A stretch of DNA of 63,272 nucleotides, the filler included, from Intoshia linei (lineage: Eukaryota; Animalia; Orthonectida), in the NCBI GenBank assembly GCA_001642005.1. It is 7 parts of 7 records of this genome, joined end to end, with 100 filler letters (N's around TTAATTAATTAA, not from the genome) between each part and the next. Parts side by side here need not be neighbours in the genome. Positions count along the whole stretch, not along the records: positions 1 to 13,222 come from LWCA01001029.1; 6 more parts are not named here. One strand, written 5' to 3'. Below, piece after piece: positions 1-63,272 of the stretch. The translations under genes were made by a program, and so were the position numbers. The notes under the pieces were generated by a model that searched no databases, was not told the origin of the DNA, and saw only the letters and a list, made by a program, of their open reading frames with translations. How positions within the stretch are numbered: position 1 is the first letter of the stretch; every line of letters begins with the position of its first letter.

Positions 1-276
1 AATCTGATTTAAACTTTTCAATTTGAAGTAAAATGATATATTGCATTATGATCAGATGGATTGTCCACGGCCGCATATAAACGCTCTCATGGCCACATGC
101 GTTGTGCACCCCTGACCTAGGTTACACATTTTATTATCTGAAATGTGCATCTTCACAGTAAAAACTACAAATTACTTTAAAATAATAGACCTAGAATTTA
201 AAAAAAAAAATCACTAAATTATTATAGATCATACAACTTTTTAAACAATGATACAATATTTTACCTTGATGGTTAC

Positions 277-453
277 ATTTTTTAAATGGGGTGCAACTTG
301 AACAACTTTGTAAAATGTTTTTTGTTTGTGTTTGTTTACTTCAATAGATCGATAAACTAATCGACCAAGTCCAAAATTTTTTAGATTTGACAATATGTAA
401 AATAACTGCTTTCCACGTAATGTTGTTTCACGCCCAACAAAAACCTGTTTCAT
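277..453 (-). CDS. MRPS34: Mitochondrial ribosomal protein S34, first exon (rest of gene lies left of the window)
   Basis: MKQVFVGRETTLRGKQLFYILSNLKNFGLGRLVYRS matches the invertebrate mS34 N-terminal pattern (GR.T...GK.L..I..NLKNFG.GR.V.R). A GT donor follows at 276, with an alternative at 264. Confidence 0.8.
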
Positions 454-1116
454 TTTAAAAAAAGTTTAGTTTATATTAATTTACAAGGTTTCCAGTTGTT
501 GTAGTAAAAGTTATTTTGCATTTTTCATTTTTTGTTAAAATTTAACTGTCGACTCGTAATCGTCTGTAGGGATAGAAAAAATATGCTATTAACACATATT
601 TAACAATATTTAACCCATCAATTGATGAAGACGCATACATGCGTTTGGTAAAATCAAAACGATACAGATTTAAAACATTACAACCTGCTTGAAATTGTAA
701 TTTTAAATATATAAGAATGTGATAACATTTTTCAAATCTTGTCGGTTCTAAATTTCTCTGAAGTGTTAATCAATTAGGCTGAAAAATACAAACAATCACA
801 ATGAAATTCGTTACATAAAAATACAATTTTTAGATATGTATTCTTGTCAATATGATTATATTTTTTTGTCTGAAATTCATTAAAAATTACAGTATTTTTC
901 CAAAAAATAAAAAATAAAAGAAATTGTACACCAATAACGCAAACAAAATATTGGCTTTTATATTTTTGCAAGTCTTTTACAATTAAAATTTGAACTATTA
1001 ATTCCCAGAATTTAACATTCAATTTATATTTTTACTTTAAAATATTAAAATGTTTTTCAAATTAAACAACAAAGTTGATTTAAAATTGACATTTTATCGT
1101 TAGATAAACAGGAGAA

Positions 1117-4100
1117 ATGACATTGGATATAGATTTATTTAGAAAGGTAATTTGCATAATATTTTGACCTTTCAATAAACGGTTTAAATAGGATAAGGAT
1201 TTTGACACAATAATACAGAGTGAAAAAAAAAGATTCCACAAATTAGAATCGATTAAAAATTTGGATCGAAATGAACTAATTTCTAAACACGAAAAATTAA
1301 CGAAATGTCATTTTTTTGATTTTTTTAAAATAAAAATAATTTAGTAAAAGAATGTTATGTTAGTGAATGTGAATGTAAGGTAGAAATGACATATTTTCAG
1401 TACATTAATTAAATTTGATAGGAGACCTTGAGTGAACTTGAAAATGAAATTCATTCGGAAATAAAACAACTTGAATCTGAAATTAGGAATACATTGATTG
1501 GTTTTGGAAATATTTTGAATTCTAACGTTGTAATCAGTCAGGATGAGGTAAACGTTTAATTAAACATTAATTTAAAATGTGTACACAACAATTATATGAT
1601 TGGTTTACTAAATTTCGTATTTGACATTTTATGTTGATTCGTTAATTTTGCTTGAATTTAAGGAAATTTATTTTTATAGTTTTATATTTAATATATAGAG
1701 TGAAAATCAATTGATTAAAATTTGGAGTCCAGACGGTAAAAATGTAGAAGATAAAAATCCGAAATATGATTGCAGCCACGTGGACTTGTTGAAAAAAATT
1801 GGTGGAGTTGATTATCAAGCGGGAGTTGATGTAGCTGGAAGTCGTGGATATTATTTAAAGGTTTGTTTAATATATTATATATTCAACCTTCTCTAGGGTC
1901 CAGCTGTTTTTTTGGAGGATGCAATAATCAATTTATGTTTTGAAATATTGATGAAAAAGGGGTACACACCAGTTAGTCCACCTTGTTTTATGAAAAAAGA
2001 TGTTATGGTCGAAGTGGCTCAACTTTCTCAATTCGATGATGAACTTTATAAGGTATAAATTTCGTATCAATACCACCTAAGGTAGTTTTCCCGGTGTTAC
2101 GTATTTATATCTGGAAATTGGAATCTATTCTAATCATAATATTACTCATGGTTATTAATAATATCATATGATACTTTTTAGGTTTTTAATCAAGATAAAG
2201 AGGACATGTATCTAATTGCAACCTCAGAACAACCTCTCGTTGCTCTACACCGTGACGAATGCATTAAAGAGTCGGAACTTCCAATAAAATACATGGGCAC
2301 ATCTTTGTGTTTTAGGCAAGAAGTCGGCTCACATGGTAGAGACACAACGGGCATTTTCAGAGTCCATCAATTTTCAAAAGTGAAATGTGTTATAATTAAT
2401 TAGAATATGTTTAGATTGAACAATTTTGTTTAACGTCATCGGATAAAGGAGAATCGGACAAAATGTTTGCTGAACTGATGGAAAATTCTGAAATTTTGTA
2501 CCAAAAACTAAACATTCCTTACAAAATAGTTTCAATTGTTTCTGGTGAGTTAAATCTAGCAGCATCCATCAAATACGATTTGGAGGGATACTTTCCATCT
2601 TCTCGGAATTATAGAGAATTGGTTTCTTGTTCGAATTGTACAGATTACCAATCTCGATCTGTACGTACCTGTTTCCAAAAAAATGAAGCTTGTGAATTTG
2701 TCCATATGTTGAATTCCACAATGTCTGCGACAACCCGAACAATTTGCGCATTGTTAGAAAATAACCAAACTGAAAATGGTATCAATATTCCTAAAGCTTT
2801 ATCCAAATTCATGCCAGATGATTACAAAACGTTTATACCATTTGTAAATAATGTATGTAAACCAGTGGCTTTTAAATTTACAAAGTCGAAACGTATGTCT
2901 TTAGGTATTGAAGTCTTTCGAAATGAAGAAATGTTGAGGGTAATAAAAGACAGTGAAGTTAAAAGATGTCACTCAGTCGGCCTTGTTGATGAAATTTTGG
3001 AGATTGATGAAAAATGGAGATGCCTCAGGTTTGATATTGATAGATTCAATCGTTTGAAAAATTCGACAAGTAAAATTGTAGGAGAAAAACTGAAAAAGAA
3101 GGACATGTCTGGTGAAAATACTAAATTATTATGCTGTGAGCAATACACAAAAGAGGATTTGGGAAAATATAACGTGGACTGTTTAAAAGATTTAATTAAG
3201 GACATTGCTCAAAATTCTAAGAACTCTAAATCTTTGTTGGAAGAAATGGAGAACCGTCAAGAAATTTTGCTAAGTAAAGTTGGAAATATCGTGAGTCCAG
3301 TTTTACCAAAAGATGGGGTAACCGAATGGATTTCGTCGCGTCCAATAAATGTTGAGTACAAGGAATGTCACGAATTGTTTAATATACTGAACGGGATAAA
3401 TGTATTATCTGGTCAAGTAGTCGTCGGAAATGGTGGCTATTATTTGACTGGCAATATGCTGGTTTTAGAAAGAGCTATAATAAAAATGTGTTTGGCATTT
3501 ATGAAAAAAAAGGAACATGTACCAATTGTACCACCTTGTTTTATCCGTGAAGAAATAATTTCAGAATTACGCAGTGACGATGATACTTTATTCAAAATTT
3601 ATGGTAAAAAAACTGAAAATCCTAACGACCCGGAATGTGACATTAAATACTTGAATGCAAGTTTAGAACAAAGCACTATATCTCTTCATAGAGACGAATG
3701 GATTACTACTAACCAATTCCCTATAAAATACACTCCTGTTTCAGTTTGCTTTAACTATTGCAAAGAAAACAACAGAAAAAATCAATATACTCAAATTGAA
3801 CAACTTACCATGACCTCACCTTTTGACGATGAATCCAATATTACATTTAAAGAAATGCTTTCTAATCTTATCGAGTTTTATAAATCACTCGGCATACCTC
3901 ATCGGATTGTTACTCCACCTCCCAGTAATAATTTTGTTTTTTATATAAGTATATTTTTAGCCAACTTACCCATTGAAGCTTCTGAATATATAATTCTTGA
4001 AGCGTATTATCGGTCCACTAAGGGTTATAAGGAGATTGCATATTTATTAAATACTACTGATTATATGTCGCGTTCCGCGAGAATTCGATATGGTGTCACA

Positions 4101-4359
4101 AAAGGAATGGATAAAGCTGTTTATATAGATAATTATTTTGCTTATTTTTTCATCTAGACTTCATATGTTCACATAGTTTATGGTAAAATATTTGATTCGA
4201 TGAATATGTTGTGCGCATTTCTGGAAAACAACCAAACTGCAGAAGGCATTCAAATACCTGAAGCACTTAAACCGTTTATGCCGGAAAGTAATTCCATGTA
4301 TTTTAAACTTGGTATAAATTTATGATTTAGGATTCAAAACTATTCCATTTATAAATTGA
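1117..4359 (+). CDS. SARS1: Cytosolic seryl-tRNA synthetase, tandem double-copy (catalytic copy 1 in frame with degenerate copy 2), ~880 aa
   Basis: Exons 1117-1146, 1192-1306, 1345-1379, 1422-1547, 1699-1860, 1897-2052, 2182-2379, 2415-3924, 3961-4118, 4158-4287, 4331-4359; all are GT-AG and frame-consistent. Copy 1 has [41 protein letters not shown], motif 2 [36 protein letters not shown] and motif 3 [20 protein letters not shown]. Copy 2 starts at ATG 2895 (MSLGIEVFR) and ends [32 protein letters not shown]. Confidence 0.92.
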
Positions 4360-4821
4360 TTATTTTCTGTTTTCCGTTTATTTATTTTTTAAATAAATTT
4401 AATATACTCTTTATTAATTACATCTGTGGTTCCCAAACTTTTTACCAACATTAAGTTATGCTCAACCTGAATTTTTGAGCGAAACTCAAAATTTGGCTGA
4501 AGCGCAGCGAAGCGTGTTATTTTTTTTTGTTATTTAAAAAAATTTTTGGTGCCCTCTTTACTTTGGGGTCTCTTTTTCAAAAATTAATAACAGTTTACAC
4601 ACAATTTTTATTGCAAATTTCAAAATGAATTCTTTAAGTTTTTATTATAAGTTTGATCTGATGATTTTGATTAAAATAATTAAATTACCCTGATAAATGT
4701 CACTTAACTCTGAGCTCTGAGTTTAATTTGAAAACCCGAAGTCTCAGGAGGAAAATAACGCAATTGGCAACCTTAAAAATATGGTTTCAGCCAACATCAT
4801 TGTCGGAAATTATATCATTAA

Positions 4822-5042
4822 CCCTTTCACTGTCTGTATTCTATATTATACACAGCAATTTCACTTCACACGTCTGTGTATTCTATAATATATACAGTAT
4901 AATTTTGAAAAACTTTATTTTATTTTCATACATAAATCACATATTTTCACAGGTAATTTAAAAATAATACAAGTTTAAATTAAAACATAAATTCCAGACG
5001 TGTGTGTGATAGTACATAAAATTGCATCAGACAGTAAAAGGG
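4822..5042. mobile_element. piggyBac-type MITE
   Basis: TTAA on both sides; TIRs CCCTTTCACTGTCTG ... CAGACAGTAAAAGGG. A related copy is at 40060-40201. Confidence 0.8.
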
Positions 5043-5909
5043 TTAAAATATAACGTTAAAAGTCGCTATTGGACAAAAATGACCCATATTAAACTATTTT
5101 TTTCGATGAATTATAACGAAATTTTTTTTTGTTGATACATATTGTCTCAAACCCTCATAGAATCTCTTACTCACTGAAATAGTCGTAATCCGATTCTTTT
5201 TCACTGTTTGAATCAAATATATCTTATTCTTTATTATAAAAAATATCATTTTTAGAATTCTAGTAGAATTTAAAAATTCCAAGCTAATAGATTTATTTAC
5301 ATTATTTATGAAAATACAGAAATTATAATTTTTTTGATAGTATTAGTTTTTTAATTTTACATATTTATCATCGATGTTGTACAACATAAGCCTTATTTAT
5401 TTTTATATAGCTTTCTAGTATAATTTTTGATAATGTTAAAGAAAAATATAGCCGCGTTAACACTTTAATAATTTTTTTTATAACTACTCCTTTTTACTAA
5501 ATATAAATTCAAATAATTAATTGAGTAAAACACGATTTATAATGGTAACCCCTTAACAATTTCAATTAAAAGACTATAGAGATATTATTTTGGTTCTAAA
5601 GAGTTTGGGTGAAACCGTTTGATTATAAGTATGATGATATAATTATATCTATGAAAAATGCCATAAAATGTTAATTAATTCCATAATTAATCATTAAAAT
5701 CAAATTTTTCCTTGAATCCGGTTGAGACAGACCATTTATACTGCAAACTGTAACATTTCAATCTTTGACATGTTCAAATACAGTGGTGACTCATTTTAAT
5801 GTGATGATATCAATAACATGCATATAGTTGTGATTTCTATTTAAGTAACAAATTTTATATAACAATAAATTGTAATCATTTTTTCAACAAAATAGGTGAG
5901 TTATGTAGG

Positions 5910-8900
5910 TTATTCACACGCCAATTTTCCATCAAAACTACTTAAAGCTATTCCAAAGGCTTGCAATGCGCATAAAGGGTAATTATAATCAAGTGTGAAC
6001 ACATCATCCGCAACTCGACCAAATTGCATAACAATATATTCGACTAAAATGAAATGAATTTTTTTAATTATTAATTAAAAATGTATATATATTTTTACCA
6101 TCATTATCGTGTACAATTTGAAAATTTTTAACTGACGCTTGCGTGACACGGCCAAAAAAGTTGAGTACATATGATTGTGTTTCTAAATTATTTTTATTGT
6201 AATTTATAAAATTTTAATTTACCTTCATTCCAAATGGGTTTTTTGTTGTGTAATTCAAGTATATTGTCCATTTTATTTCCCTTCCATCGACTAATTAAAC
6301 AATCTTTATCCTAAGATATTATATATTAGGTAATTCACAAAGTTATGTCGTTTTTATTGATACAATTGATTAGAAACTCTATATAACCGATAAGATTTCA
6401 CGTATTTCCAAATATAAAATATTTTTTAACAATCACGTGTATGACCACATCAGATAAGAACGTAATTTATTTAAATTTACATTTATTCAATGGCCATTTA
6501 GACGAAATATTTTAATGATTTTGAGGGACATTTACGTCATATTTTACTGTATGAGTACTTTAAGGATCTTAGTGCAGTGGTAGCTACCAAAAATATATGT
6601 GCTGTGTATGGTAAGGATGTTTTAAATGACAGAAAATGTCAAAGATGGTTTAAAAGATTTCAAGATGAAAACTACACCCTAATGGATTTCCAACGTTCCG
6701 ATAGACCTTCAACTGTTGACATTAATCAAATAAAAAGTGAATTAAAAAAATCTCCAATTCAAACATGTCAATCGCTTTCCATTGTTACCAGCTGTTCAAA
6801 AACCAGTGCCTATAATTGTTTGAAACGTTTACAAAAAGTGAATAAGTCTGGAATATGGGTACCCCACTTATTAACGATTCAACATAAACTAAATAGAAAA
6901 AACGTATGCCAATTATTACTAGCCAGACTAAAAAATGAATTGTTTTTAGAAAATATTGTGACTGGTGATGAAAAATGGATACATTGTGATAATACTAAAT
7001 TGAAAAAACAATTGACAAATAAAAGCCAGTTTTTTTCAAAATGGAATTAAGAAGTTACCGGAACGTTGGAGAAGAATTGTTGAATGCAATGGAGAATATT
7101 TTGTAGAATAAAGGTTAATCAAAATTTTTATTATAGAAGTTTTAATTATAGTTATAAAAATGACATTACTTTGTGAATGACCTAATACTAGTAGATCAAT
7201 ATAAATAGGAATGTATTTGAATTTTAAGCAAATCTTACTCTTTTTGGGCATAGATCAACTCTATTAGAATCGTGATCCATTCCAGGAATAATTATACTCA
7301 TTTTGCGTGGACCTCTAAACCCTAATACGTTAGTTTCCTAAAAATGTATTATAAATTATTTCAAACAAAAATGTAATTTTACATAAACTATTGCAGCCAA
7401 TTCTTTGCGTAATATTGCATCTTTGGTAACTGGTGTTTTTTTTGGGTTTGAACCACTATTGTATATAGTAAATTGTGTTCCAATCATATTTGAACTAAAA
7501 AATTAATTAATTAACTGATGATAAAATTGGTGTCTAACACTCTATGAATTCTAATTTTGAAAATACCGTAATTTTCCAACACACGCACCGCCATTGCGAG
7601 ACAAATCAATTGGGTCGACTGAAATTATGTAGTTTGACGTTTTACTTTTTCTTCTTTTGCGAGCAGCCAATAAAAATACCTATAAATCACAAATTAAAAA
7701 AACAAAATTAGCATAAAAGTTGACTAATCAATTGTAATTATAGAATAAACTGTTGTTAAAAAAATATATAATTATAGCGAAGGAAATTATTCAATATTAC
7801 CTGTTTAAAAGTTATTACAATTGGCGCAATTAACTACAGCAATTTTACTGAATTTTATTTTTTAAACCATAATAAAAATAAAAACATGTAAACTACAAAG
7901 CAAAATATCCATTACATAATTATAATCACAAATACACAAATGAAAATCGATAGGTTGAAAAGAAAAAAATTAATTTTATCAATTTAAAATAAAAAAATAT
8001 TATTAATTTTAAATTATTGTTGGAATTTCAATAAAATTTTGAATAATAAATTTAAAAATGATAATTTTATTGATATCATCACACTGTAACTTGAAAAATT
8101 ATTACTTTTCTATCTTCGCTTCTTTCCATGTGCAAGTAATATGTAGGATAAATACCTCTATCGACTCCTTTTTTATCCCTAGTTATTCTACATTTTATAG
8201 GTACACCTTGTGGAGCAGGTTTCAATACAAACTCATTGATTTTTTCACAGTTTTCAGTGATGAAACCACTCGAACTTCCTGATGATTGATTTTCAATTTT
8301 GAGCTTTTGTTTGACTTGGATGTTGGCTTTCATTATTTTGTCCTACAATATTATATTTTTAATATTATCCAGATATACTTTAATATAAAAATTATCAAAA
8401 TGAGCGGAACCTATAAACTCAAGTTGCTGATAATTTAAAAAAATATAACAAATATAACTGAACCCTGTCTACAGTTTTTGCCACACGAATTTGTCCGTTT
8501 GAGTTTTAATCATTTTGAAGAATTCTTTGTAAAGAAAAATTTCATTTTTTTAATCTGACATGAAATCTATTAACTGAATAGTTCATTTTTACTAATACTA
8601 AAGAAAATATGCAAAAATGGAACTCTAATGATCCATTGTTATCCTCAATTTTACCAAACCGTCAAATAATCATTTTTTTGTTAAAATCGATACGATATTT
8701 ATATTTGTTAAAATTACTGATTTTAAAAATTTTTTTTGCAATTTTTCTTCAGCTTGTGTAACGTTTCTAGTTTTAGTAGGTTTAGATTTTTCTATTTTTG
8801 CAGGTGCTTCAGCAATTTTTTTATTTTTTTTTATTTTTACTGGTTTTTCTACAATTTCTGAAATATTTTCAGATTCTGTTTCTGATTTTGATGACTTTGA

Positions 8901-9643
8901 TGTAGAAACTGGTACATCAGGATGATTTGAGCTTTCAAATGCACTGAGAGCTTTAAATTTTGACGTGCCTTCTTCTATTGTAGGGATTTCTGAATCTTTG
9001 GTATTTGGGTCAATTGTTTCTTCGATTAATTCTATATTATCTGCTTCATCATCTGTATCGTCCGAAAATGCTATCGGGCCATCATATGCTAAAAAATTAT
9101 TATAATTTCACATTGATATTCAATTTTTATAAGTAATATCAGATTTCCAGAGATTTTGTAGTAAAGATTGGATATTAAACATTGCGTTACGACTACCACA
9201 CAAAAAATACAACCGTATGAAATGAAAAAAAATTTTGTATGTAGAAAAATGGTTTTATATTGAACCTCCAATTAAATTAATACGCAAATTACCAAAATGT
9301 GATAAATTGTTTTTATCGGTAATTAATGGGCGTTGATCGTGGTGTTTAGATCTCGGTTTGTTATTAACATTGGCTTGTAACAAAGAAGTGACTTCAGCTC
9401 GTTTCTTTTTTTGCCTTTTTTGCATAAGTTGTTGCTATAAATCAATATAATGAATACGTTAGATTTGAGAATATGAGAATTAATTAAGATTGATGGATTT
9501 TTATAATACCTGTTTTTCCAATTGTTGTTGGCGTAATGACCGCACTTTTGAATTATTCCTATGAATAAATGAAATATAAAGATTCTTTTAAATTACGATT
9601 GTTGGTTGTTATTTGAATCTACTGTCATCCAATTGTTGTCCAT
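5910..9643 (-). CDS. TUB: Tubby family protein (TUB/TULP), multi-exon
   Basis: N-terminal exons read [10 protein letters not shown] / [12 protein letters not shown]...QAN. Tubby domain: [85 protein letters not shown], and C-terminus [26 protein letters not shown]. Start codon is tentative. Confidence 0.92.
6326..7185 (+). mobile_element. Internally deleted mariner transposon within a Tubby intron
   Basis: TA target duplication; TIRs TTAGGTAATTCACAAAGTTATGTCG / TGACATTACTTTGTGAATGACCTAA. The ORF has the HTH (CQRWFKRF), WVPHLL and IVTGDEKW, then jumps to the C-terminal [20 protein letters not shown], so the second and third catalytic Asp regions are missing. Confidence 0.93.
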
Positions 9644-10414
9644 ATTTTTGAATATATCGCTGAAAAATTAAAATTTTATGTTAACAATTTTACAAAATTT
9701 ATTAAATTTGCATTAAATTGGCATTAACGACATTGTCAATTATTCGAATCGTATTTTTGAATTGACTGGCTTTGTTTTCAAGACTCCAATGGTTTCCTGC
9801 GTGAGTATCTGGATACAATATTTATACTTTCAATATTTTGAAATGGTTACATTCCTTTATATATTCAACGAATGTAAAGACAATTAGATTTTGTCTATAT
9901 ATTTTGTAATTACAATAATGGTCACAGTTTTATGTTGAATGTAAAAATCAATTATCAATCTATAATGTGGATTTACTAAACGACTGTATTACACTCTATT
10001 GGATTGTATTCATTACACAATTAAATTATTTGATATACAAGTATAATATATACTGTATATTAAACGATTATATATGTTTATAGATGAGTTGCCTTCTAAT
10101 GTAGGTATATAAAATTTGTTCTATTCAAAGTGAATAGAAATAGTTACACAATTTTTCAGATAATTCAGTCAGTTGACATTAATCTACAATCGTAGTACAA
10201 TGAGGGAGAATATTTAGTGTAAATGTTTTAAACCAGTATATTAGGGTGTCGCATTTCTTTAAAAATTTTAAAATTTTAAGGACGAACGGCACGCATTCTG
10301 TGCATTTAGGGAATATTAATAATAGTTCTCAATAAAAATATTTAATAATAAGTATTGAGTCGGGGTGTAACGATTGGCAGATAAGAACTCGGATAAGTTC
10401 ATCTTAAATAAAAA

Positions 10415-10491
10415 GATGTCCAAATCTCGATTCGAACCTAGCCACGCAGAATACAATTATATGACTATAACCACTCTGCCAGTTAGACATC
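10415..10491 (-). pseudogene. Degenerate tRNA-like sequence (pseudo-tRNA or SINE head)
   Basis: 7-bp acceptor stem GATGTCT/GGACATC, A box TGGCAGAGTGG, B box GGTTCGAATC, followed by a T run. Anticodon and T stems are mismatched. Confidence 0.55.
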
Positions 10492-11263
10492 ACGAGTGAG
10501 TTATCAAAAGTATATATTCGAATCTCGATTAGTATGGTAGCGATATATCACTACACGGGGTTGATCATTTTTAATTACGCATATAAAAATATTATGGAAA
10601 AATTTGAACAGAATTTTATTCCGACCAAAATGATATATACGTGCATATCCATGGATATTACATTACTATGTTGACCTTATATTATATTATATATGACAGT
10701 ATTTTAAATTTAAAATATTAGAATATATAGTATAATAATTTTCTATTAATGAATGAATGTACTAACAATGAACTAATGATGAAGACATTGATAAAATAAT
10801 TTGGCCCTTATCTCTTAAAAAATTAAAAAGATCTGATTGGAAAAAGGAAGACATGAAAAATGAATTTTTTTCAACCACGTCCATGTTAATTGAACAAAAT
10901 ATATTTTCCAAAGGACCTTTTGATATTTTTGCAATTTATTTTACTCCACAATACATGAATACTTTGTCTATGTTCAATATGTATGTTTTAAGTAGTTGCC
11001 AAAAATAGATATTTTTGATGATCTACGTATATTTTAATTTTTATATATTTTTATGTATTTAAATTCATCATAAATATTAATCTATTTGAATTCAGTATTA
11101 GTTAAATTTTTTTAATTCTTAATATACATATATAATATACAATGTATTGTACATGTATCATTTTTTTAATAGATTTATTCAAATTAATTTCTAAATTTCT
11201 AAAACTACTCATGCTGAGCATGAATAGCATAAGTAGGAGAGTCGCCACTGATATTATACATTA

Positions 11264-11846
11264 CAGTCTAAGTCCTATTTAACGGAATTTTTGGAACTCA
11301 AAAATTTAGGAATTCCGCTAAACAGGATGTTTAGCGATGTTTTTCTATAGAAACGTCATATTTAACGGAATTATTTTAAAAATTAAAATTATTAAATATA
11401 GCTATGAAGAGATATATATTTCTTTATTAGAGATTGTGAATACTAAATAAATACATGTGAATGTTTATAATGAATTATAATATTATTCTAATAAGTGGGG
11501 TAGAGAGAAGCTATTTTTAGATTTTTTTAATATCGCTCAATAAAATAAAATTTATAAAATGTTAATTCTAGACTAGAATTTCTAGTTACTGAAATTTAAA
11601 AAATTATTTACATTTAATATTTTTTATTTATAAATTTATCAGATTTTTGAAAATATTGGACTATTTTGGTTTGCTTTTTTTTATTTGAGATAATTATGTA
11701 AATAAATAACAAAACATTTTAAATTAATATTAATTAAATTAAGAGTAAAATTTTAGTTAACGGAATTTTTGGTTTGTCAAAATTTTGAAATTTCGTTAAA
11801 TAGGAATTCCGATAATTATGAATTCGGTCAAATAGGACTTAGACTG
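11264..11846. mobile_element. Tc1/mariner-superfamily MITE nested in a Helitron copy
   Basis: TA duplication; ~26-bp TIRs CAGTCTAAGTCCTATTTAACGGAATT / AATTCGGTCAAATAGGACTTAGACTG; internal subterminal TTAACGGAATT repeats. Confidence 0.85.
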
Positions 11847-11848
11847 TA

Positions 11849-12228
11849 TCACATTGAAAATGACAAAATAGGTTTTTATAATTTTTTTTGAATTTATGCT
11901 ATTTATGACAATTTTTATTATTGGACTGTTTTTACTTTATTTTTAATATTATACACACATTCTGTCTAATACATTAAAAAAATGGAATAACAATTTATTT
12001 TAAAATTTTTTACCCAAATATTTAAACAAAATTAAGATGGAATAATTCACTTTAAAGTAAAAAGTAATGATATGACGGTTTGACCGGGAACAAGTTTGGG
12101 AACCACTCCTTTAAAGGGTTGATAACAATGAATAGTATGATTTTTAAGTTAGTTTTTTTGGTATAATAAAAATGTGCCCTCGGCAGAGCTAGGTGCTGTT
12201 TGTACGTAGTACATAACAGTTAACCTAG
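11849..12228 (+). mobile_element. Non-autonomous Helitron, 3' portion
   Basis: Ends in hairpin GTTTGTACGTAGTACATAAC followed by CTAG|T. The body is repeated at 14200-14606, 21730-22240 and 57385-57820. Confidence 0.8.
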
Positions 12229-13062
12229 TTCAGATAAAAGTAAATAAATTTAAAAATATTGTTGAAATCCACAATGATAAAGAGTATTCATTTTCGACTG
12301 CTCTTATACAACATCGTGGAGTTTGACTTTCTAAAAATAAAACGGTACAGTAATATTTTTTTAAAGAATAGAAATAACGAGTATTAACGTTTATTTAAAA
12401 TATTAACAGTTTAGAATTCAAAAACCACAATTTCTAATAAATTAATGAATAATCAGCCATAGACTTTAAAAAAACATAAATTCTGGGAGGTGCTTTAAAT
12501 TCTTTAATGTTGTTGTAAATCAAAGCATCAGAACCTACATCTTCATGGTCAAAACACAAATGACCTGTTTATGTAAAAATATTAAAGTCCTGGAATTTTA
12601 TACAAAATAAATTCTGGGATATTTTTAAAATCATAAGCATCAGCGTAAATCGCAACTTAAAAAATTAATTGTCACTATCAAAACTACATATTACCCTTTC
12701 TTTATGAAATTAAAAGTCAGAATTTTAGACATAATTACAGCTGATACATTTATATCCAGTTAACACACAGAAAAAATTTTACTCCAACAAAGTGATGCCT
12801 TCACGGTTAAGAAAGCGCTTTTGTATTATTTTCTCCTACTTTCTTGATAACTATTTTATTAAATTTAGGTTAACAAAAAGATGAAAAAAGGATTGCCTCA
12901 CCCTTTAAGCCAGTGATTCTTAACCTTTTCATTGTTTACCTTTCATTAATTATTATGTTAATTTTAATAATAATAATATAATATAATATAATAAATTTTA
13001 AAACATAATTGTATTGCCATTATTAGATAGTTGTTGTAGAACAAGCAGCGTTGTCTTGAAAT

Positions 13063-13222
13063 TTACAGGAAACCTGAGCATAAGTCAAAAGTAGAAAAAT
13101 ATTTATGTCCTTTCAAGCTATCAAAGATATGAGCTGATTTTGGAACAAGATACATGTCTCGTTTAGTAATACCGTTTAATTTACGATAATCAACGCAGAA
13201 TCTATCTGTACCATCTTTCTTT
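13063..13222 (-). mobile_element. Ty3/Gypsy reverse transcriptase fragment
   Basis: Translates as KKDGTDRFCVDYRKLNGITKRDMYLVPKSAHIFDSLKGHKYFSTFDLCSGFL*, matching Gypsy RT motifs KKDG..R.CVDYR.LN and YFS..DL.SG. Truncated by a gap. Confidence 0.88.
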
Positions 13223-13322
13223 NNNNNNNNNNNNNNNNNNNNNNNNNNNNNNNNNNNNNNNNNNNNTTAATTAATTAANNNNNNNNNNNNNNNNNNNNNN
13301 NNNNNNNNNNNNNNNNNNNNNN
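13223..13322. other. Assembly gap with synthetic all-frame-stop linker (also 41650-41749, 55289-55388, 56551-56650, 59316-59415, 62087-62186)
   Basis: The identical N44-TTAATTAATTAA-N44 string occurs six times. Confidence 0.97.
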
Positions 13323-13335
13323 TTATAATAAAGTT

Positions 13336-13370
13336 ACAATAAAAACGACATTACTTATGAAACGACCTAA
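13336..13370 (+). mobile_element. Right terminal inverted repeat of a mariner-family element abutting the gap
   Basis: AAAAACGACATTACTTATGAAACGACCTAA|TA resembles the right TIR at 7155-7185. Confidence 0.6.
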
Positions 13371-14089
13371 TATATACAAAAAGTTTTAGTAAATGAAAGT
13401 TATTAATTTTACATTATTACTTTAATTACAATTGTAGTTAAAATATAATTTTTACTTTAAATGATAATGTATGATTAATTAATTGATAATATTCTAAATT
13501 TAGTGTTAAATTTATTTATTCAGTGCAAACTTTATAATTTAATTGCTACGTAAATCAATTGCCATAAACAACAAATCAATTGAAAAAATAAACATTTAGT
13601 TGCTAAAAATATATAAATTAAATGACAGATTAATTTATAGTCCAAAAAAAACACATGATATAAGTATGATATGTAATTATATGTGGAATATAAAATCATT
13701 ATATCATAAATAAATATTTAATTGTTGTATATATTTTTTTAATTTATTAAATTACTCGTAATTATTTAATACGACCAGAATTTTATAAGCAGAATATAGA
13801 CTAATGACCATGCATATGTTGAGTATGTATATTATACGTCACGTGTTAGGTGTTCTTTTTCTAAAAACGGTGGTTTTACCCCCATAGACGGAAAAAAAAT
13901 GTATATATTAACAAAATATTTTTTCGCTATAATTCAATATTGATAAATACACAAGTTAATGTAATATAATATTAAAATATATAAATCATGTAAACGTTAA
14001 CGCCATAAATCACAAATAACTTCAATCAACAATTAACAAATAACAACTTTGTTAATATAATCTTTATATTTATTACAATCCTTTGCAAT

Positions 14090-14606
14090 ATTGGTAAAAT
14101 TCACCTGAAATATGTTTATAAAGTGCTGATTCGGTTAATTATTGATACATTATTGTTATTTTTAAGTATTTATTAAATTGGTACTGAATATATATTATCA
14201 CATTGAAAATGACAAATTAGGTTTTTATAATTTTATTTTTTCTGAAATTTATGCTATTTATGACTATTTTTAGGATTGGACTGTTTTTGCTTTATTTTTA
14301 AATGTTATACACACATTCTGTCTAATAAATTATAAAAATGGGATAACAATTGTTTTTAAAATTCTATAAATATACGCAAATGTTAACAAAAAAAATTAAG
14401 ATAATAATTCACTTTAAAGTAAAAAGTAATGTGATATGATAGTTCCACCTGAAATAAGTTTGGGAATAACATCTTTAAAGTCTTTAAAGGATTGATAATA
14501 GTGAATAGTAGGATTTTTAATTAGATTTTCAACGTGAATTTATTTTTTTGGTAGAATAAAAATGTGCCCTCGGCTGAGCTAGGTGCTGTTTGTACGTAGT
14601 ACATAC
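14090..14606 (+). mobile_element. Helitron-family copy with disrupted 3' terminus
   Basis: Same body as 11849-12228, but after GTTTGTACGTAGTACATA the terminal AACAGTTAACCTAG is replaced by CGTACGTAGTT. Confidence 0.75.
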
Positions 14607-14652
14607 GTACGTAGTTTATATATAACTATATTTAGATGCATTAATTGATAAA

Positions 14653-15925
14653 ATGATTGAAAATAAAACATTATCAATAACAATGGCATCAAACGTAGTG
14701 GCACTATTATTAAGTAAACACCGACATCAATATCAAAATGAAAAATTAAACTCACAAATAAATATACCATTTGTACGTTTAATAGTAGACATACCAAGGA
14801 ATACAAAAAATGCGCATAAAAGGAGCCGAGAAAAAAGTAGCAATTTTTTATTAAACAATATCATTCACAGTGAAAGCTATATCAAAAATAACCAACATAT
14901 TTTAAAAAAAATTCCAGATGATGCGGAAGCGGCCAATATTTTAGTAGGGATAGTAAACTTTTTGGAGGCTCCTTTCCACGCATTTGTGAGATTAGCAAAA
15001 GGTACACAAATGAGTGACCTTACAGAAGTGTCGGTTCCAACGCGGTTTTTCTATCTCTTGTTGGGTCCAGACGATCGATGTCGTTGCTATCATAAAACAG
15101 GTAGAGCCATCTCAACCTTTATGTCAGATGATGTTTTCCATGACATAGCTTACAAGGCGACAAATAAAAATAATATTATGGTTAGAATTGACGAATTTTT
15201 AGATCAATGTACTGTTCTCCCTCCAGGGGAATATGATCCCAATATTAGAATTGAACTTCCTTCAAAGGTTCCAGACCAGAAAGGCCGAAAGGACTATTCG
15301 AGTAATTTATTAGGTAATGGTTCATCGGCGTCTGATGGTGAAATTAAAGATAATACTTTAAAATCTACTCACCGCATATTTTGCGGTTAAGAGATGATTT
15401 TAAAAGAAAAATACCTTTTTATAAAAGCGATTTCAATAATGCTATTTATATTCAAACAGATTCTACAATTTTCTTTATGTACTTTGCTTGTCTTACTCCA
15501 GCAATCACTTTTGGAGGTTTGTTAAAGAAGGACACTCATTATATCGGAATTATTGAATGTTTATCGGGTGTGTCTGTTTGTGGAGTTTTTTATCATTTTT
15601 TTGCCGGCCAACCTCTCACCATAATAAACAATACTGGACCGGTTTTAATTATGTTTATGTTGACAAAATACCAACCAGATTATATGTGGCTTCGTCACGT
15701 CCCATTAAAACGTGTCTACCTATTTTCAATTTTACAAATTATGTTTTATCTTATTATGGATAATAAAAAAAATTAAAATTATTTCTATTGCTTTTCCTCT
15801 CATGATTTTTGCAATTTGTTTCATTCGAAAATTATTTGATTTTATATTTTCACAACATGAATTAACATGGCTGGATAATAAGTTGCCAGAATTTTACAAA
15901 AAAAAAAGATGATGACAAAAAAGGT
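14653..15925 (+). pseudogene. SLC4 bicarbonate transporter pseudogene (intronless, frameshifted, internally deleted)
   Basis: Motifs LLSKHRHQ, KKIPDDAEAANILVG, LTEVSVPTRFFYLLLGP, DEFLDQCTVLPPGEYDPNIRIE, FMYFACLTPAITFGGLL and AGQPLTI..TGPVLI join directly to the late-TM segment KYQPDYMWLRHVPLKRV, then FSQHELTWLD. Frameshifts near 15387 and 15740. Confidence 0.88.
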
Positions 15926-17457
15926 ATATCCAACGATCCCATAAAAAATATTGTCGTGTCGCATGAAGATAACGACGCATGGTAGTAACATTTCGTTTTT
16001 TTGTCAAAAATTATTCTGCATTTTCGTGTATTCCTCCTTCTTCCACTACCCTACACATCTTACCTAACCCATGTCTACGGTTGCAATCTCTTAATCTAAT
16101 CTTGTTCTTTAATATCCAGTATTTTCATTTCTCTGAAAAATTTGACAGGTAAGGATCCGAACCGAGTACCTCTCGAGTATGCAATTATGTACTCCATAGT
16201 AATTGCAAAACTAATTTTTTTGTCATTATATTTTGAAATTTAAATCAATATAGATTAAGAGCAACATCTTTATTAATTATGTGTTAAACTAATTTTTTAA
16301 TTGAAAAGTTGATTAAATATGATAATCATGAACTTTATTGTATATTTTTCTAAATTATATGTTTTATAGTTTACATTAACAACCATTGTCATTATAAGTC
16401 AAAACTCTAAACCACTTAAATATTTACAATATCATATTAGCTATAACTGACTGAAAACATTTTCTGGCATAAACACCATAAATTTTGTTTTTTTTTAATA
16501 TATGTTGGTTCTGCAGATTTTCATTCTTAACTTGGGTTTGTAAAGGCAACTTCCATCTTGAATTGATTTAAATTTTTTTTCATTATAAATTGAAATCAAG
16601 AGATTTTGAAAAATATTCTAATAAATTAAGTGTCAAACTAATTTTTTAATTGAAAAGTTTATTAACATGTAAATGAGATTATCATTAACTTTATACTAAA
16701 ATGTATATTTTCGGATTTCAATGGAAAAAGATAAATACAAAATGTTAATTCGGTTTACTGTAAACCGAAACTGTTGATTTAAATTTTACATCATCCACCA
16801 TCAGTAGTATAAACTCTTGACCACGTAAATGTATGCGTATACTAAGCAGCTGTGTAATTAGCTATAAGTGTGTGGAAAAACATTTTCTGATGTAAACATC
16901 ATCGCATATTTTGTAATATTAACCATTTTAATTTGGTGCAGTAATGCTGTACAAACTTTAAAGAATAAAAATGAAATCTAAGTTAATTTTTTTAATCTAT
17001 CACTATTTACAGAAGTTTTTGATCCATCTATTACATTTTTTATGGTATAATTGTTCACATTTCTTTTTAAAATAACGTAAACTATATCACTGAAATGTAA
17101 ATCAAATGGTCGTTTTTTTGTTTTTACATTGGTATCAAAATCTTTTCGGAGTCTTACTNATGTTGAGTATGTACATCATACGTCACGTGTTAGGTGTTCT
17201 TCTTTTTTTAAAAACGGTGGTTTTACCCCCATAAACAAAAAAAATGTATATATTAAAAAAATATTTTTTCGCCTTAATTCAATATTGATAAATACACAAG
17301 TTAATGTAATATAATATTAAATAAATCATGTGAACGTTAACGCCATAAATCACAAATAAGTAATAATGTTCAAGCCTAATATCTTAATATATTTTGATTT
17401 TCCTATTCTTATTCCTAATATTTTTAATATCTTAGCTACCAGAACCGGCGGTTATAT

Positions 17458-20400
17458 ATGGCTCTTTTTAATCGTGAAGGTGAGTTTTATTTGATGTGAT
17501 ATACCAATGTTAGGTGTTTTTCAAAATACGCACCGTGTAATTAAAGGATATCATATAATTATAACATTATTATGATTTATATGGATTTGAAATTTATATT
17601 TGGTGTCAATAAAAAGTTTTAAAATCTAGATTCTAGACTTAGTTAAGAAATATTGTAATAATTTATTAATATCCGTTTTGAAACAATTTTTTTTAAAGTG
17701 TTGGTAAAATTCGATTTTTATCAAAATTAAATTATAGAAAATGTATATTTTAAAAAATTAAACAATACATTTATTTGATAAATTACGATAAATTGCAAGC
17801 AGTAGGGTCGATATTAAAAAAGTTTACTTAATGTACTCTTTTAGGAGAAAGCGAACCAGACAAACCAATTGTAGCCGTTTTAGGAAGAAGTCATGTAAAT
17901 AATTTATATTACAAAATATTATAGTCACAAATCGACAACGTCCATAAATTGGTATAATAATGTAGATATCAGAGGTTAACATGATAAGATAATGTAACAT
18001 GGATACATTTTTCTGGGTATGGGTAGCATAAACTCTGAAACCCTAAAAAATATTTAAGCGAACATCCATTAAATTTTATTCTAATACAATCAATTGCAAT
18101 TACAATTATAAAATTATATTATAAAATGAAAAAGTTTATGCATTTTTATTATTACCAATTATTTATAAGATGATAAACTTATCATTGATAAATTAAATTA
18201 AAGATAAACAAAAAAGATTAAAAAAATGAGTTTATAATATAAACTAAGGTTGGTAATCGAAATAATTTATTACTAAGTTAAATTATATAAATTATAGCGA
18301 TTAAATCCGTTGTGATATCTAAAAAAAATTTGATAAATTTCTACCGTAATTTGGTAACCCCAGTATAAACTGAACCATTATTTTAAACCGGAGGTAATAA
18401 AGTGAGGAACATTTACTGTTCGAAGGCCACACTAACGTCCCAAAAAAGTTTAATAAGGCCGCACCTTTCTAAATAATATTCTTTAATCAAATACAGCAAT
18501 GCTTCTCATGGAGTGACTGGTCACCCCAAGGGGTGAATAATTTTATTAAGAGGTTAATACGAAAAATTTAGATGATTGGGGAAAATAATAAATTTATAGC
18601 ATATATTATTCAATTTAGTAAAATCTTATGAAAAAAATGAAAATTTTACCAACCCTTACATACATTAACTATAATGAAAAATGTATTTATGTTAAGCTGT
18701 TAATTTTGCTCAAATTTGGAAAAAAACCACTTTCACCAACCCTTAAGGGAAAAACCCACTTTTACCAATTCCATTTCATCAAAAATGTATACATAAAAGT
18801 ATTTTAAAAATAATATAATAAATAAAATAATTTTAAATAAAAAATAACTCAAATTTTTGAAGGCCGCATCAAATCATCAATAAGGTCGCACTTTCCCCAC
18901 TTGCGGTTTATATTGATAACAATAACAGAAATATTAATTTGAATATAAATATTAAGTATACAATTAGATATATGTGACATGGAAACCACCAGAATATTTA
19001 AATGGAAAATTGTTTAGATATGAACTTTATATGAACAATGTATTAATCTATTGTGGTTGTGAATTATTTTATGATATTCATAATTTAACTCCAAATACTG
19101 AATACAATTTTAAAGTAATCATTTCAAAATATAGATATAAATAAATATTCATTAAAAATAGAGAATATTCTTAAACTCAACCATTTTTACTAAAAATCCA
19201 CTTTTATCAACCCTAAAACGAAAAATCCAGTTCTTCCAGACCCTACAAGGAAAAATGTTTTTTTACCAACCCTTAAGTGAAAATTCCAATTTTATCAATC
19301 CTAAAATGGAAAAATCAGTTTTATCAACTCTTTAGGGAAAATTCCACTTTTACCAAACCTTAAAGGAAAAAAAGAATTTTCCTAAAGGATTGGTAAATTT
19401 TGATTTTTAGTATAAATGGTTGGATTTAACTAGACACATTTAAAAATGTAATGAGTAATAATATTTTAATTTTCAGATATCCGTTTTAACTAGTCGTGGA
19501 AGGTTTAACGGAAAGCCTAGTATGAAAAGAACGCTTAAGAATGAATATGGTTTCAATATTTCAATATTTTTTAATACAAGATTAGAAAACACTAAACGTT
19601 CAATATCTTTTTTTCGTAGAAATACCATCGCTGAAATTCCTAATCAAAAAAGAAATAAATGCAGTTTAGATCCAAAATTTATTTTACCTTTAGATCATGA
19701 TTTAAAAACAAAATGTAATTTATATATTATTAATTTAGTAGTAAATGTCTAATGATGATTTTTTATAATTTTTTTTAAATGTCAATTTAAAATAATTACA
19801 TTATCACTTTTTAGGTAAAAGCGATGAATCCTCGCTAAAAATAACTAAAAGTCTTAAATATGGAAACGTTAAGAGTAAAACATTTGTGCAAGACAACAAA
19901 CATCTTAATGACAAACTAAATAAAGGTTTGTTAATATTATATAGTAATCATCAAGTATAATGAAGATGGTCAATGACCATTGGTAATGTTCAATTTCACG
20001 CCATTTATTATTCTACAATATTTAATTGATAATTTAATAGTCATCAATATTTAAAATTAAAGGTCCAGTAGATGAAATTATAAACCCTTTAGAATTAAAT
20101 CATTCGATATTACTATATCATTTTTAAATGGTTCCCTGGCTACCCAAAAGGAATACCCGTAATATCTTTTAAATCAGAACAAAAGAATAAATGTTTTATT
20201 TTTAATTCACTATATTTTAGATAATATTAAAATACAACCAAAACTATTTATTCCCAATTTTAACCAAAAAAACGATTTTAAATATAGAAATAAAATAAAA
20301 AATCGAATAATAATCAACAATTTGCTTTCCAATACATATAAAAATTGCAAATTAAGCTTATACAATAATTGTATAAAACCATTATTATCAAAAAATGAAG

Positions 20401-21194
20401 AAAAACGAATAAACACAATATTAAACAAGGGTAGATTAAAAGATTCCAAAAAAAATAAAATTTACAACTATGATGAAATCAATGAATATAAAAATAAAAT
20501 AATACACGATTATAAAAACAACGGTATTCTGAAGGCTCCCATTAAAAGATCAAACACTTTTTGGATTAGGTTTATTAAATTTTAATATTCGACTAAGTTT
20601 TAATAGAATTTTGTAAATTTATATACATTTATTTCTAAAAATTTTAGAAAGGAATCTACCAGTTCAAAAACCTCAAACATATCAAATTGCAAGTTATCTT
20701 TAAATAGTACGTCAAATAGCATGCCTACAATAAGAAAAGATGATTATGGGTTAATTTTATTAAATGGAAAATTAACATTTAAATCAAAGACAAAAAAAGA
20801 GCAAACTATAGCTTACAATAATTATATATGTTTAAATAAGCTCAAAAATCTGAATTATATTTACAAAAATAATAAAACGAATAAATACATTCCATTCAAA
20901 AAATATAAATTCAAAAAGTGTGAATTACCTGAATTTCAAGATATGAAAGTAAGTAAATGTAGACAGAAATCTTATGTACAACAATTTCATAACAGATTTA
21001 TTGATAATTCCAGAATGGAAGACTTGGAAACTAAAGATTTCTCCCGTGTTGATGTTTTAAGTCTTAATTTGCCAAAATTAAATAAAAATAAATCTAAATC
21101 CAAGGATATTCAGAAAAAATATGCTACCAATGTATATATTAGCATACCTAATTCAGTACAAAACAAAAAATGCATGCATTGTTATTTAAAATAA
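17458..21194 (+). CDS. Uncharacterised protein with one N-terminal fibronectin type III domain and a long K/N-rich tail
   Basis: Seven phase-consistent exons: 17458-17479, 17845-17894, 18968-19114, 19477-19714, 19815-19925, 20221-20569, 20648-21194. FN3 signature PDKP...IYVTWKPPEYLNGKLFRYELY...HNLTPNTEYNFKISVLTSRG. Confidence 0.75.
18389..18905. mobile_element. hAT-like MITE (second copy at 40744-41101)
   Basis: Both copies share CGAAGGC.CACTAACGTCCC...AATAAGGCCGCACCTTTCT. The second copy has termini CAGAGGTAGGGAA / TTCCCACTTCTG. Confidence 0.6.
19165..19437. repeat. Foldback-like element with internal ~29-bp tandem units (inverted copy at 31072-31234)
   Basis: Inverted termini TTAAACTCAACCATTTTTACTAAAAATC / GATTTTTAGTATAAATGGTTGGATTTAA enclose repeats of CACTTTTACCAACCCTTAAGGGAAAAA. 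Confidence 0.65.
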
Positions 21195-21729
21195 ATATTA
21201 CATGGTTTATTTAATATTAGAAACACCGTTTTTAAATTAAGGGTATGGCTTAACCGCATTTAGGTATATTCAAGGTATGACGTGTTTTTTAAATCTAACG
21301 CCAATAAATACAATAGTATTCAATTTGATTCTAATCAGGAGGTGCAACTATCAATATATAGATGAACGAAATTATGAAAATTTTGGGTCTTAGTCGCCCA
21401 TGAGTTTAAAAACATTGAGGCACCCTGCGATATCGTTATGATTACATAAAAAATTAGTGGTGTTTAGGTAATTACTAAAAATTAATTTCTAATAATTAAT
21501 TTAAATTAAAGTCTGTAAATAGGTAGTGTCTATTACGATTCTTAACTTTTTTTAGACGTCACCCTAACAAAAAAATTTAAAAGTTTGCACCCTTAATTAA
21601 CGTTTAATTATTTATTAATTAATACAATATATTAAGTGCTCTAATGTGGGTCCACAGAAAAAATATAATATTTCAACGTTTCATAGAAATTATCCAACCG
21701 TATCCTATATAAACTAAAATATAAGCTGA

Positions 21730-22810
21730 CTAGCTTGACTGTTTTGTACTACGTACAAAAAGCACCTAGCTCTACCGAAGACACATTTTTATTATACCAA
21801 AAGAATCAATTCACTTTGAAAATATAACTTAAAAATCCTACTATTTACTATTATCAATCCTATAAAGGAGTGGTTCCCAAATTTGTTTCAAATGAAACCA
21901 TCATATCATATTACTTTTAACTTTAAACTGAATTATACCATCTTAATTTTTTGTTTGTTAAAATTTGCGTAAAGAATTTTAAAAACAATTGTTATCCCAT
22001 TTTTTTAATTTATTGGACAGAATGTGTTTATAATATTAAAAATAAAGTAAAAACAGTCCAATCCAACAAATATTCATAAATAGCATAAATTCCAGAAAAA
22101 ATAAAATTATAAAAACCTATTTTGTCATTTTGAGTGTGATGATATTATTCAGACCAATTTAATAAATACTTAAAAATACCAATTGTGTATCAATAATCAA
22201 CTGAATCTTCAATTTATAAACATTTCAGTCGAATTTTACCATTATTGCAATAGATTGTAATATATAAATGATATTAATAAAGTTTTTTTAGTTTCGTTGT
22301 TTAGTTTCTTATTTAAATCTGAAGGTTTTATATTGTTAATTTGTTCATAAAAATATTTTGAAAATGAAAATTTGAAATTTAAAAATTGCGTAGCAATAAA
22401 AAAAATTTCTAAGGAATGAATTATATAGATTTTCACCCATATGTCTTTATTGGAAATGTGTAGAGGTTCAATACATATTTTTTTAAATTGTAGGATCAAT
22501 ATTTACATTTTTTATTTTAATCGAAATATTTGAAAAATATTGGTTGATAATATATTAAAAATTATTTTTGATTGGGAATGCGTAGATTTCTGGGGTTGAA
22601 ATTTTGTATTTATATTACTAGAATAAGCTCTATCAGACTAATGCTTTTATAATTTTCGGATCGTTAATTATTTCACATTTTTTGTTTTAATAAAATATTT
22701 CCGAAAAAAAATATATGAATACTAAAATGCTTTTTTGACCGTTATTCGAATTGAAATTTTTTGTGTGTTAAGAGGATACAACTCTACCACCTGTAAATTT
22801 TTTGAAATTC
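21730..22810 (-). mobile_element. Helitron-family copy (3' end intact, 5' truncated)
   Basis: CTAG|T end and hairpin at 21730-21770. Internal segments match both the 11849 body and the 41750 body. Confidence 0.75.
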
Positions 22811-23160
22811 TATTTTGTAAAAATGGTTAGATTTAAGTAGAGCCGAAAATTTTAATATGTATTAAAAATTACATAAAATATACACCAAATACCACAGTAA
22901 TAAAATGAATATTTAAAAATATTTTTGAATAAAGTTAGATAAGAATAAACTTATATTTTAAACAATATGGATTACAAATTAGTGGAAAAGGTAGGCACCG
23001 AAAGGATAATCGTAATTTTAAAATGTATACCAATCTAATAACCATTATAAAGTACAGTGCGTTATAAAATTTTGCATACGCACCATTTCTGATGAAGAAA
23101 GTATAATAATGCTTAGGATATTTTTTGCGTATGGACTTTTGCAACCAACTGGATATACTA

Positions 23161-23574
23161 GGGGTGTTCCAAAATTTTAAAAGTGCAGGATCGTGGAAAG
23201 TAGAATAATTAATCAAAAATGACAATACAAAAAAAATTAAAATATAACTTTATTTAATGGAATGTGCTAGCTATGATTTGAATGGTTTTGAGTTGAGCAC
23301 CATATTTGAGTATTAACAAAATGCATAACCAAGCATAACAATCAACACAAAACCACAAAAATTTTAGATACAGTATCTCATCATAACATTTTAGTAAATA
23401 GAGTTATATTTTTGTTTTATAGAACACTTTTATATGAAATTTTTAAAATGACACGCGTCTTCGCAAAAAGTTATCTAAAATCATTTTTTTTCAGTCTATT
23501 CATAAAACTGATACGCTACTTTATCCGTTCCTACACTATAAAATTTCCAAAAAAAGTACTAAAATTCACACCCC
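23161..23574. mobile_element. MITE with GGGGTG termini (shorter inverted copy at 24392-24572)
   Basis: TA|GGGGTG...CACCCC|TA. An internal segment (CAGTCTATTCATAAAACTGATACGCTACTTTATCCGTTCCT) has a diverged reverse-complement match in the second copy. Confidence 0.6.
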
Positions 23575-23594
23575 TATTATTCTATGGTATAGTG

Positions 23595-23708
23595 CAGTGA
23601 TTCGCAACCTGGTCCACAGAGAATTTCTGCTGGTTCATAAAAAAAATTAGGGGTCATAATTAAGCTTAGAATAGCATGGTCCTCAACGAAAAAGGTTGAG
23701 AAACACTG
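23595..23708. mobile_element. hAT/Charlie-like MITE (similar elements at 33711-33832 and 42717-42960)
   Basis: CAGTGATTCGCAACCT ... AGGTTGAGAAACACTG with an imperfect 8-bp TSD. The 33711 copy has TSD TTTTAAAC/GTTTAAAC. Confidence 0.65.
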
Positions 23709-23742
23709 ATATAATGGTTTACATATTTACAGGGGTTTTTAG

Positions 23743-24226
23743 AATTCTGAAGTTGAATATTTAAATGATGTGTCTGATAAGAATAAAAAGTTTCAATATG
23801 CATATAATCTTATACGAAGTAAATATCGTGATGATATTCGAAAAGGAATAAATATCTTTAAAGAATTATTTAACGAAATAACAGACGACACTTGTCGAAG
23901 GGATTATCTATATTATTCAGCTATGGGACATTACTTTTTGAAAGATTATGAAATGGCATTTAAACAAATTGATGGTATATTACAAGTTGAACCTGATAAT
24001 GAACAAGTTAAAAATTTTAAAAAGGATGTTGAATCAAAATTGAAGAGGGGTAACATTTTCCTAGTCATTAATGTAAAACCCTTACTTACATGAATAGGAA
24101 ACATTTCAATAATTAATTTTATTTTTAGATGCTGCAATAGGAATTGCAACGTTAGGTGGAGCTATAGTTGTCGGTTTATCCAGTGTTATCACAGCGGCTG
24201 TTTTATATTTCGGCCGTAGACGTTGA
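23743..24226 (+). CDS. FIS1: Mitochondrial fission 1 protein (exons 23743-24049 and 24129-24226; first exon not located)
   Basis: FQYAYNLIRSKYRDDIRKGI, RRDYLYYSAMGHYFLKDY and LQVEPDNEQ TPR-like motifs; C-terminal TM tail DAAIGIATLGGAIVVGLSSVITAAVLYFGRRR*. Confidence 0.92.
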
Positions 24227-25520
24227 TTTAATCACAGTATTTTAAAATCTTTAAAATTGTAAGAAATGTCAAAATTTGGTGTAATTTCAATATTTCACCC
24301 TAAAATTTTATTTTATTTTTAAATAAAATTTAATTTATTTTCAAAACATCTTATCGTTTTAATTTACATTTTTTAAACTGCATGTACATTAGGGTGTGAA
24401 TTTTAGTAGTTTTTTTTAAAATTTTATGGTGCAGGAACGGATAAAGTCGCGTATGACAGTTTGATGGCTACACTGAAAAAATGATTTTGTAGAAGATTTT
24501 TGTATTGTCATTTTTGATTAATTACTCATTTTTCCAATCCAGCACCTAATTTTTAAAATTTTGTCACACCCCTAATGTACATTAGGGTGATTCAAAATTA
24601 TCAACTTCGGAATTTTTTATGGCTCACCCTCCCAAAAGCTTCGATTTGTTACCAAAATACCTTGTGTAAAATATTTTTGAAAAATATTAATTTTTAGGGG
24701 TCGCCCAAGGCCCCCCAAATTTTAAAATTTTGGACGAAAAAGTGTATATTTAAAATAGCCGTATTTTAAAAACCGTTTATGCAAACAAATGTTGGTATTC
24801 TTTTTTATTAGTATAACGAGCACTATTGTTTGGTTTATTTCTCCGAATATGAAATCGAGCCGAGCTGAAATAAAACCGAGCTGAATATGATATGGTTTCG
24901 AAAATTGATATTTTTAATTTTCTGATTTTAAAATTTTTGTCTATTATTTAGCGTTTTGGTAAAATTATGACTGAAAAATATCTGTAAATAAGAATCCATT
25001 TTACCACCAGGTGATAGTCAAGCAGTCAACACAAATTATGTATACAACAAGCCAGTATGGTAGGCTACCGCCTACCGGTACTGTCTATATTGATATAACT
25101 GACAGCTTATTTTTAGTAACATGTAGGAGAGTATTTCTAGTAACATAGTCCTTGCCCCAATAGAAAAAAATCTGAGAAACCTAAACTAAAGTTATATCAA
25201 GGACGGTCGTCAAGGTTCTTGTTTAATTGGTAAATTTACAAAAATTATGTCCGTTACAAATATCAACAATCGTAATATAATTGTATATTATCTCAGATTC
25301 TTAATATTTATTGATTTCAATCCATGCTGGTTTTAAAAAAAGACCGTAATAGCCTTCATAAAAATTATCTAAACCAGAAAAAAAGACATGGCAGAAATAG
25401 TCTACTCTAATTAAGATTTCTTACAAAATAAGGTTAAATTTATGGCATGATTACATAATTTATCAGAAATGTGAACCAATAAACTATATATTATAATATA
25501 GCAACAATTGTATTTTCAGT

Positions 25521-26303
25521 TTGATAAATCATATGAAAATGTTCAACATCAAAATTTTGAAAGCTTTTGAAGATAATTACATGTACGTTGTATATGATTC
25601 GATAAAAAAATTGGCAATTGCAGTGGACCCTGCAGATTCAAACATAATGTCTTCATTTATAAATGAAAATAAATTAAATTTGAAAGCAATTCTGACAACT
25701 CATCATCACAGTGATCATGCTGGTGGAAATGAACAAATGAATTTGAAATACCCTGAAGCAAAAATTTACGGAGGTGATACGAGAATACCGAAAATGACAG
25801 ACATTATAGGTAAACACTGTCAAGAAATTGAGTGTATTGGGTTAAAATTTATATGTTTAAAAACACCGTGTCATACAAAAGGTCACATATGCTATTACAC
25901 TGACAATCTACCTACCCCGATAGTATTTACGGGTGACACGTTGTTTTCTATGGGTTGTGGTAGATTTTTTGAAGGGGATGCTGAACAAATGGAAACATCT
26001 TTAAACAAAATTATCGCAAAACTCGATCCAAAAACTAAAGTTTACTTTGGACATGAATATACAGCCAAAAATCTTAATTTTGTATGCAGTATTGAACAAA
26101 ATAATGGAGAGTTGAAAAAATATAAAGAAATTGTTGATAATACTTTGAGTAAAGGCGAATATTCCAGTCCAAGTAATCTAAAGGATGAATTAAGTTACAA
26201 TCCTTTTATGAGAACAAGTGAAAGTAATTTGCAAAATATTCTTAGAACCGATAATCCAATTTCAACAATGAAAGTTTTAAGGAAAATGAAAAATGAATTT
26301 TAA
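25521..26303 (+). CDS. HAGH: Hydroxyacylglutathione hydrolase (glyoxalase II)
   Basis: DNYMY, LTTHHHSDHAGGN, TPCHTKGHICY, FTGDTLF..GCGRFFEG, GHEYT, NPFMR, LRKMKNEF. An AG acceptor at 25518-25519 suggests a possible upstream exon. Confidence 0.95.
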   Translation: MINHMKMFNIKILKAFEDNYMYVVYDSIKKLAIAVDPADSNIMSSFINENKLNLKAILTTHHHSDHAGGNEQMNLKYPEAKIYGGDTRIPKMTDIIGKHCQEIECIGLKFICLKTPCHTKGHICYYTDNLPTPIVFTGDTLFSMGCGRFFEGDAEQMETSLNKIIAKLDPKTKVYFGHEYTAKNLNFVCSIEQNNGELKKYKEIVDNTLSKGEYSSPSNLKDELSYNPFMRTSESNLQNILRTDNPISTMKVLRKMKNEF

Positions 26304-26330
26304 CTTTCATTTTATTAAATGTTTATACAA

Positions 26331-26845
26331 TCATTCTTTATCTTTATTGATCAACATGTTTGGAATTCCGTTTTCTATTGGAAATACATGCCCCGTTTGA
26401 GGACATTTCATTTCTCCATCCACTATTTCAACCTAAATTATTTACACATTATTTTTTAATTATTCGAACGTTTATTAAATATTTGTAAGCCATTTTCAAA
26501 AATGATTCATTGTTTTCATAGTCTTTTGGTAATTCTTCAGGTAATCCAGTTTCCGGTTTTATCTGAAAATTGTTATAATTGAAATAATAGTTGTACGCAT
26601 TTGGATGCTGATATAAATGTTTTCCAGCAAAGTTTTGGAATTAATTTTTTTATCAGTGATTCATCGTAATCCAATTCATTTGATTTGAAATTTTTGACCT
26701 TAATACACATTTGTATAAACAAGTAGTTGATTATCAGGATTTAAAATAGTTACAAGAAATGCAATACTATTAAGCCAAGAGGGTAGCCATCTTTTACTCC
26801 TTTTATCATATTTGATGTCAACATATTGTGAGAAAGAAGTTTCAT
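26331..26845 (-). CDS. TRMT112: Multifunctional methyltransferase subunit TRM112, multi-exon (not in the ORF track)
   Basis: Starts MKLLSHNMLTSNMIKGVKDGYPLGLI and ends VEIVDGEMKCPQTGHVFPIENGIPNMLINKDKE*; short GT-AG introns. Confidence 0.92.
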
Positions 26846-27548
26846 TGCTCAAGTTATTTAAAACGTGATTATTTTTGAATCAAGTTAAATATTAGTTTAT
26901 TTTCATCGCACGATATTTTTTTAATTTGAAGTTGAGAGTTATTTTCATATATTTTTAATTGTTTTTATGGTAATTATGGTTTGAACTAAAATGTGAAATC
27001 TGAATCTGGACTACAAATTGCAGAGCGTACATTTTTTTATAAATGGGGCCTAATTTTTCGAAATTGAGCATTATACAAAGTGTATTGCTAAATGTCATAA
27101 CTTTTTACTGTGTTCAATTTAAAAAAACAAGTCAAGAGTCTTAAAGAGATGGCTATACGCCATATGACACTACGCATCATTTGTAGAAAATTTTTGGTGT
27201 CTATTTTTAATTTTTGATGGTCTCGAGTTTGGTAGATTCGGCTTCAGGTACAGTCTCAAATTACAAATTCTAAGCCAATCTTTTTTGGAGTAGAAAATTA
27301 GATAATTTTTTATTTTATTCTGATTTTTATTAAATTTTGATTTTCAGGTATTTAGCTGAAAATATCACCCTAAATGGTGTTGGACTGTAATAGAAACAAT
27401 ATAATTTCAATGTATGGCAATAGTTTAAATATTCAATGAAAAATTAGATAATTTACTAAAACCCTTGTTTTTGGGGCACTTTTCAAAAAATGGTACCCCA
27501 ATCCGAGGTTCGACTGTACTAATAATTATAATTAACAAATTTTAATGT

Positions 27549-29330
27549 TTAATCTTTCCAATCTGGATGATAAGTATAGTGTCTACTTTTGTGTGATTTA
27601 TTTGTAGTGTACATTGAATTTACATCCTGATATTTGCAAGGATATTTTAAATGCTGTGGAAGATGGTGCCATGTTGTAAATTCTTCTCTTCTTTTTCGAG
27701 TGGCCGGGCTATTAAATCTCAAATGTTTTAATTCTACATTTTCGTGTATGCTAAAAAATTAATGTACATATCAAATATGATAGTTCTGTATGCACAAAAA
27801 CTGGACCAATGTTTTGAACTTACCGACTAAAGTTTAAATAAACGTTTAACAATTGTCTTTTTTAAAATTTTCGCTAATGTAAAGAATTTTTACAATTAAA
27901 TAGCATGTGATAAAATAATGCATCTTTAAATGTTTTTCATCAATTTTTTATGGGTCCCCAATGGGAACTCCCCATTAGAGAAATATTGGCTTAAAGTTTC
28001 ATTGATTAAAAAATTGTAAAGTTGGAAACAATGTAGGGTATAATCTTAAGCAATCACTCATTTATTGAAATATTTTTATAGAAATGTTAGTCTCTACGAA
28101 TTGTATCTGAATTTGTAATAAACCCCTTCCAAAAAGGAAATGAAATTGGATTGACTGTGCGTGGTACAATATCAATTAATATTAATCTTACAAAATATAT
28201 ATTATACATGTATATTTAATTAATGTCATTACCTTTTTCTATTTGAATTCATATTTTTTAAAGCTTTTTCTAGCTCTAAATTAAAAAATATCGTATGTTT
28301 TCAAAAATTTACGATATTGTTAATTTAAAATGGTGAATAGAATTTTTCCAAAAGACATGCAATGATTATAATTTTAATTGCTTGACTATAATAATTTTAT
28401 ATGTCTACACCATTATTTTCATTATTTAAAATAAAGTCAGTAACACAGATTTTAAAATGAGAGCAATACAAATTTTGAATGAATTTATTAAAATTTAAGG
28501 AGGCAGGAAAAAACTATTTCATTAGTATAAATTAATGTCTGATTGCAATAATTTTTAATTTAACTTATTTTTTGTTGTTTTGTATACTTTAATTCCCGCT
28601 TAGTACAGTTTTACATAACGGTATATATACATAAATAATGTATATATGTCTAAGACTTATGATTCATTAACGAATATATAGTTGGCACAAATATTATATT
28701 AGTATAATAATAATAAGAAATAATTATTTTTATTTCGTCATCTAAATTACAACCATTGCATGATAGTGAGTTATTACACTTAAGGTTTTTTAATATATAA
28801 TGGAGTTGTTTTAATTTATTAAATAGGACATGTTATTTTTTTGCAAATTTTTAAAAATGGGATGTTAGTCCCCTTGTTATAATGTAATATGATTTTGTAC
28901 CATGTCTTGGTGCTTTTGATATCCAATTGTGCAATTTCTTATTTTCTGGTTCAGAATCAATTTCTGAGTAATTGTCATAATCCACATTGCCTGAATTTTC
29001 GTAGATAATACCATTCTAATGGATAATATACATATTTGTATACCAGATACATAACAAATTAGAATATAATAAATCCAATAAAAAGTACATTAATAGCTTG
29101 TCTGCGATACGTATCATTACTTTTAATCATATCAGGAAACAGCATTTCAGTTCTAGAAATAATTTTTTCTGATTTTTCTAAAATAAATCAATTTACATGA
29201 TAGATTAACATTATATAAACTTTTTGCAGTTGTTGGTTTACAGAAATCTGGTATTTTCCAATTCATATACATGTTGATTTAATTTCATGTACAGTTTGAA
29301 TGTTTAATATAATTGTCAAAATTTTTTACT
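27549..29330 (-). CDS. Putative uncharacterised multi-exon gene (5' end unresolved)
   Basis: Splice-bounded open segments KIRKIISRTEMLFPDMIKSNDTYRRQAIN and NGIIYENSGNVDYDNYSEIDSEPENKKLHNWISKAPRH; terminal exon IHENVELKHLRFNSPATRKRREEFTTWHHLPQHLKYP...YTYHPDWKD*. No recognised homology. Confidence 0.45.
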
Positions 29331-29722
29331 TGTTAATTGCAAAAATGTGACAATTGCATTGAAATGTATAAATTTTCTAATAATCTCATTTTATACTCTA
29401 AATTGTACTATATGATCCAATTCTTTGGTAAATTTTCATTGTTCCATTTTAACAATATAATTTTGCTTGAGTGACGATTAATTTATTGTTTGTGATAATT
29501 TTATAGATATTGAGTTTAAAAATCAACTTTTACTTAATTGCGTAGGTTTACTTTTAATTGTTATATTAAATTAAGTGTGGAATGTACATTTTAAATGTTT
29601 ATTAGGCATCGAATCGATTTATATAGTACTTTAGGTTCTCTAAATTGGAGTGTTATAAAAATTTATTATTGTTAATAGATTTCATGTTTGTAATTTAGTC
29701 TTTGGTTTAACTGTTATCAATA

Positions 29723-30540
29723 CAGTCAAACCACAATTTAACGAACAACAACTTTCATGAAAATTCCTTCATTTTTTTAGACGTTTCCCGAATTTAAGAG
29801 CTATTGTTTGAATCATATTTCCTGAAATTATAAAATTTTTCGACTCTTTCGAACAAACCACTCATATACTAGTTTGTCGATTTAAGCGGTTGCAAAATTA
29901 ACAAACATTCGTTTGTCCTCAATCCCATTTATTTTCATCTGTTTTAAAGAGTCTTTATTCTTTAAAATTTTATTAATCACACCAAGAGGCATACCAAATT
30001 TAATTGAAAGTTTTCTAAGTATATTTTGCACTATTCATTTCAGAAAAATTTATATCTAATGTAAATCTTTTCTTCTAATGTATGAATTTTTCTATTTTTT
30101 TTTGATTGTTTCTCTTTAGCATCGTATTAGATTTTTTATATATTCTTAAAAAAAGATGTAATCGTAAAATATTATTTACCTACAGTTATATTTATCTCGA
30201 AAAGTTCAGTTAAAGTTTGAATTTAATTTCAATATGAGTCTTTATCAATTATTTTGGATCAATTCGCCATACACCAATCAATAAAACAATACAATAATAT
30301 TATGATGATCAATAAGCTTATTATGGCATCATTGCATGTATACATGATGTTTAAAATCGTTCTAAAATAAAATAATTTACAATCAACAGACATTTTTTTT
30401 AATTATTGAAAATGTTTGTTCGTTATTCAATTTAATTTTTTATAATACCAGTATACCCATAAATTATTAATATTTGGTTTGTTAGTTACAAGATCATGTT
30501 GATCATTAAATAAAGTGTTCGATAAATTTAAGTTTGACTG
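29723..30540. mobile_element. pogo/Tigger-like non-autonomous element
   Basis: TA duplication; TIRs CAGTCAAAC....ATTTA.CGAACA; decayed HTH-like remnant on the minus strand (LSIKFGMPLGVINKILKNKD). Confidence 0.7.
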
Positions 30541-31484
30541 TAATATACATTGTATATTACAGTTATTAGTACATAATCTGAATCTGTTATTTTGAACTGC
30601 TACACCACGAGAAGTGTTCAGATACGCTGCAAAAAAAACAACAAAATCTCACCTAGTACAGATCTTCCATTAAACAAACCATAAACAAAACTCTTCATTT
30701 TTAAAAGACGAAAAACAAACAAATAAAATCATCTAAAAAATTAATAAAATAGTAACAATATTATTTTTTTGCTTATACTTATGAAAAAATGTAACCTTTG
30801 ATCAGATCTTAATCAAAAAAGCCTCATTGTTTTAAACATAATAAACACATATAATAAAAAATCTTAATACTAAAAAGATTTTACATACAAAACGTTAACA
30901 AAAATTGTTCATTCTTCTAATTTCAACATTTTTTTCAATTTGATATTCATTTTTGGAGATTTTACTGTATGCGGCCGGGTAATTTGTCATTTTACTGTTG
31001 TTGATCGAAACTGTTACACATGGGTCTGACTACTAAAACGATAAAATTGGAATTTTTATATATAATTTAGGGTGTCTACTTAAATTCAACCATTTTTACT
31101 AAAAATCGAGTTTTACCAACCCAAAAAGGAAATATTTAGTTTTACCGACCCTAAAACTGCATTTTTCCCTAAAGAGTTGGTAAAATTGGGGTTTTCACTT
31201 AGAGGTTTGTAAAAATGGTTGGGTTTAAGAATACTATTTATAATTTATAACAATGTCACAATTATTTTTTAATAATTTACAAAAAATAAGGTAGTAAAGT
31301 GGTAATTTTTATTTTCTTGACAGTGCATTGATTAACATTGTCATTGTATCAGTATATAAACTGTATTATTTTATTATTGTTTTTTTAAATAATGAATAAC
31401 AAGGTAGACACATAGAAATAATCAATTTAAATACGCAAAAGATACGAACAAGGTGAGTACAATTTAATTTAAGTGGTAAAAATT

Positions 31485-34345
<2,861 letters not shown>

Positions 34346-34445
34346 TTCAATTTTTCAACTTTATTTACTATTTTTATAATTTAATTTGTATCCATGATTG
34401 TTAAATTGTATAACATAGCAATAATAAACAAAATAAATAGGTAGA

Positions 34446-37400
34446 ATGGCTAATCCCCAAGAAATAGTGTAATTTTAATATATTTCATTTTATAAAAATG
34501 TTAGTTATCCACCTTTGTATAAATCGTACTCTTCTCAGGAAGTACTGGTTAACAAGCTTGTCGATAATTTTATACATCAATATCAACACCTTTATCCTGA
34601 TAGAAGACCACTCATGTTATCTCCTGTTAATGAATGTGGACTTCAAGTATGATATTAACATTTTATTCAATTGCAAAAACAAATTTTTATATAGTTTGTA
34701 CAACAAACTTTGCTTATAAATTATTTACAATATAAAGTTTTACATCAAATTATAAAAGTAATTCAATATAAATATAACTTTTTATACTACTTAGATTACG
34801 TTAATTTCACCTATAAAAATAAACTTTTAACCCAATCTAATTTTACCATCAAATTTTAAAATAATAAACAGCAGAGATAGCAATTTAATTATGTAATATA
34901 ATGAAAAAATCCATGAAATTAACACATTAAAATAATCATCTCTGCTAAATCACATTTTTTTGTTGTGATGCTGAAACGATTAGTTAATTCATATATTTTG
35001 CAATTCAGCTTTGTTTGTACAGAGTAAAAACCTAAAAAATCAAAAAATTTCAGATTCTTATTCTAAAATTATAATTAAATTTCAAAATGAATATGTAGCC
35101 AATTTTATCACAGTGATTTCTAATTTTTTTAAAAAAATGTTTTTTTTGAATTTTTTTTTTTATCAACATCATGCATAAATGTTTTTTAATTTTTTTTAAA
35201 ATTATATAAAGTTTTTGAAAATTGTCAGCGACCAGTGACAATATTTATCATGAATTAATATAATATAATTCCATTAATAAATTAGAAGTTTGTATGCACC
35301 ACAATCAACCCAACCATTGTTCCAATAGATGAATTGTATTATTGGAGTGGATTAGCGGAATTTGTGTCTAATTATTTTAAATTTGAAATGCTTAATCTTC
35401 CATATGAATTGGTAAAATAATGATTAAATTTTTTAGATATATAATAATTAATTTGGTAAATATTTGTAAATATAGCCGAAAACGCTGCGATCTCCATCAA
35501 CTGTACTTGAATCACAAAGTGGGAATTGCTTTGAATATTCTTCACTGTTGTGTTCATTTTTAATTGGAGCAGGATATGATGCATACGTAGTAAATGGGTA
35601 CGCGTCATTGAAAATTTGCGTATCAGATGAATCTTTCATAAAATTAAACAATATCAATGAGACATTCAAGGTTCGCATATTACTTATGGTATCTAAATCA
35701 GTGTTTCATAATTGTGGGGTAGGCTCCACGGTGGAGCCAGGGAAATTTCACGAATTTATTAAAGCTATGAAAACTTAGAAGTAAAACTATTTTGAAATTA
35801 ATATGAAATTTTGTAGATTGTCTCAATCAAGCTAACGGTAGTAAAGTTAACAGTTATATCGCACAAACAGCAGCTATGTCGAGGGCCACTTTTTTATTTT
35901 AATATCAATTTTATAATTTATTTTAAGATTTTGAAGTTGTAATTTATGTTGTGATAATACACATGATTTTAAAAACTATCCAGAATTTATGTTTTATAAA
36001 ATGCTGTGACTTTTTTCATTTTTAAAAAAACGGTTATTTGGGGTTTGACCATGAAGATGTAAGTTTCTGAGTACCGTATTTTTCGGAGTATAAGGCGCAC
36101 CCTTTTAAATGAAAAATTATTAATGCGCCTTATACGCCAGTGCGCCTCATATGAGGATTTTGCAAGGGAAAATTTTTTTCTAACTATATATTGTACCATT
36201 TAATTCATAATTTTTCATAGAATTCTCTTAATAAAATTTATCGCGCATTATACGCCAATGCGCCTTATATGTGAATTTTGTGTTGTAAATTGTTTTTTAT
36301 ATAGGGTACGCCTTATACTCTGAAAAATACGGTAAGTATGATTGTTTGTTTGATTTACAAAAATAGTCCAATTATTAAAACGCGTTCCAGAAGTTATGTT
36401 CTTTAAAATTCTAGGACTGATTTTATGATTTATTATAAAAAACGTAATTTAAGTTTTTGAGTCTGAAGGATTTAATTTCTGAAAATAAAATTTGCGATAA
36501 AACAGAACTCTCGAAAAACAGTATTGGAAATTTGGGTTTTTTAATTCTAAAACTAACAAAAAAAACTTAAAAACCCTTCTTGAAAGTTCTGTACAAAAAA
36601 AATCTTAAAAACCATTGTTGAAAGTTTAGTTCAAAAAAAACTTAAAACCCTCTCTTGAAAGTTCTGTTCAAAAAAAATCCTAAAAACCCTTAAAAAGATT
36701 GGTTTAAAAAAAATTTCTAAAACCCAAAATTAAACTAAAATTAAAATATAAATAAAAATTGTACACATTCCACGACGCTGCAGTAATGGTATGTGTTAAT
36801 AAATGGTTAATAAAAATTTATAGTTCGAAATTCAAATTTTACACGCATTTTTAAACTTGAATAATAAATAAAAAAATTAATAATTATCGTATAAAACATT
36901 ATAGAAAGAAATAACCTAATTTAGCATTATTTCAAATAAAAATTAAATTTATATCTAAAACAAAAATCCTAATAAATAGGAATTAAACAGTATAATGAAA
37001 TAATTTGACTTTATTAATTTAATTTTTTAGACAAAACGGGGAAATACAGATGAAATAAAGAAAAAATATCACATAAAACCTATAAAATCATTGACAAGCA
37101 GATTCGATAAAGAATACGAAGAAAAGGTTAAGCGTAAATTGGAAGAAGAAGAACAGCGAAAACAGGAACAGTTGTTGCTTGAAATGAGCGTAATTATAAA
37201 TTTATCATTTCAATAATGATACATATTTATAAATATTTATAGAAAGATATTGAAGAAGACAAATTATATGGACAACGAGTACATTCGTGGATATTGGTTT
37301 TGGAAAATAACCGTGAAGTAGCAGAAACATTTTTCATTGAACCTTTTACTGGTCGTGCATATTCAACTAAAAACGAAAATTTCCATGGCATTGAATCTGT

Positions 37401-40400
37401 GTGGAATCATAAAAATTATTGGGTCAATATTCAACAATGCAACGAAGGAACCAAAGTAATTTTTATATTCATCAAAATTTTACTAAATTATCAATTTTTA
37501 ATATCATTTAGCAAATGTCTTTTAATTTGAATGATTCCACTACATGGGAATATATGTTTATGGACGATTCTCCCAAAATTGATTTAATAGATATTGAAGA
37601 AAATTTTGAATTAGATGATGATGTAATGTTGGTTAATTTAGAAAATATATCAATTTAATATTTTTAGTCCATTTTCGGCATATTTGCAACAGTTTTGTAA
37701 TTTTCAAACCTAAATTAATTCAAAAAACACATCTGATCTGTACCGGTTGCAAATATGCTGAAATTGGTTGAAAAACTATCATAGGATTGAAAAAATCTCA
37801 AATTTATTTTGTCTTATTCTATTTTTAATATTGTAGATATGTAGTATGCAGATATCCAATTATTACATTTAGAATATGGAGTCTAGTAAATATGTTAAAT
37901 TACCTGAATCTTGGACTCAGCCTATTCACTTAACTATTGAAGGTAATAAATTATAAAAATTAAATTTTTTGAAATTTTATAGAATTCAAGAAAAAATGTC
38001 CTACTGGAAAAAAAGTTGTATTATATGAAAATTGTAAAGTAGAAACATTTCCAGAATACATAAATAAAGATGGAATGGTTGAAAGGAGAACTGTATATAA
38101 TGATAAAAATTGTAAATGCTTTAATAATATTAATAATAATCGAGTACAATTGTATTTAATTATAATTATAAATTATCCTTATTTATATAATATGCTTTGT
38201 TTTAATTTGAAATGTAATAACTGCAGAAAATTTTGAAAGAGTTTTTTCTGGGTGTTAGCAAAATAAATTTCAACCTCCCAAACTCACATCTTACGGATCA
38301 AAAAGCCCAATTGTACTTTTTTTTGAAAATCAAACGAATTCGAGAATTTAAAAAAATATATACTCTGATACGGATTTTAAAATCATAAATATTATCATAA
38401 ATTTAAATTTAAAACAAATATATCTTCAGGGCCAAAACGCCAAATTACCCTTTTTTTTAATGAAAACAGCCATAGAATTTAAACAAATTTACAAGTGGTA
38501 CACTTGTATCCTGTTAACACATACAAAAATTTTAAATCTGAATAAGTGACGCCTTTACGGTCAAAAAAGCAGTTTAGTATTCATATATTTTTTTCCAAAA
38601 TATTTTATTAAAATAAAAAATGTCGATAAGTAACGGTCCGAAAATTAAAAAAAAGATTAATTTGATAGAGCTTATTCCAGTTGATATAAATACAAAATTT
38701 ATAATTTATAATACCGTTATGTTAATAATTGTCGTATACCAAAAGTACAAATGAAATTGTCGAAACTATCTAAATTGTGGTGATCGAAGTAACACTCATT
38801 CAAAATGGGAACCATTTCCGTTTTTGTTTCCATATATATTATTCTAATTATATTTTCATTCTGAATTTAATTAGGTTAATTATAAGCATGAAAATGAACA
38901 TTGAAAAAATGTAATGATATCTTCAACCAAAAGTGGTTGCATTGTGTAGCCTGATTAATATAAAATTTTATGAAACGAATTGATTAAAAACTTAGTATCA
39001 GAAATTAAAAGTTTAATTGAAAAATTTGATCACAGAGCGGATGGATTGTATAATAAAACTCACAACATTGACACTTCTTATGTAACAGAGTATTTTCAAA
39101 AAGGAAGAATGTATTGTCTTAAAGGTAATTTAATTTAAAGTTAAAAAAAATTAAATTAGACATTTAAAATTTAAATGAATAACTTTTTAAAATAACTCTT
39201 GTACATTTAGAGCACAGATATTCATACTCTCTCGGGTCATCTGAAATGATTAGATTAATGAGATTCGATTCTAGTGCCAGAATAGACGGTTTGAATGTAA
39301 TGTATGACAATACTGTAACTCTTGATATGCACTTTGAAAAAAGAAATGATTATTTGAAACGAACATTTATTAAATTCAATAGTAATGTTAATACTTTTAT
39401 TTACGATACACTAGATGCAAATAAAAGCTGTATATCGGTAATGAATAATAATAATTTAGTAATAAATTTAAATTTCAACGAATTCGTAAATGTCTTAATG
39501 TTTTCCTTGTTTTTGTAAATTTAAATTTAGGAAATTACCGAATATTATGATAGAAATGAAGAATTAAACGCAAATGATGATGTTGAAAGAATAATATTCA
39601 ATCTGGAGAATGAAACAATTTATATTAGATATCATATTGAATCTGACAAAATTACGTATTCATATCTAGAATATAAGAAAATTGTCAATGTAAACGAAAA
39701 TACCACTTCTAGTGCCCCTAAATTCACGCAGGATATGGTAGATTATAATATGGTTACTAATTTTTAATATTTTAGTATTACATTCTATATCCATTATTAT
39801 TGTGCGGATATCCAGTTTAACTAACACGCTTTTCACGAAAATTAGTTGGTTTATCCTATATTTTGATTTGTTGAAAAAATCTCAATTATAAATTTTAATT
39901 TAAACACCAATGCCTCTAATTGAATATGCATGGAACTTTAAATGTGGTGTGCAGTGCCGAACCGAACGTACCCGATATCCCTATTCGGTGGCCTCGGCGA
40001 AATTTTTGTAAAGCAGGGCATTATTTTTCCAAATTGAGCATTCAAAAATTATATTTTAACACTTTCACTGTCTGTAATTTATTTTTTTATTTAAACTTGT
40101 ATAATTTTTAGATTACCTATGTAAAAAATTATGAAAATAAAAGAATAAAGTTTTTCAAAATTATGTTGTGTATAGTATAGAATACACAGATAGTGAAAGA
40201 GTTAAAAAAATAAAAATTTACTATGAAAAACATGAAAAAATATATTAAAAATTTTCTGCGAATGACAAAATTTTACTATACTAGTACTAGATAAATATAA
40301 ATTAACCGGGCAAATAACGGAGGTTTTACTCTATATATAAATTATTATGTAATATGAATTAATTTACATTAATTCATATATTAATTTAATACAAAAAACT

Positions 40401-40691
40401 AATTTAATATATTCAAATATATTAAAAGTAGGTGGAGAAAAGCAAAACAATCAAACTTTTCACTCACTATAACAATTTAAAAAAGTTTATGAATCATGAA
40501 GATAAATCTGTTAAATTTGTCTTAAATATGAAAAAAGAGGTTCTTTAATGAAATTAATTTTTTTAAATGTTTGTTATTAGATATATGATATAATAAATAG
40601 TCGAACTCAAGAAGATATAATCTCTGAACTCGTTGTTTCTTGTTACAATACTCACAAAAATGTTAAATCTCGTCAAAGAAGAGATAGTTTG
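34446..40691 (+). CDS. DRC7: Dynein regulatory complex subunit 7 (CCDC135), multi-exon; final exons not found (probably in the 41650 gap)
   Basis: DNFIHQYQHLYPDRRPLMLSPVNECG, KFVCTTINPT...ELYYW, SPSTVL..QSGNCFEYSSLLCSFLIGAGYDAYVVNGYA, LYGQRVHSWILV...FFIEPFTG...GIESVWNHKNYWVN, ARIDGL. Confidence 0.92.
36074..36332. mobile_element. Tc1/mariner (Tigger-like) MITE
   Basis: TA duplication; ~29-bp TIRs CCGTATTTTTCGGAGTATAAGGCGCACCC / GGGTACGCCTTATACTCTGAAAAATACGG; an internal GCGCCTTATACGCCA-type motif occurs twice. Confidence 0.85.
36555..36725. repeat. Minisatellite, ~37-bp unit, 4-5 copies
   Basis: Repeats of AAAAAAACTTAAAAACCCTTCTTGAAAGTTCTGTAC in a DRC7 intron. Confidence 0.7.
38176..38700 (+). 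mobile_element. Helitron-family 5' portion
   Basis: Starts A|TCCTTATTTATATA; the body is the reverse complement of 41750-42230. Confidence 0.75.
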
Positions 40692-41749
40692 GTAATACAG
40701 TAGTCTGTGTATAAATCACCTTCTATTCTGAAAGGGGTTATATCAGAGGTAGGGAAGCATTCACTTTTCGAAGGCAGCACTAACGTCCCAAAAAAATTAA
40801 TAAGGCCGCACCTTTCTAAATAAAATTTAATACAATATAACAGTGCTTAGCATGGGGGTGATTGGTCACCCTTAAGGAGTGAATAATTTTATTAGTGGGT
40901 GAATATGAAAATTTTAGATGACTGGAGATGAATAATAAATTTTTAATATATTTTATTCAATTTAGTAAAATCTTATGAGAAAAAACCTAATTTTACTAAT
41001 TCTTGAGAAAAAAACCATGTTACCAAAAATTTATATTTTAAAAATAATATAATAAATAAAATTATCCAACTTGTTCTGAAGACCGTACTTTCCCACTTCT
41101 GGGATATATACTAGATGTGTACTTTATGGTTTGATATTTTAATTAAAATTTTATACCTTGGTGTACCCTGTTAAAACAATATTTTTCATAAAAATACCCA
41201 AAAACAATAAGTGGTACACTGTTATGTAGTACACTTTTTTTCCTATCTAAAATCATACTATTACACTGAACAACACTCATAAAAACGATCTCACTAAAAA
41301 ATATCACATGTTTTTATATATTTTGTAAAATGTAGTTAAAAAAATGTCGAATTTTTTTTAAAAAGTTATAAAGTAGTTATTATTGATATATTTGAGTTTT
41401 AATTATAATTAATAAATTTATTAATTTATTAAAATATATAATAAAAAAGTTTTTTCAAATGTAATCCTTAATCAAAAGAGTGAATTAATTTATACATACT
41501 CAGAATTAAATTAATTATTAATGTGTATTACATATTATAAACGATTTATACAGGGTATTAACAATTTATCCACGGAATTATATTTTACAATGAAATTAAT
41601 TGCAATTGTATACATGTTACAAAAATTAATAATAAAAAATTTTTTTTATNNNNNNNNNNNNNNNNNNNNNNNNNNNNNNNNNNNNNNNNNNNNTTAATTA
41701 ATTAANNNNNNNNNNNNNNNNNNNNNNNNNNNNNNNNNNNNNNNNNNNN

Positions 41750-42327
41750 TAGATTTCTCGGGTTGAAATTTTGTATTTATATCAACTGAAATAAGCTCTA
41801 TCAAAATAATCTTTCTTTTTAATTTTCGGACCGTTAATTATTTCACATTTTTTGTTTTAATAAAATATTTCGAAAAAATAATTTATGAACACTAAAATGC
41901 TTTTTTGACCGTGAAGAAGTCACTTATTCAGATTGAAGTTTTTGTGTGTGTTAACAGAATAAAACTGTACCACCCGTAAATTTTTTAAATTCTAGGGCTG
42001 TTTTCATTAAAAAAAAGGGTAATTTGTGGTTTTGACCCTGAAGGTATATTTTTTTTAAATTAAAATTTATTATAATATTTATGATTTTAAAATCCGTATT
42101 AGAGTATATATTTTTTTAAATTCTCGACTCGTTTCATTTTCAAAAAAAAAAAAACAATTGGGCTTTTTGACCCGTAAGATGTAAGTTTGGGAGGTTGAAA
42201 TTTATTTTTGTAACACCCCAGAAAAAACTGTAATTGAAATGTGGACTTTATAAAATGCTAAGACTGGTAGTTATTGAAATAAACGATAACACACACAGAC
42301 AAACAAATCACAATATATAAGTAAGGA
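41750..42327 (-). mobile_element. Helitron-family 5' portion (cut by gap); further copies at 45829-47160 (+), 47684-48046 (-) and ~48430-48958 (-)
   Basis: Minus strand starts A|TCCTTACTTATATA followed by a TG-rich microsatellite; the body matches 31880-32470. Confidence 0.8.
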
Positions 42328-43203
42328 TATTCTACATAATTATATGGCCAACGAAAATAAAAAATAGATCCCTAATAATTTGTTTCGAAAACTATAAATT
42401 GTGTCATATTGCCCTAGCCACCTCTCTAAGACTCTTGACTTTACATTTTAAATTGAAAACACAAAATAGTTATGATATTCAAGAATATAATTTTTGAATG
42501 TTTACGTACTTAATTTGGAAAAATGAGTCCTTCATTTTATAAAAATTTCGTTTTGGCCCCGAAGATAGGTCTCAGCTACGGTAAGTTCGTTACTAACTCT
42601 AATGCATGCTTACTCAAAACTCAAAAAATTTTATAAGTCATACTATTTTAGTTTACTCATTATTAAATTCACTTTTTTTGTTAGTTTCGTTATTAAAATT
42701 AAAAATTATATATATCAGTGTTTCTCAACCTTTTTTTGCTGTGGACCATAGTTTATTTATCATCGAATTGTTTATTATCACAAAGTATATTATAGTCACA
42801 TTATATAACAGTTTAAATGCGATAATAAAAATTTTTTAATAGATATATTATAACAATATAATAACAATACAATTTAAATAATATATTGAAGCGCTATGAA
42901 GGCTACCAAAATCTTTCTGTCGATGACTGATGGTGACATGGACCACGTTGAGAATCTCTAAATATTTATGTATATTATACATTGTACAATTTAGATATTA
43001 TTGTGTAAAAATTTACATCTTGAAACGTCCGCCCTCCACAGCCTAGCTACTGTTTGTATAAGTACAACTCAGTCATGCCAGTTATTAATAATATTAATAA
43101 ATTGACTATAATCATAATTGGAATAAACAAATGAGTAAATTCGTTGTTTGCAAGTTGCACGACAACAAATTTAATATATACAAACTAGGTGGTAAAATAA
43201 AAG

Positions 43204-46200
43204 ATGTCCAATGTAATATCTTAGTTAAATGGATTTTTAAATACAACATCTTTTAGCCAAACAAGGAATTGTCCAAAGTGGGTTTGGATGACAAAACGTT
43301 TTCTGATTTGCAAAATGAATTTAAAAAAGTCATGGAACGATTTGTAGATGACAAAAACCTCGATAAATTTAGAGTTGAATATGAAAAATTGTACAATTCA
43401 TACGTTAAATCCTTTGAGAACCAAAAAAGACTAATGCACAAATGTCGAGAGTAATTATATATACCATTAACTTTAATCTTTGTTACTTTTTAAATCTGTA
43501 ATTCCAACTCCAAAAATTTCGAAAAGTTTTTAGGTGTTTACATGTGAAATGAATGGTTAATATTAGTTTAATGGAGTTGTATATATTTTGATTGCGATAA
43601 TTTTTGAATTTCAGACTAAATGCAGAGATTGTAGCAAATAATACTAAATTGGAAAGCATACAAAAGACTTGTGATGAAGATAAAGACAATATTAGCAAAA
43701 TTAAAAAAGTAATATCAAACAGTACCTTATTTGATTTTTAATAAGTTTAATAATCATAAATTAATTCAAAAGACACACTGCATACAATACTATACATCAG
43801 TGTTTCCTAACAATTGTCATCTCCTACTGGTAGACATGACGAAATGTTAGGTGGGACGTTGGAAATTTGGTGGGGTCTAATAAATATTACGAATTGATAG
43901 AATTATGAAAACTTTAAATGTCATATGTAATCGTGATAAAACAAAAATATTAACAATACTCTAAAAAAATAAGTGAAGGAAATAAAGACTATGAATAAAT
44001 TAATATTTACTTTTTACAAATTTATATAATTAAGGATGTCTTGTAGAATTAGAACTTTTAATTATGAATTAAACTCAATTCTTTTATTAGGAATTAGAAA
44101 AAAGTTGGAAAATTGTCGATGCAGCACAAGATAAAGAAACACGCGGAAGAGAAACAATTCAAAATCTTAAAATGGAAATTAACAATTTAACGAAATTGGT
44201 TGAACAAGGAACTGGACTATCCATGGGACATGAAAATAGGTAATTTGGAATTCATTAAATTTAATTTAAATCAATATCAAATCCTCTCAGTAGTACAGAA
44301 CCTACGTTATCGAGACCCTCTTCTGGCCTCCCAAATTTTTATAAAATTGTGACATCTATTTTCAAATTGACCATTAAAAAAGTATATTCTTGAATATCAT
44401 AGCTATTTTGAATTAAATTTAAATTTTCAAGTCAAAAGCCTTGGAATGTAGCTAAGGTGGATATGACACTATCATTTTCGATTTTTTTAGGGTTTTTTAT
44501 TTTGGGTGACCTTGAGCTTACTAGGTTCAAATCTGATCCTGAAATTGTAAGTTTTTGTCACTATCGTCTACAAATTATTGGAAAAAGATTACAAAATCTC
44601 AACTCCAATTTTAATTATTTTATTTTTAATAACTAAAGGTAATTTTTGCTAAAAAATAGGCGTAACATCCATATCATATGCGAATGTATGGTATGAACTG
44701 ATACGCTTAATCATTAATGCATGAATCATATAAAACAAAAATCAGTCCTATCTGCTCCTAACCATTAAAATTAACAAGATACACAGTAAATTGTAATTGT
44801 AAAATATGATAAAATTATAGGTAAAACAAGACATTAAAATGTATTAATAATATTTCAAAAAATAAAAGTTATTCCTCTTCATAACAAGTCATGCACTCAT
44901 GACATTCATCAATAACCACTCCATGATCACAACTTGCATTGTAGTGTTTTCTAAGTTCGTACAATTCCTTTTCAACATTTTTTGCGTGACCTTTGACAAT
45001 ATTGATTAAATTATCGTGGCTGAGAAGGTTAATATGATCATCTCCAAAAAATTCATGACAAGAAATTTGTTTACAGAATCGAATACAATTATGTATCAAA
45101 TTAGTCAATTGATATGTTTGTGCAATTGCTAATAATTTTAATGAAGGTGGAATGCTTAAAAGGTAATTTTCGCATTCAATTTTGAGTGATAGGATTTGAT
45201 ATTCCTCTACAAGCGGTAATAGAATGTACACATTTGATTCATCAATAGGATTTATAGGTGGATACATTGATTTTAATAAAATTATGATATCTTCATATTT
45301 CTTGTCGGATAATGTTACATTATTGGTTGTTCCTTCCATAAAATTGTCAGATAACATTTTGCGAAAGACTGGACTCCATAAACACAAAACTTCTTTATGG
45401 CAATAAATTTTTCGGTTTTCTACAGATATAATGGTGCTACTACTTTCAATTTTTGTAAAATCATATGGTTCGCAAATAATGTTGGACTTTGATTTGTTGT
45501 TTATTAGCTTTTTTGACGATTTAAGTTGACAAAATAGACACTTTTTACAATTGGTACACATATTACTTGCCATTGCTCCCGTATGCCACATCATGATTCA
45601 ATATTTGTATTTTAAAACCCGTTTTTTTGTATTTCAAAAATAAATTCAAAATCATATTTCAAATTTATTTATGTTGTGGTTAACAAATTAAAGTGTCTTG
45701 GGGATAATTTTATTCTAAAGTTTAGATTATAGAGTCTAAATTTTAGATTTGTTTTTTAAAATGTATAATGTAGTTTTTGTGTTAACTCTATAAGTTTAAT
45801 TGTGTAACATTATTATCTTATACTATTATCTTTTACTTATATAAAATTGAATAAAGTCTGTTGTGTGTATCTGTGTGTGTTACCGTTTATTTAAAAAATT
45901 TACAGTCATATAATTTGAAAAAACCGACTTTAATAAAGTTTTCCCCAAATCTTGTTTAAATCTATTTTATAGTTTCGGACTTATAGTCCTTCAGGGTCAA
46001 TAACCCAATTTTTTCCTTTTTTTAAAAAATAAATCAGCCCAAAAATTAATTAAAAATACATTCTGGAACGCGTTTAAAATGATTAATATTGTCGTAAATT
46101 TCAGCCTCAGAGCGCATACCTTCATGTTCAAAACCCCAAATTACACTTCACAGTTAATTATTTCAAATTTTTAGTTTTTATAAAAAAATTTCGCAATAAA

Positions 46201-49200
46201 ACAAATGAAGACTAAACTGTTTTTTTAATCGTGAAGTAGTGATTGTGCCGGGAAAAAAACCGGGACAAAATTCCCGGGATTTTCCGAAAATAATTGAAAC
46301 ATACCTGTTTTTGATTTATGTTGTTAGTACTATGAAAATCTGATTATATTATAATAATTAAAATTTACCATTTCAAAAATCCCACCACTAATAAAATTTA
46401 ATCAAAAATTACACCGATATTCTTTTCTAAAATCCGATTTTACGAAATCTTATGAAAAAAATCCACTTCATCAAACCACCAATAAAAAATCTAATTTTCC
46501 AGCCCTTAATAGAAAAATATCCTTTTTCCAATACTTTTTTTAAAAACTTCTTATTTCAACCACAAATTACTAAGCTTAAGGGAATTATCCTCTTTTTCCA
46601 ATATTATTTTGAAAAATATTATGATTTGTTACGAACTGGAACACTATCATCAATATTGTTAAAATTAAAGGAAGACCTTATGACCGTTCAACCTAGGTCA
46701 ATACAAAATGAAAGAAATTTCTCTACAGCTTCTAATTTCGTTACAAAACGTAGAACGCGTTTAAAAGACGAATTTATCAATATTATGTGTGTTTTGAAAC
46801 ACTTTTTCAACAATCTAAAATAAAAAAATTTTTTTCTAATTAAATTTGTTAATTTCAATCTAGATTCGTGTTATTTTATTAATTAAATTTCTTTTTGTTT
46901 CTAAAATTAATTAAGGTCTCTAAAATTTTTAATGCTTTTATATGATATATGAATAAAAATTTTTTATTTTTCCCGGGAAATCACAATCACTATTGTGAAG
47001 GCTTTACTTTATCAGTTGAAATTTTTAGAGCGAATTAACTGGATATTTATTTTTTTAAATTATAGGACTTTTTTATTTTTTAATAAAAAGAGAATCTATG
47101 GTTTTTATTGTGAAAATATACTTTTTTGAGGTTGCCATTTATAATAATTATGATAACATCCCCTGCTAAAAGCTGTATTAGAAATTGGGTTTATTTAAAT
47201 TCTATTTTTTAAATATACGACAACATTCATACTATTTTTCAAAGTACAACTTTATTATTATATTGTTAATAAGTAAATTCATCAATTATTATACATATAT
47301 GTATTGTATGAAATTTGCTTTTACTAAAAAGCTAGAATATAATTCTAATGTAGAGAAGTCTTTGTTTTAATACCATCATACACCATAATATTCTACTTAA
47401 AATTGCAATTATAATATGTGTAATTTCGTTTTCCTTGAATTTAATTATAAATTTTAGCGTTAACGAATTATTACGTGCTCGGGACGAATTAACTAAAGAA
47501 AGGGATGATTTATTAGGTCAAATTGTACAATTACGTAAAGATATTGTAAATAATCAAAATAAAATGTCCAAACAATCCAAAACTATAGATGATTCCTCTA
47601 ATAAAATTAAACAGGTATTACTAATACAGAGTTAAAAAAGCCAGATATTATTTTTTTATTAATTAGTGATACAATTTTAATAATATTTGAAAAATATTGG
47701 TTGATAATATATTAAAAATTATTTTTCATCGGGAATGCGTAGATTTCTCGGGTTGAAATTTTCTATTTATATTTATATTAACTGGAATAAGCTCTATCAA
47801 AATAATCTTTTTTTTTAATTTTCGGACATTTAATTATTTCACTTTTTTTGTTTCACAATTGGGCTTTTTGACCCGTAAGATGTGAGTTTGGGAGATTGAA
47901 ATTTATTTTTCTAACACCTCAAAAAAAACTGTAATTGAAATGTGGATTTTATAAAATTCTAAGAAGGGTAGTTATTTAAATAAAGTGGAACACACACACA
48001 CACACACTAACAAAAATCGCGTAGCATATTATATAAGTAATGAGGATATTATAATTATAAATGAATCTTACATTACCATCGATTTTAATGAAAAATGTAA
48101 TTTTGTCTGGCTTTTTTCTTTAAAGTAAAATTTTATGAGAAAGTACAAGATAAAAGTGTAGTTATCCCTACATAAATTTCATTATATTTTAGTTATCAAT
48201 TGAAATACAAACAAGAAATAATGAAATACAACGTGAAACAAGAAAAAAAGAAAAAATTGAACGTGAATTACGGCACGCTAGAGCTGAAATTGATAACCGA
48301 ATATTGGAAATTAAAAAATCTCAATCTACTATTGATAGATATAAAGGAAATATTGTACAAGCCGATCAATCATATAAAGAAGTTAAAGTATATACCATCA
48401 CATAAAAATATTATTGACTAAAAAGCTTATTTTAAAATTCTAGTACTTTGATTTTTGAAAAAAATTGTAATTTGAAATTTTTATTGTGAAACTGTACGTT
48501 TTTGAGGTTGTGATTTTAAAATCTATCCCAGAAATTATGTTTTATAAAATTCTAGCAATTTTTTTATTTTAAAAAAAATTAATTTTTGGGTTATATCATG
48601 ATTCATAAAGATGTAAGTTTCTGAGATTGAGATCTACGACAATGTTAAAACGCATCCCAGAATGTGTGTATTTTCAAATTCTAGGACCATTACTTAATAG
48701 ATTTTAAAATATCTATCAGGATGAATATTTTTATAAATTCTACAACTCATTTTTTATTAAAAAAAAAAAGTGAATTTGTATCTTTGACCCATAAGTACTC
48801 AATTTTTGAAAATGACATTTGGTATACAACATGACTCTCGAAAAACTGTCTTAAAAATTGGTTGTATTAAAGTTTAAACTTCTTACTTTCTTAAATAAAT
48901 AGGAACAAACATATATATATTTTTAGCTAACATTTTATACACTTTGTGTAAGTAAGGATTATGAATATTTTTCTCATTATTAACCAAATTTAATAAATTT
49001 TCCAATAGAACCAATTGGACAAAACAAGTAAAGAAAATGAAGTATTATCAACGAGAATTACCAAATTAAACCAAGATTTGGACGAACAGTTGACAAATTT
49101 TGATACACTACTGTCAGACAATCAAAACAAACAAAATGAAATAAGAGTACTATTAAAATATGAAAATTATTAATTAATTAAAATTAGCAAAGAGAAGATG

Positions 49201-51219
49201 AATTGAATGAAATGAAGGAAGAAACGTCAAAAATAAATAAAGTACGTGACGGTATATCCAAACGTTTAAAATCTACAGTATCTCAAAAAAATGAAGTTGA
49301 AAGAGATCGAGATTCTTTAAAAAATAAAATAAATGCGTTGGAAAAAGGTTACATTAAATTTACAGTATATAAAATATATAGAAACGGAAATGCACAAAAA
49401 AGCAGCAGAACAAGATAAAAAATCAATTGAAGAATTAGTCAGAGAGCGTGAACTGTTGAATAAAGTATATATTATTAAGAAAATTAAAATAAATTTATAT
49501 TAGAGTCTACTGAAAGCAAATTCAGGTACCGAGAAACAAGTCGATATGGTAAGATTGCATGAACAATCAAAAAAAACTCTGGAATCTGAAATACAAAATT
49601 ATAGAGATGAAGCTCAGAAACAACGTAAAATTATCTATCAATTGGAGAAAGAGAGGGACCGATATATTAACGAAGCTAGTGATTTAACTCAAAAAGTTTT
49701 GCAGCACATGGAAGATGTCAAGATTCGAGAAATGCAAATTTTTGACTACAAGAAAAAAATTGCTGAAGTAGATACAAAACTTAAACAACAACAAAATTTA
49801 TATGAAGCTGTAAGGAGCGATCGTAATCTATATAGCAAAAATTTAATTGAAGCTCAGGTATTTATAATAACTAATTTACAAATTTAATTGTTTAGGATGA
49901 AATAACGGAAATGAAACGAAAATTAAAAATTATGACACATCAAATTGATCAACTCAAGGAGGAAATATCAACAAAGGAAGTGGTTTTATCCAAGGAAGTA
50001 AAAAAACAAACCGAAATTGAAACCCAAAAAGACCATTTAAAATTGGATTTACAAAAAGTTAAATCGCAGGTTGTGGAAAGTGGTGCTTATATAGAAAGTT
50101 TAAAAACAGAACAGCGTAAACTGTCCAAAATAATATCTGAAGCGGACAATGAACAATTGAGACAAAAAAAAGAATTGGATCAGGTAATTGATAACATGTT
50201 ATCAATGTAAAAGTTATTCAAATAGATTATTGGTGAAAGAGACATTCTGGGGACTCAACTTGTCAGAAGAAATGACGAATTGGCTCTATTGTATGAAAAG
50301 TTAAAAATACAACAATCTACTTTAAATAAAGGAGAAAAACAATATAATGAACGCTTGGAAGATATTAGAATGTTAAAATTAGAAATTAGAAAATTACGCC
50401 GAGAAAAGGCAATTTTAGATAAAACTGTTTCAAATATTGATATTTTAAGGTACACTTTGCATTTTTACATCATTTGATTCAACCCTTTCAGACAAGAAAT
50501 ATACTATAAACAACGAGAACTTTTGAAAGAAAGAATACGATGCAAGGCACTAGAAGAAGAATTGGAAAATCCAATGAACATTCACAGATGGCGTAAACTT
50601 GAGGTATATTTTAATCAGCTCACATGATATTATGTTATTAAATTAATTTAACTTGGCAGGGTAGCGATCCAACAACCTACGAAATGATACAAAAAGTGAG
50701 CAGCTTACAAAAGAGACTTATATCTAAAACTGAAGAAGTTGTGGAAAAGGAATTACTGATTAAAGAAAGAGAAAAAGTGTACATGGAATTGAAACTGATG
50801 CTCTCGAGACAACCTGGCCCAGAAATTGTTGAACAAGTTAAACTTTATCAACATTCACTACGCCAAAAAACAAAACAATGTAAAGTAAGTCATATTAAAA
50901 CACTTCTGAGACATGTATAATTAATGATTAGGTTCTAATTTCCGAATTAAATATGATTGAATCACAATTTAATTGCATCAAAGTAGACAATGTTAGATTA
51001 GAAAAGGAGTATCAAGAAGTAAAAAAGAAATACTTTATTATTAAAAAAAAAGAGTATGAAAAGTAATCATTTCGTCCATGTATTTTTTATATTATATTGT
51101 TTAGAGAACGAAAATTTGTAAATGAAAACAAATCTATTCAACCCCAAAATCCAAATCAACCCAGGTATACTGGAGGTGGCTTTAATTTCAAACAACCAAC
51201 TGCTAAATTAAATTCATAA
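43204..51219 (+). CDS. CFAP58: Cilia- and flagella-associated protein 58 (CCDC147), multi-exon
   Basis: DKNLDKFRVEYEKL...KRLMHKCRELNAEIV, KLKQQQNLYEAVRSDRNLYSKNLIEAQ, ERDILGTQLVRRNDELALLYEK, ALEEELENPMNIHRWRKLEGSDP; C-terminal PRYTGGGF. Confidence 0.95.
44869..45594 (-). CDS. BTB/POZ domain protein, single coding exon, nested antisense in a CFAP58 intron
   Basis: VENRKIYCHKEVLCLWSPVFRKML..NFMEG...VTL.DKKYEDI..LL..MYP...NV..LLPLVEEYQI..LKIECE is a typical BTB fold; Cys-rich N- and C-termini. Confidence 0.85.
   Translation of the reverse strand: MMWHTGAMASNMCTNCKKCLFCQLKSSKKLINNKSKSNIICEPYDFTKIESSSTIISVENRKIYCHKEVLCLWSPVFRKMLSDNFMEGTTNNVTLSDKKYEDIIILLKSMYPPINPIDESNVYILLPLVEEYQILSLKIECENYLLSIPPSLKLLAIAQTYQLTNLIHNCIRFCKQISCHEFFGDDHINLLSHDNLINIVKGHAKNVEKELYELRKHYNASCDHGVVIDECHECMTCYEEE
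46237..46992 (+). mobile_element. Internally deleted hAT transposon nested in a Helitron copy
   Basis: TIR TAGTGATTGTG / CACAATCACTA; 8-bp TSD TCGTGAAG/TTGTGAAG; hAT C-terminal dimerisation remnant QPRSIQNERNFSTASNFVTKRRTRLKDE. Confidence 0.88.
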
Positions 51220-51816
51220 TTTCAAATAAATTTATTCACAAATAGTTTGGAGTAAGGTTTCTTGATAATTACATTTTAACTCGTCCTATAATTTATATAA
51301 AATGACCGGTAAGTGATAAGAAATTAATAGTGGCCACAGTTAACAGTGTAAATTAATACTTGCTTTGATAAAAAAATGTAGTTTATTAAAATTTTTCATT
51401 GAATTGAAACTAGGGTTTAGTTTCGGGTGTAAATTTTTTCTTCTAAGCCACCTTGTTATTAACATTAACTGGTTTGATTTTATAATTTGACGCGTATAAT
51501 ACTTTTTTCAAGATAAAGCGTTTTTTCTGTGAATATGTAAAATTGAAATTTTCAGAACTTCAAATTATGGGTTTAGGAAAATGATGAACGTTTTATAACT
51601 ATAATAGATTCTAGTAATAACACGAATTGCAAAAGTTAAACATAGGATAGAATATGTAATTTCACATTTAAATCAGATTTTTTTTTTTCTGTGACTTGAT
51701 GAAAATTATTGTAATAAGTCAATAGCAAGTATACATTATATTCATAAAAAAAGATTTATTCAATATTTTACAAAATTTAAAACAAATGTATAGAATCTAA
51801 TGTATAGATTATACAA

Positions 51817-53388
<1,572 letters not shown>

Positions 53389-53734
53389 TTAAAATAATTA
53401 CATTCAAAACCTATATTATATATATTTCAAAAAAAATTTAAAAAGTACTTTTAATGAAGTTTAGTTCATTGTGTATTGTTATATATATTATCGTAAATAG
53501 TTTTCAGATTAAATCTAATAATCATAAAACCTCATTTCGTTCAATCATTACAAAACTATTTAATTAACTATGGATGTAATGATTTAGATATAACCTAAAC
53601 TCAAATTTTTAAATGAAAAGATTACATTCGAATTTAGTGCTAGGCGCGCCGCTGAAACTGCAAAAAATCTATAATTGCAAAGAATCAGTATTCTCATAGG
53701 AGTGATAATACTGTTTCTGTTCTTGAGGTCGGCA

Positions 53735-54491
53735 ATTGAAAATAAATAAACTGAAGGGAGATATGAAAAGTATCGAAACAAATCTAAAAAATTTGAAGGG
53801 CTCGCTCAACCCCACTTAAATTGATATCGACAGCGCTGTTTCTGCATTTTAAAATATAAGTTCTTCCACTATTCAAAGTAGTGTTAAGAATGTAAAAGAT
53901 GCTTTTATGGACTAAGTCAATTACAGGAAAGCTATAAATGAAATCAATAAAGCTAAACGGTTAGGCGAGGATTATAGTGAAATTGAAAAGAGTATACCTC
54001 AGGATTCTATTTGTTCAAAAATTATGAAATACAGTGAGAACGTTATAAATACCATATATTCATGTATTCTAGGTGTGATATCTTTTATTGAAGGGAACAT
54101 TGTAGGAATGATATCCAATAGGTTGGATGTTATACATAATGTAATTGAAATTGGAAAGGACATTTACAGGGAAATTACATCCAATATAAAAGCTACTTCC
54201 AATTCTCCTAATTTTATCCAATTTATGGAAAGAATCAAGAGTAGCCGCCGGGCTTCGTTCAATGCCTTAATTGCTGATGTCAGCTGGATAATGGATAGAA
54301 TTGACTTGATAAAAAACTGGATCAGGATAGCAAATAGAGAAAAGATTGGCTTTACGCAGATCCCCATTTCAATTAAGAATTGTTCATTGGGCGTGTCATA
54401 TACACGTAAATTTAATTTAGAAAGAATAGAATGTAAGGGTAAAAAAGTAACAAACACATCAGTAACAAAAACAATCATACATGCAAAATGA
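53735..54491 (+). pseudogene. Decayed intronless ORF of unknown origin
   Basis: The frame of ORF 54024-54491 extends ~95 codons upstream through three TAA stops (KLKGDMKSIETNLKNLKGSLNPT*IDIDSAVSAF*NISS...DAFMD*VNYRKAINEINKAKRLGED). The region is less AT-rich than its flanks. Confidence 0.45.
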
Positions 54492-56240
54492 ACGAAGGCG
54501 TGTCAATCTCGTGTCATAATTTTATAACTTTTAATAGCAAGCAATGTCGAACCAAGTTATATTTTGCTTTGATTTAATTGGTTTTAGTTATTTTTATTTT
54601 TAATAATTAGTATTTATTGTTATGCGTACATTATTTCGAACTTAAAATATTTGCGCTGTGATGACTGAAATGTTTTCTACATTATCTATTTTTTAAATTT
54701 TGATTTAACTCCATTTTGAAGCTTTTATTTACATAGGCCATGTAGGTTAGGGTGTCACATTTTTTGGTAAATTTTAGAATTTGATGGGCAATTAGCACTA
54801 AAAGTGTGTATTTGTAAAATAGAAAAACTAATTAGCAATCAAAAATATTGAACGCTATCTATTCGAGTTGCGTTTGTCATTTTAAATATCACTATATGAA
54901 TATTATGAAAAAATTAAAAATGAACTTTATTTTAACGGAAATCGGCGTTTAACTTTTAAATGTGGTACCGCTTTTATAATACTGTTCTCCATGTTTAGTT
55001 ATACAGTTTATTTTTTTAAATTTGTTTCTAGCTCAATTGTTTTGAATTTTATTAACGATTTAATTTCTCGAATTCTGGTTATTTACAGTATAATAAATTC
55101 ATTCAAATACAAAACATTCACGATCTTGTTAGTCATGTTTGCAACAAATATGGTCAATACAGAAATTCCATAAAATACCAAAATTTATTAGATATTTTTT
55201 GTTAAAATAACTTTTAACTCATTTTTAAAAAGCCCAAATTAAATTAATCTTTCACAATATATTCGGGAAATTTTTTTTCATGATAATTNNNNNNNNNNNN
55301 NNNNNNNNNNNNNNNNNNNNNNNNNNNNNNNNTTAATTAATTAANNNNNNNNNNNNNNNNNNNNNNNNNNNNNNNNNNNNNNNNNNNNAAAATTAGCATT
55401 ATCATCGAATTTTTAGTGCTATAAAATGTCGACTCTAATTATCAATATCGTTATCATTGTACTGTAATTTTATAAATCTTTAATAGCCAGCAAAAAATAC
55501 AAATCTTTGAATCACGTATTGGAAGCCCATCAAGCAGATTTCGGTTAAATTATTTATCATGTTTTTAAATATATTAACGTAATGGATAGTTAATAAGTTA
55601 TTAATATAATAATTAATAATAACCTTTGTTAAAACTGATTATCATTTTATTTTACTGTTTAATCTAATCATTAAAAGTTTATAAATTTACATAGATTGAT
55701 GACGTAACTCAAATGTTAATTTTAGTTTTTGAATTCCTGAATTTATCAAAGTTAAGAAACGCTTGAAAAAATTAAATATTTGTTTAGTACAGTGATTCGC
55801 AACGTGGGGCTTAGAAAATTTGAGTGGCGCTTGTGAATATTTGGTTGGGCTTTAAAAAATTTAGAAAACAAAATAATTAGTAATAATAATAAAAAAATAA
55901 TCGATTAGTTATGAATGATTTTCTATTGTTACAAATTCATTGATAAGCTCAACTTTTATTAAAATTTATATATATTTTTTGGGGTATTTTTACATGCGTT
56001 TTTGATTACAATGATGATAAGTGATTATTGACCACATCACATTTAACTTTATATTTATAACTTATAACTACTATTGAAACACAGTGGTAAAACTTACCAA
56101 GTAAAATTACAGCAATGATAATTTTTGAACAAGATAAACTAAATTTTGGTAAATTCGCATATTTTTGATAGACTAAAAATGTTTACACCAAACTCAAAAA
56201 TCACAAATTAATTTGGTTTATCGTATGTTATATTTATTTA

Positions 56241-56550
56241 CACTGCGCGACAAAAATATAGCACATTCATATAACTTCATTAATATTCTTTAAAAAATAT
56301 GATTTTGTTAAAAAAATATATACATTATTATGCAACAGTGTATTGTTATACTTGTATTGTATATATATGTATATATATATATGTTATACTTATACTTGTA
56401 TTGGTCATATTTTTGGCAATAATTTTATAAAAAATTTAGATCATTGCATTAATAATCCAAAATATGCCTCGTGGAACCTTTCTTTCAGATTATGAGAAAG
56501 GTCAAATTGATGCTTTATTGGTTGAAGGAAAAGTGGTCACATATATTGCA
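56241..56550 (+). mobile_element. Tc3-like transposon, left end and transposase start (cut by gap)
   Basis: TA|CACTGCGCGACAAAAATATAGCACA terminus; ATG 56464 gives MPRGTFLSDYEKGQIDALLVEG, similar to the Tc3 transposase N-terminus. Confidence 0.8.
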
Positions 56551-56699
56551 NNNNNNNNNNNNNNNNNNNNNNNNNNNNNNNNNNNNNNNNNNNNTTAATT
56601 AATTAANNNNNNNNNNNNNNNNNNNNNNNNNNNNNNNNNNNNNNNNNNNNATAACATATTTGATTGGTCAAAGTAGGTAACATCTTTAAATGATTTTGT

Positions 56700-57360
56700 A
56701 AGTCTATTTGGTTCTATTACTTCAATTTCTAAGCTCACTTTAATAAATTTTTGTATTCTATTTTATCAGGATATTTTATGAACATTATGGCTTTTTTAAA
56801 TGCTCTAAACTGGCTAAATCTTTCAGAAAATTGATTTTTAAGTGAATTAATGCTATCTAAGAAAATGATATTTGCTCTTTCGTTTGTACTTAATAGTATT
56901 TCACTTGAGATTCTATCATGAATTTTTTTAATTTAGGGAAATATTTGTAATCTTTATTTTCTATATCACGATAGAATATTGATAGTTTACAATCAAATGC
57001 CTTAATAATACTAAACATTACATCAATAGTCTTTCCGTACTCTTTAACCTCAATTTTTTTTACGTACTTGTAATTTAAGATTAAGTTCATTTAAAGGCAA
57101 GAAAAAGTCAGTAAAAAACATAAGACTAACAATCCAATTGTTATTATCTAATTGAGAGTAAGAGTTATCTGTATATCGTAAAAATGTTTCAATTTCGGAT
57201 AAGCATTCCATGGAATTTTAACTCTACTGATCCATCTGATATTATTGTATATAAGCAGTCCATTAAAACTTGATTCAACCTTATTTAACAGCAAAGTGAA
57301 TTCTCTTTTGTGTAAGGCACGTGTGTTTGGGTGTAATTAATGATTTTCGTTACAGTGATA
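56700..57360 (-). mobile_element. Decayed hAT (Buster/SPIN, GTF2IRD2-like) transposase fragment
   Basis: Frameshifted segments RALHKREFTLLL, YNNIRWISR, WIVSLMFFTDF..LNELNLKLQ, IKAFDCKLSIF, FPKL and QFSERFSQF. Confidence 0.8.
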
Positions 57361-57384
57361 ACAACTATATTTAAGTGACTTATT

Positions 57385-57820
57385 ATATTAAAAAAATAAA
57401 TTCATGTTGAAAATCTAACTTAAAAATCGTACTATTCACTATTATCAATCCTATAAATGAGTGATTTCCAAATTTGTTTCAGGTGGAACCATCATATCAC
57501 ACTAACTTTTACTTTAAAGTGAATTATTCCATCTTAAATTTTTGTTTATTAACATTTGCGTAAAGAATTTTAAAAACAATTGTTTTTCCATTTTTTTAAT
57601 TTATTAGACAGAATGTGTGTATAATATTAAAAATAAAGTAAAAACAGTCCAATCCTAAAAATTGTCATAAATAGCATAAATTCCAAAAAAATAAAATTAG
57701 TCCAATACATAAAAATTTTCATTTCCAGCATAAATAAAATTAAAAATAAATATTTTGTCATTTTCAATGTGATGAATTATCACATCACTGATGATATATT
57801 TAGTACCAATTTAATAAATT
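57385..57820 (-). mobile_element. Helitron-family internal segment
   Basis: Reverse complement of 14170-14560. Confidence 0.7.
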
Positions 57821-58964
57821 TGTATTATTTGTATCAGACTCATTGAGACGTCTCATTTTTTGTAATTGTAATCATTTTTATGTTTTTTGTAACCTATGTC
57901 CACCAATTCTTCGATTTTTTCTTCGAAATTACATAATTGATATTTTTATTATCAACAAAAAGATTACATATAAGACATAATTTTATCTTGTTATTACTTA
58001 TTAAGACTCAGAAAATAGACGAATTAAGTAGTAGCGGAAAACTTTTACATAACATTAATGTTTACTTTGTGTCAACAATAAAATCAATTATATTTTAATA
58101 AAATATATAACGCGACGTGATTACGTGTCATAAATTAAATATATTTTATTGCTAATTTTAAGCCAAATATTAATGCCAAATTCACTTTACAAATCAATGA
58201 CCTTTGAAATTTCTGAATTTTAAGCTTTAAATTTTAGTGTTTTTTAACATTTCAAAAGTGAAAATTTTTGATTTTCAATTATGAAAATCAACAGTCTTGT
58301 AAAATTAAATGAACATAACTTTTATATAAATAAATATACATAGCTAATTATTTCATACTATATTGCTGTGAATATATGTGAATATTATGTGAATAATGAT
58401 ATATGTATAATATTGTGTTAAATTTTACTACTTTTGTCAATTAAAAAAAAAGTATATTTCAGCATCTCGGTTTTTTGCTATGCTGAACAAAATAATAAAA
58501 ATTTTTTTTTAATTTAGTTAAGAATAACTCTTGCGTATTTGTCATTTATCAAAAATCTGCAAAAAAATAAAAATAAAGTTAATTTCAGTTAAAATTAGTA
58601 AGTTACCATCATTATTTCTGTATCTGTAGCCCTGGAATAACGGGACTTCAATTATTTTCATGTGGTTACAATGTTTACATACATTTCTTCGATTAATAAT
58701 ACATGATTTTATATACCCGTGACGTCCACATGGGTGGTGTTTTCGCTCACGAGTGCTCATGATCATTTCAAAAATCTGCTCATTTAAATAATCAGATTAT
58801 ACATAGTTACAACGCCCAAAATCGGCTTGGCTTGTACATTTATATCTCGAGCCTAGATTCTGAAGCTGTAGTTACATGTAGGTTAGCATGAAACTCTAGC
58901 TTGACATATATCATAATATTTGTAGCCCTAAAATCGAAACTATTCACACATACAAATCGGTTAG

Positions 58965-59110
58965 TAGTCTTGTTCTTTCTCACCTTCATCAACGAAAACA
59001 ATTGTTCGCACGTATATGTACTACCAAAAAGGGTCAGTATCTTCATTGCATTGCTGTGAAGAAGGGGAAAATTGGTGGCCGAAATCCAATATCGATAAAA
59101 TTTCTGTAAA
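58965..59110 (-). mobile_element. hAT (Buster/SPIN-like) transposase C-terminal fragment
   Basis: FPLLHSNAMKILTLFGSTYTCEQLFSLMK.RKNK..NR motif. Confidence 0.8.
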
Positions 59111-61635
59111 AATAATCGTTATTTTTAATTTTTAGATAATGAACGTTCGATTAATTAATGTATTGAGGTCCATTTTTAAAATTTTTCATATAGGGGCCTA
59201 TACTTTCCATCGAGCCCGGACCCAGGCCTACTGCTGGCTCTCTACGACCATTATTATGATCAAATCAGCTTTAATTCTTAAATTATATCCGTTTAATTTA
59301 AGTAACTAGTTAACANNNNNNNNNNNNNNNNNNNNNNNNNNNNNNNNNNNNNNNNNNNNTTAATTAATTAANNNNNNNNNNNNNNNNNNNNNNNNNNNNN
59401 NNNNNNNNNNNNNNNATAGCACAAAATTATTGTGCAATTTGCTGTATGTATAATCGAGATTCCACTGTATTTATAATAATATACTATTTATATTAAAGAA
59501 ATTCACTTAAATTTAGTATTATGGCAAATAGATATTAAATTAAATAGAGTTAATTAGAAAAAATTACTATAATTGCCGAAATATGATTTTTGAAAAAAAT
59601 TTTAAAAACTTGGTAAAATTACCCCAAAAATGAATAAATTCTATTTCATGTAAAAAATTACTTTTTCCTGTTTACAAAATCTTGTCTTGTCGACAAATGG
59701 TCGACAAATAAATCACACTTTAAATTATAACTTAAAACTTTAAATCATAACTCTTATGAAATTTTTTTATGACATAAATTTAAATAGCGCATAACTATCA
59801 TAATTATTTATCAAAACTATAAAAATATTACCGAAACATAAAAGCTATTATCACTTTCATTATAAAATAAAAGAGCCACATTTTCAATTCTTAAATTTCG
59901 AATTATCTATGAAAAAAATATAAATCAAATGATAAATAAAAATTACATATTTATTAATTTTTATTTGTAACGCATTGACATCACAGCTTTCAATATTTTC
60001 TATATTAAATGAAATAAATGATTAAATATATAAACCAAAAAAACTGAGGAAATTTGGTTTTCTAAAACTGGAGTATAATCTGCTGATGCGCTTTTGCATT
60101 ATCAGGTAACTTTACAGGTGAATGTATACGGTAACTGAAAAGAAATACATTATAATAATAATATTAGGTCACTATTCGTTTATATTCTATTGCTGGGAAA
60201 TTTTGGTTTGTTATTGTTGTAGTATTTGTAGAATTGTATTTTTCTTTTTCTAAATTAACTCAAGATTTACAAATATATTAACGTTATGAGTAAATCATAA
60301 CTTGAAATCAATATTGTCAAATGTATCGTCACAATGAAACAATACCACATTTTATAAACATATATCCAATATATTTGATAATTTATTCCAATATATTTTT
60401 GTTTCCAATATTTATAATTGTTCCAATTCTTGTTGAATATTTAGGGGTTAGTTTACCAGTTCGAATTAAATTACAATAAAATTAGTTCTAATGACTGTTA
60501 TCGTGTGCTATTAAATTATTTCATTGCTAATAATGCAGGATTATTGATTCTCTTTATAGCATCAACTCATTTAAGCTTTCAATTTTTGGCTTATCTAAAA
60601 TTATATACATCTTTATAATTTTCACTTTTGTGGATTAAATTGTAAATACATTTTATCAGTCATTTTTTAAAGTTCAATTAATTATATTCTTATTTTTGTG
60701 GGTTTTATTTTATGTTGATTAATTGCTCCATCTTTATTTATTAGACAATGTAAATTATTTATATAAATAATAATAATTGTATATAATTTACTTTGGTACA
60801 TCTCCTCTAGCAGAGAAGTGCAGTATAATGTAGTAGTTTTGAATTATTATCGATTAATATATTAAAATTAACAAAATTGAATGTTGTCATTCTGACAAAT
60901 CAATTCTTTTTTAAACTTAGTAGATTTTGTTCAGAATACGGTGTTGTATGATGATGATTTTCTGATATTTTAAAATTTACAATAGTTTAGTGATAGTAAT
61001 CAATAAATATAACATGTCATTTTCAAATAGTTTTAAATATGAGGCAATATATATGTGTTATATATAATTTATGTATTATTAAAAACCAAACAGATGTAAG
61101 TCTCATGGGTGACATTGAAAGATTAGAAATAAATAAAAAATTTAGACTTATTTCTATTTTGAAATTATTAAAAATTATTTCCATTTGTGTTAATTAAACA
61201 TTGTCAAAACAATAAAATTTATCACAAATTATCAAATATATTAATCAATAATTATTATAATCAATGAATAGAAATAGAATAAAAAGCAAGTTATGAGAAT
61301 GAAAATGTGACTGTTCTTGATGCCTAAATTTTATCTTAAATTGCCGTAAAATGCTATTTTGATTAAGTTTGGCGTTAATTTATTTTAAATATTTGTTTAC
61401 ATTTGTTTGTTAATATAATTAATACTAATTTTCAAATAACTAATAATATTCTAAAAATAGTTTTTTTGTTGATAAAAAAAAAATAATATAATAAAATTGA
61501 ACCTAACGAAGGTAATTTATTTTTTCATATATGAAAATCTCACATCAACTTTTGATTGTCGCAAGTATAGGAAAAGTGTTAACCATGTCATGTCGATATG
61601 ATTGTCGAATATTAGAAGAGTTAGCAATTTTAATA

Positions 61636-62086
61636 TTAGGTCATTTACAAAGTAATGTTGTTTTTATAACTAATTAAAACTTCTAAAATAACAATTTTGA
61701 TTAACCTTTATTCTACAAAATTTTTTCCGGTACATTCAACAATTCTTCTCCAACGTTCCGGTACCTCTTAATTCCATTTTAAAAAAAACTCTGGCTTTTA
61801 TTTGTCAAAAAAGTATTTTTGTCAGATTTTAAATGCTTAATTGAATCGTATCTTTTTTTCCATGGTAATTGTTACTCATCGACCTAAAAAGGTGATAGTC
61901 AGAAGGAGCAATGTCTGGAGAATATGGTGGGGATCTAATACCTCATAATTAAAGTCCATTAAATGTTTTCTCGTCTTTATAGCAGTATGAGGTCTAGCAT
62001 TGTTGTGTAACAAAATATTATCTTTAGAGAAAATTCGAGGTCTTTTACGGTAAATTGCATCGGTCAATTTATCCAATTGTTCGCAA
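61636..62086 (-). mobile_element. Mariner transposon 3' half (same family as 6326-7185), cut by gap
   Basis: TIR TA|TTAGGTCATTTACAAAGTAATGTTG; LLHNNARPH, frameshifted [26 protein letters not shown]. Confidence 0.9.
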
Positions 62087-62419
62087 NNNNNNNNNNNNNN
62101 NNNNNNNNNNNNNNNNNNNNNNNNNNNNNNTTAATTAATTAANNNNNNNNNNNNNNNNNNNNNNNNNNNNNNNNNNNNNNNNNNNNGGGTCCAAACTTAA
62201 CCAATTTGAATAATTTTTTCAGGAAAGTGATCACCATCACTAATAATCCTGATGGTGAAATATACTTTTTGATCTTTGAATATGGTTATCACCCTAATAT
62301 ATATAAAATGTATTATAAAATTTTTTTACTAACCATTAAAACGAAATTACTAGGCAATATTAAAAAAATTGTGATAAAATACGCTATAAATTACTTTTAA
62401 TTAGAAAAAATTTTTTTTA

Positions 62420-62802
62420 ATAAAAACAGCACTAGAATTTAAAAAAAATTACAGGTGGTACAGTTGTATCCTGTTAAAACACACAAAAAATTTCAATCCG
62501 AATAAGTGACTACTTCACGGTCAAAAAAGCATTTTAGTATTTATATATTTTTTTTCGGAAATATTTTATTAAATTAAAAAATGTGAAATAATTAACGGTC
62601 CGAAAATTAAAAAAAAAAGATTATTCCGATAGAGCTTATTCCAGTTGATATAAATACAAAATTTCAACCCCACAAATCTACACAATACTGGGAAAATAAT
62701 GATTTTTATAATATTATCAACCAATATTTTTTTGTTATAATAAAAATGTACCCTCGGAAGAGCTAGGTGTTGTTTGTACGTAGTACATAACAGTTAACCC
62801 AG
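62420..62802 (+). mobile_element. Helitron-family copy with 3' hairpin
   Basis: Body matches 41750-42000 (reverse complement); ends GTTTGTACGTAGTACATAACAGTTAACCCAG|T. Confidence 0.75.
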
Positions 62803-63272
62803 TAGTATATCAATGACTAATTAGTAGAATGTAAACCGAATACACTGAAGCTTGTCAGTCTCAGAAACAATGCTTATAATGTAATAAAATGTAAAAATTA
62901 ATATACATAAGTAATGTACAGTGTTGTTCAATAGATTATAATAAATGTAAAAATTTTGTATTTATCGTCATATATTTTGTATATTATAACCTAAATAAAA
63001 TGTTTGATTTAAGTAAGTACTACCAATAAGTATTACATCGATTAAAAATATTGTTGTTTTCAAAATTAATGTACACGTAGTAAGAATGGATTTAAGTGTA
63101 TACGCGAAAAATTGCGTATTTAAGAAATATGTATCATAGTGAAGAAATCTTATAATAATACGATTTATCGACCTGCTAGTTATATATATTTGTTAAATTA
63201 TAACTCTTAACATCGCTCTCTTTTAGAAATTTAATTTTAAAATTCAAAATTTGATAATTTAAAATGGGCAAA

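What the first reader, a model, noticed from the sequence alone, without database searches (positions are those of the whole stretch)
1117..4359. Tandem double seryl-tRNA synthetase with complementary loss of function: candidate single-chain pseudo-heterodimer
Seen: a complete SerRS runs with no stop through [21 protein letters not shown] into a second full-length SerRS (ATG 2895), giving ~880 aa. Copy 1 has intact catalytic elements (TSE, motif 2 FRQE...FRVHQF, ELVSCSN, motif 3 ATTR). Its N-terminal arm is ~40 aa shorter (conserved GN at residue ~89 versus ~130) and lacks the WR..RF..D..N.LKN..SK.IGEK.KKK helix. Copy 2 retains that helix ([33 protein letters not shown]) but has lost catalytic residues: ATSEQ to ASLEQ, CFRQE to CFNYC with a shortened loop, ELVSCSN to EIAYLLN, and motif 3 ATTR to DSMN. 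Established: SerRS is a class II homodimer that binds tRNA across subunits, with the arm of one protomer holding the variable arm and the active site of the other taking the acceptor end; insect mitochondrial SerRS2-SLIMP is a two-gene heterodimer precedent. Inference: duplication followed by reciprocal degeneration produced a one-active-site enzyme with separate catalytic and tRNA-binding halves. I know of no described fused cytosolic example.
Basis: partly seen in the sequence, partly recalled or inferred. Interest (0 to 1): 0.93.

Follow-up and report, generated by a model that had tools for sequence, protein, structure and literature searches.

The report
Fused double seryl-tRNA synthetase, one working site
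The only cytosolic-type seryl-tRNA synthetase gene found in the parasite Intoshia linei encodes two enzyme copies in one chain. One copy keeps the active site and the other keeps the tRNA-holding arm, so the pair probably works as a built-in one-sided dimer, though expression and activity are untested.

Summary
Window 1117-4359 (+) of an Intoshia linei (orthonectid) contig holds an 11-exon, 882-codon open frame, already deposited as hypothetical protein A3Q56_06149. It contains two complete cytosolic-type SerRS units joined by a 16-residue linker inside a single exon.

- **Unit 1 (aa 1-434):** keeps all 17 catalytic positions checked. It lacks helix 1 of the tRNA-binding arm, including four residues (R44, R47, D51, N54) that contact tRNA in human SerRS.
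- **Unit 2 (aa 435-882):** keeps 8 of 9 tRNA-contact residues and 14 of 15 conserved helix-1 columns. It has lost the motif 2 and motif 3 arginines and most other ATP and serine ligands.

Unit 2 is not a decaying pseudogene: neutral simulations to far less than its divergence left no open frame, and its three introns restore frame and length. No other cytosolic-type SerRS was found in the assembly. The nuclear tRNA-Ser genes keep long variable arms. Structure predictions place the two units in the canonical SerRS dimer interface.

The best reading is a single-chain asymmetric pseudo-dimer with one tRNA site. It parallels the mitochondrial SLIMP/SerRS2alpha heterodimer and the trypanosomatid double-length TyrRS. 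Transcript, protein and activity evidence could not be obtained.

The parts
1117..4359 (+). Whole fused SerRS-SerRS gene. Eleven exons: 1117-1146, 1192-1306, 1345-1379, 1422-1547, 1699-1860, 1897-2052, 2182-2379, 2415-3924, 3961-4118, 4158-4287, 4331-4356. Stop TGA at 4357-4359. Product is 882 aa.
   Evidence: Exact spliced mapping of the public protein P0001 onto the window. All 10 introns are 35-151 nt, run GT..TAG, and restore frame and alignment length.
1117..2846 (+). Unit 1 (aa 1-418), the catalytically intact cytosolic-type SerRS with a shortened arm. It spans eight exons.
   Evidence: About 52% identical to metazoan SerRS and keeps 150 of 201 conserved columns. All 17 catalytic positions checked are kept. 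AF2 pLDDT is mostly above 90 in the catalytic domain. Best fold match is human SerRS, TM 0.83-0.85.
1192..1547 (+). Unit 1 vestigial tRNA-binding arm (aa 11-102, exons 2-4). It is about 45 residues shorter than the canonical arm, and helix 1 with R44, R47, D51 and N54 (human numbering) is missing.
   Evidence: Alignment keeps 2 of 15 conserved columns with 10 gaps. Residue table. Three-frame translation of 1117-1716 shows no coding room or motif for the missing helix. PF02403 is not detected here. AF2 helices 29-53 and 60-85 are about 25 aa each.
2308..2373 (+). Unit 1 motif 2 (aa 251-272), intact, including R253 and E255.
   Evidence: 28 of 28 conserved columns kept; residue table.
2703..2747 (+). 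Unit 1 motif 3 (aa 371-385), intact, with R382 at 2736-2738.
   Evidence: 18 of 20 conserved columns kept; residue table.
2847..2894 (+). Sixteen-residue linker (aa 419-434, [16 protein letters not shown]) between IPFV of unit 1 and Met435 of unit 2. It has no stop codon and lies inside exon 8.
   Evidence: Direct translation. The KP.. and basic tail resembles the native SerRS C-terminal tail. Predicted disordered, pLDDT below 50 over 421-445.
2895..4359 (+). Unit 2 (aa 435-882), a SerRS-like pseudo-enzyme with a full-length arm. It spans the rest of exon 8 plus three exons, with introns at 3925-3960, 4119-4157 and 4288-4330.
   Evidence: About 35% identical to metazoan SerRS and 33.5% to unit 1. 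PF02403 scores 41.1 bits; PF00587 scores 30.2 bits, just above the cut-off. No closer relative in 1.84 billion representatives. The open frame is not compatible with neutral drift.
2976..3284 (+). Unit 2 coiled-coil tRNA-binding arm (aa 462-564). Helix 1 carries R476, R479, D483, N486, N490 and S493, and helix 2 carries K532.
   Evidence: 14 of 15 conserved helix-1 columns kept. 8 of 9 human tRNA-contact residues kept (contacts from PMC4666401). AF2 helices 462-499 and 528-564 have pLDDT 87-95 when unit 2 has the alignment.
3747..3803 (+). Unit 2 degenerate motif 2 (aa 719-737). R302N and E304C, the loop shortened by 8 residues, plus V318K and H319N (human numbering).
   Evidence: 9 of 28 conserved columns kept with 7 gaps; residue table.
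4170..4217 (+). Unit 2 degenerate motif 3 (aa 835-850). T434M and R435N, with N846 at 4203-4205.
   Evidence: 9 of 20 conserved columns kept; residue table.
2844..2904 (+). Hypothetical alternative 61-nt intron (GTAAAT...TTTAG). If used, it would shift frame and end unit 1 ten codons later, giving a stand-alone unit 1. There is no evidence that it is used.
   Evidence: Read from the sequence. The motif pair is common in AT-rich DNA. It would remove the conserved KP tail.

Best explanation
The gene encodes one polypeptide of about 100 kDa that folds back on itself as a SerRS pseudo-dimer through the canonical class II (motif 1) interface.

Unit 1, the N-terminal half, supplies the only working active site for serine activation and transfer.

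Unit 2, the C-terminal half, is catalytically dead. [quoted passage not shown] This is the cross-subunit mode seen in ordinary SerRS dimers.

The opposite combination (unit 1's stub arm with unit 2's dead pocket) is non-functional, so the enzyme has one tRNA site per chain.

It arose by a tandem duplication in the orthonectid lineage, loss of the stop codon and spacer, and reciprocal degeneration.

What is shown:
- the open frame and the residue pattern;
- selection on unit 2;
- that this is the only cytosolic-type SerRS locus found.

What is inferred:
- translation as one chain;
- intramolecular pairing;
- that unit 2's arm is required for charging.
For: Continuity of the frame:
- One ORF crosses the junction inside a single exon.

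Complementary residues:
- Unit 1 keeps 17 of 17 catalytic positions. Unit 2 loses R302, E304, F316, V318, H319, S394, S396, T434 and R435.
- Unit 2 keeps R9, R44, R47, D51, N54, N58, S61 and K104. These contact tRNA in the human SerRS complex, and D51A or R44A abolish activity or cut it more than 50-fold (PMC4666401).
- Unit 1 lacks R44, R47, D51 and N54.

Selection on unit 2:
- Neutral drift to far less than the observed divergence gave 0 of 2000 stop-free frames.
- Its introns are length-restoring.

The locus is needed:
- It is the only cytosolic-type SerRS locus and the only PF02403 hit in the 41.6-Mb assembly. The other class II hits are not SerRS; one checked is ThrRS. A mitochondrial-type SerRS lies on another contig.
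- Nuclear tRNA-Ser genes are 82-84 nt, meaning they have a long variable arm.

Predicted pairing:
- For unit 1 with unit 2, ipSAE is 0.85 against a best control of 0.01. That mark was reached by 51 of 78 solved complexes and 2 of 108 mismatched pairs.
- The runs agree in at least 86% of contacts, and partner pLDDT is at least 83.
- The interface is symmetric and involves the motif 1 region, for example residue 155 with 646 and 183 with 618.
- 50 of 53-54 interface columns are the same in both units.
- Full-length AF2 models give pTM 0.64 and 0.75.

Linker geometry:
- In mitochondrial SerRS the C-tail of one subunit and the N-terminal helix of the other lie together at the tRNA T-arm (PMC4013460; PMC10570016). 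A short link from the C-terminus of unit 1 to the N-terminus of unit 2 is therefore plausible.

Precedents:
- The same logic works experimentally in SLIMP/SerRS2alpha and in double-length TyrRS.
Against:
- No orthologue of unit 2 or of the fusion was found in any database, so conservation of the architecture and dN/dS are untested.
- The complex prediction can pass from memory of solved SerRS homodimers. It also cannot tell intramolecular pairing from pairing between chains.
- Neither AF2 run had an alignment covering both halves, so part of each model is low-confidence.
- Unit 1 keeps a short helical hairpin plus R9 and K104, so some tRNA binding by unit 1 alone is not excluded.
- Unit 2's interface conservation is only a trend: 17 of 29 against 56 of 141, p = 0.067.
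- A 17-codon open AT-rich spacer has a chance probability of about 0.24, so the in-frame junction by itself is not strong evidence of selection for fusion.
Confidence: 0.6

Rival explanations
1. Two polypeptides, SLIMP-style. Alternative splicing (for example the candidate intron 2844-2904) or an internal promoter or initiation site yields separate unit 1 and unit 2 proteins. These form a non-covalent heterodimer with the same division of labour.
For: A donor/acceptor pair typical of this gene's introns exists at 2844/2904 and would give unit 1 a stop ten codons later. Unit 2 keeps its own Met and native N-terminal motif. The known SerRS precedent, SLIMP/SerRS2alpha, is a two-gene system. The pairing prediction was run on separate chains.
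Against: Without that unproven splice, unit 1 has no stop codon before 4357. The read-through frame keeps the KP-plus-basic tail typical of SerRS C-termini. GT...TAG pairs are frequent by chance in this AT-rich DNA. There is no spacer for a separate promoter or 3' end.
Confidence: 0.17
2. The fusion is real, but unit 2 is not needed for charging. Unit 1, alone or paired between chains, recognises tRNA-Ser with its short arm. Unit 2 is a pseudo-enzyme appendage kept for another role such as regulation, scaffolding or RNA binding, as with the extra functions of SLIMP.
For: Unit 1 retains a helical hairpin, R9 and K104. Unit 2 is extremely divergent, with a tree branch of 10 against 2.98 for unit 1. 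aaRS paralogues often gain non-translational roles (PMC9437257).
Against: Within unit 2 the best-kept region is exactly the tRNA-contacting helix: 14 of 15 columns against 81 of 186 elsewhere, p = 1.9e-4. D51 and R44, whose loss abolishes or cuts human SerRS activity more than 50-fold, are absent from unit 1. tRNA-Ser keeps its long variable arm.
Confidence: 0.13
3. Artefact or decay. An assembly or sequencing error hides unit 1's stop codon, or unit 2 is a dying tandem duplicate merged into the gene model. The Lactuca sativa double-SerRS model looks like a merger of this kind.
For: Stops lie in both other frames of the linker (TAA at 2845 and 2873), so a single indel error would end unit 1 there. 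Merged tandem-SerRS models do occur, as in P0016. There is no RNA support.
Against: Unit 2's 448-codon frame, three length-restoring introns and region-specific conservation rule out neutral decay. The junction needs no intron and holds no gap or repeat. The two units share only 33.5% identity, so assembly collapse is not an issue. Two genes with no intergenic space would be odd.
Confidence: 0.05

Closest known systems
SLIMP/SerRS2alpha heterodimeric mitochondrial SerRS of invertebrates (de Potter et al. 2023, PMC10570016)
   Same: A duplicated SerRS in which one paralogue lost the catalytic pocket but kept the coiled-coil arm, while the other kept catalysis and lost the arm. There is a single tRNA site across the dimer. 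The dead paralogue evolves faster. The asymmetry extends to the N- and C-terminal ends.
   Different: That system is mitochondrial, arose once at the root of Bilateria, and is encoded by two genes giving two chains. The I. linei pair belongs to the cytosolic clade, looks lineage-specific, sits in one open frame, and unit 1 keeps a vestigial short hairpin rather than losing the arm entirely.
Double-length TyrRS of trypanosomatids (Leishmania major, T. brucei; Larson et al. 2011, cited in PMC8319005 and PMC9437257)
   Same: Two full synthetase units are fused in one chain and form an intrinsically asymmetric pseudo-dimer. The N-terminal unit keeps the active site. The C-terminal unit has lost catalytic signatures but provides the intact tRNA-recognition element. 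tRNA binds across the two units.
   Different: TyrRS is class I with a Rossmann fold, and its degraded tRNA element is an anticodon-binding domain with a six-residue deletion. Here the enzyme is class II, the element is the N-terminal coiled coil, and about 45 residues are lost. The TyrRS case is structurally and genetically proven, whereas this one is only predicted.
Canonical homodimeric cytosolic SerRS (human SARS1; PDB 4L87, 4RQE/4RQF)
   Same: Same fold (TM 0.83-0.85), same motifs in unit 1, the same tRNA-contact residues in unit 2, and the same predicted dimer interface.
   Different: The canonical enzyme is a symmetric homodimer of about 500-aa chains with two arms and two active sites. 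Here one chain carries two unequal units, one arm and one site.
Lactuca sativa 910-aa double SerRS model (P0016)
   Same: The only other protein among those fetched that has two SerRS units in one model.
   Different: Both units score as near-canonical SerRS (587 and 631 bits). The first carries an intron-like insert and scattered damage rather than a complementary pattern. It is most likely a merged annotation of tandem genes.

Membership tests
Type 1 seryl-tRNA synthetase, eukaryotic cytosolic clade | Class II catalytic core (PF00587) with the SerRS fold | tested here: met
   Unit 1 exons score 56.8 and 84.5 bits. Unit 2 scores 30.2 bits against a cut-off of 29.3. Best PDB sequence hits are human cytosolic SerRS at 2.9e-92. 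Fold TM is 0.83-0.85.
Type 1 seryl-tRNA synthetase, eukaryotic cytosolic clade | Full N-terminal coiled-coil tRNA-binding domain (PF02403) in each subunit | tested here: not met
   Met by unit 2 only (41.1 bits), which is the single hit in the whole genome. Unit 1 lacks helix 1: 2 of 15 conserved columns kept with 10 gaps.
Type 1 seryl-tRNA synthetase, eukaryotic cytosolic clade | Motif 2 Arg/Glu, motif 3 Arg, the TxE serine loop and the E..S.SN strand in each subunit | tested here: not met
   Unit 1 keeps 17 of 17. Unit 2 has R302N, E304C, R435N, T434M, S394Y, S396L and a shortened motif 2 loop.
Type 1 seryl-tRNA synthetase, eukaryotic cytosolic clade | Serylation of tRNA-Ser | not testable with these tools
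   Needs an aminoacylation assay.
Single-chain pseudo-dimeric aaRS (double-length TyrRS type) | Two complete synthetase units in one open reading frame | tested here: met
   The ORF crosses the junction within one exon. Two full-length profile matches lie in P0001.
Single-chain pseudo-dimeric aaRS (double-length TyrRS type) | Complementary damage: one unit without catalytic signatures, the other with an impaired tRNA-recognition element | tested here: met
Single-chain pseudo-dimeric aaRS (double-length TyrRS type) | The two units pair intramolecularly like the ancestral homodimer | tested here: inconclusive
   Predicted pairing gives ipSAE 0.85 against a best control of 0.01. Full-length pTM is 0.64 and 0.75. 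These are predictions only, may come from memory of solved SerRS dimers, and cannot separate pairing within a chain from pairing between chains.
Single-chain pseudo-dimeric aaRS (double-length TyrRS type) | Expressed as one polypeptide, with both units required for activity | not testable with these tools
No junction-spanning fragment was found in the protein collection.
Single-chain pseudo-dimeric aaRS (double-length TyrRS type) | Homology to TyrRS (class I) | tested here: not met
   Both units are class II SerRS. The resemblance is functional analogy, not family membership.
SLIMP/SerRS2alpha heterodimeric SerRS | Dead paralogue that keeps the coiled coil, paired with a catalytic paralogue that has lost it | tested here: met
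   Unit 1 keeps a vestigial short hairpin, like the sea-urchin SerRS2alpha described in PMC10570016.
SLIMP/SerRS2alpha heterodimeric SerRS | Member of the mitochondrial SerRS clade | tested here: not met
   Both units are closest to cytosolic SerRS, and unit 1 starts at the cytosolic N-terminus without a presequence. A separate mitochondrial-type SerRS gene lies on contig C989.
SLIMP/SerRS2alpha heterodimeric SerRS | Two separate genes and chains | tested here: not met
   There is one continuous frame and no stop between the units.

The most novel reading that the evidence does not exclude
The only cytosolic seryl-tRNA synthetase of an animal is an obligate single-chain, one-site pseudo-dimer. 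This would be the first natural covalently fused pseudo-dimer in a class II synthetase. It would have arisen independently of, but by the same reciprocal arm and active-site loss as, the mitochondrial SLIMP/SerRS2alpha pair. That would show that half-of-the-sites use of SerRS dimers repeatedly drives this outcome.
Probability: 0.55. Interest if true: 0.72.

Novelty: new variant of a known kind. Interest (0 to 1): 0.62.

Why it matters
SerRS is a textbook symmetric homodimer that binds tRNA across its subunits. Two natural systems show that such dimers can split the work between unequal halves: the two-gene mitochondrial SLIMP/SerRS2alpha and the fused class I TyrRS of trypanosomatids.

A fused, reciprocally degenerated cytosolic SerRS in an orthonectid would be a third, independent case. 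It would be the first in a class II enzyme as a single chain, and the first in which an animal's entire cytosolic serine (and possibly selenocysteine) charging depends on it.

It offers a natural experiment on three questions:
- Does one arm plus one site suffice?
- How short a linker can tie a class II dimer together?
- Does extreme genome reduction in parasites favour such fusions?

It also flags that the deposited 'hypothetical protein' annotation hides an unusual enzyme.

Tried and rejected

3. Orthologues for dN/dS or conservation of the fusion:
   - Three word-index searches and one exhaustive HMMER search with unit 2 found nothing closer than 37% identity to unit 2.
   - They found no other complementary double SerRS.
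   - No per-domain dN/dS was possible.

4. Pseudogene reading of unit 2: rejected by neutral simulation and intron behaviour.

5. Missing helix of unit 1 hidden in mis-called introns: rejected, because there is no coding room or motif in any frame of 1117-1716.

6. A second cytosolic SerRS elsewhere in the genome: not found. The other class II hits are not SerRS; the one checked is ThrRS. The weak hits on C989 are a mitochondrial-type SerRS.

7. The free phylogeny did not place unit 2 (branch length 10). Only the constrained test was informative.

8. One AF2 alignment covering both halves could not be built, because MAFFT puts all homologues on one unit:
   - I ran two separate models instead (A1 on unit 1, A2 on unit 2).
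   - Complex prediction ignored the alignments.
   - Model coordinates are not returned, so the linker span could not be measured.

9. P0339, a 198-aa hit carrying both Pfam domains, is a splice-variant-like fragment and not a junction-spanning protein.

Searches used window references exon by exon, or the public protein P0001 by id. Exons were joined only inside local scripts, for mapping and for the neutral simulation.
Full report
**What the window is**

The piece (1-13222) is contig C2391 of a 41.6-Mb, 3520-contig assembly. The top database hit names the organism as Intoshia linei, an orthonectid parasite. The deposited product is 'hypothetical protein A3Q56_06149', 882 aa, which UniRef labels serine--tRNA ligase (P0001).

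The DNA is AT-rich: about 23-27% GC outside genes and 31-34% GC over the gene. Introns are very short.

**Checking the observation**

A mechanical ORF list shows one open frame, 2463-4157. It starts in the C-terminal part of one SerRS and runs straight into a second SerRS.

I mapped P0001 exactly onto the window. This gives 11 exons between 1117 and 4356, with TGA at 4357-4359. The ten introns are 35-151 nt, start with GT and all end in TAG.

The junction lies inside exon 8 (2415-3924). The order is ...IPFV (aa 418), a 16-residue linker (2847-2894), then Met435 at 2895. No intron is needed to skip a stop.

Pfam finds the class II core in both units. It finds the SerRS N-terminal domain only in unit 2. 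The best solved relatives of both units are human cytosolic SerRS, at 2.9e-92.

**The asymmetry, quantified**

I aligned both units with 32 cytosolic SerRS sequences (31 animals and one outgroup) and scored the 201 columns that are at least 90% conserved.

| Region | Unit 1 kept | Unit 2 kept |
|---|---|---|
| All conserved columns | 150/201 | 95/201 |
| Arm helix 1 (human 31-75) | 2/15 (10 gaps) | 14/15 |
| Motif 2 | 28/28 | 9/28 (7 gaps) |
| Motif 3 | 18/20 | 9/20 |

Fisher tests give three results:
- p = 1.9e-4 for unit 2's helix against the rest of unit 2.
- p = 3.5e-7 for the same comparison in unit 1.
- p = 3.3e-8 for motif 2 between the two units.

The human SerRS-tRNA(Sec) structure paper lists the arm residues that touch the variable arm and elbow: R9, R44, R47, D51, N54, N58, S61, K104 and R107. 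D51A is inactive and R44A is down more than 50-fold (PMC4666401).
- Unit 2 keeps eight of these nine. The ninth, R107, is variable among animals.
- Unit 1 has R44, R47, D51 and N54 deleted, and S61 replaced.

For the 17 catalytic positions checked, unit 1 keeps all of them. Unit 2 has these changes:
- R302N, E304C, V318K and H319N, with F316 deleted in a loop 8 residues shorter.
- T271S and S272L.
- S394Y and S396L.
- T434M and R435N.

Three-frame translation of 1117-1716 shows no hidden coding capacity for the missing helix. AF2 models give unit 1 an arm of two helices of about 25 residues each. Unit 2's arm has two helices of about 38 residues each.

**Is unit 2 alive?**

Unit 2 is very divergent. 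It is about 35% identical to other SerRS and 33.5% to unit 1, and its tree branch is 10 against 2.98 for unit 1.

It still has a 448-codon frame in DNA where about 8% of random codons are stops. Its three introns restore both frame and alignment length.

I simulated neutral substitution from a SerRS coding sequence using the local non-coding base composition. Only 1 of 2000 runs stayed stop-free at 0.1 substitutions per site, and 0 of 2000 did at 0.2-0.7, which is the range needed to reach the observed divergence. Together with the region-specific conservation of the tRNA-contact helix, this rules out a decaying pseudogene.

**Origin**

The free tree could not place unit 2. Forcing units 1 and 2 together gives a tree 2.35 log-likelihood units better, which is not rejected (p-AU 0.58). 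Long-branch attraction is a caveat.

The two units share eight derived residues at otherwise conserved columns, for example TPFF to PPCF, W382Y and R405S. Either unit paired with any other taxon shares at most five.

A duplication within the orthonectid lineage is therefore the simplest reading. The intron positions of the two units do not overlap at all, which I cannot explain.

**Is it needed?**

Searches of the whole assembly used the SerRS N-domain profile, C. elegans SerRS and the serS profile. They find cytosolic-type SerRS only at this locus.

The other class II core hits gave no significant SerRS match; the one I checked by Pfam, on C849, is ThrRS. A collinear string of small exons on contig C989 matches mitochondrial SerRS best, at 1.6e-7 against human and bovine SARS2.

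Four nuclear tRNA-Ser genes (GCT, AGA, TGA, CGA) are 82-84 nt long, meaning they keep the long variable arm that the SerRS arm reads.

So the only cytosolic-type catalytic site found (unit 1) and the only cytosolic-type full arm found (unit 2) sit in this one gene.

**Do the halves fit together?**

The pairing test on unit 1 (1-434) with unit 2 (435-882) gave these results:
- Score 0.85 in all three runs, against 0.00-0.01 for three controls.
- That mark was reached by 51 of 78 solved complexes and 2 of 108 mismatched pairs.
- At least 86% of contacts agree between runs, and partner pLDDT is at least 83.

The tool warns that families with solved complexes can pass from memory.

The interface is the symmetric class II one. 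Contacts include residue 155 with 646 and 183 with 618, and 50 of 53-54 interface columns are shared by both units. Unit 2 keeps interface columns somewhat better than the rest of its catalytic domain (17/29 against 56/141, p = 0.067).

Full-length AF2 models, each with an alignment on only one half, gave pTM 0.64 and 0.75, with a disordered linker. The better model matches human SerRS chains at TM 0.83-0.85. Coordinates are not returned, so I could not measure whether 16 residues span the gap.

Published descriptions of mitochondrial SerRS place the C-tail of one subunit next to the N-terminal helix of the other, at the tRNA T-arm (PMC4013460; PMC10570016). These are the same two ends that are joined here, and they are on the functional side (unit 1 site with unit 2 arm). 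That argument is an inference.

**Mechanism proposed**

The gene makes one chain of about 100 kDa that folds as an intramolecular SerRS pseudo-dimer. Unit 2's arm binds the variable arm of tRNA-Ser and delivers the acceptor end to unit 1's active site. The reverse pairing is dead.

Cross-subunit binding is established for bacterial and human SerRS (PMC4666401). From my own memory, engineered E. coli SerRS heterodimers combining an arm-less active subunit with a full-length inactive one remain active (Vincent et al. 1995). I could not verify that paper with the tools, so treat it as a lead only.

**Comparison with what is known**

The reciprocal loss of the arm in one subunit and the active site in the other is published, and biochemically supported, for the mitochondrial SLIMP/SerRS2alpha heterodimer of most invertebrates (PMC10570016). 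That system is mitochondrial, ancient and encoded by two genes.

A covalently fused, intrinsically asymmetric pseudo-dimer is published for the class I TyrRS of trypanosomatids. There the N-terminal unit is active, and the C-terminal unit has lost KMSKS but holds the intact anticodon-binding site (PMC8319005; PMC9437257).

Literature searches found no SerRS pseudo-dimer and no paper linking Intoshia with tRNA synthetases. Among the 458 proteins fetched, the only other double-SerRS model is from Lactuca sativa. It looks like a merged annotation of tandem genes without a complementary pattern.

I therefore file this as a new variant of a known kind: a convergent, cytosolic, single-chain version.

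**What remains open**

- Expression as one polypeptide is untested.
- A typical-looking 61-nt intron (2844-2904) could in principle give unit 1 its own stop. There is no evidence that it is used.
- No orthologue exists in the databases for a conservation or dN/dS test.

**Method note**

Searches used window references exon by exon, or the public protein P0001 by id.

**Verdict**

My confidence in the single-chain, one-site pseudo-dimer reading is about 0.6.

Noticed in passing
G000 contig C989, about 6500-10700 (locus L025:2596-6700, + strand): A second SerRS-like gene split into at least seven small collinear exons with long introns. Its exons match mitochondrial SerRS (human and bovine SARS2) best, at E = 1.6e-7. 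It is probably the mitochondrial enzyme. I did not examine whether it has a coiled-coil arm or a SLIMP partner.
   Followed up: partly
window 1117-4359: The intron positions of the two SerRS units are fully complementary. All seven introns of unit 1 lie in its first 274 codons. All three introns of unit 2 lie in its last 105 codons. None is shared, and all ten acceptors end in TAG. The origin of this pattern is unexplained.
   Followed up: partly
window 6577-7050 (+): A 157-aa ORF carrying the HTH domain of Mos1/mariner transposases (PF17906, 2.8e-11). It is probably a mariner-type transposon remnant downstream of the SerRS gene.
   Followed up: partly
window 8079-8333 (-): An exon-sized ORF matching the start of the Tub (tubby) family domain (PF01167, 1.3e-6). 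It is probably part of a tubby-like gene on the minus strand.
   Followed up: partly
P0016 (Lactuca sativa, 910 aa): A public protein model made of two SerRS units. The first unit has an intron-like insert and a damaged motif 2. It looks like a merged annotation of tandem genes, not a complementary pseudo-dimer.
   Followed up: partly
G000 contigs C2809, C1341, C2142, C2246 (loci L013, L015, L016, L017): Four nuclear tRNA-Ser genes (anticodons GCT, AGA, TGA, CGA) of 82-84 nt, meaning they have the long variable arm. I did not search for tRNA-Sec.
   Followed up: partly
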